DNA of 64,000 bases from Salinispira sp. (GTDB taxonomy: Bacteria > Spirochaetota > Spirochaetia > DSM-27196 > Salinispiraceae): contig OZ271918.1 in assembly GCA_965602015.1 (NCBI GenBank), positions 640,001-704,000 of the forward strand. The letters run 5' to 3'. Of the stretch, positions 1-64,000 are shown in pieces; position 1 is the stretch's first letter; each line of letters starts with the position of its first letter. The notes under the pieces are model-generated. The model worked only from the letters and a program-made list of their open reading frames with translations, made no database searches and was not told where the DNA came from. The translations under genes and the position numbers were made by a program.

Positions 1-152
1 CATTGTATCCGCCCAGTAATGCCGCGGCAAGCGCCGGTATTCCAGGCTCGCTTTCCCTTTCCGATGGTCATCCCCGCCTGATGCCGGCTTACCGGCGATA
101 TGGGTACACGCTCTCCCGGCGAAGTGAAGCCGGGAGAGCATTACATAGCCTG

Positions 153-1340
153 TTATTTGAGATCTGCCTGAATGACATGCTCCCGGCTGCTGATTGATTT
201 TATTACCGAGTCATGTGGGCGGTCATCGAGCTTAAGGGTACATACCGCCGCCTTGCCCCCGGAAAAAATAGAGTTTTCCATCTCTTCGATATTGATTTTC
301 GCTCCCCGCAACTCGTCGAGCACCGATGCGAGCACACCAATCTTGTTGAAATGGCGGACAACAAGGTTGCAGGACGCGCTGCTTTTTTCCCGGGCATTAA
401 CGCTGTTGACCGGCTTTCCGTTTTCAAAGTACGCCCGGACTATGTTGACCACTTCGTCGGCGATGGCATCGGCAGCCTGGGTGGTCGATGCACCGATGTG
501 GTGGGTGCCGGTAATTTTTTCTGCGAGGGAACTGTGGGGAAATACTTTCTCGCTGGCTCCCGGCTCGTTTTCGTATACGTCGAGGGCTACCTTGAGCTGC
601 TTTCTTTCAATGGCGGATTCCAGCGCTTGCGTATCGACCACTTCACCCCGGGAGGTATTGATAAAGTACGCACCGTCCTTCATGGCTGACAGGAAGTCGC
701 TACCGATTAGGTGAGCGGTCTCCGGGGCGGCGGCAAGGTGCACGGTGACTATGTCGGCCAGCTTCGCCAGGTCTTGGGGGCTCGAGCAGTACTGAACACC
801 CATTTCAGCGGCCTTTTCTTCGTTCAGGCTTCTCGACCAGGCGGCAACCTTCATCTCCATCGCTTGTGCAATGGCGGCAACCCGTTTGCCGATGGAACCC
901 ATTCCGAGAATACCGATGGTCCGGCCCTTTATTCCGCGGGCCTTGCTGTAGAGCTTTTTATTCCACACGCCGTTTTTTAGATCGCTGGCGTTGGCCACAA
1001 TATTTCGGTCCAGGGCGATCATCAGGCCGATGGTCAGTTCGGCTACCGCATCGGCATTTTTTCCGGGACAATTAGCCACATGGATTCCCATGGTAGACGC
1101 GGTTTCCAGATCGATGGTATTCACACCGGCTCCGGCCCGGATAATCAGGCTGAGGTTGCGGCCGGCCTCCATGACAGGGGCCTGAACCTTAGTGGATCGC
1201 ACCACCAGGATTTCGCTGTCCCCAATGTGATTTGGCAGATCTCCTGCGCTTAGGTCCGGTTCGAAGCGGATGTCGGCGCCCAGTTCCCGCAATGCCGTCA
1301 TTGCATTATCAGACAGTTTGTCAGCGATCAGTATTTTCAT
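153..1340 (-). CDS. serA: D-3-phosphoglycerate dehydrogenase-like 2-hydroxyacid dehydrogenase with C-terminal ACT domain
   Basis: 395-aa ORF with RAGAGVNTID, Rossmann GMGSIG, INTSRGEVVD, ALDVYENEP and HHIGAST motifs; ACT-like C-terminus (HFNKIGVLA). Confidence 0.8.
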   Translation of the reverse strand: MKILIADKLSDNAMTALRELGADIRFEPDLSAGDLPNHIGDSEILVVRSTKVQAPVMEAGRNLSLIIRAGAGVNTIDLETASTMGIHVANCPGKNADAVAELTIGLMIALDRNIVANASDLKNGVWNKKLYSKARGIKGRTIGILGMGSIGKRVAAIAQAMEMKVAAWSRSLNEEKAAEMGVQYCSSPQDLAKLADIVTVHLAAAPETAHLIGSDFLSAMKDGAYFINTSRGEVVDTQALESAIERKQLKVALDVYENEPGASEKVFPHSSLAEKITGTHHIGASTTQAADAIADEVVNIVRAYFENGKPVNSVNAREKSSASCNLVVRHFNKIGVLASVLDELRGAKINIEEMENSIFSGGKAAVCTLKLDDRPHDSVIKSISSREHVIQADLK

Positions 1341-1537
1341 AGCTATTACAATAGGCCCAAAATACCAGGCTGTAAATGTAAATCGGGATTATTTTACTAT
1401 TGCAGAAGTAACAAAACACCGACTTCCCGAAGAGGCCGGGCACCGGAATAGTTTTTGCCGATCCATTCTGCAATCGCTATGTTATACACATAGGCGATCT
1501 TTTTTGCCTGAGATTCAATGTAAAAGGATATGTAATT

Positions 1538-2233
1538 ATGAAAACTCTGATTGTTGCAGGCGCCGGCTCAGCTATTGCCGCTGCCACTCTCGAACACCTG
1601 GCAAATAACGGAGAACAGTGGAATATAGTCGCGTATTCAAGACAAGATCCGTCAATCGGGCATCCGCACGTGAGCTGGATTGAATGGGATGTGGCCAACG
1701 ACTTCCCGGGCTTGCCGGACGAAGTGGAGTCCGTCGACGCGCTTATGTACTGCCCAGGAAATATCAACCTGAAACCCTTTAAATCACTGAAGCTGTCGCA
1801 GTTCCAGGAGGACATGCATATCAATCTCTTCGGATCCATATCCCTGCTTCAGGAGGTTCTGCCAAAAATGACGGCGGGCGGGGATGTGTTATATATCTCG
1901 TCGGTCGCCGCCTCAACTGGTATGGCATACCATGCTTCCGTGGCATCGGCGAAATCCGCAGTGGAGGGCTTTGTCAAAGCCATGGCCGCAGAGTATGCGC
2001 CGAAAAATATCCGTTTCAACGCCGTAGCCCTGTCCCTCACCGACACCCCGCTGGCTTCCCGACTTCTCTCAAGCGATGATAAGCGCCAGGCAATGGCCGA
2101 GCGCCATCCCCTTAAGAGGGTGGGGGATCCCGCCGAGGTGGGAGCCCTGGCAGCGCACATTCTTGCGGGACAGTATTCCTGGATGACCGGTCACATTATA
2201 TCTATGGACGGAGGAATCGGCGCGCTTCGATAG
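1538..2233 (+). CDS. SDR family oxidoreductase
   Basis: N-terminal VAGAGSAIA nucleotide-binding motif, ISSVAA, IRFNAV and WMTGHIISMDGG; the catalytic YxxxK position reads VASAK. Confidence 0.85.
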   Translation: MKTLIVAGAGSAIAAATLEHLANNGEQWNIVAYSRQDPSIGHPHVSWIEWDVANDFPGLPDEVESVDALMYCPGNINLKPFKSLKLSQFQEDMHINLFGSISLLQEVLPKMTAGGDVLYISSVAASTGMAYHASVASAKSAVEGFVKAMAAEYAPKNIRFNAVALSLTDTPLASRLLSSDDKRQAMAERHPLKRVGDPAEVGALAAHILAGQYSWMTGHIISMDGGIGALR

Positions 2234-2255
2234 ATCCGGGCCGTCAACACGCATC

Positions 2256-2289
2256 AAAAAAAACAGCCCGGCATACGTCGCCGGGCTGT
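2256..2289 (-). terminator. Rho-independent terminator downstream of pfp, between convergent genes
   Basis: Stem ACAGCCCGGC/GCCGGGCTGT with an A8 run on + (U tract on -). Confidence 0.8.
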
Positions 2290-2322
2290 ATTGGTATACA
2301 AAGAGTTCCGATTTGGCAGCGC

Positions 2323-3987
2323 TTAGCGGGCGGCCTTGCGCTCCAGGGTCAGGGTGATGGTGGGTTGATCGCACACTTCTGTCGGGCCGTAGTACTGAAT
2401 CGCGCCGGGGAAGAAGTAGCTGGTGGTTTTCGCCCAGCTGTCGCGCTTTGAGGCGAATTCTTTGAACGGGGCTCCATCAAGCTCGACCAGCGCCTTTCGG
2501 ATGACCGGCTTCATTGAACCGTGACGCTGCTCCATGTTCATCATCATGGTCAGGGGAATGCCGCCGGCTATCCATTGGTCCGCGCTTTTATCAAGATCCC
2601 GAACGCTTGAAATGTATCCGGTCAGCCCGTTGGCAATAAGCAGGAATGCGGTGAACCCGAGGCTGTAGGTGTAATCCGCATCGAAGTTAGAGGGGAATGC
2701 GCAGCGGCCTTCGTAACCGAAGAAATGGGCCAGGGCTTTGAATGAACCGGAGAACGAGCCCTCAGCCTTTTCTTCCCTCAGCATTTCGCCGACCATCTCG
2801 ATGAGCAGCTTCTCCGTATCGATGAGGGAGACCTGTACGTTGCCATGGGGATCCCGATCGAGCAGCAGCTGCTGGCGGATTCCCCGGGGCAGACTTCCAA
2901 AGACCTTGGCGCTGTGGTCGCTGAGTTTTCCGACGGCGAACTCAGCCTGATCTTCGAAACTGCGCAGCGTAGCAAAATAGTCGGCGTTGTGAGCTAATAG
3001 GTCGTTTAATTCGCCGATCAGGGTTTTCATTTCGGGAATGAACTCTATGAGTCCCTCGGGAATCAGGGCGATGCCGAAATTCTCCCCGTTGTTTGAACGG
3101 ACCTTCACCACGTCGGCGATTTCCCGCACAACCTGGGACAGGCTCTTTTTCTTCTCCGCCACTTCTTCGCTAATTATGGCTACATTGGGATGGGTTTGAA
3201 GGGCGGCTTCAAGGCCGATATGACTTGCCGAGCGGCCCATCAGCTTGATGAAGTGCCAGTATTTCTTTGCGGAATTTGCGTCCCGCATGATGTTGCCGAT
3301 GAGTTCGCTATAGGTTTTTACCGCGGTGTCAAAACCAAAACTGGTTTCGATATACTCATTTTTCAAGTCGCCGTCGATGGTTTTTGGAACCCCAATCACC
3401 TGAATATCCGTGCCTTCCGACAGGAAGTACTCCGCCAAAAGAGCTGCATTGGTGTTTGAATCATCACCTCCGATAACGACGACGGCGTTTAACTTCTGCG
3501 TCTTTGCAGTTTCAAGGGCGGCGGCAAACTGTTGGGGGGTTTCGATTTTGGTTCGTCCGGAACCGATAATGTCGAAACCGCCGGTGTTGCGGTACTCATC
3601 GATGGTTTTATCATCAAACTCTACGAAAGAATTTTCCATGAGGCCGCTTGGTCCGCCGAGAAAACCGATGAGTTTTGACGAAGAATTAGCCTTCTTGATT
3701 CCGTCATAGAGGCCGGTGATTACATTGTGTCCGCCGGGAGCCTGGCCTCCGGAGAGGATGACTCCGACCCGAAGTTCCTTGTTTATTTCAGGATTTTTAC
3801 CCTGTTTGAATACGGCGATAGGCGCGCCGTAGGTCTTGGCGAAGAGCTTTTTGACATCGGTCTGGTCGGCGATCGATTCTGTGGGCGTGCCGAACTCGAC
3901 TTCGATATCCCGAATGTCACCCGTAAGAACGGCGGGTAACTTGGGCTGATAGGTATAGCGGGCTTTTTGCAGGGCGGATATTTCCAT
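2323..3987 (-). CDS. pfp: Pyrophosphate-dependent phosphofructokinase
   Basis: [23 protein letters not shown] and MGRSASH motifs; the GGDD/PKTIDGD signature indicates PPi use; AAGGAG RBS upstream. Confidence 0.93.
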
Positions 3988-4239
3988 GCTGTCTCCTTAA
4001 AAAATAATGGGCTTGGTTGGGGGAATTGGCGTAGATTGTAGCGGATTTCTTCCGGTCTGTGAAGAACTGCCGTACGGCTGGTAACAGCCTCGAAATAAGG
4101 CGATTGCTCAATTACTTATTAAGAAAAGTAAATATAGTAAAAAATATATCTAAAGGGATCTTGCCATTTTGCCCTCATCGGTTACAATGGAAGACAAGGA
4201 AACCGCGTACCGTACCGGGCCGTATACATAGGAGCAGTT

Positions 4240-4905
4240 ATGTCCGATCAATCCGTTCTCAATGCAATAGATATTCGCTATAGCGACCTCGCTGAAGGGA
4301 GCTGCTGCCTTTCCTGCGGGGGAGCCATCGACAAATCCCAGCCAAAAGCCGGAGAGGTCTGCGTAGACCTGGGAAGCGGCCGGGGAACAGACCTCATACG
4401 TCTTGCCGAAGCGGTCGGTGAAACCGGCCATGTGCATGGGCTGGACATTAGTGACGGGATGCTTGCCAAGGCGTCCCGAACCGTGGAGAAGCTGGGGCTG
4501 TCCCGGCGGATCAGCCTTCATAAAAGTGATCTCCAAACCATACCCCTAAAATGCTCCAGCGTCGATTTGCTCATTTCGAACTGCACAATCAATCATGCTA
4601 AAAACAAAGCCCGGGTCTGGAAGGAGATCCATCGAGTTCTCAAAGACGGCGGGCGGTTTGTCGTCAGCGATATCTATTCGATCACCGAGGTTCCGGAACA
4701 ATACTCAAACGACCCCGCAGCCGTTGCCGAATGCTGGGCCGGTTCGGTTACCAGGGATAGTTATCTCCGCCAATTGTCGGACGCCGGTTTTGCTCAGATC
4801 GACATTGTTGAAAAGAGCGCGCCGTATGCCAAGGGGGAGATTGAAGTCTGTAGTTGGACGATCCGGGGTGTGAAGCGCGGCAGCGGCAGTTGCTGCTCGA
4901 AATAA
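4240..4905 (+). CDS. ArsM-like class I SAM-dependent methyltransferase
   Basis: VDLGSGRG SAM motif, DLLISNCTIN and CWAG (both resemble conserved ArsM Cys motifs), SCCLSCGG near the N-terminus, C-terminal CC; AGGAG RBS. Confidence 0.8.
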   Translation: MSDQSVLNAIDIRYSDLAEGSCCLSCGGAIDKSQPKAGEVCVDLGSGRGTDLIRLAEAVGETGHVHGLDISDGMLAKASRTVEKLGLSRRISLHKSDLQTIPLKCSSVDLLISNCTINHAKNKARVWKEIHRVLKDGGRFVVSDIYSITEVPEQYSNDPAAVAECWAGSVTRDSYLRQLSDAGFAQIDIVEKSAPYAKGEIEVCSWTIRGVKRGSGSCCSK

Positions 4906-4911
4906 GGGTTT

Positions 4912-4930
4912 ATCAGCTGTTTTCGGGGCA
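4912..4930. repeat. Solo copy of the GCCCC(C/G)AAAACAGCTGAT terminal repeat, interrupted by the IS110 element
   Basis: ATCAGCTGTTTTCGGGGCA is identical to 23870-23888; the expected continuation CT is found at 6236-6237, after the IS. Confidence 0.85.
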
Positions 4931-4947
4931 TATCTGAAAGCGGTGCC

Positions 4948-5114
4948 CCCCCGCAAGAGTTTTCATTGTTCTATTACAAAAATTCTGCAAATCGGTTTTG
5001 TCCGAGTCATATCTCCGCCATCCACGTGGCATGAAAATGTCCTTCCAGGGGTGTCGCAATCACTTTGCACAGCCTCGTATTCGCGCTGTAGCCCCAAAAA
5101 CGCGCTTACCCCTG
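4948..5114 (-). ncRNA. Putative bridge RNA / seekRNA of the IS1111-type element (boundaries approximate)
   Basis: Non-coding region 3' of the transposase contains matches to the target (5091-5101, 5061-5066) and to the circle junction (5027-5036, 5007-5014); 7-bp closing stem 5046-5052/5108-5114 and inner hairpin 5069-5073/5085-5089. Confidence 0.7.
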
Positions 5115-6158
5115 TCTGGACAAACCCGCTAATGCAGGATCTTTGTAATGCTGTTCTTTCTGCAATATCCAAAATATTGCTTCTGCTAAGTGCCGTGCCA
5201 CGGCGATTATTGCAACCTTATGATTACGTTTAGTACGAACTCTCTTGTAGAGTTTTACCGTATGTCGGTTCGCCCAATTTCTTTGATTAAGACAGGTTAC
5301 ATTAGCTGCTTCAGTAAGTGCCCACTTCAAGTATCGATTACATGCTTTCGATGTTCGACCATAATGAGTTTTACCTCCGCTCGAGTGAACGCGCGGCGTT
5401 GTACCACAGTATGATGCAAAATGTTCAGCGGTCTTAAAGCGATGTATGTCTCCAATTTCATGCACAATGACTGCGCTGAGAATAAATCCGATCCCGGGAA
5501 TGGATTTCACCAACTTCATTTCAGCATTTTCATCAAACGCTTCATGCATTCGTTGTTCGCAGTCGGTGATAGATTGCTTAATAAACGCGAGATTATCGAG
5601 CTTGAGTTTCATCATGGTGCGGGTATGCTCGGGGAGTTTTGGCATTACCTTCTTCATGGCTTCTGTACCTGCTTTTCCGAACAGATCGCTCACATCATTG
5701 AATCGAAACCCATATTTCTCGAACCCGGCATGAATTTGGTTCTTTTCACGTATCAACTCCTGAACGAACTGCATCCGGGTTCGATAGAGTTCTCGTTTAT
5801 CACGCAATTCTCCTGGTGGAATCCACACAGTAGGCAGTGTGCCTGCTTTTTGAAGTTTATTGAGACCTTCAGCATCGAGTTTGTCAGTTTTGTTAAACAT
5901 GGCCATCATCAATTTTGACTTACCGGCATGTACCAGCAAGGGGTTCATGCCGGCCTCCTCAATCTCATCCACAATCCAGTACCAACTTCCGATCGTTTCA
6001 AGTGCGACTTCCTGTCCCGGCTCAAATTGTTGGAGAAAATCACGAATACACCCGTGAGAATGTTCTATGCGCTGTGAGGATTTCCTTCCATTTTCGTCCT
6101 CAATTGCAGCCACGGTATACCGTTTATGGCTGTCGAGGGATATAATAGTATTACTCAT
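5106..6158 (-). CDS. IS110 family transposase/recombinase
   Basis: DEDD RuvC-like motifs SLDSHK, ALETIG and KTDKLDA; IPGIG; C-terminal TPRVHSSGGK serine motif; GGAGGAGG RBS. Confidence 0.95.
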   Translation of the reverse strand: MSNTIISLDSHKRYTVAAIEDENGRKSSQRIEHSHGCIRDFLQQFEPGQEVALETIGSWYWIVDEIEEAGMNPLLVHAGKSKLMMAMFNKTDKLDAEGLNKLQKAGTLPTVWIPPGELRDKRELYRTRMQFVQELIREKNQIHAGFEKYGFRFNDVSDLFGKAGTEAMKKVMPKLPEHTRTMMKLKLDNLAFIKQSITDCEQRMHEAFDENAEMKLVKSIPGIGFILSAVIVHEIGDIHRFKTAEHFASYCGTTPRVHSSGGKTHYGRTSKACNRYLKWALTEAANVTCLNQRNWANRHTVKLYKRVRTKRNHKVAIIAVARHLAEAIFWILQKEQHYKDPALAGLSRQG

Positions 6159-6262
6159 TTGGTTGTCCTCCTCCGGTATTTAATATAGACCCTGACTGGC
6201 AGGATCTCGGGGGAGGCACCGCTTTCATACCATCACTCTAATAATGTACAAGGAGGGATTCT

Positions 6263-6370
6263 ATGAAAAAGAATCTGAAGTCTCTCATACGCAAAAAGCC
6301 TCAGGGCGACAAGAAGCAGGCTCAGTGCTGTGCCAAGGTTTCTCCCGTCGTTGCGGGCTGTCACGACTGA
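6263..6370 (+). CDS. Putative RiPP precursor peptide, 35 aa, MKKNLKSLIRKKPQGDKKQAQCCAKVSPVVAGCHD (not in the ORF track)
   Basis: AAGGAGG RBS at 6250-6256 and ATG at 6263; Lys-rich leader-like half and a core with 3 Cys; lies directly upstream of a radical SAM/SPASM gene. Confidence 0.75.
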   Translation: MKKNLKSLIRKKPQGDKKQAQCCAKVSPVVAGCHD

Positions 6371-6457
6371 ACGCGGTTACCCGCGTGTGCCCCTCGGGGC
6401 CCGAAGGGCCGCTGAAACGGCGGTCCTCCGGTTTTTCTTTTCTGTAAGGATACTCCT

Positions 6458-7852
6458 ATGGCGGAAATTCTTTCGAAACACAACATTCTCACCCGGCTTC
6501 ATAACAAAGACGAATGGCTCCTGGTCAATCTTCTTCATCAGCAGGCGGACATTATTGAAGCTGATCTCGCAGATCAGATTCAAAATGGTGAAGTACTCAA
6601 CGCTGGTATCTCCGGCCCGGAGTACATCGAGTTAAAAGAGAAGGGGTATATAATTGATGATGCCCTCGAAGAGTCGAAATTCCGGCTTGCCTACGGAGAT
6701 TTTATACGCGCCAGGGACGAATCGGAAGTTCAGGTTTTCTACGTGCCTGGGTATTCCTGTAATTTTGCCTGCGGCTACTGCTATCAGGAAGGTTATGAGC
6801 ATGCCGCCCATCCGCAACAGGACGGAGTCATCGATGCCTTTTTTTCATATATCGATCGCAGCCTTGCAGGACGGTCCTGGTACCTGACGATTTTTGGCGG
6901 CGAACCTTTGCTGCCGGGGCCCAATCAGCGTCGAATTGTTGAAAAACTGATTAAAGGCTGTAACAGCAAGGGTGTATCCCTGGCTGTGGTGACCAACGGA
7001 TACTATTTAAAATCCTATATCGATCTGCTCTCTACCGCGGACATCAGAGAAATTCAGGTGACTCTTGATGGTGTGGGCGATGTGCATAACCGGCGCCGGC
7101 CGCTCAAAGCATCGGTCCACGGTGACCGTGATCCCTCGAGTTTCGAGGCGGTTGTGGCCGGTATTGATGCAGCCCTCGATGCGGGTTTTGTTGTAAATAT
7201 GCGCACGGTTCTGGACCGGGATAATCTTCCGGCTCTTCCCGATCTGGCAGATTTTGCTATCAGGAAGGGCTGGACGGGCAGGCGGAATTTCAAAACCCAG
7301 CTCGGACGGAATTACGAGCTTCATTCATGTCAGGCGAGTCAAAAACGCCTGTACAGTCGTCTCGAAATGTATTCCGACCTTTTCGATCTCATTTGTGAGC
7401 ATCCCCGGGTCCTGGAATTCCATGTTCCGGCGTACAGCATCTCTCGCTTCCTGTTTGAAAACGGCGAACTTCCCATGCCCCTGTTCGACAGTTGCCCAGG
7501 GACAAAAATCGAATGGGCCTTCGACTCAAGCGGGAAGGTGTATGCCTGCACCGCTACGGTGGGAAAGTCTGGGCAGGAACTGGGATCTTTTTATCCGCAA
7601 CAGAATCTGGACACCGATGCTGTGGAGCTGTGGGAGGATCGGGATGTCCTCTCCATAGATGAATGCCGCAGCTGTTCGCTCAACCTCGCCTGCGGGGGGG
7701 GGTGTGCGGCGATTGCCCTCAACCGCAACGGCGGGCTAAACACACCGGACTGCCGGCCGGTTGATGCCCTCATGTCCCTGGGGGTAAGCCTGTACGCCAG
7801 CCTGGACTTACCGACGAGGACTGAACTATCAGGAGGAAGTGATGGCGGGTAA
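6458..7852 (+). CDS. Radical SAM / SPASM domain protein, probable peptide maturase
   Basis: CNFACGYC (CxxxCxxC), FGGEPLL, VVTNGY and QVTLDG; SPASM Cys pattern SCPG...GKVYAC...CRSCSLNLACGGGC...PDC; ~90-aa N-terminal extension. Confidence 0.9.
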   Translation: MAEILSKHNILTRLHNKDEWLLVNLLHQQADIIEADLADQIQNGEVLNAGISGPEYIELKEKGYIIDDALEESKFRLAYGDFIRARDESEVQVFYVPGYSCNFACGYCYQEGYEHAAHPQQDGVIDAFFSYIDRSLAGRSWYLTIFGGEPLLPGPNQRRIVEKLIKGCNSKGVSLAVVTNGYYLKSYIDLLSTADIREIQVTLDGVGDVHNRRRPLKASVHGDRDPSSFEAVVAGIDAALDAGFVVNMRTVLDRDNLPALPDLADFAIRKGWTGRRNFKTQLGRNYELHSCQASQKRLYSRLEMYSDLFDLICEHPRVLEFHVPAYSISRFLFENGELPMPLFDSCPGTKIEWAFDSSGKVYACTATVGKSGQELGSFYPQQNLDTDAVELWEDRDVLSIDECRSCSLNLACGGGCAAIALNRNGGLNTPDCRPVDALMSLGVSLYASLDLPTRTELSGGSDGG

Positions 7853-9125
7853 AATACATGAAATCGATTCGGAGGAATACCAGGAGGCGGTCCTCAATCA
7901 GAACCTTGCCGTTTTGGATTTCTACTCAACCGAATGCCCTCCCTGCGAAGCTCTGGCAGCAAAATTCGAGGCTCTTAGTGAGATCTATGGCGACCACATT
8001 AGATTCGTCAAAATTTTCCGTCAGGGAAATCGGGATCTTGCCCTCAAACTCGGGGTTACGGGTAGCCCGACCCTTTTATTCTACCGGGCCGGCGAGATGG
8101 TCGGCGACAAACTCACTGGTGGCATAAGACGATCGGCAATTATGAAAAACCTCGATAGTTTACTAGGCGAAAGCCGGGCAGCGGAACTAAAAACCCGGAT
8201 TAAGGCTGTTGAGACGACGGCCGATGCGGTAATTCTCGGCGGGGGACCTGCAGGACTGACCGCCGGTATATACCTAGCACAGGCTCGCCTAAAAACCATC
8301 CTTGTGGACACCGCCCTTCCGGGAGGCTATGTAGCGACGACGCACCAGGTATCAAATTACCCAGGCTTCGTTGAGCCTCAAACCGGCATGATGCTCAGCC
8401 ATTACATTAGTGAGCAGGCCAAAAAAAACGGTGTCGATTTCCGGGCTGCTGTTGAAGTAAATGAGGTCAACCTAAAGGAGCGAACCGTCCGGATTGACGG
8501 ATTTGAGACGATCAGGGGAAAAAAGCTGCTCATCGCCACCGGATCGAGCCCACGGCCCCTGGGAATCCCCGGGGAACTCGAGTTCCGGGGAGACGGAATT
8601 TCGTACTGCGCCACCTGCGACGCAAAGTACTTCGACGGCAAGGACGTGATTGTTGTGGGCGGGGGAAACTCTGCCATTGAAGAGGCTCTTTTTATCAGCA
8701 AGTTTGCTAAATCAATAACCATCGTTCATCAATTCGATGATCTTCAGGCTAACAAATTAGCCCAGGAGAAAATCTACGCAAATCCCAAGGTTGAATTCCT
8801 GCTCAGTCATGAACCAAGGGAGTTCAAGCGCTACGGCACCATGGACATGGGGGTGGTAATCGAAAACCTCAAGACGAAGTCGAGAAGGGAAATCCGAGCA
8901 CACGGGATTTTTGCTTTCATCGGATTTATGGCAAATCTCGATGGTCTCCAGGGATTAGAGCAGGACCAGTGGGGTTACATTAAAACTGACGGAGAAATGC
9001 GCACCAATATCGACGGAGTGTATGCCGCAGGTGATATTACATCCAAGATGTATCGGCAGATTACCACAGCGGTGAGCGATGGTACCATCGCTGGAATAAG
9101 CATGAGCAAGGAAATATCAGGATAG
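7842..9125 (+). CDS. Thioredoxin-thioredoxin reductase fusion protein
   Basis: N-terminal Trx fold (LDFYSTECPPC...GSPTLLFY) fused to TrxB (GGGPAGL, ISYCATCD, GGGNSA, YAAGD); AGGAGG RBS favours ATG 7842; overlaps the end of the rSAM gene. Confidence 0.9.
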   Translation: MAGKIHEIDSEEYQEAVLNQNLAVLDFYSTECPPCEALAAKFEALSEIYGDHIRFVKIFRQGNRDLALKLGVTGSPTLLFYRAGEMVGDKLTGGIRRSAIMKNLDSLLGESRAAELKTRIKAVETTADAVILGGGPAGLTAGIYLAQARLKTILVDTALPGGYVATTHQVSNYPGFVEPQTGMMLSHYISEQAKKNGVDFRAAVEVNEVNLKERTVRIDGFETIRGKKLLIATGSSPRPLGIPGELEFRGDGISYCATCDAKYFDGKDVIVVGGGNSAIEEALFISKFAKSITIVHQFDDLQANKLAQEKIYANPKVEFLLSHEPREFKRYGTMDMGVVIENLKTKSRREIRAHGIFAFIGFMANLDGLQGLEQDQWGYIKTDGEMRTNIDGVYAAGDITSKMYRQITTAVSDGTIAGISMSKEISG

Positions 9126-9191
9126 CACCCAGATAACCCCGCGCATTAATTCTATTGCACAACAATCCGGGCATACGCATAATCGGATTAT

Positions 9192-11357
9192 ATGAACGAT
9201 GCTGATGCCCGAATTTTTTCCCGGTTGTCCTCCGAACTAACCATCAATGAAAAACAGATACACGCCGTCGCCGAACTTCTCGATGAGGGATCAACGGTTC
9301 CCTTTATCGCCCGCTACCGAAAAGAAAAAAGCGGAAACCTCGATGAGACCCGCATTATAGCCATCCGGGACGGTTTAGCCAAAAACCGGGACCTGGAAAA
9401 GCGGCGGGCTTTTATCCTAGAAAGCATAGATAAACAGGGAGCCCTTACACTGGAACTTCAACGGGACGTTCAGAGCGCGGGGGACTCGAACCGTCTGGAA
9501 GACCTGTACCTTCCCTACAAGCAAAAACGGGAAACCCGAGGGTCCCGAGCCCGAAAGCAGGGCCTGGAAGATCTTGCCCGGAAACTTGCATCCGGTGCTG
9601 TCCATGACCCCCTTCTCGAGGCAGCCCATTTTGTTTCCCCTTCTGACGGTCCGGCTAGTGCTGCCGATGCCCTCACTGGCGCTCTGGATATCATTGCCGA
9701 AGATATCAGCTTAAATCCCGACCTGCGACACAGTATGCGGATTCTTTTTCGCGAGAACGGGGTATTACAATCTCTCGCCGTGAAAAAGAAACAGAAAGAG
9801 GAGGCGGCGGCAATCTACCGTGATTATTTTGAACACCGGGAAGCGATTAGTCGAATAAAGGGACATCGGCTACTGGCAATGCTCCGGGGTCAGCGGGAAG
9901 GTTTTTTGCGACTTTCCCTTGAGCCCGATCGGGAACAGGCTCTGAAGCTCATCGGCGCAATACATTTCAAGGGACTGCCCCAGCCCTTCCTCCGAACTCC
10001 TGCCGGCGAGGCATTGCGTCGCGCCGCCGAGGACGGGTATGCCAGACTGGTAAAACCTTCCCTGGAGAACGAAATACTGAAGCTCAAGCGGGAGGCCGCC
10101 GAGAAAGAAGCCATCTCGGTTTTTTCTGAGAACCTCAGACAGCTCCTTTTGTCGCCACCGTTGGGACCCCGCATTACACTGGGGGTGGATCCGGGCCTGC
10201 GAACCGGCTGCAAGTTGGTGGTGATCGGGCGGGAAGGAGAACTACTCGAAAGCTCGGTAATTTATCCGCTGGCTCCTCGGGAAGATACCGAGGGGGCAGC
10301 CAGAACCGTCCACGGGCTTGCCGATAAATACCGGATTGAAGCGGTTGCGGTCGGCAACGGAACCGGGGGGCGGGAAGCCCTCAGATTTATTAATGAACTC
10401 GCCCTGGGTCCTGAAGTTACCGTTGCCTCGGTTAACGAGAGCGGTGCTTCGGTATATTCTGCCTCGGAAATCGCTCGACGGGAATTTCCCCATGAGGACC
10501 TCACCGTGCGCGGAGCCGTTTCCATAGCCCGCAGGCTGGTCGATCCCTTGGCTGAGCTGGTGAAGATTGATCCCCGCTCAATCGGAGTTGGCCAGTATCA
10601 GCACGACGTAGACCAGAAGGCGCTACAGACCAGCCTTGCCGATGTGGTGTCAAGCTGCGTAAACGCTGTCGGAGTAAACCTCAACACCGCCAGCGACGAG
10701 CTTCTGTCCTACGTTTCGGGCTTAAGCACCCAACTCGGTCGTAAAATTGTCGAGTATCGAGTAAAAAAAGGAGGCTTTCGAACTCGTCAGCAATTGCTTA
10801 ACGTCCCTGGACTCGGGGAAAAAACCTTCCAGCAGGCTGCCGGTTTTTTAAGAATACTCGACGGAGACCACCCGCTGGACGCCTCGGCTGTTCACCCGGA
10901 GCGCTATGCCCTGGTGGAGCGCATGGCGAAGTCGGGGGGGTATGGTCTTGCCGACCTGATACGCGATTCTACGCTGCCCTCAACAATTCCCATTGATCAA
11001 TTCGTCGAAAAAGAGGTGGGACTGCCCACACTGCAAGATATCATTTCTGAACTTGAGAAACCCGGAAGAGATCCCAGGCCGCCATTTGAGGATTTTGCCT
11101 TCTCAGAAGACGTCCATACTATAGAAGATGTAAAGCCCGGTATGCGGCTTCCCGGCCTTGTGACGAACATCACAAAGTTCGGCGCATTCGTCGACATCGG
11201 CGTACATCAGGACGGCCTTGTCCATATCAGCCAGATGGCGGACCGCTTCGTCTCGGACCCGGGAGAAGCGGTGCGGCTCGGCCAAAAAGTGATCGTCAGG
11301 GTATTAGAGGTAGATGCCAGGCGCCGGCGGATATCTTTGAGCTTGAAGAAAACATAA
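9192..11357 (+). CDS. tex: Tex-family transcription accessory protein (S1 domain)
   Basis: TVPFIARYRKE, LEDLYLPYK, GVDPGLRTGCK, SIGVGQYQHD and C-terminal S1 domain (FGAFVDIGVHQDGLVHIS). Confidence 0.93.
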   Translation: MNDADARIFSRLSSELTINEKQIHAVAELLDEGSTVPFIARYRKEKSGNLDETRIIAIRDGLAKNRDLEKRRAFILESIDKQGALTLELQRDVQSAGDSNRLEDLYLPYKQKRETRGSRARKQGLEDLARKLASGAVHDPLLEAAHFVSPSDGPASAADALTGALDIIAEDISLNPDLRHSMRILFRENGVLQSLAVKKKQKEEAAAIYRDYFEHREAISRIKGHRLLAMLRGQREGFLRLSLEPDREQALKLIGAIHFKGLPQPFLRTPAGEALRRAAEDGYARLVKPSLENEILKLKREAAEKEAISVFSENLRQLLLSPPLGPRITLGVDPGLRTGCKLVVIGREGELLESSVIYPLAPREDTEGAARTVHGLADKYRIEAVAVGNGTGGREALRFINELALGPEVTVASVNESGASVYSASEIARREFPHEDLTVRGAVSIARRLVDPLAELVKIDPRSIGVGQYQHDVDQKALQTSLADVVSSCVNAVGVNLNTASDELLSYVSGLSTQLGRKIVEYRVKKGGFRTRQQLLNVPGLGEKTFQQAAGFLRILDGDHPLDASAVHPERYALVERMAKSGGYGLADLIRDSTLPSTIPIDQFVEKEVGLPTLQDIISELEKPGRDPRPPFEDFAFSEDVHTIEDVKPGMRLPGLVTNITKFGAFVDIGVHQDGLVHISQMADRFVSDPGEAVRLGQKVIVRVLEVDARRRRISLSLKKT

Positions 11358-11436
11358 GACCAGCCAAGACGAAAAATCCTCGCGGTTCAGCGTAGATGGA
11401 TTTATACTGGAATCATTGAGTGATGCAGGAGGAACG

Positions 11437-11601
11437 ATGTCCAGGAAAACCATTACCGTGAAAGAATTTGCGGTGGAGTTGGCCGAAAGACTCAACGCAG
11501 GAAAAGATGTAAATTGCTGCAAGCAGGAGATTCTTAACCTGGTGAACATAGTTGTGAAGCGTATTCCCGCTGAGCCCATCGAAGTGGAGTGGAAGGATTG
11601 A
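11437..11601 (+). CDS. Small hypothetical protein (54 aa, contains a CC motif)
   Basis: AGGAGG RBS immediately before ATG 11437; overlaps the next ORF. Confidence 0.6.
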   Translation: MSRKTITVKEFAVELAERLNAGKDVNCCKQEILNLVNIVVKRIPAEPIEVEWKD

Positions 11602-12071
11602 AAGTGGGTGAAGGGGATAAACGCGGACTGCTTACAGAAATTGAGGCTTTGGAAAAAAAAGCACCGGGCCTTGATGACCTGCATCACGCTTTCGGCGGGG
11701 TGTTTGCGGATTATTTATCTGAGGCGTTGAAGAATCTGCGAATCCGGGAAGTGTTTCATCCTATTCTGCTCGACCCCTGGAATATTGGTGACCCGAAATC
11801 CTTCGTCGTCTCGAACAACATTTCGTTCCATCAGCTTTTCGAACTGCAGCAGGACATGCGGGCATTTATGTGCGAGCTGCGCAGGCGTTATATGTGCGAT
11901 ATTGATGAAATTATCGATTACGCCGGGCCCCACCTTCCATCGAGTTTGAGCTATAGCGAGAAGAGTCTGGTACTGTTATACATCCTCAACCGGATGTGCG
12001 AGGCCCAGAATGATCTGCTTGAGAAGTTGGTTTCTTCATCTGATATCAGCCGCGATGTGTATGACCATTAG
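11589..12071 (+). CDS. Hypothetical protein
   Basis: 160-aa ORF coupled to the upstream small ORF; no motif recognised; start uncertain. Confidence 0.55.
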   Translation: MEGLKVGEGDKRGLLTEIEALEKKAPGLDDLHHAFGGVFADYLSEALKNLRIREVFHPILLDPWNIGDPKSFVVSNNISFHQLFELQQDMRAFMCELRRRYMCDIDEIIDYAGPHLPSSLSYSEKSLVLLYILNRMCEAQNDLLEKLVSSSDISRDVYDH

Positions 12072-12073
12072 TA

Positions 12074-13323
12074 AGTGCCCCAAAACAGCTGATCGAATCA
12101 ACATAACTCTTTTGCCAGTAGTCTTCTATGACACGATTACCGCTCATAGGAGATTACCATGGCATTTTACCCCCGATTCTGTCCGTACTCGGACTGCTCT
12201 CAGCATCATCGCGACAGAGAATCAAGCCGATGCTGGTTTGTCCGAAACGGCCACTATCACTGTCGCCGCCTCGGTTCTTCACAGCGCTATCGCTGTAAGC
12301 ATTGCCGTCGATACTTCTGCGAAAGCGCGTTTCACCTCGATTATCGCGCACATCATCGCCTCGATTACCGGCGCATCTTCTCTTCGATCAACTCGGCTTC
12401 CGGCATCCGCGACATTGCCCGGGAGTTTTATGTCACCGACAAGGTCATTCTCAATCGGCTGAGCCGATTGTCCCGTCAGGCAATCGCTGCCATGGCCCAG
12501 TTATTGAGCGATCATACAATCGATGAGGATATTGCCGTTGATGGGTTTGAAAGCTTTGTATATAGCCAATACTGGCCGAACAACTTCACCCTCGCGGTAG
12601 GTTCCGACAGCCAGGTTGTCTATGCGTGCGACTATGCGCAGATGCGGCGCAAAGGGCGGATGACCCCCGCACAAAAGCGCCGGCGCGATGAGCTCAATCG
12701 CCGGTATCCTATTGCAGGGGGACAAATTGCGCGATCTTTCCGTGATGTGATAAACACCATTCTTCCCAGGTGGAGGGCTTATTCATCGAAGAAGCCATGC
12801 TATCTCTTGAGCGATGAAAAACTCGAATACCGCCGTGAGCTGTTCGCTCACCGGGACTGGGCGGCGTTGGAAAATGCAGGGAAGGTACTCCATCACCGAA
12901 CCTCATCGAGGGTGGTCAGGACCACTGAGAACCCCCTGTTTCCGGTGAATTACCTGGATCGGGAGATACGAAAGGATCAATCCTGTCATGTCCGCCAGAG
13001 TGTGCAGTGGTCAAAATCGGTGAACAACAGCATGGAGCGGATGATGATTTACATCGCCTATCATAACCTGCTCAAGCCGTATCGGATAAACGGACGAAAC
13101 GATATCAGCCATGGTGAGGTTGCGGGGTTTGACCGAAAGCGGGTACTCACGTTGGCAAAAAGGATGTTTACACAGCGGGCCTTCGTTCATCATCTGGTGC
13201 TGGACATCAGCCAATGGAAGACCTGGCACCGGATCTGGAAGACACCGGTGAGTGCGCTAAAGATCGACCTACCCGATTATGCGGTGGCCTGAGGAGCGGG
13301 AAATCAGCTGTTTTGGGGGCACT
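12074..13323 (+). mobile_element. IS-like element with ~20-bp terminal inverted repeats enclosing an IS1-like transposase
   Basis: AGTGCCCCAAAACAGCTGAT (12074-12093) and ATCAGCTGTTTTGGGGGCACT (13303-13323) flank a single ORF; no clear target duplication. Confidence 0.8.
12159..13292 (+). CDS. IS1-like transposase (Zn ribbon + HTH + DDE-type core in one ORF)
   Basis: CPYSDC...QRYRCKHC zinc ribbon, GIRDIAREFYV HTH and acidic motifs VDGFE, LLSDEK and NYLDREIR; AGGAG RBS. Confidence 0.75.
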   Translation: MAFYPRFCPYSDCSQHHRDRESSRCWFVRNGHYHCRRLGSSQRYRCKHCRRYFCESAFHLDYRAHHRLDYRRIFSSINSASGIRDIAREFYVTDKVILNRLSRLSRQAIAAMAQLLSDHTIDEDIAVDGFESFVYSQYWPNNFTLAVGSDSQVVYACDYAQMRRKGRMTPAQKRRRDELNRRYPIAGGQIARSFRDVINTILPRWRAYSSKKPCYLLSDEKLEYRRELFAHRDWAALENAGKVLHHRTSSRVVRTTENPLFPVNYLDREIRKDQSCHVRQSVQWSKSVNNSMERMMIYIAYHNLLKPYRINGRNDISHGEVAGFDRKRVLTLAKRMFTQRAFVHHLVLDISQWKTWHRIWKTPVSALKIDLPDYAVA

Positions 13324-13324
13324 T

Positions 13325-14617
13325 TCAAATAACCCTCAAGCATCCCTTTTCCCGGGGGAAAACTGGTAGCACACTCAAATAGTCGAAAAAGCGTTTGATG
13401 AGGGTTTCGAAGTCTTTTCCTTTATCGGCTTGAATCATAAAAAACGCCTTCGATTCTATACCCGCACCGAATGGTCCGTGGATGACTTCCACATTTTCAC
13501 CGGTTTTATAGATTGAAAAGATGCTGTGAAGTAGTTCAAGCTTATCGTTGAAATTTCCGCTCTTTCTGTTTATCAGGTTAATTATATGCCGGTATTCATG
13601 GAGATATTCCTGATAGAGATAAGAAATTTTGGCATGATTTCCGCTTCGCAGGCCACGAATTATTTGCTGTGTCCGGTGCCGCTCGGTTCGGAAGAAATGG
13701 ATTAGAACGATGTCCTCATGGCTAAATCCTGAGAATGTCCCGGGATTCAACAAATCGTCATATTCCAGAGTGTGAATCCTCCTCAGCTCATCGTGAAGGT
13801 GAAGATAGGCTTCTTCGGTCCCCGGTCCTGAACTGAGGCTGTCAACGATATATTGGCGGCGGTCGAAAAAACCGCCGTTCTGTTCGATTCGTGAGACGCT
13901 GAAATCCGGAGTATTAGTACATATCTGGAGTCCGCCGTTCCAGATAATGGCGCCGCTGGCAAAATCGCCCTCTTCGCCAAAGTAAGATTCTTCGACTGAT
14001 TTTATCATAGCGGCAAGTTTATTGCCTTGGCCGGCCAGGGGATGCTCTGCGCGTGTTTCTGGCTGATCCGATAGGCAGTAAAGCATGAGCGCGGTGAATG
14101 ATGCCGAGGCATTTAATCCTCCCCCGGGAAGCAACTGTGAGTTGCAGTATGCATCAAATCCTCTAATGCTTATGTTATTTTGAAGCAGCTTTGCTGCTGC
14201 GCCACGGATTAGCGCTGATGAACTCGCGGCTTCACTTTCGACGGGTTCAAGTTCTGATATGTCGAGATGAAATGGATGTTCATACCCGTCGGAGTACAGC
14301 ACAACCTGCTGATCATCCCGGTGTCTGAGGATTAATAGGATGTCCGGATTAACCGCTGTTCCAAGGCTTAGACCTCCCCAGCTCTCCGCGTGGTTTCCCG
14401 CGTACATCAGTCTGCCCGGCGAGCTGTAGATGTAGACCTGATCACTCTCATTGATGTTTAAAAGTGAGCGGGCATTTTCACAGAGACTGTGGTATCGCAA
14501 CGGCAAATTGCCACGGTCAGCTTCGTCCAGGATTCCCGAATTCAGCCCCAAACTGGTTACCAGGCGGCTGGGGAAACCGGTGGACCCTACCAGTTGACGA
14601 ACGTCACTGAATTGCAT
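13325..14617 (-). CDS. Galactokinase-like GHMP kinase family protein (divergent)
   Basis: SPGRLMYAGNH and PGGGLNASAS resemble GalK motifs I and II; FGAG near the C-terminus; GGAGGA RBS favours ATG 14617. Confidence 0.7.
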   Translation of the reverse strand: MQFSDVRQLVGSTGFPSRLVTSLGLNSGILDEADRGNLPLRYHSLCENARSLLNINESDQVYIYSSPGRLMYAGNHAESWGGLSLGTAVNPDILLILRHRDDQQVVLYSDGYEHPFHLDISELEPVESEAASSSALIRGAAAKLLQNNISIRGFDAYCNSQLLPGGGLNASASFTALMLYCLSDQPETRAEHPLAGQGNKLAAMIKSVEESYFGEEGDFASGAIIWNGGLQICTNTPDFSVSRIEQNGGFFDRRQYIVDSLSSGPGTEEAYLHLHDELRRIHTLEYDDLLNPGTFSGFSHEDIVLIHFFRTERHRTQQIIRGLRSGNHAKISYLYQEYLHEYRHIINLINRKSGNFNDKLELLHSIFSIYKTGENVEVIHGPFGAGIESKAFFMIQADKGKDFETLIKRFFDYLSVLPVFPREKGCLRVI

Positions 14618-14716
14618 GATTCCTCCGGATTCGACAAAGCCCATTGGCTTTCTTATAATCAACTATAAGCAATCCCGGCCAAAGTTGCCAAACCGTCGGG
14701 GAGCGAGGATGGAAAA

Positions 14717-15949
14717 TTGGCTAGTAACAGGCTTATCTGGAAAATCGAACCGGCGGTTATGAACTATCCCTGGGGAAGTAGGGATTCAGTTGAAAGGCTA
14801 TTGAACAGAAGCAATGCATCGGGTGAGCCTGTCGCAGAACTTTGGTTTGGGGCTCATCCCAGGGGGCCCAGCGTCGTGAGCGGAAGCAAAGCTACCCTGG
14901 CGGATCTGTTATATGCGGATCCGAAGGGTCTTTTGGGTGATAAGACTGCACAGCAGTTCTCGGGAAGATTTCCCTTTCTCTTTAAGGTCTTATCAGCTAA
15001 AAAGGGGCTGTCCATTCAGGCGCATCCGAGCAAGACACAGGCCGAAAGGGGATTTTCCCGGGAAAACAGCGAAGGTATCCCCATTGACGCACCTCATCGT
15101 AACTACCGCGATGACAATCACAAGCCTGAGTGCATCGTTGCCTTGGAAGATTTTTGGGCACTCTCAGGCTTTCGTCATCCCGAGCATATCGCCGGTCACT
15201 TCCGGGGGTGCTCACAAAGTCCTTTGGGGCTAAGGCTTGAGACCGCCCTCGAAGCAACGGGAGCACATGATGAGCAGCGACTTCGGGAATTCTATTCGAT
15301 ATTGATGTCTGCACCCGTCGAGTCCCAACTGGAACTATTATCTTATGTTTTGGATTATCAGAAAACCGTACCCAATAGAGATGATGCTAAAGGCCCCTGG
15401 TACTGGTTGGGAGAACTGAACCGGCAGTTTCCCGATGACCCCGGGGCCCTGGCCCCCTTGTATCTCAACGTAATCAGGCTTCGTCGGGGAGAAGGTCTAT
15501 TTATGAACGCTGGTTTGTTGCATGCATATCTTCGGGGCACCGGTCTGGAAATCATGGCTAATTCTGATAATGTCCTCAGGGGAGGCTGCACATCCAAACA
15601 TGTCGATCCTCCCGAGTTGGTGAAAGTTTTAAACTTTGTCTGCGATGAGCCCCATCTGGTACAAGCCGACGAAGCCGGGTGGTATCCAAGCCCTGTGCCG
15701 GAATTTCAGCTTGCGAGAATTGAACAGGATGGTGAGTTGCCCCGCTCTGTCCGGCATGATTTTGGACTTGCTTTGCGACCGGCTGTCGTGCTTGTCGAAT
15801 CGGGTGTACTGGAAATAAGGGCAGGAACCGAAACCCTGGTTCTGCAAAAAGGCGAATCGGCTTTTTTAGCTGCGGGGCAGCATGAAGTTGAAAGTATGAC
15901 TCCTGAAGGGGATGCGGCTTTTGCCCTGGCGAGTGTGAACCGACTGTGA
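14717..15949 (+). CDS. manA: Mannose-6-phosphate isomerase, class I
   Basis: NYPWGS, AELWFGAHP, LSIQAHP, NYRDDNHKPE, HAYLRG and EIMANSDNVLRGG. Confidence 0.93.
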   Translation: MASNRLIWKIEPAVMNYPWGSRDSVERLLNRSNASGEPVAELWFGAHPRGPSVVSGSKATLADLLYADPKGLLGDKTAQQFSGRFPFLFKVLSAKKGLSIQAHPSKTQAERGFSRENSEGIPIDAPHRNYRDDNHKPECIVALEDFWALSGFRHPEHIAGHFRGCSQSPLGLRLETALEATGAHDEQRLREFYSILMSAPVESQLELLSYVLDYQKTVPNRDDAKGPWYWLGELNRQFPDDPGALAPLYLNVIRLRRGEGLFMNAGLLHAYLRGTGLEIMANSDNVLRGGCTSKHVDPPELVKVLNFVCDEPHLVQADEAGWYPSPVPEFQLARIEQDGELPRSVRHDFGLALRPAVVLVESGVLEIRAGTETLVLQKGESAFLAAGQHEVESMTPEGDAAFALASVNRL

Positions 15950-16416
15950 GCGCCGTCATCATTTATGTTGATGCTGATTCCTGCCCTGTAAGGGTGAGGG
16001 AGATCATCGTAAAGGCCGCCCGGCGCAGGGACTGCATAGCCCACTTCATCGCCGCACGGGAAATTCCCCTACCCAAAGCCACTGAGGTTCGATTCACCCA
16101 AGTCGAACCGGGAGAAGATGCGGCTGATAAGGCTATCATACAGGCCGCTAGTCCCAGAGATTTGGTCGTCACCCGGGATATACCCTTGGCGGCCCAATTG
16201 GTAGAGAATGACGTCACGGTTATCAATGACCGGGGAGACCACTTCACCCGTGAAAACATCCGTCCCAGACTCAGCGAGCGGGATTTTATGGCGGATTTGC
16301 GGGCCATGGGACTTGAGAGTATGAAAGATCGCAGCTATTCGAACAGGGAACTCCAGGCCTTTTCTGCAACCTTCGACCGAGAACTCAGCACACTTATTCG
16401 AGAGCATAATCTATAA
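15946..16416 (+). CDS. YaiI/YqxD (DUF188) family protein
   Basis: YVDADSCPV, DAADKAI and VVTRDIPLA motifs. Confidence 0.88.
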   Translation: MSAVIIYVDADSCPVRVREIIVKAARRRDCIAHFIAAREIPLPKATEVRFTQVEPGEDAADKAIIQAASPRDLVVTRDIPLAAQLVENDVTVINDRGDHFTRENIRPRLSERDFMADLRAMGLESMKDRSYSNRELQAFSATFDRELSTLIREHNL

Positions 16417-16628
16417 TCTTCGATGCCGCCCAAAAGAGGCAAATGGACGACCCATTGGAGAAGAAAAGCCACGGAAAAAGCCAAGCTTCTGCTTGATTTT
16501 TTAGCTAAATGGTTCTAAATTTATCGAAATAGTATTGAAAAATAGTAAGGAATTATCGCGCTCTGCGTTTTTTGACGTCTTCGGGGCCGATACCCCGCCA
16601 CGCGAGTTCCAGGTCACAAGGAGTATAT

Positions 16629-17882
16629 ATGGGAATGCATGTAACTGAAGTAACTGATGGAATCTTTCGCCTTTCTGCCAATGCCGCACCGAATTCACTA
16701 TTATTCGAGGGCATCTGGCCCATACCCAACGGGGTAAGCATGAACAGCTACATCGTCAAAGGCGAGAAAATTGCAATCGTGGACGGTGTCTGCGGATGGG
16801 ATGGTGTTCCGGAAACCCTTCTCGAGCAGTTCAATCAAATGAATCTTGACCCAAACGATATCGACTACGTTATCGTGAACCATCATGAGCCTGACCATAG
16901 CGGCTGGCTGGAGGCATTCAAACAGGTGAGGCCGAAATTCCAGATTATCACCAGTGTGAAAGGGGAAGCCCTTCTCGAAGCGTTTTACGGTATAGATCAG
17001 GATATCCGGACAGTCAAAACCGGCGACACTCTCGATCTTGGCGATGGAAGGATTTTGGCATTCGCCGATATCCCCAATGTGCACTGGCCTGAGACTATGG
17101 CGACCTTCGATACAAAGAGCGGCACCCTGCTACCCTGTGATGCCTTTGGTTCATTCGGAGCCATCGATGACGCACCATACGATGATCAGTTGAGTCAGGA
17201 ACAGATTGATTTCTTCGAAAATGAGGCTGTAAGATACTACTCAAACATCGTTGCAGCCTTCTGCCTGCCTGTTAATAAAGCAATCAAAACCGTGGAAAGC
17301 CTTCCGGTAAAAATCATAGCTCCCGGCCATGGAATCGTCTGGCGGAAAAACCCTCAAAAAATAATAGACGACTACAAGCGCTATGCCAGCTATGATAAGA
17401 ATCCAGCCAAAGAAGAAGTCACCGTAATCTGGGGTTCAATGTATGGCAACACAGGCAAAACCATAGAGCCCATCGTTGAGGCAATGGAAGCCGAAGGGGT
17501 CAAGGTCCACGTTCATCGAGTTCCTGAAAGCCCTATGGGCGATATTTTAGCTTCGGTGTGGACATCCACGGGAATTGTCCTTGCCATGCCGACCTACGAG
17601 TATAAAATGTTTCCTCCAATGTTCGCAGCTCTGGACGAGCTAGTCAAGAAAAAGGTTAAGAACCGGAAGGCCTTCAGAATGGGTAGTTACGGCTGGTCCG
17701 GTGGCGCTCAGAAAGAACTGGACGAATTGATGACTGCTCATAAAAGCGGATGGGATTTTCTGGAACCTGTGGAGTTTAAAGGCGCACCCAGCGCAGAAGA
17801 TATTGAACTTATCCGCCAGAGGGGCAAAGAACTAGCCGCAGAGGTCAAAAAAATGGTCGCTGAAGCGCCAAAAGTGGTGTAG
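16629..17882 (+). CDS. fprA: FprA family flavodiiron protein
   Basis: NHHEPDHSG, VHWPET, CDAFGSFG, IAPGHG and flavodoxin SMYGNT / GSYGWSGG; AAGGAG RBS favours a start at 16629 or 16635. Confidence 0.9.
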   Translation: MGMHVTEVTDGIFRLSANAAPNSLLFEGIWPIPNGVSMNSYIVKGEKIAIVDGVCGWDGVPETLLEQFNQMNLDPNDIDYVIVNHHEPDHSGWLEAFKQVRPKFQIITSVKGEALLEAFYGIDQDIRTVKTGDTLDLGDGRILAFADIPNVHWPETMATFDTKSGTLLPCDAFGSFGAIDDAPYDDQLSQEQIDFFENEAVRYYSNIVAAFCLPVNKAIKTVESLPVKIIAPGHGIVWRKNPQKIIDDYKRYASYDKNPAKEEVTVIWGSMYGNTGKTIEPIVEAMEAEGVKVHVHRVPESPMGDILASVWTSTGIVLAMPTYEYKMFPPMFAALDELVKKKVKNRKAFRMGSYGWSGGAQKELDELMTAHKSGWDFLEPVEFKGAPSAEDIELIRQRGKELAAEVKKMVAEAPKVV

Positions 17883-17900
17883 CCTCAGGGAATTATTCTC

Positions 17901-18047
17901 ACTGCCCCGAAAACAGCTGATTTTCCATCTGTAGATTATTGTGGTAGAAAGAGAAGGGTAAGTTTCTATAAGATTTGAGTAAAATATCAGCTATTTTTTT
18001 TCTGGTCAGGTAATTAGCGAATTTAAATCAGCTGTTTTGGGGGCACT
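17901..18047. mobile_element. MITE/REPIN-like unit, 147 bp
   Basis: ACTGCCCCGAAAACAGCTGATTT ... AAATCAGCTGTTTTGGGGGCACT; same termini as the 12074-13323 element; AT-rich non-coding interior. Confidence 0.85.
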
Positions 18048-18055
18048 TCAAACAG

Positions 18056-18082
18056 AAAACCGCCGTTTCGACGGCGGTTTTT
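18056..18082 (+). terminator. Rho-independent terminator after fprA (possibly bidirectional)
   Basis: AAAACCGCCGT-TTCG-ACGGCGGTTTTT. Confidence 0.85.
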
Positions 18083-18137
18083 ATGTCGACACATGACCTG
18101 AACTGATTGCCGGGGATATGTCGATGGAGGAGTCTTC

Positions 18138-19010
18138 GTGGTTTGGGAGAACGAACTCATAGACTGGAGAAAGCGTCGGGAAGATGAGCTCCGAGCTCCT
18201 TTTTCCTGGCTGAGTCTTTCGGCATTGATTTGGCTCGACGATAAGGCCTCGGTGCTCGGTGGTGCCGGAGCGTCACTGTCTCCCTGGCGCAGACTGCCTC
18301 GGTTTGGTTGTTTGGAACCTCGCAGCAGTGAGGGTCACTGGCAATTTCATCCCGAGCCGGATTTATCGTTTCGTTCCTGGAACCCGGTCTTACCCGGAAC
18401 TCAAACCGAATCATCCAAGGACAGCAAGCTCACGCTTCTTTCCGATGACCGGAACGGAGCTGCGACTCTGCTCGAGGTTCATGACCTGCGGATGTGTATA
18501 ATTCGCAGGCGTTTAGCCGGTGAACCGAGGCAGGCGCTTCGGGTCTGGGATTCCAGGAGTCCTCGAAGAACCGAGCAGTCTATTGAATGGTTTGAAGCTG
18601 ATGAACGCTGGCGAAAACCCGGCCGATTTATATCCGAAATAAAAAACATTGAAGTTCCCGATGCCCTGGGTTCCACAGAGTTTGCAAAATCTGTGGGTTC
18701 TGTGACCTTTGACCACGCTGACCGGACGTTTTCACTGGTATGTATGGACGGTGGTAATGACGGCCTGTTTATAATTTTCCGCGATGTGCTTTCTAATTCT
18801 GGAGGGCAGGGAGGGGTCTACCCCTCAGCTCGCTATCTTACTGTCGAAAAGCCTGGCGATGACGGCATGGTAGAACTTGATTTTAACAGGGCTGTTAGTC
18901 CGCCCTGTGCCTATAGTAGTTTTGCGACCTGTCCCTTCGCTCCCGACGGAAATCACATGGATATTACCGTTCCCGCCGGCGAGCGCTGGGTTAAAAACGT
19001 CGAGCGCTAA
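18138..19010 (+). CDS. DUF1684 family protein
   Basis: SWLSLSAL N-terminus, LFIIFRD, YPSARYL and LDFNRAVSPPCAYSSFATCP; GGAGG RBS. Confidence 0.85.
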   Translation: MVWENELIDWRKRREDELRAPFSWLSLSALIWLDDKASVLGGAGASLSPWRRLPRFGCLEPRSSEGHWQFHPEPDLSFRSWNPVLPGTQTESSKDSKLTLLSDDRNGAATLLEVHDLRMCIIRRRLAGEPRQALRVWDSRSPRRTEQSIEWFEADERWRKPGRFISEIKNIEVPDALGSTEFAKSVGSVTFDHADRTFSLVCMDGGNDGLFIIFRDVLSNSGGQGGVYPSARYLTVEKPGDDGMVELDFNRAVSPPCAYSSFATCPFAPDGNHMDITVPAGERWVKNVER

Positions 19011-19974
19011 ATCCATCCTCGATCATCAGTTCTATCAAACTATCCGGTCCTACAAGGTGAGCGCTTCCAACAACCACGAAAAAAGTATCCTGGCTGCGCT
19101 GACTGAGAAGGGAATTCAGGGTATCTATCCAGTCTATATTTCGATCGACAAGCAAGCGGGAGAAGTACTCCTGGCCGGCATCGCTCTCGAAGTATTCAGC
19201 AAGAAGTAAATCTTCCAATGCCGCCACATCACCGGCAACCCAAATTTCTATGAGATCGGAAATATACTCGCTGATAGAATCGAATTCCCTGATACTGTCT
19301 TCCAAAGACCATAATTGGGCTTCCATTGAGAAGGAGTTGAGCATTTCCAATTGTCCGACTGCGGTTTCAAAGGCGAGTGTCTCAATCCCCGCTTCCATCG
19401 CCCTGGTGGCAAAGTGAATATCTACTCCCAGGGATGGGTCCAAGTTGGCTTCGAAAGTGGATATGGTAGCAAGGGTATTGGCAATAACCCAGGGCTGCAG
19501 GTTTCGTATGCCGTTGTAATCTATCCCGTAGCTTTGAAAAATCTCCCGCAGGGTCAGTGAATCTTCCGGAGTCAGGTAATCTTCAATATCTTCGCCGTCC
19601 GCAAGGGTTGAGTTTTGATTGATAAATGCCTGTACTTCGGCAATATCAACATTGATGATATCCGCTTCGACGATCAGGGCGTCGGCCATGCTAAACTTCT
19701 CATATATTCGCTGATCAAGGGGATACAAGAGCTCTCCCCCCAGATGAACCGAGCCCAAAACAAAAACCGAAGATTCGTCCCGGGTCATTTCCCATAAAAA
19801 CAGCTCGCCGTCTGCCCGTCCAGGATAATCGGGTGCCTGCGACCTCTGTGGGGGGGGAAGGATGTCACTGGTCTGCATTCCTGGGTCTTGGATTGACGGT
19901 GGGGGGCTTGCACAGCCGGCAATCACAGCAATCATTATTGTAAGGAGAGAGAAGTTTCGAATGATTATTTTCAT
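18991..19974 (-). CDS. TraB/GumN family lipoprotein
   Basis: Signal peptide with IAGC lipobox; VLGSVH, GVD, FETAVGQ, DRNIDW and VVGSAHL motifs. Confidence 0.88.
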   Translation of the reverse strand: MKIIIRNFSLLTIMIAVIAGCASPPPSIQDPGMQTSDILPPPQRSQAPDYPGRADGELFLWEMTRDESSVFVLGSVHLGGELLYPLDQRIYEKFSMADALIVEADIINVDIAEVQAFINQNSTLADGEDIEDYLTPEDSLTLREIFQSYGIDYNGIRNLQPWVIANTLATISTFEANLDPSLGVDIHFATRAMEAGIETLAFETAVGQLEMLNSFSMEAQLWSLEDSIREFDSISEYISDLIEIWVAGDVAALEDLLLAEYFESDAGQEYFSRLLVDRNIDWIDTLNSLLSQRSQDTFFVVVGSAHLVGPDSLIELMIEDGFSARRF

Positions 19975-19995
19975 TATTGCCTCCCGGTCATGAGT

Positions 19996-21396
19996 TTAGA
20001 AATCGGCGTTTCTTGGTGTTCTGGGGAATGGAATGACGTCTCGAATGTTCTGCATTCCTGTAACATACTGGATGAGGCGTTCGAAGCCCAACCCGAATCC
20101 CGAGTGCGGCACTGTGCCGTATCGGCGAAGATCGAGGTACCACCAGTAGTCGTCGGGATTTAATCCGTTCTCCCGTATGCGGCGGGTCAGGACTTCGAGG
20201 TTTTCTTCACGCTGGCTGCCGCCGATTATCTCGCCGAGCCGGGGTACCAGAACGTCCATGCCCCTGACGGTTTTTTCATCGTCGTTGAGCTTCATGTAAA
20301 AGGCTTTGATATCTTTCGGATAGTCGGTGACGATGACCGGGCCCTTGAAAACCTCTTCAGTGAGGAACTTTTCGTGTTCGCTTTGGAGATCAACACCCCA
20401 GGAAACCGGGTACTCGAACTGTTTTCCGGACTTTTCCAGTTCGGAAACCGCTTCGCTGTATGTGAGCCGCTGAAACCGGCTTTCGGCGACGCTCCGCAGC
20501 TGGTCGATAATGCCTTTTTGAATCCGCAGATCAAAAAATTCCATATCATCAGCGGCAGTTTCGAGGACTGTGTTGAGGATGTACTTCAGGAAGGACTCCG
20601 CCCAGTCCATATTTTGATGAATGTCGCAGAAAGAGATTTCCGGTTCAATCATCCAGAATTCAGCGAGGTGACGGGTTGTATTGGAGTTCTCAGCCCGGAA
20701 GGTCGGGCCAAAGGTGTAGACCCGGTCCATGGCAGTGGCGTAAATTTCCGCATTGAGCTGCCCGCTGACGGTGAGGTAGGACCGTCGACCGAAGAAATCC
20801 CGTCCGTAATCAATACCCTGCTTGAATTTTTCCGGGGAGGTTTTAGCGATGCCCTCCAGATCGAGGGTAGTTACCTGGAACATCTCGCCGGCGCCTTCGG
20901 CGTCGCTTGCAGTAATAATCGGCGTATGCACCCACAGGAAACCGTTATCCTGGTAAAACTGATGGACTGCCTGAGACATGACGTTCCTCACGCGGGCGAC
21001 GGCGCCGAAGGTGTTGGTTCGGGGGCGGAGGTGGGCGATCTCCCGAAGGTACTCGAAGGAGTGACGTTTTTTTTGCATGGGATAGGTTTCCGGATCGGCG
21101 CTGCCGATCAGACGCAAGACACTGCAGTGCATCTCGACTTTCTGTTTCTTTCCAGGGCTCTCCACCAGTTTGCCCTCTATCTCCACACTTGCGCCGTTCT
21201 GTAACGCGCTGAGATCCTGCTCGCCGAAGCGGTCCTTGTCCAGAATGACCTGAAGGTTTTTCATGCTTGAACCATCGTTAACTTCGAAAAACACGATATT
21301 TTTCGAATCTCTGGCGGTGCGAACCCAGCCCTTGCAAAGAACCGCACTATCTGTGGGGTCCATCTCCAATAATTCCCGTACGCGAAATCGTTCCAT
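19996..21396 (-). CDS. asnS: Asparagine--tRNA ligase
   Basis: [42 protein letters not shown] and GFGLGFER. Confidence 0.96.
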
Positions 21397-21539
21397 AAGG
21401 ATCGAGAGTATCAGCAGTCTGTAAAACGGTCAATCAGGGCTCGGGAAATGCAGCGGAGGCTTGCTTGCACGCCGGCAAAAGGGATAGTATATGCAACGCA
21501 TTTTTTCGACTATTCCCGAGCATATATACAGGATTTATC

Positions 21540-22607
21540 ATGGAACAAACCAGCGACTTACGAATACAATCGGCCCAGCCCCTGACGACCCCTCGGGAAC
21601 TCTTAAATGAACTTCCCGCCGGTGAAGACAGCATACAGACAGTCGTCCGGGGTCGGCATAGTGTGGAAAACATTATTAGCGGGCAGGACCATAGGCTACT
21701 CGCCATCGTCGGACCCTGCTCTATACACGATCCGGAAATGGGTCTTGAATACGCGGAAAAACTTAAAGTTCTGGCCGAAGAAGTGGCGGATCAGATCTAT
21801 ATAGTAATGAGGGTCTATTTCGAAAAGCCCCGCACGAAACTTGGATGGCGGGGCCTGATTCTCGACCCGCACCTCAACGGAAGCAATGATATTCAGGAAG
21901 GGCTTCGCATAGCACGAAAGCTGCTCTTGGATATCACCGCAATGGGCCTTCCTGCGGGATCGGAAATGCTCGATCCGGTTGTTCCCCAATATATCGATGA
22001 TCTACTCAGTTGGGGGGCGATCGGAGCCCGTACCACAGAAAGCCAGACCCACCGTGAAATGTCCAGCGGTCTGTCCATGCCGATTGGTTTCAAAAACGGA
22101 ACCGACGGCTCGGTGGACAATGCGCTAAACGCTCTGACCAGCAGTCGACACGGCCATTCGTTTATCGGGATCGATCTCGAGGGAAAGACCTGCGTGCTCC
22201 ATACCACGGGAAATGACATGGGACATCTCATCCTCCGCGGGGGAAAGAACGGGCCGAACTACTACCGGGATCACGTGGAGAAAGCGGGCAATGCCCTGCG
22301 GGCAGCCGGATTGCACGACAGAATCATGATTGATTGCAGTCATGCCAATAGCGGTAAAAATCACCAGCGTCAGCACATCGTTCTGGAAGATATTCTCCGT
22401 CAGCGGCTCAGCGGTGTCAAAGAAATCATGGGCTTTATGCTCGAGAGCAACCATCATCCGGGAAATCAGGCCATTCCCGAGGATATCGGCCAGTTAAAAT
22501 ACGGGGTGAGCATCACCGACGCGTGCATTGGCTGGGATGAAACCGCAGAGCTGCTCAAACGAAGCCATGACATGCTGGCCCGGGGTATGGACAGGCTGAG
22601 GGCCTAA
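21540..22607 (+). CDS. DAHP synthase, class I-alpha (AroF/G/H type)
   Basis: GPCSIHD, RVYFEKPRT, IGARTTESQTHRE, GFKNGT, DCSHANS and SITDAC; ATG 21540 preferred over the longer ORF. Confidence 0.93.
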   Translation: MEQTSDLRIQSAQPLTTPRELLNELPAGEDSIQTVVRGRHSVENIISGQDHRLLAIVGPCSIHDPEMGLEYAEKLKVLAEEVADQIYIVMRVYFEKPRTKLGWRGLILDPHLNGSNDIQEGLRIARKLLLDITAMGLPAGSEMLDPVVPQYIDDLLSWGAIGARTTESQTHREMSSGLSMPIGFKNGTDGSVDNALNALTSSRHGHSFIGIDLEGKTCVLHTTGNDMGHLILRGGKNGPNYYRDHVEKAGNALRAAGLHDRIMIDCSHANSGKNHQRQHIVLEDILRQRLSGVKEIMGFMLESNHHPGNQAIPEDIGQLKYGVSITDACIGWDETAELLKRSHDMLARGMDRLRA

Positions 22608-23671
22608 TCCTGCCCGGGGCTCCATCGTCCGTCGTCCAGATCGAAGAAATACTCCTCATCGCTCAATGACTCTTTCGTTTCCTCAACGGGCGAGGGAGGC
22701 GTAATTCCGCCACCCTGATAGCCGCTGTCTTTTTCTATTCGCTCAATCTGCTCCTCGAGATCGTTAAGAAACTCTTCCCAATACTCGCTGCTTCCGAAAC
22801 CGGGAAAACTGCGCTGAATTGCCGGATCGTCTCGTCGACGGGCAATCCATCCATTATAGGCAATGTAACGGAGAGCCCTTAAAAGCTCCCGAAAGCGGAT
22901 ACTCTCCATGGGGAAGTCGGCAAAACGCTGATAGCCCGAAAGAAATGCGCTGGTTTTTCGTTCCTGCTCATCGGGGCTGTCGGACACCACCATCCACATG
23001 TCCTGCAGCACCGGTCCGGACATCGAATCGTCAAAGTCGAGAAAAAACAGCCCATTTGAGCCGAGAAGCATGTTGCCGGTGTGACAGTCACCGTGAATCA
23101 TCTGATACCTGGTTGCGGCGTAGAGATTATCTGCGGACTTCCCAAGGTACTCCGACATGTCCGCATAGCGGCGGGCCTGCGCCGGAGGTAAAAGACATTC
23201 CTCTTCGATATACCGCCGGTGGCGTTCCACCATATACTCCCGGTCCATCTGCGGGCGGTGATTTAGAGCCAGGTCTTTGGCTGCCAGGTGAATTCGTCCC
23301 AAGTAGCCCCCTATTCGCGAGAGAATCGAGTCGGAAAACTCATCGATGAGTCTGCCGCCTGTTCGGGGCCAGAGAGCGAAGTGCATGCCCTGCATCTCAA
23401 AGAGGCTCTCTCCGTCCCGGGATATTGGGGCACATACCGGAATCTCCTGATCGGCGAGGTGAAAAAGAAAGCGGTGTTCGTCAAGGATGGCATCTCGGCT
23501 CCAGCGTTCGGGCCGATAAAATTTTGCAACCAGATGATTGCCGTCCTCCAGCTTTAGGTCGAAAACCCGATTCTCCAGACTATTTAACTGCTGGAGATGA
23601 CCGCTGCATTCAAAACCCACGGATTCCGCCGCATTAAAAATTGTCTGTGGATCGAGGCTGTAAAAATCCAT
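22604..23671 (-). CDS. srkA: SrkA/RdoA-type stress response kinase
   Basis: LNSLENRV, KFYRPERWS, IHGDCHTGN, LDFDD and LQDMW. Confidence 0.85.
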   Translation of the reverse strand: MDFYSLDPQTIFNAAESVGFECSGHLQQLNSLENRVFDLKLEDGNHLVAKFYRPERWSRDAILDEHRFLFHLADQEIPVCAPISRDGESLFEMQGMHFALWPRTGGRLIDEFSDSILSRIGGYLGRIHLAAKDLALNHRPQMDREYMVERHRRYIEEECLLPPAQARRYADMSEYLGKSADNLYAATRYQMIHGDCHTGNMLLGSNGLFFLDFDDSMSGPVLQDMWMVVSDSPDEQERKTSAFLSGYQRFADFPMESIRFRELLRALRYIAYNGWIARRRDDPAIQRSFPGFGSSEYWEEFLNDLEEQIERIEKDSGYQGGGITPPSPVEETKESLSDEEYFFDLDDGRWSPGQD

Positions 23672-23742
23672 GGCGGCTCCCGGTTGCTGTGAATGCCTGC
23701 TTCAATGGGCAAGGTTAGGCCGGGTCAGTATAATAAATATTG

Positions 23743-23890
23743 ACTGCCCCGAAAACAGCTGATTTTGTGGCGGTAACTCCTTATGTGGTAAATTACTAAT
23801 CGGGTTCTTTCAATAGGGTTGGATTGATGACCGGCAAATCCTAATCAGTGAACGGTTTGGATGCTTTAAATCAGCTGTTTTCGGGGCACT
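23743..23890. mobile_element. MITE/REPIN-like unit, 148 bp
   Basis: ACTGCCCCGAAAACAGCTGATTT ... AAATCAGCTGTTTTCGGGGCACT, a perfect 21-bp inverted repeat; lies between divergent srkA and folB. Confidence 0.85.
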
Positions 23891-23917
23891 GCCTATAAGC
23901 CGCCAACGGGAGGAAAA

Positions 23918-24262
23918 ATGGAAATCGGATTTGAAGGCTTGCGGATTCCCTGCGTTGTCGGGGTACTCGATCATGAACGTCAACGGGAACAGGTCATTGA
24001 AGCTGACCTGATGGTGCAGATCGATGTACAGGAAGCTGTAATGACCGATGATATTAGCCTGACCATCGGCTATGACATCCTGGCCGACCTCCTCATTAAC
24101 CATTCACGAGAGGGAAAATTTTTACTGCTTGAAACTCTTGTCACCGAGTTCAGGAATGTTCTCGGGGAAAAGTATCCGCAGATTTCCGGTGGCAGCATCA
24201 CGGTTCGCAAACCCGGTGCTCTTCCCCTTGCCGCTGCTGCTGTGGTCCGGCTGCGTTGGTAG
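23918..24262 (+). CDS. folB: Dihydroneopterin aldolase
   Basis: VGVLDHER..Q, DDISLTIGY, LLETL and VRKP motifs; GGAGG RBS. Confidence 0.85.
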   Translation: MEIGFEGLRIPCVVGVLDHERQREQVIEADLMVQIDVQEAVMTDDISLTIGYDILADLLINHSREGKFLLLETLVTEFRNVLGEKYPQISGGSITVRKPGALPLAAAAVVRLRW

Positions 24263-24324
24263 GGGAAATACAAGCTTGAACTTTCGGTATGCAGGGTCTA
24301 TAATCCACTAGAAACCAGAAATGA

Positions 24325-24504
<180 letters not shown>

Positions 24505-24696
24505 TCGCCCGAAATTTCGCAATATACAGCGCCCGAATAAGAGGATTGCTCCTCTGAACCCGGGCGCTTTTTTATTCTACGAGCTTGAAACTCCCCGCGC
24601 TTTCTGCTACAAATCTATTCCCTGTAAAAAATATGGTTGCACCCTTTACGCGATTTCTGTTTAGGTGTAGCCTTTGTACGATTTCAAGGAGAAATT

Positions 24697-24867
24697 ATGG
24701 CTGGAAATATTTCTAAAAACGCCCGCCGAGAAGGCGCTCAGGAACTCATGAGCCGCTGGGGCGGAAAAATTATTATGAAGTCGGTGTTTGAAAAAGGCCG
24801 GATGCGTCATTTCGCAGTCTGCGAAAAGACCGGCAATCAGGCCCGAAAACCCAAGGATCTTATGTAA
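24697..24867 (+). CDS. Small basic hypothetical protein, 56 aa
   Basis: AAGGAG RBS before ATG 24697; MAGNISKNARREGAQELMSRWGGKIIMKSVFEKGRMRHFAVCEKTGNQARKPKDLM. Confidence 0.7.
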   Translation: MAGNISKNARREGAQELMSRWGGKIIMKSVFEKGRMRHFAVCEKTGNQARKPKDLM

Positions 24868-24956
24868 TTCATGCCGCCGAGTCCCCGGTATGCGGGGACG
24901 AGGCCTATGGGTCTCTTTCATTCGGGACCGCCTTTCCCATTTGTCAGGAGCTGTCA

Positions 24957-25478
24957 TTGATACTATCCGGTTTAGAAATCCAAAAACGGTTGGGCTCCGA
25001 CATCATCATCGATCCCTTCACTCCCGATCAACTCAACCCCAATTCCTATAATCTTCGCCTTCATCAGGATCTTCTGGTTTACGATGAACCGGTGCTCGAT
25101 ATGAAAAAGGCAAACGCCGCCAGTTCCTTAAGCATTCCCGAGGAAGGGCTCTTGCTGGAGTCAAACCGGCTGTACCTCGGAAGAACACTCGAGCACACCC
25201 GCACGGAAAACCTGGTTCCCATGCTTGAGGGCCGTTCCTCCATCGGCCGTCTGGGTCTTTTTGTCCACATCACCGCTGGTTTCGGCGATGTGGGATTTAA
25301 CGGATTTTGGACCCTCGAGATTTTCTGCGTTCAGCCCATCCGGGTGTATGCCGGGGTCGAGATTTGTCAAATATTTTATCACAGTCTTGAAGGGGAGCAT
25401 GCCAGCTACTCAAGCGGCAAATATCAGAATAACAAGGGCATTCAACCCTCCATGCTGTACAGAGATTTCGAGAAGTAA
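24957..25478 (+). CDS. dcd: dCTP deaminase
   Basis: QLNPNSYNLRL, EGRSSIGRLG, TAGFGDVGF, TLEI and GKYQ. Confidence 0.92.
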   Translation: MILSGLEIQKRLGSDIIIDPFTPDQLNPNSYNLRLHQDLLVYDEPVLDMKKANAASSLSIPEEGLLLESNRLYLGRTLEHTRTENLVPMLEGRSSIGRLGLFVHITAGFGDVGFNGFWTLEIFCVQPIRVYAGVEICQIFYHSLEGEHASYSSGKYQNNKGIQPSMLYRDFEK

Positions 25479-25578
25479 CGGCAGTATTCCCTTTGTGTTT
25501 TACTTCATAATATTGGGATGCGCCTGCAATTAATGCGAAAATTTAGTTATTATGTAAAAATAAAAAGGAACACCAAAT

Positions 25579-26409
25579 ATGGAAGTACAGGGACAGGTGG
25601 AGACATCCTCTCCAAAGCAGACAGCCCCTATTAAACCTCATCACGAATCGAGCAGGATTATTTTCGTAAATCCTGAGGAATGGGTTGTAGAAAATTTTCT
25701 CGGACTGCTTATCCGACTGGAATACAAGGCTGTAAGCCTCTATGATGCGTCTCAACTCGGCGATGCGGTGAAGGCATTCCCCCACAGTGTTCTTTTTTTC
25801 AACATCGATAAAAATCCCGAGGGAGGGACCTGGTTCGCGGCAGTTAAAGAGAAGCAGGATCTTTTCCGGGAGCTGCGAAGCCTCCCGGTGTTTATCGGCA
25901 AGGATACCCGGGAAAAAATCAAGTCCCGGGTTGAACTGGACATCCCCTTCGACGGATTTGATATGGGCAAGAGTCCGAAACAGGTTTTTCTTCTTATGCA
26001 GGCTCTGATTCAGCAATGGTATGACAAGGGCAAGCGGCAATATATTCGGGTTCGCTGCCCATCCAACGGCCGTTCTCGTTTCAATTTGAGAAGCGACGGC
26101 GATATGTATCAGGGTACTATTTTGGATATCAGTTCGGCGGGCATGGCCTGTGAATTCGACGGCGGCTCAGCCCCGCCGCGTTTGCGCAAGGGCAGCGTCC
26201 TTGCAAAAATTCAGCTTAAGCTCAACTCCCGTCTCATCCTAGTAGACGGTGTGGTTATGGGGTCCCGAGCTGGGGGAAGCGGTCAGGGTGAGAATCTCTG
26301 GGTAATCATGTTTCGCAATCACGAAGACAGCGGAGCGGTACAGAAAATAAAAGATTTTGTCAGGGAACAGCTGCAGCTTGAGTTTAATGAGCGGCTGAAA
26401 TACGCTTAG
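25579..26409 (+). CDS. PilZ domain-containing protein
   Basis: RQYIR (RxxxR) and DISSAG (DxSxxG) c-di-GMP-binding motifs in the C-terminal half. Confidence 0.8.
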   Translation: MEVQGQVETSSPKQTAPIKPHHESSRIIFVNPEEWVVENFLGLLIRLEYKAVSLYDASQLGDAVKAFPHSVLFFNIDKNPEGGTWFAAVKEKQDLFRELRSLPVFIGKDTREKIKSRVELDIPFDGFDMGKSPKQVFLLMQALIQQWYDKGKRQYIRVRCPSNGRSRFNLRSDGDMYQGTILDISSAGMACEFDGGSAPPRLRKGSVLAKIQLKLNSRLILVDGVVMGSRAGGSGQGENLWVIMFRNHEDSGAVQKIKDFVREQLQLEFNERLKYA

Positions 26410-28043
26410 ACCTCGCTCGATGCTGTTGTCCAGAAGGCACCCTGCAATTTTAATCGGTAAGCTTCTCTCATTAGCCTTAAAAAACCTTGATGAAGTTTTG
26501 ATGCGCTATCCCGCAGCTCCTCGGGGAAATTCTCATCCTCAGTTTTAAGACCGCTGGTCATGAAATTTTCAAGGAGAAGTTTGCCCGCAAGGAATCGCTG
26601 GTACTTATTCACTCCGAAGGCGGTAAAGCCTTTTATCAGACCCATGACCTCCCATGTCACTTGCTCGGCCTGGCTGTAGCGGCCTGCATCCTTATCTTGG
26701 TCACTGACTCTCAATGGCAGATTCTGCTGGATCGATGGCAGTTCTTTAATGAGATAGTCGAGATTAAACAGTCCGGTGGCGCAGTTAAACAGAATAGGCA
26801 GGTTTTTTTGCTCCGCGCTGGCAACCTCGGCGGGACTGATGGCAGGTCCGATGTCAGCGCAGTTCAGTCGACCGTCCTTTTGGCGTATCAGGACGCCACC
26901 TTTAATGTCGACCGCTGTCTTGAAGGAGAAATCGAAACCCGCCGGGCTACCCGTCAGCAGCATGACGGCGATCTCAAGGGGATCCGGTAGGTAACCCAGG
27001 TTGTCAACATTGCCCAGGTATACCAGCTTTTTCCCGCTGCCGTGTAATTCCCGATATACGGATTCCAGAGCGAAGAAATTCTGTCCGTGACCCCCGGGAA
27101 GGGCAAGGGGGGAATCCCTCTTTCCCCAGGCCTCGAGGAAAAACCTCCGGAGAGAAGCATTGGTGTCCAGCAAAGAGCTATGGGTAAGAGCGGCGATGAG
27201 TGGTTGGACTCCGGTGAGGAACCAGGGTTCCACCAGGCCGAGCTCCCGGGAAAGTCCTCGCAATGCTCCGCTGTCCCGATACTGATTATATGCCAGGGCC
27301 AGCTCACTGTCGTTTCCGCTGCTGGACATTTGAAATAGGGGGAATAGGGGTTTGGACCATCCGCTTTCTCCCGAGTCGTGAATACTTTGGCTTACCGGGA
27401 ATCGCCTGTAATGTTCTCTGGTCAGCAGCATGGCGTTTCGCAGCTTGAGTTCGATGTAGCTGTAACCGGGAGAACCGTCGGGGTTGATATACCCCGGCGT
27501 TAAGCCCTTGGCCCGCCCTCGGCAGGCTGCGGCCTGACGGGAAAAATCATCACTGTATAGTTCAAATAGTCCTGCATTGAGACTGCGGTTTTTCTTCTCG
27601 TCGGCATAACTTGTTGCGGACCCCCCGTTGAGAATTCCGTAGCTCACCAGCGGAAGGGCCGCAATTCCGATGGTCTCAAGTTCTGCAGCGGAGACGCTCC
27701 AGATTCCCGAGGTCGGCATCCTAGTTTGCCTGAGGATTTCATCAAAAACAGGTTGAGGGATGCCTGCGTCTCGCAGGCGTTCTCCGGCGAGACCGGCATC
27801 GATGGACAGGCTAACGCCATTCCTATCGCTGATATCAGCGATCAGGCTTACCCCCGCTTGCGGTTCACGCAGTTCGCCTGGCTGGGGAACGGGAAATCCG
27901 TCCACCTCCACAGCTTTTTTACCGACTCCTCCGGCATCCATCTCCCTCACCTTGTTGAGCACCCAGGTGCTCAGCTCCGGGTCAATGCCGGCGGATTGCA
28001 GAAGAGCCTGGGTCCGGGCTTGGTCTCTGTCTTTCGAACTCAT
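26406..28043 (-). CDS. UDPGP-family (eukaryote-type) UTP--sugar-1-phosphate uridylyltransferase
   Basis: LNGGSATS, PGGHG, NVDNL, DIKGG and FNCAT motifs; GAGGAG RBS points to ATG 28043 rather than 28268. Confidence 0.8.
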   Translation of the reverse strand: MSSKDRDQARTQALLQSAGIDPELSTWVLNKVREMDAGGVGKKAVEVDGFPVPQPGELREPQAGVSLIADISDRNGVSLSIDAGLAGERLRDAGIPQPVFDEILRQTRMPTSGIWSVSAAELETIGIAALPLVSYGILNGGSATSYADEKKNRSLNAGLFELYSDDFSRQAAACRGRAKGLTPGYINPDGSPGYSYIELKLRNAMLLTREHYRRFPVSQSIHDSGESGWSKPLFPLFQMSSSGNDSELALAYNQYRDSGALRGLSRELGLVEPWFLTGVQPLIAALTHSSLLDTNASLRRFFLEAWGKRDSPLALPGGHGQNFFALESVYRELHGSGKKLVYLGNVDNLGYLPDPLEIAVMLLTGSPAGFDFSFKTAVDIKGGVLIRQKDGRLNCADIGPAISPAEVASAEQKNLPILFNCATGLFNLDYLIKELPSIQQNLPLRVSDQDKDAGRYSQAEQVTWEVMGLIKGFTAFGVNKYQRFLAGKLLLENFMTSGLKTEDENFPEELRDSASKLHQGFLRLMREAYRLKLQGAFWTTASSEV

Positions 28044-28086
28044 AAATACTCCTCTTCCCCCGCAAGCCGGCAGGTCCACGAAGCCG

Positions 28087-28243
28087 AGGCGGGCAGCCGG
28101 CGCCGGCGGTCGATGCAGGTGACTGATCCCGCCCGTCGATTCAGGTGACCGATCCCGGCGGCTGACTATGGCAGCCAGGTGGGCAGCCGGTGCCGGTGGC
28201 TGATAGCTGGGGCGGACACCGCAGGCTGCAGCCGGTGGCTGAT
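28087..28243. repeat. GC-rich mosaic of short direct repeats in the glk-UGP intergenic region
   Basis: AGG(C/T)GGGCAGCCGG(C/T)GCCGG(C/T)GG at 28087 and 28177; CAGGTGAC(T/C)GATCCC at 28116 and 28142; GCCGGTGGCTGAT at 28192 and 28231. Confidence 0.65.
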
Positions 28244-28362
28244 GGCGGGGACAGTTGCCGGTGACCAATGCCGAGGGCCCTTCCTGGCGACTGCAATAGG
28301 CAGCCCGCGGTGAACAGTGCGAACCGCCGGCCGCTGTCCGGTCACCATGGTTAGCCTGGCTT

Positions 28363-29445
28363 CTATCGGTGAATAAATTTGGTCAGCTGCACGTAGGCGT
28401 GGGCCGCTCCGTACAGGCTGATTTTGTAATCTTCGACGATGTAGACCGGTATGCTTTCCAGTACCGGGCGGATGCTGGACTGATAGTTAAAGAGAAAGTT
28501 TTTCATAAACAGATCGTCGCGAATGAAGAATTCCTTGTTTTTGGCGGCGATCCCCCCGGCGAGAAACAGTCCCTTCCTCGGAATAAAACTGAGGGCGAGA
28601 TTATGCGCGGTCCGGGCATACATTTTGACGAAGGTTTCCATTATGAGCCTGCAGGTTTCATCCTGCTTTGCAGACATGCTGATTGCCGGGGGTTTTTCCA
28701 CATCCGGCAGGTCGGCGATTCGATTCAGTTCGGGGCTATCGGCGCCTTTTTCCTCCCGCATGAAGCGGAATATATTGGCTATTCCGATGCCGCTTACGAA
28801 CATTTCCGGTTCCGGGGCTGCTCCGTTGCGGGCGGTCATCCAGTTTCTCAGTTCGAGGGTGATATCGTCGAATGGCGCGAAGTCCGTGTGGCCGCCCTCG
28901 GCTGGGAGGGCGAGGATGCGGTCCTGCTCTTCGATGAGGTACCCTACGCCCAGTCCGGTGCCGGCCCCGACGACGGCCTGTATGCCGACGCCCGGCAGGT
29001 ATTCCTTCCATCGGGGGAAATTGCCGTCGGGATGTATCAGAGGCGTAATTTCATCGGGATTATCGGGATTCAACAGGGGAATTCCATAACATATCGCGGT
29101 GAAATCATTGATGACCAGGGCGGGGAAGCCGTATCTGTCCTCGATGTCCCGTCCATCAAGGGTCCACTTGATGTTGGTGGGTACACAGCGGTTATTCTGT
29201 ACCGGCCCGGCAATGCTCAGACAGGCGGCCTGGATATCGATATCCCCCAGTTCCTGTCGAAAGGCTTCGAGTGCAGGGGTGATGGCCTCAGCGAGGTTAT
29301 TGAGTTTTTGGGTTGCATACACTTTGCGGGAATGTATTGTGTATTTCCCCCGGTCGTCCTGAACCAGAGCGAGGCTGGTGTTGGTTCCGCCGATATCTCC
29401 GGCGAGAATGTAGAGGTTTCGATTATCGTTTCCGGTGAATTCCAT
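28363..29445 (-). CDS. glk: Glucokinase
   Basis: AGDIGGTN, IAGPV, INDF, GAGTGLG, EGGH and LAGGI. Confidence 0.92.
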   Translation of the reverse strand: MEFTGNDNRNLYILAGDIGGTNTSLALVQDDRGKYTIHSRKVYATQKLNNLAEAITPALEAFRQELGDIDIQAACLSIAGPVQNNRCVPTNIKWTLDGRDIEDRYGFPALVINDFTAICYGIPLLNPDNPDEITPLIHPDGNFPRWKEYLPGVGIQAVVGAGTGLGVGYLIEEQDRILALPAEGGHTDFAPFDDITLELRNWMTARNGAAPEPEMFVSGIGIANIFRFMREEKGADSPELNRIADLPDVEKPPAISMSAKQDETCRLIMETFVKMYARTAHNLALSFIPRKGLFLAGGIAAKNKEFFIRDDLFMKNFLFNYQSSIRPVLESIPVYIVEDYKISLYGAAHAYVQLTKFIHR

Positions 29446-29526
29446 GGTGGGTATTCTATCCCGAGGGCGGGATGAGTGCAACTTGCAAAGCTTGTGCTAA
29501 TGGCTTACGATTTTGTCGGGGGCTTT

Positions 29527-30462
29527 ATGGCAGAATCTTCACCCGATGAGTATAGACTTATTACCCGCAGCGATTTCGACGGTTTGGTCTGTGCGGTGCT
29601 TTTGAAGGAGCGGGAACCCATCGGAGAGATCCAATTCGTTCACCCCAAGGATATGCAGGACGGGCTGATCTCCGTCGGTCCCCGCGATATCTCCGCAAAC
29701 CTGCCCTATGTTCCCGGGATATTCCGGGCATTTGATCACCACCTTTCCGAAACTTCACGGGTTGGCGAACGGCCGGATAATCACATAATCAATCCCGACG
29801 CTCCTTCCGCCGCCCGGGTTATCTATGAGTTTTACGGGGGCAGGGCGGCTTTTCCCGATATTTCAGAGGAGATGCTCATCGCAGTGGACAAGGGCGATTC
29901 GGCGGATTTCAACATCGAAGAAGTTCTTAATCCACGGGATTGGGTTTTGCTGAACTTCATTATGGATGCCCGGACGGGACTCGGGCGATTTCGCAATTTT
30001 CGTATATCGAATTATCAGCTGATGATGGATCTGATCGATTACTGCCGGGATCACAGCATTGATGAAATTCTCGAGCTGCCCGACGTCAGGGAACGGGTTG
30101 AGCTGTATTTCGAGCATCAAAAGCCCTTCAGGGAGCAAATCCGTGCCCGGTCGACGGTGCATGACAATGTTCTCCTGGTCGATATGAAGATTGATGATGC
30201 GATATCCGCGGGTAACCGTTTCGTAAAATACGCCCTCTATCCCGAGACCAATATCTCAATCCAACAGCTTTGGGGATACAACCGGGAGAACACGGTTTTC
30301 ACCGTTGGAAAGAGCATCTTTAACAAGAGCAGCGAGGTGAATGTCGGCGAGCTTATGCTGGAATACGGAGGGGGAGGCCACATGGCGGCGGGCACCTGCC
30401 AGGTACCCAACGAGCGGGCGGAAGAGGTTCTCGAGACTCTTATCGGGAAACTCCGCGACTAA
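29527..30462 (+). CDS. DHH-family phosphoesterase (exopolyphosphatase-related / NrnA-like)
   Basis: TRSDFDG, FDHH, PSAAR and GGGGH...AG motifs. Confidence 0.85.
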   Translation: MAESSPDEYRLITRSDFDGLVCAVLLKEREPIGEIQFVHPKDMQDGLISVGPRDISANLPYVPGIFRAFDHHLSETSRVGERPDNHIINPDAPSAARVIYEFYGGRAAFPDISEEMLIAVDKGDSADFNIEEVLNPRDWVLLNFIMDARTGLGRFRNFRISNYQLMMDLIDYCRDHSIDEILELPDVRERVELYFEHQKPFREQIRARSTVHDNVLLVDMKIDDAISAGNRFVKYALYPETNISIQQLWGYNRENTVFTVGKSIFNKSSEVNVGELMLEYGGGGHMAAGTCQVPNERAEEVLETLIGKLRD

Positions 30463-30552
30463 GCGCGACGGGAAGCAGTGCTGCACCTATTGATCAAGGC
30501 CGGTAATTTCCGCTATATTAACAAGATGCAAACAGTGTGAGGAGAGCTCCTG

Positions 30553-30744
30553 ATGATCATACCTCTCGATTACCTTGAGAGCGAAGAAGGAAACATGTAC
30601 GAGTTGACCTGCGCCGCCGTACGGCGGGCGTATCAGCTCACAGTTACCGGCGATACGGAATCCGAAGATGAGCAGGCGAAAATCGTGTCCAGCGCGATTA
30701 AGCAGATACTTACCCGCAAGGTTCAGTACCGCCTGGAAGAATAG
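30553..30744 (+). CDS. rpoZ: RNA polymerase omega subunit
   Basis: 63 aa; NMYEL..A..RRAYQL and KIVS.A motifs; GAGGAG RBS. Confidence 0.85.
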   Translation: MIIPLDYLESEEGNMYELTCAAVRRAYQLTVTGDTESEDEQAKIVSSAIKQILTRKVQYRLEE

Positions 30745-31748
30745 TGAATCAATCAATCCGCCAGCGCGGATCACAGCACAAGAAGCCGTCTGAGCGGGAC
30801 CCGGCGCCTGCGAGGGCGGTTTTTCTTTTTGGTCCTACTGCCGTGGGTAAGACCAAGGCCCTCTCGGTCATATCCCGCAGTCTCCCCGGGGTTGAAGTGA
30901 TTTCTGCGGATTCGGTACAGGTATACCGTGGGCTTGACATCGGAAGCGCAAAACCCGAAAGCGATGATCTGGCATCCCTTCCCCACCATAATATTGATGT
31001 GCGCAATCCCGATGAAAACTACTCGGTAGCTGATTTTGTCGCAATTGCCGATGCTGCCATTAGTGATATTAGCTCCCGCGGAGGCATTCCGCTGGTGAGC
31101 GGCGGGACGGCATTTTATCTCAAACACCTGTGGTTCGGCCTCCCCGAGAGCCCGCCGGCAAACCCCGTGGTCGCCGCGGCCCTGGCCGAGGAGCTCAAAC
31201 TGCGGGGCATCGATGCCCTGCGAAGTGAACTCCGCTCAGTGGATGAGGTTTCCTGGGACCGCATTGCGCCTGCCGATCACTACCGCATTCTTCGGGCCTT
31301 GGAAGTTTTCCGGTCGAGCGGCCGGCCCCTGAGCAGCTACGCCCTTCCGTCCGAGCCCCGGGATGGACTGGATGTGCTGGCCTTAGGTTTAACGCGGGAC
31401 CGCCGCGAGCTGTATGAACGGATCGACCGCAGGGTGGAAGTCATGTTCGACCGGGGCCTGGAGGGTGAAGTAGCCGGTCTTCTGAGGGCGGGGTACGGAC
31501 CCGAGGCGCCGGGTATGAAGGCCATTGGATACCGGGAATTTATGGATATAGATATCCGCAACCGGCTGCTCGCCTGTAAACCCCTCGAGGACCTGCAGAG
31601 GCAGAATCTTATCGGGGATATTCAACAGGCCAGCCGGCGCTTTGCCAAGCGGCAATTGACCTTTTTCAGAAGCCTTCCGTCGGTACATTGGCTGGAGGCG
31701 GACGATACAGAGGGTATTACAGACTTGGTCCGCGGTTTTTTTCCCTGA
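30744..31748 (+). CDS. miaA: tRNA dimethylallyltransferase
   Basis: GPTAVGKT, ISADSVQVYRGLDIGSAKP, GGTAFY, AIGYRE and FAKRQLTFF. Confidence 0.95.
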   Translation: MNQSIRQRGSQHKKPSERDPAPARAVFLFGPTAVGKTKALSVISRSLPGVEVISADSVQVYRGLDIGSAKPESDDLASLPHHNIDVRNPDENYSVADFVAIADAAISDISSRGGIPLVSGGTAFYLKHLWFGLPESPPANPVVAAALAEELKLRGIDALRSELRSVDEVSWDRIAPADHYRILRALEVFRSSGRPLSSYALPSEPRDGLDVLALGLTRDRRELYERIDRRVEVMFDRGLEGEVAGLLRAGYGPEAPGMKAIGYREFMDIDIRNRLLACKPLEDLQRQNLIGDIQQASRRFAKRQLTFFRSLPSVHWLEADDTEGITDLVRGFFP

Positions 31749-31877
31749 TTCCGCTGCTTGACATGGGCGGACAGCTCGGTCATAATGGCGCCTCAATAAC
31801 TACTGGTGAGAACAGGGAATACCTCCTTCGCCGGTATGGAGCCGAAGAATCAAAATCAATAAGGAGCAGAGCACACA

Positions 31878-31967
31878 ATGCCTTGCGGAAAAAAGAAAAA
31901 ACGAAAAAAAATAGCCACTCACAAGCGTAAGAAAAAACTCAGAAAAAACCGACACAAGAAAAAATAA
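31878..31967 (+). CDS. bS22-like (AURKAIP1/COX24 domain) small ribosomal protein, 29 aa (not in the ORF track)
   Basis: MPCGKKKKRKKIATHKRKKKLRKNRHKKK; AAGGAG RBS upstream; hairpins downstream. Confidence 0.85.
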   Translation: MPCGKKKKRKKIATHKRKKKLRKNRHKKK

Positions 31968-32078
31968 ATCCCTACCCCGGCGGCATTTCCGCCGGGGCTT
32001 CGACGGCCCATAACCTGGGCCGTTCGTTTTATTCCCTTCTCCCTTTGTAGGGTCTTCCATATCTGATATACTCCCGTC

Positions 32079-32972
32079 ATGGACAGTCCGATGGTTCACC
32101 CCGCCAGCGAAGATTTTCTCGAAAAACTGTATGCGCCGAATCCCCGACCCCTGGTTATGGGGATAATCAACGCAACACCTGATTCTTTTTATCCGGGAAG
32201 CCGGGCGACCGGACTTGCCGCCCTTCAGAAAGCCCTTCAGTACGTGGTTGAAGGCGCTGATATTCTCGATATCGGGGGTGAATCCAGCCGCCCTGGTTCG
32301 GACTATGTGGATGCCCGGGAAGAAATCGAACGGGTGGTGCCCCTTATCGCCTCGATCAGACGGGAGAGTCAGATTCCCATTTCCATAGACACCCGAAAAA
32401 GAGCCGTCGCGCAGGCTGCCATCGAAGCCGGAGCCAATATCATTAACGATATTTCCGCATTGAGGGATGATCCGGGACTTGGCGAGCTTGCCGCCGATAC
32501 CGGCGTACCGGTGATTCTTATGCACATGCAGGGCACGCCGGCATCAATGCAGAAATCCCCGAGTTATCACGACGTCGTCGGCGAGGTCTGCGGCTTCCTG
32601 CAGGAGAGAATCGACTACGCCCAGTCTTTGGGAATCGCATGCGAGAAAATCATCGTCGATCCGGGAATCGGATTCGGAAAAGGCCACCTGCACAATCTGA
32701 TGCTTCTTCGGCATCTGCCTCGCATCGTAGACCTGGGTTTTCCGGTTCTCATGGGACACTCCCGGAAAAGCTTCATCGGGCGAATTCTCGCCGGCCGGGA
32801 AGGCGAGGGGGAAGACACTCAACCGGTGGATGTGGACCAACGTTTGTTTGGGTCGCTGGCAGTTGTTGCCGATAGTTATTACAGAGGTGCGCGGCTTTTT
32901 CGGGTCCACGACGTGCTGGCGACCCGTCAGCTTCTGGAAGTGTGCCGGAGCATTTCAACTGCGGGTGAATAA
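32079..32972 (+). CDS. folP: Dihydropteroate synthase
   Basis: MGIINATPDSF, DIGGESSRPG, SIDT, DPGIGFGK, SRKSF and RVHDV. Confidence 0.95.
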   Translation: MDSPMVHPASEDFLEKLYAPNPRPLVMGIINATPDSFYPGSRATGLAALQKALQYVVEGADILDIGGESSRPGSDYVDAREEIERVVPLIASIRRESQIPISIDTRKRAVAQAAIEAGANIINDISALRDDPGLGELAADTGVPVILMHMQGTPASMQKSPSYHDVVGEVCGFLQERIDYAQSLGIACEKIIVDPGIGFGKGHLHNLMLLRHLPRIVDLGFPVLMGHSRKSFIGRILAGREGEGEDTQPVDVDQRLFGSLAVVADSYYRGARLFRVHDVLATRQLLEVCRSISTAGE

Positions 32973-33006
32973 GCGCCTGACGCGAAATTTAGACTGAGGA
33001 TTGGGC

Positions 33007-33789
33007 ATGAGCTGGCTTACCGAAAGCTGGGCGCTGAGGACCGTTATCCTGCCGTTTTTGGATATCCTCCTCTTGGCGGTAATCTTTTACAAGGCATACA
33101 CCATTTTTCTCCAGACCCGGGCGATTCAGCTCGTCCGGGGTACCATGTTTATTATCACCCTCTATGCGCTGGCGTTTTTTCTCAACCTGACGACCGTTCT
33201 GTGGCTGCTCAATTTCCTCGCTCCGAGTCTGGTTATCGGCATTGCCATAATATTCCAGCCCGAGCTTCGCAAGATATTCACCCAGTTGGGTCAAAACCCC
33301 CTGTTCCGTTTTCGCGAGTCCTCCCGGCCCCTGGAAGTTGACACGGTGCTGCGGGCTGCCGAAGTGCTTTCGGCTCAAAAGCGGGGAGCCCTCATCGTAT
33401 TCGTGCGCAATGTGGGACAGAAGAATATCGTGGAAACCGGCAGCCGGCTGAACGCCGATGTCAGTGCGGCCCTTCTGATCAGCATTTTCGGTTTTGACAC
33501 CCCGCTTCACGACGGCGCCGCAGTCATCGAGAACGGCCGGGTCGTCGCAGCCGGCGCGTTTCTGCCCCTGTCTGAGCAACAGGATATTCGCCGAAGCTTC
33601 GGTACTCGTCACCGGGCGGCCCTCGGGCTGGCCGAAGATTCCGACGCGGTGGTGCTGGTAGTCTCCGAAGAGACCGGAGCCGTATCCCTTGCGTATCAGG
33701 CAGCCCTCTATTACGATCTCGAACTTGATGAAGTCAGGAGCCGCCTTATGGATCTGCTGAAACTCAGTGAGGAGGAGTTTGAGACGTGA
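33007..33789 (+). CDS. cdaA: Diadenylate cyclase CdaA/DacA
   Basis: Three N-terminal TM segments, IFQPELR, PLHDGA, GTRHRAA and VSEETG. Confidence 0.93.
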   Translation: MSWLTESWALRTVILPFLDILLLAVIFYKAYTIFLQTRAIQLVRGTMFIITLYALAFFLNLTTVLWLLNFLAPSLVIGIAIIFQPELRKIFTQLGQNPLFRFRESSRPLEVDTVLRAAEVLSAQKRGALIVFVRNVGQKNIVETGSRLNADVSAALLISIFGFDTPLHDGAAVIENGRVVAAGAFLPLSEQQDIRRSFGTRHRAALGLAEDSDAVVLVVSEETGAVSLAYQAALYYDLELDEVRSRLMDLLKLSEEEFET

Positions 33790-34745
33790 GTTCCCGCCGC
33801 AGTCTTTCTCAGATCATCGTGCGCCTCTTTTCTAATTGGCCCGCCAAAGCCCTGGCTCTTGGGGCAGCCATTCTGCTGTATCTCCTCGTTGGTCTGGAAA
33901 ACCTGGAAGAACGCTACATCACCCTGCCTATCCGTCTGGAACTTCCTCAAAACCTGGTTCCCGCCAAGGAATACCCGGCCTTCGCACGGGTATACATCCG
34001 CGGTCAAGGGGACGATATCTACTCAATAACCGAAGACGAAATCCAAATCAGCGCGGATTTCCGGCAGTTCTCCAGGGAGGGGGAATACCGCGTCGCCCTG
34101 GAAGAGCGCCGTTTGGGTCTTGCGGCCAGCATCGAACCGCTGGAGATCAGAATAGAGCCGGGGCTCTTGGAACTCACTCTCGAGCAGCGGGTCAGCGCCA
34201 TGGTGCCGGTAGTGCCTGCAATCAGCGGGTCCCCCGCGCCGGGGTACGAACTCAGCTCGTATAGCGTGATCCCCGATCAGGTCGAAATTTACGGTCCCCG
34301 ATCGGTAATTTCACAGGTAAATGAGCTTAACACCGAGGAAATTGAGCTCGGAGCCCAGGACGGGGATTTTGTTCTGCGGGTTGCCCTTGTGGCTCCGAAT
34401 CCCCTGCTTCGATTCGAGGGCAGCCGGCTGGTTGAGTTCAGGGCGGAAATAAGCGATTCGATTTTGGTAAATACCTTTGAAAACGTTCCGTTGATAATAC
34501 TCGGGCTCTCAGATGAGTTCAGTGCGGACCTGGCGGTTCCCGGCGGAAGCATACGGGTTCAAGCTAGCCAGAGTCTGATAAATCAAACTGATCCGGAAGC
34601 CATCAGCCTGGCGGTCGATGCCAGCGATATCGATGCGCCCGGAGCGTATACCCTTTCGGTACGGCCGGTGGTGCCCCGGGGATTCGTAATCTTCCGATTC
34701 GATCCGGTTGAAATTGACATCGAGATACGGGAGAGAGTCCAGTGA
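33786..34745 (+). CDS. cdaR: CdaR (YbbR-like) regulator
   Basis: N-terminal NWPAK-TM followed by repeated beta-rich domains; overlaps the cdaA stop. Confidence 0.85.
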   Translation: MSSRRSLSQIIVRLFSNWPAKALALGAAILLYLLVGLENLEERYITLPIRLELPQNLVPAKEYPAFARVYIRGQGDDIYSITEDEIQISADFRQFSREGEYRVALEERRLGLAASIEPLEIRIEPGLLELTLEQRVSAMVPVVPAISGSPAPGYELSSYSVIPDQVEIYGPRSVISQVNELNTEEIELGAQDGDFVLRVALVAPNPLLRFEGSRLVEFRAEISDSILVNTFENVPLIILGLSDEFSADLAVPGGSIRVQASQSLINQTDPEAISLAVDASDIDAPGAYTLSVRPVVPRGFVIFRFDPVEIDIEIRERVQ

Positions 34746-35110
34746 TCCTGGGAATCGGAGTTGATATCGCCCGCAACTCCAGGTTTGCGCTCTGGTTGGA
34801 AGATAGACAAAAACTGGAGCGGTTTTTTCATTCTGAAGAGATTGCCTATTGCCTTGAGCAGGGGCCGGGCTCCGCTGCATCTCTTGCAGCCCGATTTGCC
34901 GCCCGGGAAGCCTTTGCCAAAGCGCTGGGAAGGGGCTTCAGGGATTTCCCGTTAAAAGATGTGTGGGTGAGCAGGGACGGGCAGGGACGGCCGAACCTGA
35001 ACACCGCCGGCAAGGCCCGGGAAGCCGCTAATGCCCGTGGCGTCAAGGCCATTCATCTTTCCCTTTCCCACGAACGGGATTACGCAGTGGCAATGGTTGT
35101 GATAGAATAG
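34742..35110 (+). CDS. acpS: Holo-ACP synthase
   Basis: GIGVDI, AARFAAREA, GRP and LSLSH. Confidence 0.93.
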   Translation: MILGIGVDIARNSRFALWLEDRQKLERFFHSEEIAYCLEQGPGSAASLAARFAAREAFAKALGRGFRDFPLKDVWVSRDGQGRPNLNTAGKAREAANARGVKAIHLSLSHERDYAVAMVVIE

Positions 35111-35116
35111 GCCCCG

Positions 35117-35992
35117 ATGGCCGAAGAAAACGCTGCTACGACATTTTTCCAGAAAAAGCCCACGGTTTGTCCGGTCTGCGGTACTGAATTCTTTCGGGAG
35201 GAGCTTCTCACCGGCAGGGGACGCTTGATTGCCGGCAAGCTCACCTCTGAACTCCGAAGGTTGTACGAACCCAGCCAGAAGTACGGCGAGGTCTATCCCC
35301 TTATTTATCCGGTTACGGTGTGTCCCGGTTGCTACTATGCCGCCTGGAAGGAAGACTTCCTCAAACTCAACGGTGACGGAGTGGATGCCGCTGAAATCGA
35401 CACTAATGAGCGCATCGCCTGGGTATCTGAGGTCCTGGAAGGGGTGGATTTTCGGGCCAACCGGGGCCTGGCAGAGGGTCTTGCGGGTCAGCTGCTTGCC
35501 CTTCGCTGTTACGATTTTCACCGGTCGGACGTGTCCCCCATTGTAAAACAGGGCATCAGTGCCCTGAGGGGCGCCTGGCTCGCCCTTGATATGCATAAAA
35601 AATTCAGCGGCAGCAATTACGACTACCTGGCAAAAATGCTCTACCGCAAGGCGCGCTTTTTCTACCTGACGGCCATTGAATACGAATCGAACGGCAAGCA
35701 GGGTATCGGCGGGTGCCCGAACCTCGGGCCCGACATCGACAAAAATTACATGTTCGACGGAGTTCTCTATATATACGGGTACCTCGAATACCATTACGGG
35801 CCACGCTCTGATTCCTCGAAGCGTGAGGAAAATCTCAAGCGGGCCAAGCGCACCATTGCCCGGATTTTCGGCATGGGAAAGGCCACAAAAAATAAACCCC
35901 TGGCCCTGCTGGATAATGCCCGCGACCTCTACTCCCAGATCGGCAAGACCCTGGGACTGGAAAATCTCGATCCCGAGAAAGATCCGGGATGA
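35117..35992 (+). CDS. DUF2225 family protein
   Basis: CPVC...CPGCYYA zinc motif followed by a helical TPR-like region; located between acpS and truA. Confidence 0.75.
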   Translation: MAEENAATTFFQKKPTVCPVCGTEFFREELLTGRGRLIAGKLTSELRRLYEPSQKYGEVYPLIYPVTVCPGCYYAAWKEDFLKLNGDGVDAAEIDTNERIAWVSEVLEGVDFRANRGLAEGLAGQLLALRCYDFHRSDVSPIVKQGISALRGAWLALDMHKKFSGSNYDYLAKMLYRKARFFYLTAIEYESNGKQGIGGCPNLGPDIDKNYMFDGVLYIYGYLEYHYGPRSDSSKREENLKRAKRTIARIFGMGKATKNKPLALLDNARDLYSQIGKTLGLENLDPEKDPG

Positions 35993-36006
35993 GGGTATAG
36001 CCATTC

Positions 36007-36762
36007 ATGCGAAACGTAAAACTGACAATCGCCTATGACGGGACGGATTTCCTGGGCTGGCAGAAACAGAAAGAAGGCCGCACGGTTCAGGGCGAAGTGG
36101 AAAAAGCATTGTCCCGAATGCATAAACGGGAAATCTCCGTGGCCTGCGCCGGAAGAACCGATTCCGGGGTTCACGCGAACGGCCAGGTAATCAGCTTTTG
36201 CTCCGAGCTCGATATTCCTGCGGAAAAACTGTGCAGGGCCGTAAGCTCGTTTTTCCCCAAGGATGTGTCCGCCGTGGCGTCCGAGCTGGTAGATGATGAT
36301 TTTCACGCGCGCTATTCGGCCCGCCGAAGAAGTTACAAATACTATATTTTTCCGTCTCCCGTGCGCATACCCCATTACCGGCGCTACTCGGTCAGAACCC
36401 TTCGGCGTCCCGATCTTTCGCTGCTGAACCGATATGCGGGAAAAATTATCGGCGAGCATGATTTTAGTACGTTTTCCGCACCGAATGAGCAGGTTCCCCA
36501 CAGGGTTCGGCGGGTTCTCAGCGCCGGGTTTTACCCCGAGGGGGATTTTATCGCTTTCCGAATCACCGGCACCGCATTTTTATGGAAGATGGTGCGCAGT
36601 CTCGTGGGAAGTTTTATCGAATACGAGGAACGGGGCGTAGATCCCGCGGAAGTTGCCGAATATCTGGCGGCCGGTGACCGGAGCCTGGCTGGAATGACCG
36701 CCCAGGCCCGGGGACTGTTTTTTGACCGGGTCGAGTACCACGACCGGCCGGGAGGTTTCTGA
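36007..36762 (+). CDS. truA: tRNA pseudouridine(38-40) synthase
   Basis: AYDGTDF.GWQ, AGRTDSGVHA, FHARYSA, HDFSTF and FLWKMVR. Confidence 0.95.
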   Translation: MRNVKLTIAYDGTDFLGWQKQKEGRTVQGEVEKALSRMHKREISVACAGRTDSGVHANGQVISFCSELDIPAEKLCRAVSSFFPKDVSAVASELVDDDFHARYSARRRSYKYYIFPSPVRIPHYRRYSVRTLRRPDLSLLNRYAGKIIGEHDFSTFSAPNEQVPHRVRRVLSAGFYPEGDFIAFRITGTAFLWKMVRSLVGSFIEYEERGVDPAEVAEYLAAGDRSLAGMTAQARGLFFDRVEYHDRPGGF

Positions 36763-37544
36763 TGGAAAAAAGCCCGAGATCTCTGCTTTGGGACATTATT
36801 AACGATTACGAAGATGCCCTCCGCTACCAAAATAGGCGTTCCTCCAGCCGTCCCCGGATTCCGCCGGCACCCCGGCCGGCGCTGGCCCGGGAAGCGGCGG
36901 AGGGGTATGAGCTTCCCGGGAGGACGGGGCCGGCTGAGGCAGTGAATGATGCCGGACCCCCGAAGGATGACAGCCTGGCTGCGCTGGCAGCGGAGGTTGA
37001 AGGCTGCACGCTCTGCGCTCTGCAACAGGGCCGCCGGCGCGCGGTACCCGGTGCCGGCGACAGCGAGAACTGTCAGCTCCTGGTGATCGGCGAGGGACCC
37101 GGTGCCGAGGAAGACCGGCTCGGACTGCCATTTGTGGGGCCTGCGGGCCAGTATCTCGATAAATGGCTGGACGCCATCGGCCTGAGCCGGAACAACGGCG
37201 TCTTTATCGTCAATGCGGTCAAATGCAGGCCGCCGGGAAACCGGGATCCACTGCCCGATGAGACATCGGCCTGTATGCCCTACCTGCTGCGTCAGATCGC
37301 GTTGCTTGCTCCCCGGGCAATTCTCTGCGTGGGGCGGATCAGCAGTTCAATTCTCCTGGGTGATGGCCAGCGAATCAGTAAAATCCGTGGGCGCTGGACG
37401 GAATTCCGGGGAATCCCCCTTATGCCCACCTATCATCCCAGCGCAGTACTTCGCAACAGCGAGCTTCGCAGGCCGGTGTGGGAAGATATGAAGAAAATCA
37501 AACGTGCACTGGAGACAGGAAATTTCAGCGATGAGGTATTGTAG
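36762..37544 (+). CDS. Uracil-DNA glycosylase family 4
   Basis: CTLC, GEGPGAEED, PFVGPAG, KCRPPGNR and TYHPS. Confidence 0.92.
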   Translation: MEKSPRSLLWDIINDYEDALRYQNRRSSSRPRIPPAPRPALAREAAEGYELPGRTGPAEAVNDAGPPKDDSLAALAAEVEGCTLCALQQGRRRAVPGAGDSENCQLLVIGEGPGAEEDRLGLPFVGPAGQYLDKWLDAIGLSRNNGVFIVNAVKCRPPGNRDPLPDETSACMPYLLRQIALLAPRAILCVGRISSSILLGDGQRISKIRGRWTEFRGIPLMPTYHPSAVLRNSELRRPVWEDMKKIKRALETGNFSDEVL

Positions 37545-39516
37545 GCTCCTGTTCAACCGTCCCCTGGACGGCAGCTACAGCTACCTGCTTTCGGATGAAC
37601 TTCTTGAAAAGGCCGGTAATCCCCCCAGTCTCGTCGGTTATCGGGTAATGGCCCCTTTAGGACGGCAGGACCTCACGGGATACGTCATTGATGACAGCCC
37701 GGACAAGCCGAACGATCTTCCGGAGGGCGTCAGAATTCGGGAAATCCGCCGTATTGTCGATGACGGACCGGTTTTTCTCGAACGCCAGATTTCCATGGCC
37801 CGCTGGATGGCCAAGGTCTATTTCTGCAGCCTCGGGGAAGCACTGGCCATAATGATACCGGCGGGGAGGAAGGACCGGGAAATCCCCGGCCTGCTGTCGG
37901 AAGATGACGGATTTCTCGCCTCGGAAGTTCGCCTCAGCGACGAACAGAGTTCGGCTGTCGAGAAGGTAAGCTCCTCTTTGGAGGGGCGCTTTTATTTGTA
38001 CGGCATAACGGGCTCGGGAAAGACTGAAGTCTTCCTACAGGCTGCCGAGCGCACCCTCGCCGAGGGCCGGAGCATCATCTACCTCGTACCGGAAATATCA
38101 CTCACACATCAGGTCGTCGACCTGATCCGCCGTCGCTTCAGCGAGTCCGCGGCGGTGCTCCATTCGAGCCTCACTCCCAGCCAGCGAATTGCCGAATGGC
38201 GGAGGATTCTTTCGGGGAAGGCCCGCTTCGTCATCGGAGCCCGCAGCGCGATCTTCGCGCCGCTGGAGAATCTCGGCCTGATAATCCTCGATGAGGAACA
38301 CGAGAGTTCATACAAGTCGGGGTCGACTCCCCGGTATCACGCCCGTCAGCTCGCCATGTACCGGGCGGCAAACGAGGGTGCCCGGCTGCTTATGGGGTCG
38401 GCGACTCCCAGCGTCGAAGCCTGGCATTTTATGCAGGAGGGAAAGCTCGAACGGCTTAATCTCACCCGCAGGCTCTCCGGGGGAGCGATGCCCTCCATGG
38501 AACTGGTAAACATCAGGGGAAGCGAGGCAAGCCTCAGCGAGCGCCTCCGGAATGAAATTCGCGCAAGCCTTGATGCCCGACGGCAGGTAATACTCTTTCT
38601 CAATCGCAGGGGATTCGGATACTTCTATCACTGCCGCAGCTGCGGTCAGGATTTTTCCTGCGCCCGCTGTTCTGTGAGCCTGACCTATCATAAATCAAAG
38701 GGTCGGCTGGTATGCCATCATTGCGGATACAGCATCCCGGCGCCTGAAGCTTGTCCGGAATGCGGGAGCCTCGACCTGGGCTACTCGGGGTTCGGGACTG
38801 AAAAGGTCGAAGAGGACGTTCGCCGTGCCTTTCCGAATTCGACGGTGCTCCGGCTGGACACCGACAGCACCCAAAAAAAGGGAGTTCTTCAGAAGGGAAT
38901 CGAGGATTTTCGAAATGGTAAAATCGATATCCTTCTGGGTACCCAAATGGTTGCCAAGGGATTGAATTTTCCCGGGGTGAACCTGGTCGGGATAATCATG
39001 GCGGATTCATCCCTGCACCTGCCGGATTTCCGCAGCTATGAAAAGACTTTTGCCCTTATCACCCAGGTTGCCGGCCGCGCGGGGCGATATCATCGGGACG
39101 GCAAGGTCATTGTACAGACCCTCAATCCTGCCCATCATATTATCCGCCAATCTGCGGCCCTCGACATGGACGGTTTTTACGCCCGGGAACTGGAAAGCCG
39201 GCGTCAGCTCAACTTCCCTCCGTTCTCCCGGATGCTTCGGCTTTTGGTACGGGGCAAGGATGCCCGGGCGGTATGGGAAGTCGCCGGTGCTCTGGCATCG
39301 GCGGTTAATCGGGTTTTACAGGACGCACAAGGCGAAGTGCTCGGGCCCGCAGAGAGTCCCCTGGCGATTGTCAACAAAAACTACCGGGTGCACATGCTCA
39401 TATTGACCCCTCGAATGGCTGCCCTTCAAAGCCTGCTCCCCAGGGTTTTACGGGGTATTAAATCTCCCAGGGGGATTCATCTTGAGATTGATACGGACCC
39501 CCAAAGCCTTTTGTAA
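37531..39516 (+). CDS. priA: Primosomal protein N'
   Basis: GITGSGKTE, VPEISL, DEEH, SATPS, four CxxC pairs and QVAGRAGR. Confidence 0.95.
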   Translation: MRYCRLLFNRPLDGSYSYLLSDELLEKAGNPPSLVGYRVMAPLGRQDLTGYVIDDSPDKPNDLPEGVRIREIRRIVDDGPVFLERQISMARWMAKVYFCSLGEALAIMIPAGRKDREIPGLLSEDDGFLASEVRLSDEQSSAVEKVSSSLEGRFYLYGITGSGKTEVFLQAAERTLAEGRSIIYLVPEISLTHQVVDLIRRRFSESAAVLHSSLTPSQRIAEWRRILSGKARFVIGARSAIFAPLENLGLIILDEEHESSYKSGSTPRYHARQLAMYRAANEGARLLMGSATPSVEAWHFMQEGKLERLNLTRRLSGGAMPSMELVNIRGSEASLSERLRNEIRASLDARRQVILFLNRRGFGYFYHCRSCGQDFSCARCSVSLTYHKSKGRLVCHHCGYSIPAPEACPECGSLDLGYSGFGTEKVEEDVRRAFPNSTVLRLDTDSTQKKGVLQKGIEDFRNGKIDILLGTQMVAKGLNFPGVNLVGIIMADSSLHLPDFRSYEKTFALITQVAGRAGRYHRDGKVIVQTLNPAHHIIRQSAALDMDGFYARELESRRQLNFPPFSRMLRLLVRGKDARAVWEVAGALASAVNRVLQDAQGEVLGPAESPLAIVNKNYRVHMLILTPRMAALQSLLPRVLRGIKSPRGIHLEIDTDPQSLL

Positions 39517-39599
39517 ACCGCGACCTGGGGCCCCGGATTTTGCCAAACTGGCTATTTACGGCTGCTGTAATCTCTCATAGACTTAGTAACGGGGAGAAT

Positions 39600-40256
39600 A
39601 TGCAATTTATCGACATACCGACCGAGTTAACCACCGCCTTCACCGACCTGATTTTGGCAGCTGTGTCGCTGTACGCCGTGGCCATGCTGCGGATCAGGTC
39701 CGGGGATTTTAGCATCTCGCAAAAACCCCGGATTTGGATGGCCGCGTTTACCGCCCTGGCCATAGCAGGTCTGCTGGGTTTTTTCGCCCACGGCTTTGTT
39801 ATGAGTGAAAGACTCAACAGTGCGCTTTGGCAGCCTCTGTATCTCAGCCTGGGAATAACCGTTGCGTTTTTCGCCGCCGGCGTCCTCATCGATATGCGCC
39901 GTCGTCGATTGCCCGCCGGGGTAATTATCGCGCTGGTTATTGTGGCGTCGGTGTTTTACGGGTTTACCCTCGTGGTGCCCGGTTCTTTTCTGGTGTTTAT
40001 CGCGTACGAAGCCATGGCAATGCTGTTCGCCTTGACGGTCTACCTGGTAATTGCAGTTCGCCGGGGCGGCGCGTGGACCTGGTTCATGACGTTGGGAATA
40101 TTTTTCAGTATTGCGGCGGCGGTCATCCAGGCCACAGGAAGCCTGTCAGTGACTTTGATATGGGAGTTCGATCACAATGGTATTTTCCACCTGGTTCAAA
40201 TTCCCGGGGTGTTTTTTCTCCTCGCCGGAATTATGGCGTCCAGGGAGCGAAGGTGA
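39600..40256 (+). CDS. Multi-pass membrane protein
   Basis: About seven hydrophobic segments; E..TAFTD, AHG and DHNGIFH polar motifs; GGAG RBS before ATG 39600. Confidence 0.7.
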   Translation: MQFIDIPTELTTAFTDLILAAVSLYAVAMLRIRSGDFSISQKPRIWMAAFTALAIAGLLGFFAHGFVMSERLNSALWQPLYLSLGITVAFFAAGVLIDMRRRRLPAGVIIALVIVASVFYGFTLVVPGSFLVFIAYEAMAMLFALTVYLVIAVRRGGAWTWFMTLGIFFSIAAAVIQATGSLSVTLIWEFDHNGIFHLVQIPGVFFLLAGIMASRERR

Positions 40257-40259
40257 CCC

Positions 40260-41123
40260 GTGGCTGAGCAGGAACTATCGCAGGGGGATGACTGGTTACC
40301 GTACAAGGAGGACAGAAACGCCTCCTACGGCGGAAGAAGTTTCTATTTTTTCGATCTAGACGATAACATCCTCCATCTCGATACCCCTATCATCCTCTTT
40401 CACAAAGAGACCGGGGCTGAACGTGAAATCAGTTCCGCCGACCTGGCCGCCTATGGAAATACAATAGGCAAAAGCGGGCCCTACGGGGAATTCCGCTTTG
40501 AACAGGATGACCGGACCGGAAGTTTTCGTAATTTCAGGGATCCCCCTTTTGGTCCTTCCCCCCTTGTGAAAGACCTTGAGAGGGCCATACGCCAACCGGT
40601 TTGGGAGTGGCGGGGTCCGAGCTGGAATCATTTCTTTTACGCGGTGCTCAACCGGAGGCCGGTAAGCATAATAACCGCCCGCGGTCATCGCCCGGAGAGC
40701 ATCAAGCGGGCCCTGAATCTGCTCTACCGCCGGGGGGAGCTTCTCAAGCGTCCCAATTTTCTCAGCGTGTTCCCGGTCACCAATCCGCTGCTGCGCCAAC
40801 GGGTTTTCAAAGACCCGCATTACGCCAGGCCGGTGGCTGAATTAAAATACGAAGCGCTGATTCTTGCGGTGGAGAACGCCTTCCGGCGCTACGGTAAAAA
40901 TCCTCACCACCGATTCGGGGTGAGTGACGATGATCCAAATAATATTCGGGAAATCTCCCGGGCATTGGTGGAGGTAAAGCGCCGCTACCCCCAAAACTCG
41001 TTTTTTGTCATCGACAGTTCGGGCAGGAGCATACAAAAGACGGAAATTTTCGAAGATCACACCGAACAATCAAGAACCATCGATCTGTCAGATGCGCTGA
41101 ATTATCAGCTGTTTGACTTCTGA
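40260..41123 (+). CDS. HAD-superfamily-like protein
   Basis: FFDLDDN (motif I), ITARGH (II), LK (III) and GVSDDD (IV). Confidence 0.65.
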   Translation: MAEQELSQGDDWLPYKEDRNASYGGRSFYFFDLDDNILHLDTPIILFHKETGAEREISSADLAAYGNTIGKSGPYGEFRFEQDDRTGSFRNFRDPPFGPSPLVKDLERAIRQPVWEWRGPSWNHFFYAVLNRRPVSIITARGHRPESIKRALNLLYRRGELLKRPNFLSVFPVTNPLLRQRVFKDPHYARPVAELKYEALILAVENAFRRYGKNPHHRFGVSDDDPNNIREISRALVEVKRRYPQNSFFVIDSSGRSIQKTEIFEDHTEQSRTIDLSDALNYQLFDF

Positions 41124-41201
41124 CCTGTCGGTCCCAAAAAATCAAGCAATTATGATAAACTATTGTATAGTACTCCATACACAACAATTCGAAGGGAATA
41201 A

Positions 41202-43433
<2,232 letters not shown>

Positions 43434-43444
43434 TGACGGGGGGG

Positions 43445-45808
43445 TTAACTCAGGTATTTCCGCAGAAGCCGGTAGAAGGTCTTTTTTTTGAAGGGCTTGG
43501 CGAGATAGTCGTCGCATCCCGATTGGTAGCCCCGCTCGATGTGCTCCCGCGATGCATTGGCGGTGAGGATGATTATTGTGGTACGGGCCCCGGAGCCTTC
43601 CATCCGGCGGATTTCCTCCGTGGCCTCGTATCCCCCCATGACCGGCATCTGCACGTCCATAAGTATGAGGTCAAACGAATCGTCTTCGCAGCGGTCCAGA
43701 GCCTCCCTTCCGTTTTCCGCCAGCACATAGTCTATTCCCAGGTCACCGAGGTATGCTCCCACCACAACCTGATTCGCCGGCGAATCCTCTACAAGAAGTA
43801 CCCTCTTGCCCGAGGCTATTGCCGGCGGGCTCTCTTCCTGGCGGACCTCGTCCCAGTGGCTTCCCCCCGCCAGGGGAAAATCTATGGCAAATTCAAACCT
43901 GGTGCCCTTGCCCGGGCTGCTTTCCAGGGTTATCTCACCGCCCATCCGCTCAACCAGGCTGCGGGAAATGCTCAGGCCTAATCCGCTGCCGCCGAACTGG
44001 CGGGTGATGCTTCCGTCCGCCTGGGTAAACGCTTCGAAAATATGCCTCTGCTCCTGCTCTCCGATGCCGACCCCGGTGTCATCCACTGCGGTGAAGATCC
44101 GGCAGTGTGTATCATCCAGAGCCTCCCATCGGACCGAGATCCCGACAGACCCCTCTGGGGTGAACTTGCAGGCATTGCTCACCAGATTATTCAGAACCTG
44201 GCGAACTCTCAGCGGATCGCCTTTCACCGGGCGGTAGGGGCCGCCGCCGTATTCGGTGGTCAGCACCAGCCCCTTCTCACGGGCCTTTATTTGGTACATT
44301 TCGGCGACCTTTTCCACCTCCCGGCGAAAATCGAACTCAAGGGATTCCAGCACCAGTTGACCGGCCTCGATTTTTGAAAAATCGAGAATATCGTTTATCA
44401 GCGCCAAAAGGACTTCGCCGGAATTATACAAAATCTGGACGTACTCCCGTTGTCTGGCGTCGAGATCCGTCGAGCTTAACAGCTCGGCTATGCCGATTAT
44501 GGCATTCATCGGAGTGCGGATTTCATGGCTCATTGTCGATAGAAAATCGCTTTTTGCCCGGTTTGCCTCCTCAGCCTGACTGACGGCTTTTTCGAGCTCG
44601 ACGGCCAGTTGGCGGGCTTCCCGTTCATTGGCCCGAATTCGCTCATAGGTTCTCGACAGTTCTTTTGTCATGCTGTTAAATGCCTGGGACATACTTGTCA
44701 TTTCACTGTTTGGGAACTCCCGGATTCGTATATCCAGATTCCCGCCGCTGATCTCCCGGGCGGCAGCCTTGAACTGCTCCAGCGGCAAAAGAATCGATCT
44801 GAGCACCAGCACAATAAAGCCCAAATTAATGAGCGCCATTACCCCCAGCAGACTCATGACCAGGCGCTGAATCGCGTTTACCGGTCTCAGAGCGTCCGAT
44901 AAGCTCTGGGAGATTACGGTCCTCCAGCCGAGACCGGGGTACTCGCCGATTCCCGTCGACTCCCAGAGACTGTAGATCCTCTGGGTGGAGGCGTCGATGG
45001 AATAGCCATTTCCCGCAGGCAGAATTTGGTAGTATTCGGCGGCCTTCTGGTCTTCCATGAACTGAAAGAGTCCCGTTGAATATACCAGGCGTCCTTCGGG
45101 ATTGAGAATCAGTACTTCGTGGCGGGACGACCGGTCGCTGTTTATTCTCGCCTGCCGGGCCGCCTTTGCAATGTCCAAAAAACCGTGAATATATCCGCTT
45201 ATTCGCCCAGAGCCGTCTCGTATCGCGAGTCCGATTCCAAGACCAAAAAGCTGCAGGTCGGGGTTGTAATACAGCCGTTCAAGAAAAACATCCCCTTGCC
45301 TGGAGCCGGTCAACCATTGTTCGCCGCTGTGGTCGTACAAACTGATGGGGGCTGACGATGCAACCAGGGCGCCGTAGCGGTTGATTAGATAGACTTCGGG
45401 AAGGGTTGCATAACCCTGGCGGAGAAGAGGACGGCGGGAGAACAGTTCGCGGAGAAAAAAACTCAGATCAGGATCGGTATACAAATCATGGGCCATAGCT
45501 TCGGCGGACTGCCCCTGGCGCCGACTGAGCTCAACGGACGGCGACTCCAGGGCGTCAAAGACCGAATTCGACTCCCTCAAAGCGGCGATTATTTCCGGCG
45601 CTATGTCCAGATCTCTCAGGCGGTTTACTTCAGCATTGATTATCTGATCAATTTCACCCATAACCTGACGGGCCAGGTCCACGTTGGCGGTGGCGAGAAT
45701 ATCAATCAGTATCGGCCGTCCGATAAACACCACGCTGGCAACAATCATGAGAATGACCGCCAGTGAAATGCTCAGCGCCGCTATTACCTTTGTTCGAATC
45801 GATCGCAC
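43445..45808 (-). CDS. Hybrid sensor histidine kinase (periplasmic Cache-like, HAMP, HisKA, HATPase, REC)
   Basis: Two TM segments; [32 protein letters not shown]; receiver LLVED...MDVQMP...KP. Confidence 0.92.
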
Positions 45809-45823
45809 CCGGGTCTCCCGACT

Positions 45824-46921
45824 TTAATAATTGATAAACCGTCTGTCGCCGTTCTCGATTTTCGCGAGAAGCAGGGGAATCCTGATGCTGTTGTTTCCCT
45901 GGACCTTTTGCACGTCACCGGACAAAGACGGATAGAAAAACTCCCGGTCCAAGGCCCGGCGAAGGCCTTCCCGGCTTATCTCCTGCTGATCGGCTATGAG
46001 ATGTGCAATAAGCAGCACCAAATCGTAACCGATTGCCGCATTATGGTGAAATTCCCTGTCAAATCGCAGACGGTAGCGCTCGGCTATTTCCCGGACCAGG
46101 GGGAAGCGGGGGTTGTAAATGTACGGAGTGGCGACGTACATGCCTTCCGCCTGAGGAAGATCGAGGAAGACCCTGGTAGACAAGGTCGATGTGCCCAATA
46201 CAATTCCCTCAAAGCCCCTGCGCCGAATTTCTTCCAGGGCCGCAATGCAGGCATTCTCGAAACCCGCGACGACTATCGCGTCGCTGCCTGTCAATGCTGC
46301 AAACTCCTGTGACAGATCGTCATCACCCACGGGAAAGGCCGATGAAATAACCTGAACACCCTCGGCCCGTCGATTGAGCTCGCGATAAATAGACCTGCCG
46401 TATGCATCATCCTGGTGGAGCACTCCGACCGAGCCAATCCGATTCGTCTCGATAACCCTCATCATGGGTTCCACCTCGTCGGCGGCGGTCTGGTAAAACT
46501 GGAATACGTAGTCGTTCTGCAGGGGAATGTCCGGGCTCGATGCAACGGCGGCGATTACGGCGACTTCCTTGTCCATTGCCCGCGGTGCCAGGGCCAGCCC
46601 CACCGAACTGAGGACCGATACGTACAGATGGGGCGAAACCTGGTTTTCCAGCTCGTTGAAGCGGGTGATTCCCGATTGAGGGTCAGATTCGCTGTCGCGA
46701 AAATGGAGTTCCAGGCTGTAGTCGCCGGCCAGACGACGGCCCCTCACTTCTTCCAGCGCCAGTTCCATTCCCAGCTGAAGCGGCTCGAGGTAGCTGGCAA
46801 AACCGCTTTGGGGCATTATTACCCCCACATCGACGGTATTGACCCGCTGACTGCATGAGAAAGAGAGCAGGACTGCGGACAATAGCATTATCTCTAATAC
46901 CGGCTGGAAATACTTCTTCAT
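45824..46921 (-). CDS. Periplasmic binding lipoprotein, type I (LivJ/K-like)
   Basis: LSFSC lipobox; VGVIMPQSG, DSESDP, DDAYG and GYD motifs. Confidence 0.82.
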   Translation of the reverse strand: MKKYFQPVLEIMLLSAVLLSFSCSQRVNTVDVGVIMPQSGFASYLEPLQLGMELALEEVRGRRLAGDYSLELHFRDSESDPQSGITRFNELENQVSPHLYVSVLSSVGLALAPRAMDKEVAVIAAVASSPDIPLQNDYVFQFYQTAADEVEPMMRVIETNRIGSVGVLHQDDAYGRSIYRELNRRAEGVQVISSAFPVGDDDLSQEFAALTGSDAIVVAGFENACIAALEEIRRRGFEGIVLGTSTLSTRVFLDLPQAEGMYVATPYIYNPRFPLVREIAERYRLRFDREFHHNAAIGYDLVLLIAHLIADQQEISREGLRRALDREFFYPSLSGDVQKVQGNNSIRIPLLLAKIENGDRRFINY

Positions 46922-46960
46922 AATACTACAGTATAGTGCATCGACCCTGACTGCGGGGTG

Positions 46961-48085
46961 TCAGGTCCCGATGCGCCCTGGAGATAATTTATCGGGAGTA
47001 GTGCGGCCGTGGAGGATACTGCCGCAGAGCATTTCTGCCAAACCCGGAGCGAGCATAAAACCGCGGGTGCCCAGACCGTTGAATACGTATACTCCCCCGG
47101 GCAGATGTCTGCGGATCGACGCCGAGAGCGAGTAGGGTTCCAGAAGCCCCAGGTACGCCAACCGGTCCCTGCTGGCCGGACGAATCCCCGCCCAGCAATC
47201 GGTCACATTACCCCGCAAAATAGAAGGATCACCTAGTCCGCAGGCATAAAGACGGGAAAGAAGCCAGGAGACCCCTTCTTCCTCGCAGTCCGTATCGGTG
47301 AAATCTCTCACGTAGCTGCTTCCCACAAGGTAGGTCTGGGGTTTATCCGTCGGAATAATGGCCACTCCGGCGCTGAGCACCCGGGAACTGGCAAGCCCCG
47401 GGAGGGTAATTTCTATAACGTCGCCCTTTACCGGATAGTAGGGCAGGGCGGAACCCGGTAGCTCTTCCTGAGACGGCGAAAAAGAGCGCTGTATTCCCGT
47501 GGCCATGACCGCAGCGGAATACCCCGGTTTACCCAGAAGATCCTCTACGGCAGTCTCAATAAGCGCTCCTTCATCGGCGAGATAGCGGCGGAATGAGCGA
47601 AGCAAGGGACGGGGAAGGATGCGTCCGCTGCCGGTAATCTCCGCCGAGCCGAAATTACTCGGGGGCAAACCTTCCCCGGTGTCGGATAGCGGGCCGAGGG
47701 CTGGCGCCGCATCCCCGCCGGCTTCCCAGCGCCTACGCTCATTCTCAGATAGAAAAACTTTAACGATGGGGCGCCGGTCTGTGAAATCCGATGTATATCC
47801 CCGTTCTTTGAGAAAGCTTTCGAGACCCCGGTAACGCCGCCAGGCGGCGGGGATCATGGCGCTTCCCCAACTCAGGGTCATTCGCTTGAACACCACGGGG
47901 TTTATCAGTCCGGTGGAATACCAGCTCGATCCCTCTTCCGCCCCGAGGTCCGCGACGATAAAATCCCTGGCGGGCTCCAATCCGTTTTCCATTAGCTCCC
48001 AGCACAGCATTGTTCCGGCAATTCCCTGTCCCCCAATGAGGATGGGCAGGCGGCCGCGGCCGCCCCCCGTAGATTTAGCCTTCAT
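46961..48085 (-). CDS. FAD-dependent oxidoreductase (DAO family)
   Basis: GQGIAG, PVKG, WAGIRP and NGLGTRG. Confidence 0.8.
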   Translation of the reverse strand: MKAKSTGGGRGRLPILIGGQGIAGTMLCWELMENGLEPARDFIVADLGAEEGSSWYSTGLINPVVFKRMTLSWGSAMIPAAWRRYRGLESFLKERGYTSDFTDRRPIVKVFLSENERRRWEAGGDAAPALGPLSDTGEGLPPSNFGSAEITGSGRILPRPLLRSFRRYLADEGALIETAVEDLLGKPGYSAAVMATGIQRSFSPSQEELPGSALPYYPVKGDVIEITLPGLASSRVLSAGVAIIPTDKPQTYLVGSSYVRDFTDTDCEEEGVSWLLSRLYACGLGDPSILRGNVTDCWAGIRPASRDRLAYLGLLEPYSLSASIRRHLPGGVYVFNGLGTRGFMLAPGLAEMLCGSILHGRTTPDKLSPGRIGT

Positions 48086-48099
48086 GTTGTCCGGATGAG

Positions 48100-49197
48100 C
48101 TAGAAATCACTGTCGGCCGCTTCCCTTTCGCGCTGGCTCTTGACCAGCTCGAGAGTGGACAAAAGCCCGCATGCGGCCTGGATATCTTCGCCGCGGCTTT
48201 TGCGGATCGTGGTCATCAGGCCCTTTGACTTGAGGCGATTTTGGAAGTCCACCATTCGTCCGCGGGAACTTCCTTTCAGCGGGGAGCCCGGGATTGGATG
48301 GAAGTGGATTAAATTAACCTTGCACCGTAATCCGTTGAGCAGTTTGACCATGGCGTTCGCATGCCGGGGTTCGTCATTTACACCTTCGAACATGATGTAT
48401 TCAAAGCTCAGTTTGCGGTCCTTGAAATCATGCTCCCTCAGCGCCTCGATGACGTCTTTGATGGGATAGACCGACTGGACGGGCATGAGTTGCCGGCGTT
48501 CTTCTTCGATGGGGTTGTGGATGGAAATCGCCAGGGGCGACCTGGTTTCCTCGAGATAGCGTTTCATTGCGGGAATAATTCCGATGGTAGAGACGGTTAT
48601 GCGCTTCGCGCTCATGTTTATCCCGTCGGGATCAGTAAGGATGCCCACGCTGTCAATCACGCCGTCGATGTTGTCCATGGGCTCGCCCATTCCCATATAC
48701 ACAATGTTGGTCAGCCGTTCGCGTTCAGGCAGGGTATATACCTGAGAGAGAATTTCTCCGGTGCTCAGCTGCCCCTGGAAACCCTGCCTTGCGGTCATGC
48801 AGAACAGGCAGCCCATCTTGCAGCCTACCTGGGTCGACAGGCAAAGGGTGGCCCGGTTCTCCTCTGGGATGTAGGCCGCTTCGACGAATTTGCCTCTCGG
48901 GGCGGGGTATAAATACTTTTTTGTTCCGTCCGACGACTCATCGGAATGACTGCTGCGGTATATGTCGATGCAAAAGCTGTTCCCGAGCTCCGCCCTGAGA
49001 TCCTTTGGCAGATTGGTCATATCATCGAAGTTCCAGACCATGTCGCGGTACATCCAGATAAATAGCTGGTCTGCCCTGAACTTCGGCTGGCCCAGATCGG
49101 CGATTACCCGGCGCAAATCCTCGCGGGTCTTTCCGAACAGGTTCGGCCTGTCGGCTGATATTTCCGTTTTTTGAGAGTTAGGTAATGGGGTATTCAC
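48100..49197 (-). CDS. rlmN: 23S rRNA/tRNA C2-adenine methyltransferase
   Basis: DGTKKYL, CLSTQVGCKMGCLFC, MGMGEP and RGEDIQAACG. Confidence 0.93.
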   Translation of the reverse strand: MNTPLPNSQKTEISADRPNLFGKTREDLRRVIADLGQPKFRADQLFIWMYRDMVWNFDDMTNLPKDLRAELGNSFCIDIYRSSHSDESSDGTKKYLYPAPRGKFVEAAYIPEENRATLCLSTQVGCKMGCLFCMTARQGFQGQLSTGEILSQVYTLPERERLTNIVYMGMGEPMDNIDGVIDSVGILTDPDGINMSAKRITVSTIGIIPAMKRYLEETRSPLAISIHNPIEEERRQLMPVQSVYPIKDVIEALREHDFKDRKLSFEYIMFEGVNDEPRHANAMVKLLNGLRCKVNLIHFHPIPGSPLKGSSRGRMVDFQNRLKSKGLMTTIRKSRGEDIQAACGLLSTLELVKSQREREAADSDF

Positions 49198-49209
49198 AGG
49201 GGGATCATA

Positions 49210-49932
49210 TCAGAAATAGATCTCGGAGATAATGTTTGTGAAGGGAATTCCCGCTGAAATCAGGGACTGGCGAACATAAAGAATCATCTGCTCGCTGCCG
49301 CACAGGTAATACCATCGTTTCCGGGCCTCTGCGTTGTCCAACTCACCGGCGGCAATCCGTTCATCGAGCCAGGAGCTGAGCCGGCCGGGGTAGATCATAT
49401 TCTGCAGATTTTTACCGGCAGAACCGGCGCTCCCGCTTCTGCTGAGGCAGGGAACGTAGGAAAATTTCTCGTGAGGGGCACTAAACAGTTCGCTGTAGTA
49501 CAGGTCCTCCGGGGTGCGGGCGCCGTGAATGAGGGTCTTTTCCGCGCGTATTCCCGCACGGTACATGGAGATAAACGGTGCCACTCCGGTGCCGTTTGCT
49601 ATCCACCAGGCTTGCCCGCCCCGATCGGTAAACTCACCTCGCGGCTGGCTTGCCAACAGGGAATCCCCGGGGCCCAGGCCATCCAGCACGGGGGTGAGAA
49701 CGCCGCCGGGAACAGTGTTGTAGAGGACTTCCAGCCCCGGGTCCGTGGGGGCGCTGGCGATGCTGTAGAGCCGGGGTGGAGTGGATTCCCTGTCGCAGAG
49801 ACTCAGCATTTGCCCGGGGGTGAACCGGGGTCGCCAGTCGAGGGTGAGCACCCGGGCATTGGAACTCACCGGTCGTACCGAGGTTACCGTCACGCGCCGC
49901 AGCGAATTGCCGCCGGTTCCCGACCCGCCCAT
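49210..49932 (-). CDS. Ferredoxin/flavodoxin--NADP reductase family protein
   Basis: RLYSIAS, GTGVAPF, HGAR, YLCG and C-terminal EIYF. Confidence 0.85.
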   Translation of the reverse strand: MGGSGTGGNSLRRVTVTSVRPVSSNARVLTLDWRPRFTPGQMLSLCDRESTPPRLYSIASAPTDPGLEVLYNTVPGGVLTPVLDGLGPGDSLLASQPRGEFTDRGGQAWWIANGTGVAPFISMYRAGIRAEKTLIHGARTPEDLYYSELFSAPHEKFSYVPCLSRSGSAGSAGKNLQNMIYPGRLSSWLDERIAAGELDNAEARKRWYYLCGSEQMILYVRQSLISAGIPFTNIISEIYF

Positions 49933-50219
49933 CAGGAAGTCACCCGGAAACTTCCCGTCAGCGCCTTGTCGCCGTCCCGGGGCTCTCCCCGGTAGCGCAG
50001 TTCGAGAGCGTCAACCCGGGCATAGGCCGGACCCTCGCCCAGCCATTCGACGAACGCCGCGACTCCGGCTTCGTCCCCCAGCGCCCGGGTTTCCACGCTT
50101 CCGTCGGCATTATTCCTGACCCAGCCTGAGAGTCCCAGTCCCTGGGCCCGGCGCAGGGCCGAGTATCGAAACCCCACTCCCTGCACCCTGCCTCTCACGA
50201 TGCAGTGCAATGCGGTCAC
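49932..50219 (-). CDS. acyP: Acylphosphatase
   Basis: GRVQGVGFR, GWVRN.DGSVE and GP..ARV. Confidence 0.93.
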   Translation of the reverse strand: MTALHCIVRGRVQGVGFRYSALRRAQGLGLSGWVRNNADGSVETRALGDEAGVAAFVEWLGEGPAYARVDALELRYRGEPRDGDKALTGSFRVTS

Positions 50220-51980
50220 TTATGCTCCAGCCGCGCCGGCCCTGGACCGTTCATCGCTTTTTCCGGGAGTCTCGTGGGCGATGGCGGCGTTCATTGCCGC
50301 GATGCTCTCATCGCTGATGTCAATGTCCAGGCAGTTGCAGCGGTTCAGTGCGCTGAGTATGGCCATGAAATGGGCTGCCGATGTGTCGGTATCCCGGCCG
50401 ACGCCCCACATGCTGTGGCCGTCATGGCCCTCTACCCGGATATACGCCGCCGCCTCGGTGGCGCTTCCGGCGCCGATGGCCTGTTCTTCGTATTCGGCGA
50501 TGGTGAGCTGAACATCGAGCAGGCTGTTCACACCGTGCATAAACGCGTCGATAGGGCCGTTGCCCCGGCCGATGAGCTCATACTCGCTTCCGTCCACCAG
50601 AAGACTGCCCTTGAAGAGCACATGATGGGTGTGATGACTTCGGCTCATGCTGTAGTCCAAAAGTTCGATGTGGTCTGTGCGGTTCACGTATTCTCCGTCG
50701 AAAGCCGACTTGATTTCGTCGCTGTACAGTTCTCTCACGAGTTTGTCGCTAATCTCATTTATTGTGTTGCCCAGCTCGGGCTGAAGTCCCCGGGGAATTT
50801 TCAAACCGAATTCATTCTCAAGGACGTACGCCACCCCTCCCTTTCCGCTTTGACTATTTATCCTGATAATGGCTTCGTAGCTTCTGCCGATATCCTGGGG
50901 GTCGATGGGAAGGTAGGGGACGTCCCACAGGCTTTCGCTTCCTTTTTCGACCAGCGCCATTCCCTTGCTGATTGCATCCTGATGACTGCCGCTGAACGCG
51001 GTGAACACCAAATCTCCCCCGTAGGGGTGGCGTTCGTGAACTTTCATCCTGGTGGTTTCCTCGTAGATTTTGCGAATGCGGGGTATATCGTGAAGATCCA
51101 GCCCCGGGTCGACGCCCTGGCTGAGCATATTCAATGCCAGGGTGACCAGGTCCACATTGCCCGTGCGCTCGCCGTTTCCGAAGAGGGTGCCCTCCACCCG
51201 GTCCGCTCCGGCCATCAATCCCAGCTCGGTGGCGGCGACTCCGGTTCCCCGATCGTTGTGAGTGTGGAGCGAAACGATGATTTCATCGCGGCGCTTGAAA
51301 TTGCGGCACATCCACTCAATCTGGTCTGCGAAGATATTCGGCGTGCTTAATTCCACGGTGGCCGGCAAGTTGATAATCATTTTTCCCCGCTCAGCAGGAT
51401 TCCACAGATCGACCACCGCATCACACACCTCCAGGGCAAAATCCAGTTCGGTGCCCGTGAAACTTTCGGGGCTGTACTGGAAAATAACTTCGGTGCCGTC
51501 CAGTTCGGGCAAGAGATCGATTATATGCCTGGTGCCTTCAAGGGCGATGTCCTTGATTTCCTCCCGGCCCTTGCGGAAGGTGATGCGGCGCTGCTGTTCG
51601 CTGGTTGAATTGTACAGATGAATTACTGCGCGCTTTGCGCCTTTTAGGCTTTGAACCGTCCGCTCAATGAGGTGCTTGCGGCTTTGGGTGAGAACCTGCA
51701 GGGCAACTCCGTTGGGTACCATATCGTTTTCTATAAGGGTCCTGAGGAAATCGTACTCAATCTGGCTTGCACTGGGAAACCCGATTTCAATCTGGGTAAA
51801 GCCCATGCCCGTCAGAAGGGCGAACATCCGCTCCTTCTCTGTAATGCTCATCGGTTGGGCGAGGGCCTGATTTCCATCTCTCAGATCGACGCTGCACCAC
51901 AGGGGCGCCTTGTCGATGCTCGCCGAGGGCCAGCTCCGGTCGGATAAATCAACCTGGGGGTAGGGTCGGTACTTTGCCAT
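50220..51980 (-). CDS. leuA: 2-isopropylmalate synthase (yeast/actinobacterial type)
   Basis: VDLRDGNQAL, YSPESF, NLPATVE, HTHNDRG, GNGERTGN and INSQSGKGG; GGAGG RBS. Confidence 0.95.
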   Translation of the reverse strand: MAKYRPYPQVDLSDRSWPSASIDKAPLWCSVDLRDGNQALAQPMSITEKERMFALLTGMGFTQIEIGFPSASQIEYDFLRTLIENDMVPNGVALQVLTQSRKHLIERTVQSLKGAKRAVIHLYNSTSEQQRRITFRKGREEIKDIALEGTRHIIDLLPELDGTEVIFQYSPESFTGTELDFALEVCDAVVDLWNPAERGKMIINLPATVELSTPNIFADQIEWMCRNFKRRDEIIVSLHTHNDRGTGVAATELGLMAGADRVEGTLFGNGERTGNVDLVTLALNMLSQGVDPGLDLHDIPRIRKIYEETTRMKVHERHPYGGDLVFTAFSGSHQDAISKGMALVEKGSESLWDVPYLPIDPQDIGRSYEAIIRINSQSGKGGVAYVLENEFGLKIPRGLQPELGNTINEISDKLVRELYSDEIKSAFDGEYVNRTDHIELLDYSMSRSHHTHHVLFKGSLLVDGSEYELIGRGNGPIDAFMHGVNSLLDVQLTIAEYEEQAIGAGSATEAAAYIRVEGHDGHSMWGVGRDTDTSAAHFMAILSALNRCNCLDIDISDESIAAMNAAIAHETPGKSDERSRAGAAGA

Positions 51981-52030
51981 GTTTCCTCCTGTTCCGGCTG
52001 CCGGGCAGGCGGGGCCGGACGCAAAAAATC

Positions 52031-52063
52031 AAAAAAAACCCGCTGCAGGGGCCTGCAGCGGGT
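52031..52063 (-). terminator. Attenuator terminator in the leuA leader
   Basis: ACCCGCTGCAGG/CCTGCAGCGGGT stem followed by a U tract on the - strand, 50 nt upstream of leuA. Confidence 0.85.
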
Positions 52064-52089
52064 GCTAATACCACGTTACGTTTCCGGTG

Positions 52090-52191
52090 TTACGGCCGCC
52101 GGACACATACGCCCACTGCAGAGAATACTTCCTGAGATAGTAGGAGGCTGTCATGTGCAGTGAAACTTCGTCCGGCAACATACATATGCAT
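52090..52191 (-). CDS. leuA leader peptide (MH)MYVAGRSFTAHDSLLLSQEVFSAVGVCVRRP (not in the ORF track)
   Basis: Tandem Leu codons CTC-CTA-CTA; downstream CTGCAGTGGG can pair with the terminator 5' arm CCCGCTGCAG. Confidence 0.7.
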   Translation of the reverse strand: MHMYVAGRSFTAHDSLLLSQEVFSAVGVCVRRP

Positions 52192-52193
52192 AT

Positions 52194-52222
52194 ATAATGT
52201 ATATTTATTTGATACCTGTCAA
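52194..52222 (-). promoter_or_regulatory. Putative sigma70 promoter for the leuA leader
   Basis: TTGACA (52222-52217), 17-nt spacer, CATTAT (52199-52194). Confidence 0.55.
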
Positions 52223-52391
52223 GGGCTGATCACCGTTCTTCATGCTAAGGGCAGGCAACGCGATTTCGATCTGTTCGTATTGGTTCGAAGAGCTGCTAAT
52301 CTGCCCGGTATATTCCGCCTTGCAAAAATATTTTCCCTCGGCAATTCTTGATTAGGATGCTAATCTTTCCTATGTTTCTCTTGGAGTCATT

Positions 52392-52907
52392 ATGCTTAAT
52401 TTAGTGATAATCCGGCACGGTAAATCGAGTTGGCAGGACCGTGACTTGGAAGATTTTGAACGCCCTCTTAATGAACGGGGACGCTCCGATCTGATTACCA
52501 TGTCAAAGGTGCTTGAAGACCGCTTTCCCCCGCCGGAGAGAATACTGTGCAGCAGCGCCGTGCGGGCCCGACAGACCGCGGAGGGAATTGTCGCCCGATG
52601 GAAACAACCCGGCGGGGAGGTCCGCTTCATTGACGATCTTTATCTTGCCGAGAGCGAAGACATTTTGGTTATCCTCCGGGGACAGGGGTCGCGGGGAACC
52701 GTGTACATCTGCGGTCATAACCCGGGGATCAGCGAGTTTGCCTCCCGGATCTGCGGACGCGATTTGGGATACCTTCCCACCCTCGCGTCGGCGCATATCC
52801 GCATCGACGCGCCGGAAGATACAGACCATTATGAGTGGAGGCATATCGATTGGGGCGACGGAGCCCTTGTTGAGCTTGTCACTCCCAAATCGCTGGCATC
52901 TGATTAG
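52392..52907 (+). CDS. sixA: SixA-like histidine phosphatase
   Basis: RHGKSSW, RPLNERG, SSAVRARQT and GHNPG. Confidence 0.88.
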   Translation: MLNLVIIRHGKSSWQDRDLEDFERPLNERGRSDLITMSKVLEDRFPPPERILCSSAVRARQTAEGIVARWKQPGGEVRFIDDLYLAESEDILVILRGQGSRGTVYICGHNPGISEFASRICGRDLGYLPTLASAHIRIDAPEDTDHYEWRHIDWGDGALVELVTPKSLASD

Positions 52908-52938
52908 TTGAATTGCGTATGACTTCCCTGAGGAATGC

Positions 52939-53497
52939 CATGAATTACAATGCGTTTATCGCCCTGCTCGATGATTACCGCTCCCGTTTTCCCGGCCGGG
53001 CTGAATTAGTCGATGAAATGAGCGATTTGAGCTCTCATTGGCCCCAATGCTTCTCCAGAAAGCACTTCTCTCCCGGTCACTTTACCGGTTCGGCATGGGT
53101 GACTGACCCGCAGCGACGAATGGTCCTTTTGACGCATCACCGCCGGCTGGACCGTTGGCTCCAACTCGGCGGCCACGGTGAAAATGAAACCGACATCAGG
53201 CACATTGCCCTTCGGGAAGCCCTTGAAGAATCCGGGCTTGACCGGTCCGCCGTGAGCCTTGCGGATGAGGGCATCTTCGACATCGACATCCACAATATTC
53301 CCCCGGGGAAGGGGGAGCCGGCGCATAAGCATTTTGATATCCGTTTTCGCTTCTTCGCCGACAGCAGCCTGGCCACCTCGGTGAGCGAAGAATCCCACGA
53401 CCTGGCCTGGGTAGCTCTCGATTCTCTGGAGAGTTACAGCAAGGAACAGAGCATGCTTCGGATGAGGGATTTGAGCCTCAACGGGGTTCTGCGGTGA
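52939..53497 (+). CDS. NUDIX hydrolase
   Basis: GHFTGSAW and Nudix box GGHGE...ALREALEESG; start uncertain (52913-52939). Confidence 0.88.
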
Positions 53498-54654
53498 TTT
53501 TCCGTCTGCTTCCTCATATTGAAGATATCGAAGCTTCGCAATGGCAGTCCCTTGTGGGGGCTCAGCACAGTCCCTTCCTTGAGCATCATTGGCTTGCGAG
53601 TTTCGAGACATCGGGCTCCATGAGCCCCGATTCGGGCTGGCAGCCCCTGCATCTGCTGGGATTCAAATCTGACCATGATGCCGACCGAACTATCAATCCG
53701 GTTTTTGCCCTGCCCCTGTACCTCAAAAACCATAGCTGGGGCGAGTTTGTGTTTGATTTTGCCTGGGCTGACGTGGCCTCCCAATTAGGTCAGGAGTACT
53801 ACCCCAAGGCAGTCGGGGTCATTCCCGCAACCCCGGTTACCGCCTACCAGGCGCTCGATTCATCGGGTGACCCCGGCAGTTTGGCACAAGCCGTCGAATA
53901 CCTCGAGAAACGTCTTCCCGAAATGGGAGTAAAAAGCCTTTCGTTTTTATTCGCCGAGGATGATTTCGCCGACCGTCTGGAGTCTTTGGGCTTCAGCCGC
54001 TGGATTCACCAGGGCTTTGTCTGGACCCGGGACGGCATGAATGATTTTCAGGATTACCTGGACAGCTTCCGAAAAAATCAGCGGAAAAACATCCGGAAGG
54101 AGAGACAGAGCATAACCGAGCAGGAGCTGACCGTGCGCATCATCGGCGGCGATGAGCTCTGCGCTGAAGATGCCGATGACATGTTTGAGCTATACGAAAA
54201 AACCAACGACCAGTTCGGACCCTGGGCGGCGAAATTCCTCAACCGCGATTTTTTCCGCGAGAGCTTCAAACGCTGCGCCCACCAGATCCTGCTCGTTTCG
54301 GCTTTTGACTCCCGGGGCCTGAGCGTGGGCTGCTCAATGCTGGTGCACAAGGGCAGCAAGCTGTACGGCCGGTACTGGGGCAGCCGGGATTTTTTCAAGG
54401 ATCTCCATTTCAATCTCTGCTATTACGAACCCATCGACTATGCCATACGGCAGGGAATCGACTGGTTCGATCCGGGGATGGGCGGAGAGCACAAGCTGCG
54501 GCGGGGGTTTCACGGCGTCAGGCAGCATAGCATGCACCGCTTCTTCGATCCGGTAATGGACAGGATATTCTCCGCAAATATCGGACAGTTCAATCGGCAC
54601 GCCATAACCACCATCGACGCTATCAATGATTCCCTGCCCCAAAAGCCCCGATAA
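53494..54654 (+). CDS. FemAB-like GNAT family protein (DUF482)
   Basis: HSWGEFVFD, YYPK, LYGRYWG, LHFNLCYY and GEHKLRRGF. Confidence 0.88.
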   Translation: MIFRLLPHIEDIEASQWQSLVGAQHSPFLEHHWLASFETSGSMSPDSGWQPLHLLGFKSDHDADRTINPVFALPLYLKNHSWGEFVFDFAWADVASQLGQEYYPKAVGVIPATPVTAYQALDSSGDPGSLAQAVEYLEKRLPEMGVKSLSFLFAEDDFADRLESLGFSRWIHQGFVWTRDGMNDFQDYLDSFRKNQRKNIRKERQSITEQELTVRIIGGDELCAEDADDMFELYEKTNDQFGPWAAKFLNRDFFRESFKRCAHQILLVSAFDSRGLSVGCSMLVHKGSKLYGRYWGSRDFFKDLHFNLCYYEPIDYAIRQGIDWFDPGMGGEHKLRRGFHGVRQHSMHRFFDPVMDRIFSANIGQFNRHAITTIDAINDSLPQKPR

Positions 54655-54695
54655 TGCTACAATCTCTGCCATGACAAAATCAGCCGGAGAGCCCC

Positions 54696-55706
54696 ATGCC
54701 GGATAAGGGAAACAGTCTCAGCCGGCGGGTGGCAATCAGTATTTTTCTCCTCGTTCCCGTGTTGCTTTTTATGCTGTACGCCATCGTCAGACTTCTGCTT
54801 TTGGCTGGGGATGCCCGCCTGGGTCCTCCCCAGCTGGGGATCGACGGCGGCCTCAGGCGGGATGCACATATTTCGGTAATGTTTCCCGGCAATCAGCGGG
54901 ATTTTTATTCCCAGATTCGAAGCGGACTGCAGGATTATCTGGAGTCTCAGGGACAGCAAAGCCTTGGGCTGCAGTATCTCGAGCCCTTTCCCTTTATGAG
55001 CGCGGAGGAGTCCCTTTTCCGGCACAGCGAGATCGCTGCTCTGGCTCAGGTCGACGGGGTAGTTATTGCCCCGGTGCAGTCCCGGCGAATCTCCAGCCTT
55101 CTTGCAAGGAGCAGGCTGGAGGGCATTCCCGTGGTGGCACTGAACAGTAATCTCGAAGCGGGTTCCGTCGATACGGTAATCGGCGTGGACAGCTTCTCCC
55201 TGGGGGTGCGGATCGGGGAGATCCTCAGCGGCAGCGAACTCAGTTCCGGCGTGTATATCCAGGGCGCTAACACCCTCATCCCTCAAAGCGCAGAGTTCAT
55301 CAGCGGATTTCGTGCCGCGTTGTTTCCGTTGAATCGCCGGCTTCCCCTGGAAATTTCCGGGGAAGGGGACGATGGTCTTGGCCTTCGCAGCACTGTGGAA
55401 TCGGTGCTTTCCCGGGTACCTGAAATCGACCTGGTGATAGCCGACAGTCCGGATCTGACACTGATTCTCGCTCAGGCGGTGGTTGAGAGCAATCTGGTTG
55501 GACGGCTCACCATTGTCGGCGTGAGAGGAGCTGCGGAGATTGACGAATACTTCGAGTCCGAAGTTATCAGCTACCTGATCAGCGTGAATCCCGAAGAAAT
55601 CGCCATTAAAACCATTGAGGCTCTTGCGGGACTGCTTGCCGGCGAAACCGTGGCCGGTGAGGTTCCGGTATCCGTAAGGATAGAGGAGGCCGGCGGCGGT
55701 GAATAG
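54696..55706 (+). CDS. Membrane-anchored periplasmic sugar-binding-like protein (sensor accessory)
   Basis: N-terminal TM; VDGVVIAP, GIPVVALNS and IGVDSF resemble type I sugar-binding proteins; overlaps the kinase gene. Confidence 0.75.
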   Translation: MPDKGNSLSRRVAISIFLLVPVLLFMLYAIVRLLLLAGDARLGPPQLGIDGGLRRDAHISVMFPGNQRDFYSQIRSGLQDYLESQGQQSLGLQYLEPFPFMSAEESLFRHSEIAALAQVDGVVIAPVQSRRISSLLARSRLEGIPVVALNSNLEAGSVDTVIGVDSFSLGVRIGEILSGSELSSGVYIQGANTLIPQSAEFISGFRAALFPLNRRLPLEISGEGDDGLGLRSTVESVLSRVPEIDLVIADSPDLTLILAQAVVESNLVGRLTIVGVRGAAEIDEYFESEVISYLISVNPEEIAIKTIEALAGLLAGETVAGEVPVSVRIEEAGGGE

Positions 55707-57189
55707 GCGAATGAGCTCCATCCGGTCCCGGATCAGTCTGGTATTTCTGTTAAGCCTTCTTCCTCTTGCCCTGGCAGCCCTCCTGGTATTTATCTATTCG
55801 AGCAGCCTGCTCCGGTCCGCCCAGGCGCTATTTGACCAGAACCTGTATCTCGAGGAGTTGAACCGGGCCCTGGTTGACCTGGACCGGGAGACCCAGAATT
55901 ATCTGGATACCCGGGATGATCAGGCCCTGCGAAGTTTTTTCCTCTTCGACGCCCAGCTGGCGTCGATCATTGAAGACCTTCCTCAGGATCCTTCGGCGGA
56001 CAGCAACGGCCTCAATCTCCGGCTTCTTCGCCGACTCTTCGAACGCTACCGCCGCGAGGTAGGCCAGGCGGTTAACGCCCGGAGGGGAAGGCTGACTGAG
56101 CGCTACAGCGAACTGTATGCCAACAGCCGCAGAATTATCGACTACATCAATCTGCTCGTCTTAAGCGTCAACTGGCTGGATTTTCAGGAGAGCCTCCAGA
56201 GCTATCTGTCGTTTTCCCGTTGGTATAACGAGATCCAGTTCTGGGCCCTGCTCCTGTTGAGCGCCACGGCCCTGCTGTCCCTCCTGCTCATCAATCTGTT
56301 TTCAATTCAGTTGAGCCTGCCGCTCATCAGACTGAGCGCCGCCGCCAGGGATTTCGGAGAAGGGAAGTTCGACTCGGGCGATGTGGAGACCAGGGGCGCT
56401 AGCCGGGAAGTCCGCCAACTGGCCGGTACCTTTAACACCATGCGGGAGCGAATTCGGCTGTATATCGAGGAAATGAAAGACAAGGCCAGGATGAAGCAGG
56501 ATCTGATGGAGCAGAACATCCAGAATCTGCATATGAAGCACGTCCTGAAGAGCGCAGAACTCATTGCGCTGCAGAATCAGATAAATCCTCATTTTCTATT
56601 TAACAGCATCAATACCGGGCTGCAGCTCTCGGTGGTTGAGGATTCTCCCCGGACAGCCGACTATCTTGCCCATCTGGCGGAGCTTTACCGCTATAATCTG
56701 CGGAAATCGGACACCCCTGTGACCCTGGACGAGGAGATCGCTTCGCTGGAAAGCTACATCTATATCTTGCGTATTCGATTTGGCGACCGTATCGCTTTTG
56801 CTATTGATGTTGATCCCGCATGCAGGAATTACCTCCTCCCTCCGGTAATCCTCCAGCCCCTTGTAGAAAATGCGGTGAATCACGGACTCAATGCGGTGAC
56901 CGAGGGAGGGGCGGTTGAAATAACCTCGCGAAGGAGAGACAACAGGTTTTTTATCGAAGTTTGCGACAACGGTTGCGGCATGACCGCCGAGAAAATTACC
57001 GAGGCGTATAAGGCCATCAGCGATGAGGACCCCCTGGATATGGTGATGAATGAAAGCCAGGGTATCGGCCTGACCAATGTCCTCCAGAGAATACGCCTCT
57101 TTTTTGGAAACCGTGCTACCATACTGGTGGAAAATCGGGAGACCGGGGGTACCAGGATTGCCTTCGATCTCCCTCCCAAGGAGCATTAG
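55699..57189 (+). CDS. YesM/LytS-type sensor histidine kinase
   Basis: Two TM segments, HAMP, LQNQINPHFLFN, LQPLVENA, DNGCGM and GIGL. Confidence 0.92.
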   Translation: MNRRMSSIRSRISLVFLLSLLPLALAALLVFIYSSSLLRSAQALFDQNLYLEELNRALVDLDRETQNYLDTRDDQALRSFFLFDAQLASIIEDLPQDPSADSNGLNLRLLRRLFERYRREVGQAVNARRGRLTERYSELYANSRRIIDYINLLVLSVNWLDFQESLQSYLSFSRWYNEIQFWALLLLSATALLSLLLINLFSIQLSLPLIRLSAAARDFGEGKFDSGDVETRGASREVRQLAGTFNTMRERIRLYIEEMKDKARMKQDLMEQNIQNLHMKHVLKSAELIALQNQINPHFLFNSINTGLQLSVVEDSPRTADYLAHLAELYRYNLRKSDTPVTLDEEIASLESYIYILRIRFGDRIAFAIDVDPACRNYLLPPVILQPLVENAVNHGLNAVTEGGAVEITSRRRDNRFFIEVCDNGCGMTAEKITEAYKAISDEDPLDMVMNESQGIGLTNVLQRIRLFFGNRATILVENRETGGTRIAFDLPPKEH

Positions 57190-58755
57190 TTGAGCGAGAA
57201 TATCCGGATTTTTGTCGTTGACGATGAACAACCGGTCCTCGAAGGGGTGCGGGCGGTGGTAAAAAACCAGGCTGAGGGCTTCACCGTTGCCGGCACCGCC
57301 CTAAACGGCCGTCACGCCCTGGAGGAAATACGCAGTCTCCAACCCGATGTTATTCTCATGGATATCAATATGCCCGGGCTCAGCGGCATCGAAGTAGTAC
57401 GGGAGCTCAGGTCTCAGGGAATTCGCACAGTATGCATACTCGTAACGGCTTATGAGCGCTTCGATATTGCCCGCGAGGCCTTCGGTCTCGGTATTTTCGC
57501 CTATCTGCTCAAGCCGGTAACCCCGGCAAACCTTCTGGAGGTGCTTGAGGATGCCCGTCGTGAAGTCGAGCAAAACCGCTCCCGGGACGCGGGGTATCTG
57601 GAAACCCGCAGCAGCCTGGAAAGCCTCATGGCGCGGAGCGAACGCTATTTTTTCAGCCTCCTTCTCTCCGGCGGCATGGATGAGGATGAAATTCTCGCCG
57701 GTGCCGGGGAAATGGGTATTTCTCTGGACGATAGCTGCACTCTGGTCCTCCTGTCGCACGGGGGAGATAAGGCCGGGGCCTTCGACGATTTCCTCAGACA
57801 GCTTGGATACAGCTACGGGTTCAAACGCAGTCTCGAACGCAATAACCGGGTCTTTCTTGTAATACCCGGCGATCCGGGTTCACAGAGACTGGCAGCGGTC
57901 ATGAAGCGGATTGTCGAGAAGAACCCCGAGCGCTATGTTTCACTGAACCTCCATCACGCCATGCACACAATCGAAAGCACGAAGTCCCTGGCTTCCGCCG
58001 CCCGGGCATTGATAAACCGGATTCCCGCCAGACTGTCATCCGGCCGCCCCAGCCTGAATGAAGCTGAGGCTGACCCATCGGCTCAAGCCGCGGACCCTGG
58101 CGCACATAAAAGCGGGAGAGGCGCAGCATCTCCCGGTCTTGAGCAGACTAATAATGTGGAAAATTTGCTCCTGGCGGGAGAAGCCGGGAAGGCCTTTACT
58201 GCCCTCCGGCTCGCCGAGCCGGGAATTTTCCGCCGGGCTCCGGATTTGTATGACCGGGCCCTGCGCATGCTCAGCCTGCTGTACGCCCGGGAGGACGATG
58301 AAGGGATTGAACGTTGGCTGGCGGGGGTCAGTCTCCCCAATCCTGAGGACACACACGCCGTTGAAGCCTGGCTGAGGGATGAGCTGGAAGCCCTTGCGGA
58401 TCATTATCAGCGAAAGCTGGAGACCAACCCATTAATCCGGCAAGCCCTGTTATATGTTGAGGGAAACTATTCCCGAAGCATTGGTTTGGAAGATGCCGCG
58501 GATAGCTGCGGTGTCAGTCCCCAGCATCTGAGCAAGACGTTCTCCCGGGTAATGGGAATATCGTTCATCGATCATCTCACGCAGGTGAGGATTCAGCATG
58601 CTATAGAACTGTTTCGAAGAGGAAACAGGAGCATCCGCCAGGTCGCCGAGGCCTGCGGATATGCCGACGCAAACTATTTCAGCAGAACCTTTCGGAAAGT
58701 CCACGGATCCAGCCCCACCTCGTTTCTTCAGGGCCTGGAGAAGGAGTCTTCATGA
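57190..58755 (+). CDS. YesN-type response regulator (REC + AraC HTH)
   Basis: VVDDE, MDINMPGLSG, YLLKP; C-terminal CGYADANYFSRTFRK. Confidence 0.92.
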   Translation: MSENIRIFVVDDEQPVLEGVRAVVKNQAEGFTVAGTALNGRHALEEIRSLQPDVILMDINMPGLSGIEVVRELRSQGIRTVCILVTAYERFDIAREAFGLGIFAYLLKPVTPANLLEVLEDARREVEQNRSRDAGYLETRSSLESLMARSERYFFSLLLSGGMDEDEILAGAGEMGISLDDSCTLVLLSHGGDKAGAFDDFLRQLGYSYGFKRSLERNNRVFLVIPGDPGSQRLAAVMKRIVEKNPERYVSLNLHHAMHTIESTKSLASAARALINRIPARLSSGRPSLNEAEADPSAQAADPGAHKSGRGAASPGLEQTNNVENLLLAGEAGKAFTALRLAEPGIFRRAPDLYDRALRMLSLLYAREDDEGIERWLAGVSLPNPEDTHAVEAWLRDELEALADHYQRKLETNPLIRQALLYVEGNYSRSIGLEDAADSCGVSPQHLSKTFSRVMGISFIDHLTQVRIQHAIELFRRGNRSIRQVAEACGYADANYFSRTFRKVHGSSPTSFLQGLEKESS

Positions 58756-59801
58756 GGTCAATCCAGCCAAAAACGCTTCTCGCTGCCGCCCTGGTTGCCC
58801 TTACGCTGCTGAGCGCATGCGGGTCCGAAGCCGAATCCACCGGCAATACCGGAATGAGCCGCTCAGTGGTTATTGGATTTTCCCTCGATTCCCTGGTGGT
58901 GGAGCGTTGGCAGCGCGACGAGAGGGAGTTCGTGTTAAAAGCCCGGAGTCTCGGGGCCGAAGTCGAATACCGGAATGCCCTGGCCGATCCGGCCCGACAG
59001 CTTGAAGATATTCAGGAACTCATCGACATGGAAGTCGATGCCCTGGTTATCGTGCCCAATGACGCCCAGGCCCTTCGTCCCGCTATTGACCGGGCAGTCA
59101 ATCTGGGAATTCCGGTGGTGAGTTACGACAGACTCATTCTCAATGCGGAAATTGACGCATATGTGAGTTTCGACAATGTTGAGGTCGGACGACTCATGGC
59201 CGAGGGCATGGTAAAGTTCAACTCGGGCAGCGGACGCTTCCTGCTCATCAACGGCGGAGCCGTCGACAATAATTCCCGCTTACTCAAACGGGGAATAATG
59301 GAAGTTCTGCAGCCCTACATTGACAGGGGAAGCGTCGAAATTGCCGGAGAGATTAACCCGAGGGACTGGTATACCTCGTATATCGAGGACGAGCTCGAGG
59401 CATTTATCAAAGAGGGCAATCTGGACGGAATAATCGCCGCCAACGACCTGTTCGCCGACAGCGCCATAGAGATCCTCGCACGTAACCGGATGGCGGGAGA
59501 GGTCATTGTGGTGGGGCAGGACGCGGACCTCATCGCGGTGCAGAGACTGGTTGAAGGCATACAACACCGGACCATTTACAAGCCCATCGATCAGCTTGCA
59601 AAGGCTGCGGCGGAAACCGCATATCATCTGGCCATTGGGGAGAACATCCGCTCAAACCGGCTGGTGAACAACGGCCGGACTGAGGTTCCGAGCATTATAA
59701 TACAGCCGATTGCCGTTGAGGCGGACAACATAGACCAGACGGTAATCGCCGACGGCTTTCATACCCGGGAAGAGGTGTACCGCAGCGAAGGTAATAATTA
59801 G
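58752..59801 (+). CDS. XylF-like sugar-binding lipoprotein
   Basis: LSAC lipobox; ERWQRD, VSYDRLI, SFDNVEVG, DNN and GQDAD. Confidence 0.88.
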   Translation: MRSIQPKTLLAAALVALTLLSACGSEAESTGNTGMSRSVVIGFSLDSLVVERWQRDEREFVLKARSLGAEVEYRNALADPARQLEDIQELIDMEVDALVIVPNDAQALRPAIDRAVNLGIPVVSYDRLILNAEIDAYVSFDNVEVGRLMAEGMVKFNSGSGRFLLINGGAVDNNSRLLKRGIMEVLQPYIDRGSVEIAGEINPRDWYTSYIEDELEAFIKEGNLDGIIAANDLFADSAIEILARNRMAGEVIVVGQDADLIAVQRLVEGIQHRTIYKPIDQLAKAAAETAYHLAIGENIRSNRLVNNGRTEVPSIIIQPIAVEADNIDQTVIADGFHTREEVYRSEGNN

Positions 59802-59971
59802 CATTGGAATAGCTTAAATTTGTGCTACTTCCCGGCAGACAAATTTACCCACCCTTAAAAACTTCCGCATATATCATAATTTTTTCGTCATGACGTAAAA
59901 AAAAACCAGGGGTAGTCTGTTGTCACTGAGGCGGTATGCCTCGAAAGACAACTATTTAGGAGGGCGTCTTT

Positions 59972-60988
59972 ATGAAAAAGAGTCTTGCAATAGCTCTGAC
60001 GCTTGTATTTATTTTCGGAACCCTGGTTAGTGCATTCGCAGCCGGTGGCGCTGAAGCCGATGAACTGGTAATTGGTCTTTCCCTGCCCACACAGCGGGAA
60101 GCCCGTTGGGTCAATGACAAGATCACCATGGAAAACTATGCGGAAGAGCTGGGAGTTACCCTGCTTGTTCAGGTTGCCGATGCCGACCAGGCACAGCAGA
60201 CTGCTCAGGTTGAAACCCTGCTTACCCGCGGAATCGACGTTCTGATTCTCGCTCCCCACGATGCATCCGCATCCGCAGCACTCGTTAGCGCAGCTGAAGA
60301 AGAAGGCGTACCGGTAATTTCCTACGACCGTCTTATCACCAACAGCGGCGATGTCGATCTGTACATCTCCTTCGACAACGTAGGCGTTGGCCGCCTCCAG
60401 GGCGAGTACTTTGTTGAAAATACTCCTCCGGGCAACATCATCATCATGAGCGGTGCTCCCACCGACAACAACGCTACCCTCTTCAAGCAGGGCGCCATGG
60501 AGTTCATTCAGCCCAGAATCGACGACGGTACCTACACTGTAGTTGCCGAGCAGGGCGTAGACAACTGGCTTCCCACCAATGCGCTGAGCATTGTTGAGAA
60601 CGCTCTTACTGCTGCGAACAACGATGTAGTCGGTATCCTCGCTCCCAATGACGGCACCGCCGGCGGCGCAATCGTCGCTCTCGAAGCCCAGGGTCTTGCA
60701 GGAAACGTCACCGTAACTGGTCAGGACTCGGAAGCCGCAGCGGCTCGTCGGATCCTCGCCGGTACCCAGAGCATGACCGTATTCAAAGATACCCGTGACC
60801 TCGGTCGCGCGGCCATCGATGCAGCCATTGTTTTTGCTCGCGGCGAAATGCCCGAGACCAACGGCGCGGTTGCTAACGGCGTATTCGACGTACCTTCCGT
60901 TCTCCTGGTTCCCTATGTCGTAACCGCCGACAACCTGGAAGAACTGCTCATCGGCAGCGGTTACCTGAGCCCCGAAGATATCGAGTAA
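59972..60988 (+). CDS. Sugar ABC transporter substrate-binding protein (XylF/ChvE-like)
   Basis: Signal peptide; EARW, ISYDRLI, SFDN, PTDNNA, APNDGTA and TGQD; AGGAGG RBS. Confidence 0.92.
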   Translation: MKKSLAIALTLVFIFGTLVSAFAAGGAEADELVIGLSLPTQREARWVNDKITMENYAEELGVTLLVQVADADQAQQTAQVETLLTRGIDVLILAPHDASASAALVSAAEEEGVPVISYDRLITNSGDVDLYISFDNVGVGRLQGEYFVENTPPGNIIIMSGAPTDNNATLFKQGAMEFIQPRIDDGTYTVVAEQGVDNWLPTNALSIVENALTAANNDVVGILAPNDGTAGGAIVALEAQGLAGNVTVTGQDSEAAAARRILAGTQSMTVFKDTRDLGRAAIDAAIVFARGEMPETNGAVANGVFDVPSVLLVPYVVTADNLEELLIGSGYLSPEDIE

Positions 60989-61012
60989 TCGGTAATAATC
61001 GGATCGCACACT

Positions 61013-61045
61013 GCGAACCGGGCTGTTATAGCCCGGTTCGCTTTT
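61013..61045 (+). terminator. Stem-loop after the binding-protein gene (partial terminator or mRNA stabiliser)
   Basis: GCGAACCGGGCT-GTTAT-AGCCCGGTTCGC followed by TTTT. Confidence 0.75.
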
Positions 61046-61118
61046 ACACAGGTATCGATCGGGGCTTAACCGTCCGGCTGATCGGTAATCAACCATCAAT
61101 TCAAAACCTGGAATAACC

Positions 61119-62645
61119 ATGAGTGAATACATTTTAGAAATGCAGAACATCACCAAGGAGTTTCCCGGCGTCAGGGCACTTGACGACGTCAACCTCCGGG
61201 TAAAGCGCGGAGAAATCCACGCGCTGGTCGGTGAAAACGGGGCTGGAAAATCCACCTTGATGAAGGTTCTGTCCGGGGTGTATCCCACCGGCACATATCA
61301 GGGTCAGATTCTGATCGAGGGTCAGCCGCAGTCCTTCGCCGGCATCAAAGAGAGCGAGGCCTCCGGCGTCGCGGTGATCTATCAGGAACTCGCCCTGGTG
61401 AAGTACATGAATGTGGCGGAGAATATTTTCCTGGGTAATGAGCTCAAAGACAGCCGGGGCGTCATCGACTGGCACAAGACCTACGCCCGGGCACGGGATC
61501 TTCTCAACGAAGTGCATCTGGATATTGCTCCGGAAACAAAGATCATCAATCTGGGCATCGGTTCTCAGCAGCTGACGGAAATCGCCAAGGCGCTGAGCAA
61601 AGACACCAAAATACTGGTGCTCGACGAACCCACCGCCGCTCTGAACGAGAGCGAATCGGCAAACCTGCTGTCCATCATACGGAAACTCAAGGAACAGGGC
61701 GTAACCTGTATCTACATTTCCCACAAACTCGAAGAGGTCTTGGAAATTGCCGACTCGATTACCGTACTTCGGGACGGGCATACCATCGAGACCCGGGACG
61801 CCAAGGCGGAAAAAATCACCGAAGATCAGATCATCTCGATGATGGTCGGTCGGACCCTGACCCAGCGTTTTCCCCGGGTGGAGCACACCCCCAGCGAAAC
61901 CATAATGGAAGTAAAAAACTGGACCGTTCCCCACCCTGAGATTCCCGGAAAGAACGTCATCGACAACGTCTCCTTCGAGATTCGAAAAGGAGAAATTCTG
62001 GGTCTTGCGGGCCTGATGGGTGCCGGGCGTACCGAATTGGCCACCAGCCTGTTCGGAGCATTCGGATCGGACATCACCGGAGAAGTGCTCATAAACGGCG
62101 TCCGGGTTCACATCCATAATCCGGAAACCGCCATCCAGAACGGTCTGGGTTATGTAACCGAAGACCGGAAAAGCAAGGGCCTGGTTCAGGGAATGAACAT
62201 CATAGAGAACTCTACCCTGGCCAGTCATTATCGGCTCAGCAAGGGAAACATCATCAACAAGCTGGAGGAAATCCTCCTGACAACCAAGTACGTAAATCAG
62301 CTTCACGTCAAAACCACCGGTCTCGAACAGGTGGTGAAAAATCTCTCGGGGGGAAATCAGCAAAAGGTCATCCTGGGCAAGTGGCTGATGACCCAGCCGA
62401 CGGTTCTCATTCTCGACGAACCGACCCGTGGTATCGACGTAGGCGCAAAATTCGAAATCTACAATATTATGAACGAGCTGGTTCAGCAGGGCGTGGGAAT
62501 CGTAATGATCTCCTCCGAACTGCCTGAGGTTCTCGGAATGAGCGACCGCATCCTCGTCATGCACGAGGGACGCTTCACCGGCGAACTCAATTGGCAGGAA
62601 GCGGACCAGGAAAAAGTCATGCATCTCGCAACGGGAGGAAGATAG
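61119..62645 (+). CDS. Sugar ABC transporter ATP-binding protein (XylG/GguA-like)
   Basis: GENGAGKST, LDEPT, LSGGNQQK and DEPTRGIDVGAK; two ATPase domains. Confidence 0.95.
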   Translation: MSEYILEMQNITKEFPGVRALDDVNLRVKRGEIHALVGENGAGKSTLMKVLSGVYPTGTYQGQILIEGQPQSFAGIKESEASGVAVIYQELALVKYMNVAENIFLGNELKDSRGVIDWHKTYARARDLLNEVHLDIAPETKIINLGIGSQQLTEIAKALSKDTKILVLDEPTAALNESESANLLSIIRKLKEQGVTCIYISHKLEEVLEIADSITVLRDGHTIETRDAKAEKITEDQIISMMVGRTLTQRFPRVEHTPSETIMEVKNWTVPHPEIPGKNVIDNVSFEIRKGEILGLAGLMGAGRTELATSLFGAFGSDITGEVLINGVRVHIHNPETAIQNGLGYVTEDRKSKGLVQGMNIIENSTLASHYRLSKGNIINKLEEILLTTKYVNQLHVKTTGLEQVVKNLSGGNQQKVILGKWLMTQPTVLILDEPTRGIDVGAKFEIYNIMNELVQQGVGIVMISSELPEVLGMSDRILVMHEGRFTGELNWQEADQEKVMHLATGGR

Positions 62646-63844
62646 TGGACTCTTTAAAGAAAGAGCAGAGCCTGGGTGAGATCCTCAGGTTCCAGTTGAA
62701 AAATAACATCCGGCAGTACGCAATGTTTTTCGTGCTGATCGGTATTTGGCTCATCCTCTGGGTGGCCACCGGCGGAGTCTTCCTTTCGGGAAGAAACCTC
62801 ACGAACCTGCTTCTCCAGTCGAGCTTCATCGCCGTTTTGGCGGTGGGAATGGTGCTGGTAATCGTCGCAGGGCACATAGACCTTTCGGTCGGCTCTATAG
62901 CCGGTTTTATCGGGGCCGTGGCGGCGATACTCAACGTGTATCTTGAGTGGAACACCTTTATCGTTGTTCTCGTAGCCCTCGGCCTGGGTATAGTGATCGG
63001 TTTATGGCAGGGGTACTGGATAGCCTACCAGGGAATTCCGGCTTTCATCGTCACCCTTGCGGGAATGACTATTTTCCGCGGACTGCTGCTGGCCGTCGGC
63101 CGGGGCGAGACCATCGCGCCGGTCAGCGATTCCTTTGCGGCTCTGGGCGGCGGATACCTTCCCCGGCTCTTTGTTAATGTGGGCCAGCGGGACGGCTTTC
63201 ACGACCTCACCGCAATTCTGGTCGCCCTGATTATCGTTGCCTTCATCGTGATGCAGATCAGAACCCGCGCCAAGCGCGTCGAGTACGGATTTACGGTGCT
63301 TCCGGGCAATGTGGAGTTTCTAAAGATCCTCGGCGGCAGTTTGTTAATCGGAGTATTTTTTATTCCCTTGATGACCTATCGGGGCATACCGTACTCCATT
63401 CTTATTCTGATGACCCTGGTGCTGTTCTACAGCTTCCTGACCAACAATACGGTTTTCGGCCGGCATGTATATGCCATGGGCGGAAACAAGGAAGCCGCCC
63501 GCCTGTCGGGTATCAATATACAAAAAAAGACCCTGATGATCTTTGTCTCCATGGGTTTTCTCTCGGCGGTTTCCGGCCTGATTTTTACCGCGCGTTTGAA
63601 ATCCGCAACCGCAAGTGCCGGTAACCTGTTCGAACTCGACACCATTGCCGCCACCATAATCGGCGGAACTTCGACCCTCGGTGGCGAAGGCACGGTGTTC
63701 GGCGCCATCATCGGCGCTCTGCTCATGTCGTCGATCACCAACGGCATGCAGATTCTTGATGTACCCTCTGAGTGGCAGATGGTAGTACGCGGACTGGTTC
63801 TCCTCCTTGCAGTCTGGTACGACGTCTCCATGAGGAAAAAATAG
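62645..63844 (+). CDS. Sugar ABC transporter permease (XylH/GguB-like)
   Basis: HIDLSVGS, IPAFIVTLAG, GGNKEAARLSGI and ELDTIAA; GTG 62645 overlaps the upstream stop. Confidence 0.93.
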   Translation: MDSLKKEQSLGEILRFQLKNNIRQYAMFFVLIGIWLILWVATGGVFLSGRNLTNLLLQSSFIAVLAVGMVLVIVAGHIDLSVGSIAGFIGAVAAILNVYLEWNTFIVVLVALGLGIVIGLWQGYWIAYQGIPAFIVTLAGMTIFRGLLLAVGRGETIAPVSDSFAALGGGYLPRLFVNVGQRDGFHDLTAILVALIIVAFIVMQIRTRAKRVEYGFTVLPGNVEFLKILGGSLLIGVFFIPLMTYRGIPYSILILMTLVLFYSFLTNNTVFGRHVYAMGGNKEAARLSGINIQKKTLMIFVSMGFLSAVSGLIFTARLKSATASAGNLFELDTIAATIIGGTSTLGGEGTVFGAIIGALLMSSITNGMQILDVPSEWQMVVRGLVLLLAVWYDVSMRKK

Positions 63845-63884
63845 TAGTCCCGCAGAATACCCCCAATGTTCTGTATTACCCCCT

Positions 63885-63917
63885 CCACCCGGAGCGTTGC
63901 TCCGGGTGGTTTTTTTT
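63885..63917 (+). terminator. Rho-independent terminator of the sugar ABC operon
   Basis: CCACCCGGAGC-GTT-GCTCCGGGTGG followed by T8. Confidence 0.9.
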
Positions 63918-63969
63918 ATCGTAATGACCCGCTTCTGCGGAGCCTTCCCGAATCGACTATACTGTGCAT

Positions 63970-64000
63970 ATGAATCAAAAAACTATTCGATGGGGCATTC
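63970..64000 (+). CDS. 5' fragment of a probable Gfo/Idh/MocA oxidoreductase (runs off the window)
   Basis: MNQKTIRWGI resembles the typical family N-terminus; only 10 codons are visible. Confidence 0.4.
   Translation, partial: MNQKTIRWGI

Follow-up and report, generated by a model that had tools for sequence, protein, structure and literature searches.

An IS1111-type insertion sequence with a predicted guide RNA aimed at the CA that closes the ends of another transposon family

The question raised by this locus is whether the non-coding sequence downstream of an IS110-family recombinase gene encodes an RNA that directs the recombinase to its sites. The original prediction, made for positions 4948 to 5114 of the window (the whole 64,000-nucleotide stretch analysed here), had read a bridge/seekRNA with four guide-like segments, a and b matching the target repeat and c and d the junction of the circularized element. 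Our analysis indicates that the locus very probably holds an active IS1111-type insertion sequence directed to both target and junction by a guide RNA. What could be read from the sequence comprises the ends and the core, the number of copies, the catalytic residues, the target sites and the covariation across the family; the remainder was inferred from work on IS621 and ISEc11. The features are collected in Table 1.

Table 1. Features of the element, its predicted RNA and its target in the window
Feature	Position	Strand	Basis or remark
IS1111-type element, 1303 bp	4931..6233	-	flanked by two TG/CA core copies; same ends in all 10 copies
Left sub-terminal inverted repeat, 18 bp	6210..6227	-	sequence comparison of ends
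Right sub-terminal inverted repeat	4935..4952	-	17/18 match in this copy, 18/18 in most others
IS110-family recombinase, 350 aa	5106..6158	-	NF033542 + PF01548 + PF02371
Target: solo copy of 19-bp terminal repeat, final CA (4929-4930) = core	4912..4930	+	genome matches
Right half of target with the second copy of the CA core	6234..6239	+	sequence
Predicted bridge/seekRNA core, ~128 nt	4997..5124	-	RNAalifold, 43 sequences; ends predicted
Left target guide (segment a without structural G5101)	5091..5100	-	covaries with target -6..-1
Right target guide including core UG (segment b)	5061..5066	-	covaries with target +1..+5
Putative target-loop handshake AU	5059..5060	-	would pair with donor -1,-2 once strands are exchanged
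Left donor guide, core register (more likely register)	5032..5040	-	5/9 identical, 7/9 with wobble; family covariation
Donor-loop hairpin GCCA/UGGC	5017..5030	-	helix 5; contains 3' half of segment c
Right donor guide including core UG (segment d)	5008..5014	-	67/67 donor match at 5 positions
Putative donor-loop handshake AC	5006..5007	-	before exchange A would pair with donor T, afterwards C with target G
Autonomous owner of target repeat, ~1247 bp	12076..13321	+	12 copies, 96-100%; both ends empty here
377-aa IS1/IS1595-like putative transposase	12159-13292	+	nearest named Atlas cluster, 0.93

Ten copies of the element are present in the genome, nine of 1303 bp and one of 2294 bp that is interrupted by another IS. 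All ten start with ATGGTATG, preceded on the left by AG-TG, in which TG is the core, and all ten terminate in CAGATA, followed by the second TG core. Because the copies share these ends and the empty repeats read AG-TG-CCCC, the core was set as TG/CA and the span as 4931-6233. An ATG core was ruled out on the same reading of the empty repeats, together with the TG, 6 nt and repeat that the homologues have in common. The sub-terminal repeats lie 6 and 4 nt from the 2-bp core and 12 nt apart across the junction, the extensions becoming 7 and 3 nt when the core is counted with the left end and the mismatched outer pair with the repeat. The non-coding sequence amounts to 175 nt downstream of the stop codon versus 75 nt upstream of the start, and only the 2-bp core is repeated at insertions, with the same orientation and GGGG-CA-CT at 9/9 independent sites. 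Asymmetric sub-terminal repeats, a long downstream non-coding end, a fixed target and orientation and no ordinary target duplication characterize the IS1111 group, and all were found here.

The recombinase scored 227 bits with NF033542 (cut-off 140) and was also above the cut-offs of PF01548 and PF02371. In 44 aligned sequences D9, E54, D92 and D95 are invariant and S260 is conserved in at least 90%, and the NKTDxxD and ESG motifs of IS621 align with D92/D95 and S260, respectively, giving the DEDD RuvC-like domain and the Tnp domain with catalytic serine of the IS110 family. The alignment with IS621 covers the C-terminal part only (E about 1e-11), the nearest homologues are just ~46-56% identical, and the element sits on a long branch of a quick tree built from the homologues found here. 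The proteins of the ten genomic copies are 98-100% identical, contig depth on the element is ~9x that of the flank in two runs, and the spacer orthologous to the insertion locus in genome G001 measures 56 bp and carries neither the IS nor the repeat.

Some copies and neighbours deserve separate mention. At G000:C1:3399413-3402530 the IS and ~260 bp of host DNA are duplicated in tandem, with a joint between the IS right end and chromosomal TG, an arrangement that fits donor-only recombination. Another element interrupts one IS copy at G000:C1:1707042-1708353, whose first 100 codons are lost, and the same end sequence as in that interrupted copy interrupts one target repeat at G000:C1:2613101. 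In the window, a gene for a 35-aa Cys-containing peptide (6263-6370, + strand) lies 27 bp downstream of the IS and is followed by a radical SAM/SPASM protein gene (6458-7852, + strand; best profiles NF038107 and TIGR04463, both under cut-off); the pair is conserved in G001 and is likely a modified-peptide cluster. On the other side of the IS lies an arsenite-methyltransferase-like gene.

All the strings on which the prediction was built were found where it had placed them. Segment a (5101-5091) matches the target at 4919-4929 in 10 of 11 positions, the sole difference being a U opposite G, segment b (5066-5061) matches in 5 of 6 positions at this site and in 6 of 6 at 13320-13325, and segment d (5014-5007) is identical in 8/8 positions to the junction composed of the right end, TG and the first base of the left end. 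As a correction to the earlier reading, segment b runs on into a 2-nt handshake at 5060-5059. The prediction had noted that the shorter matches could each be due to chance. When the 164-nt region was dinucleotide-shuffled 20,000 times, the 4-nt invariant part of b recurred in 7,145 shuffles, segments a, c and d in 37, 50 and 47, respectively, and a, b and d in that order in none. The registers tested in this way were picked after the fact, so the homologue tests weigh more. The guide is mismatched or forms a wobble at position -5 at 9/9 sites, which we counted against the guide model. Pairing of the left guide with the first core base only, as in this element, was seen in eight other homologous guide sets. 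A BLAST search of the genome returned no stand-alone copies of the RNA.

A locus search with a single protein had returned no homologous loci, and an alignment-based search retrieved them. From 175 loci, 152 had a transposase match and enough flank and 113 fitted the end patterns, which force a TG core; the RNA anchors fitted 104 and then 101 of these, and the latter collapsed to 69 guide sets, of which 67 were left after removal of this element and of one set without a readable left guide. Over the 67 sets, matches between the left target guide and the target of its own element amounted to 4.73 of 7 positions versus 2.65 when permuted, and those of the right guide to 4.91 of 7 versus 2.72 (0/2000 permutations in both cases). 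The signal was confined to positions -6..-1 and +1..+5, with none at -7, and both target guides still gave 0/5000 when each target class was represented by one element (n=26). In 28 disjoint sister pairs, at the positions that differ in both DNA and RNA, the left guide favoured its own target over that of its sister by 48 to 4 and the right guide by 46 to 1; the pairs were chosen by eye from the quick tree, and the sign-test values overstate the case, since the positions contributed by one pair depend on each other. The guide-target covariation that the original prediction had named as a check was seen for both a and b, and a stood as a guide except for G5101, which belongs to a conserved 4-bp helix that the prediction had missed. 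Two of the five donor positions matched by the right donor guide throughout the family are variable. Covariation of target guides with both strands of the target and of donor guides with the predicted circle junction, the left one more weakly, is the pattern that defines a bridge/seekRNA.

As to what the homologues aim at, 33 of the 67 guide sets (loci L016-L175) are directed to GT-CA-TT sites, which we take to resemble REP-type palindromes. Some of the homologous targets resembled tRNA halves, a reading that was rejected: ARAGORN predicted no tRNA in 8 filled loci, nor any at the insertion points of the 113 rejoined sites, where its only call fell in a flank.

The structure predicted by RNAalifold from an alignment of 43 of the 68 RNA regions has five helices, namely a 5'-3' closing helix, a long stem, the 4-bp helix that includes G5101, a target-loop hairpin and a donor hairpin. 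The RNA core runs from the closing helix through the target loop to the donor multi-loop, and its 5' helices overlap the last six recombinase codons. Both stems of the original prediction (5114-5108/5052-5046 and 5089-5085/5073-5069) are present in the predicted fold. The target guides a and b share one internal loop, and a three-way multi-loop accommodates the donor guides. Pairing was observed in 91.6% of the cells versus 31-39% in slid-partner controls, with two-sided (compensatory) changes in 24/29 pairs; these counts lean towards structure, since the structure derives from the same alignment. The result is a conserved secondary structure with the guides in its loops. Folded as a single sequence, the RNA region shows no unusual stability (z -1.57). 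In the fold of minimum energy the two donor guides pair together, and opening them into the arrangement typical of the family costs ~10 kcal/mol.

Short matches, and an Rfam search of the RNA region without any match up to an E value of 1, are what one would also expect if the matches were accidental and the region untranscribed filler. That reading is strongly disfavoured by the ordered matches, which none of the 20,000 shuffles reproduced, by the covariation of guide and target within sister pairs and by the compensatory structure, and we regard it as hardly credible. The ends, the target sites, the covariation and the structure support the assignment of the recombinase to the RNA-guided IS110/IS1111 class, with TG/CA as its core and a family of repeats as its target.

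The left donor guide required more discussion. The original prediction had placed it in segment c (5036-5027), and the match itself was reproduced, with 9/10 identical positions to the complement of the left end and 10/10 with wobble. In this register, the donor loop would pair with donor positions -11..-2, 8 nt off the core, with the small hairpin opened and the pairing extended into the sub-terminal repeat. The match exceeds those of all 67 homologues (best 8/10), is rare by chance (50/20,000 shuffles, as above) and goes with a slight family excess of 5.00 versus 4.89 (19/2000 permutations). It consists, however, mostly of the family-invariant UCAU, which resembles the invariant end repeat; with one element per class the test gave 249/5000; and at 17 sister-pair positions at which the donor had changed, the RNA of the c register was unchanged at all 17. 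Furthermore, its GCCA is an arm of the donor hairpin (helix 5), which is paired in 99.4% of the cells and shows two-sided change in 4/4 pairs. Segment c is unsupported as left donor guide because the RNA is static where the donor changes and because GCCA lies in this hairpin, and we consider its register very unlikely to be the real one.

In the family the left donor guide corresponds to the segment whose final CA is aligned with the core, which makes 5040-5032 the more likely donor guide here, as judged from the alignment of the homologues. This core register matched at 4.61 of 8 positions versus 3.70 when permuted (0/2000) and was the best of 15 registers (shifts -7..+7; z 9.8, the others up to 4.7 in size), the register of c (-8) having been tested apart by permutation and sister pairs. 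In sister pairs the core register gave 6 versus 1, which was not significant. The match of this very element in the core register is weak and speaks for c: its identical positions are among the family's lowest (4/67 at or below 5), and its count with wobble equals the family median.

How the element would move can be proposed from these features and from the IS621 and ISEc11 work. It would form a circle whose junction consists of the right end, TG and the left end, and this junction would complete a sigma-70-like promoter, with the -35 in the right end and the -10 spanning the junction, that drives the recombinase and the RNA. When the ends are joined, a -10-like TATGAT lies 18 nt after a weak -35 (3/6), for a score of 8/12 versus 6/12 as inserted, and a score of at least 9/12 was reached by 64/68 elements joined versus 31/68 inserted. 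A promoter scan of the linear form gave 4 sites versus 1.9 expected, none of them directly upstream of the RNA. The circle joint was not found in the contigs of 4 runs from one sample, from which its absence does not follow, as contigs drop rare forms. Since the RNA overlaps the stop codon, it is probably processed from the recombinase transcript, after which the ~128-nt molecule would bind the recombinase. The target loop would then pair with both strands of TT(N)GGGG-CA-CT and the donor multi-loop with the junction, and serine-mediated strand exchange at the CA core would lead to insertion in a single orientation, just outside terminal repeats that stay intact.

The handshake concept, introduced for IS621 (PMC11208158, PMC13626964), suggests roles for two further dinucleotides. 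By analogy, the AU at 5060-5059 would pair with the donor once the strands have been exchanged. Of the two bases of AC at 5007-5006, the A would engage the donor before this step and the C would engage the target afterwards. One Watson-Crick pair before exchange and three after it would favour insertion. In the homologues, the first base of AU fits the donor in 67/67 and the second covaries (0.72 versus 0.48), and AC covaries with target -1,-2 (1.64 versus 1.36 of 2; 0/2000). Pre-exchange donor pairing of this handshake base is reported to have strongly lowered recombination by IS621 (PMC11208158); among 17 homologues whose target base is not T, however, 10 retain the A, and the present element has spread nonetheless.

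The target repeat, ATCAGCTGTTTT(C/G)GGGGCA, has 128 genome matches at up to 2 mismatches, 7 of which abut this IS. The ten right junctions fall 7 times at this main repeat (3 full-length elements, 3 short units and 1 solo copy), and the remaining 3 at the tip of a 110-bp sister-repeat unit, at a lone 12-nt match and at the tandem duplication. At 8/9 independent insertions the site is the terminal CA of a transposon-type end, and the repeat stays whole because this CA is the core. All 9 independent sites have CT directly after the core, and CT lies outside 7/7 used repeat ends versus 75/128 of all repeat matches (p 0.02). Empty GTTTT(N)GGGG-CA-CT sites lie inside the repeat in 65/65 cases and empty TT(N)GGGG-CA-CT sites in 66/73. 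One could suppose that target choice needs a feature of the host end beyond the guide, such as a palindrome, paired ends or a bound transposase, which would explain why insertions cluster at transposon-type ends in spite of the mismatch or wobble at guide position -5 and would have a precedent in the stem-loop requirement reported for ISPpu10 (10.64898/2026.03.19.712850). Site G000:331372, however, has merely 12 nt in common with the repeat and no second copy, the target in this window is a solo repeat, and the availability of sites explains the bias, because 66/73 empty sites are already in the repeat. We therefore consider such a requirement quite unlikely and retain selection by the guide.

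The sister end family, AACAAGCTT(N)GGGGCA, comprises G000:C1:2757300-2760735, 1709279-1709388 and ~12 more ends, with units of ~108 bp and an interrupted transposase (34% identity). Its end accounts for G000:1709279, which was rejected as an off-target site. A T variant of the sister ends matches the guide perfectly at -7..-1, yet its 3 sites are empty.

The owner of the main repeat is a TG...CA element, whose 377-aa protein has no Pfam match, reaches 34.8 bits with the IS1 profile NF033558 (cut-off 100) and has chiefly spirochaetal Atlas neighbours. The profile score under cut-off and the lack of target-site duplication keep the element at 12076-13321 apart from the IS1 family: no duplication of at least 3 bases was found at the 11 full-length pairs listed, and the family seems, from its flanks, to insert without target duplication. 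The flanks are often palindromic around AG|CT. Homologues (loci L177-L205) were found in 26/61 genomes searched, G000 included. The repeat ends also occur on ~29 units of 133-145 bp with divergent interiors and near-fixed length (e.g. 17903-18045 and 23745-23888), as 42-47-bp palindromes and as many solo copies, and by their layout these units, palindromes and solo ends may be termed MITE-like or REPIN-like. G001 has 63 repeat matches, and there an identical 19-bp end flanks an owner homologue of just 61% identity; G002, G003 and G005 gave no matches to the 19-bp repeat.

It is possible, though we think it rather unlikely, that the element is a dedicated parasite of another transposon's ends, its guide reprogrammed to the terminal CA of this undescribed TG...CA family. 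If so, the AG|CT site preference of the host family would provide the right-guide match, the element would recombine at the bond that the host transposase would cut, and the swapped outer flank would block or alter the movement of the host and its miniatures.

Our literature search found nothing on this element or its target family; subscription journals, ISfinder and supplements, which lay outside the search, may have it. The RNA-guided IS110/IS1111 class and its principle are already published (PMC11208160 and PMC11187229; see also 10.64898/2026.08.31.748434 and 10.64898/2026.08.14.744561), which tempers the interest of the locus. What the locus offers is a compact, recently active IS1111-type recombinase whose target, donor, guides and putative handshake bases are all legible in sequence. 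The clade to which it belongs counts at least 68 guide sets, has CA as its core and carries a small, predicted three-way RNA of ~128 nt, which makes it a ready resource for orthologue mining. An RNA-guided element that takes the tips of another transposon family's ends for landing extends the published principle and does not change it.

Judged by its sequence features, the element joins the seekRNA/bridge-RNA IS1111 group as a new member, and its target is new as well. It resembles ISEc11, ISKpn4, ISPst6 and ISPa11 (PMC11187229) in its sub-terminal repeats, the non-coding region downstream of the gene, the top-strand complement that precedes the bottom-strand match, the guide order, the single orientation, the fixed target and the junction promoter, predicted here; it differs in its target and in its repeats of 18 bp versus the usual 11-13, the comparison being one of published descriptions. 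The donor guides lie in a multi-loop, as in many IS1111 elements (PMC11208160). With IS621 and ISCro4 (PMC11208160, PMC11208158, PMC13626964) it shares the DEDD and serine active site, a 2-nt core and the guide order left target, right target, left donor, right donor, and with IS621 the handshake count of 1 pair before exchange and 3 after. Unlike in these two, the RNA is in the right end and overlaps the stop codon, the donor guides are in a three-way multi-loop, the core is CA and not CT, and the pre-exchange handshake pair adjoins the core.

IS4321 and IS5075 insert within a 38-bp repeat. They are IS1111 members aimed at the terminal repeats of the Tn21 family, as noted in PMC11208160 and PMC11187229, and so, like the present element, at the terminal inverted repeat of another transposon. 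Here, in contrast, the core is the terminal CA itself, which leaves the repeat whole, and the ends belong to an unclassified IS1/IS1595-like host family that also has miniature derivatives. The REP-targeting IS110 elements (IS621, ISPa11, ISPpu9, ISPpu10) likewise use, as described, an abundant intergenic repeat as a low-cost landing site, whereas the repeat used here is not a described REP but a transposon end common to a 12-copy autonomous element.
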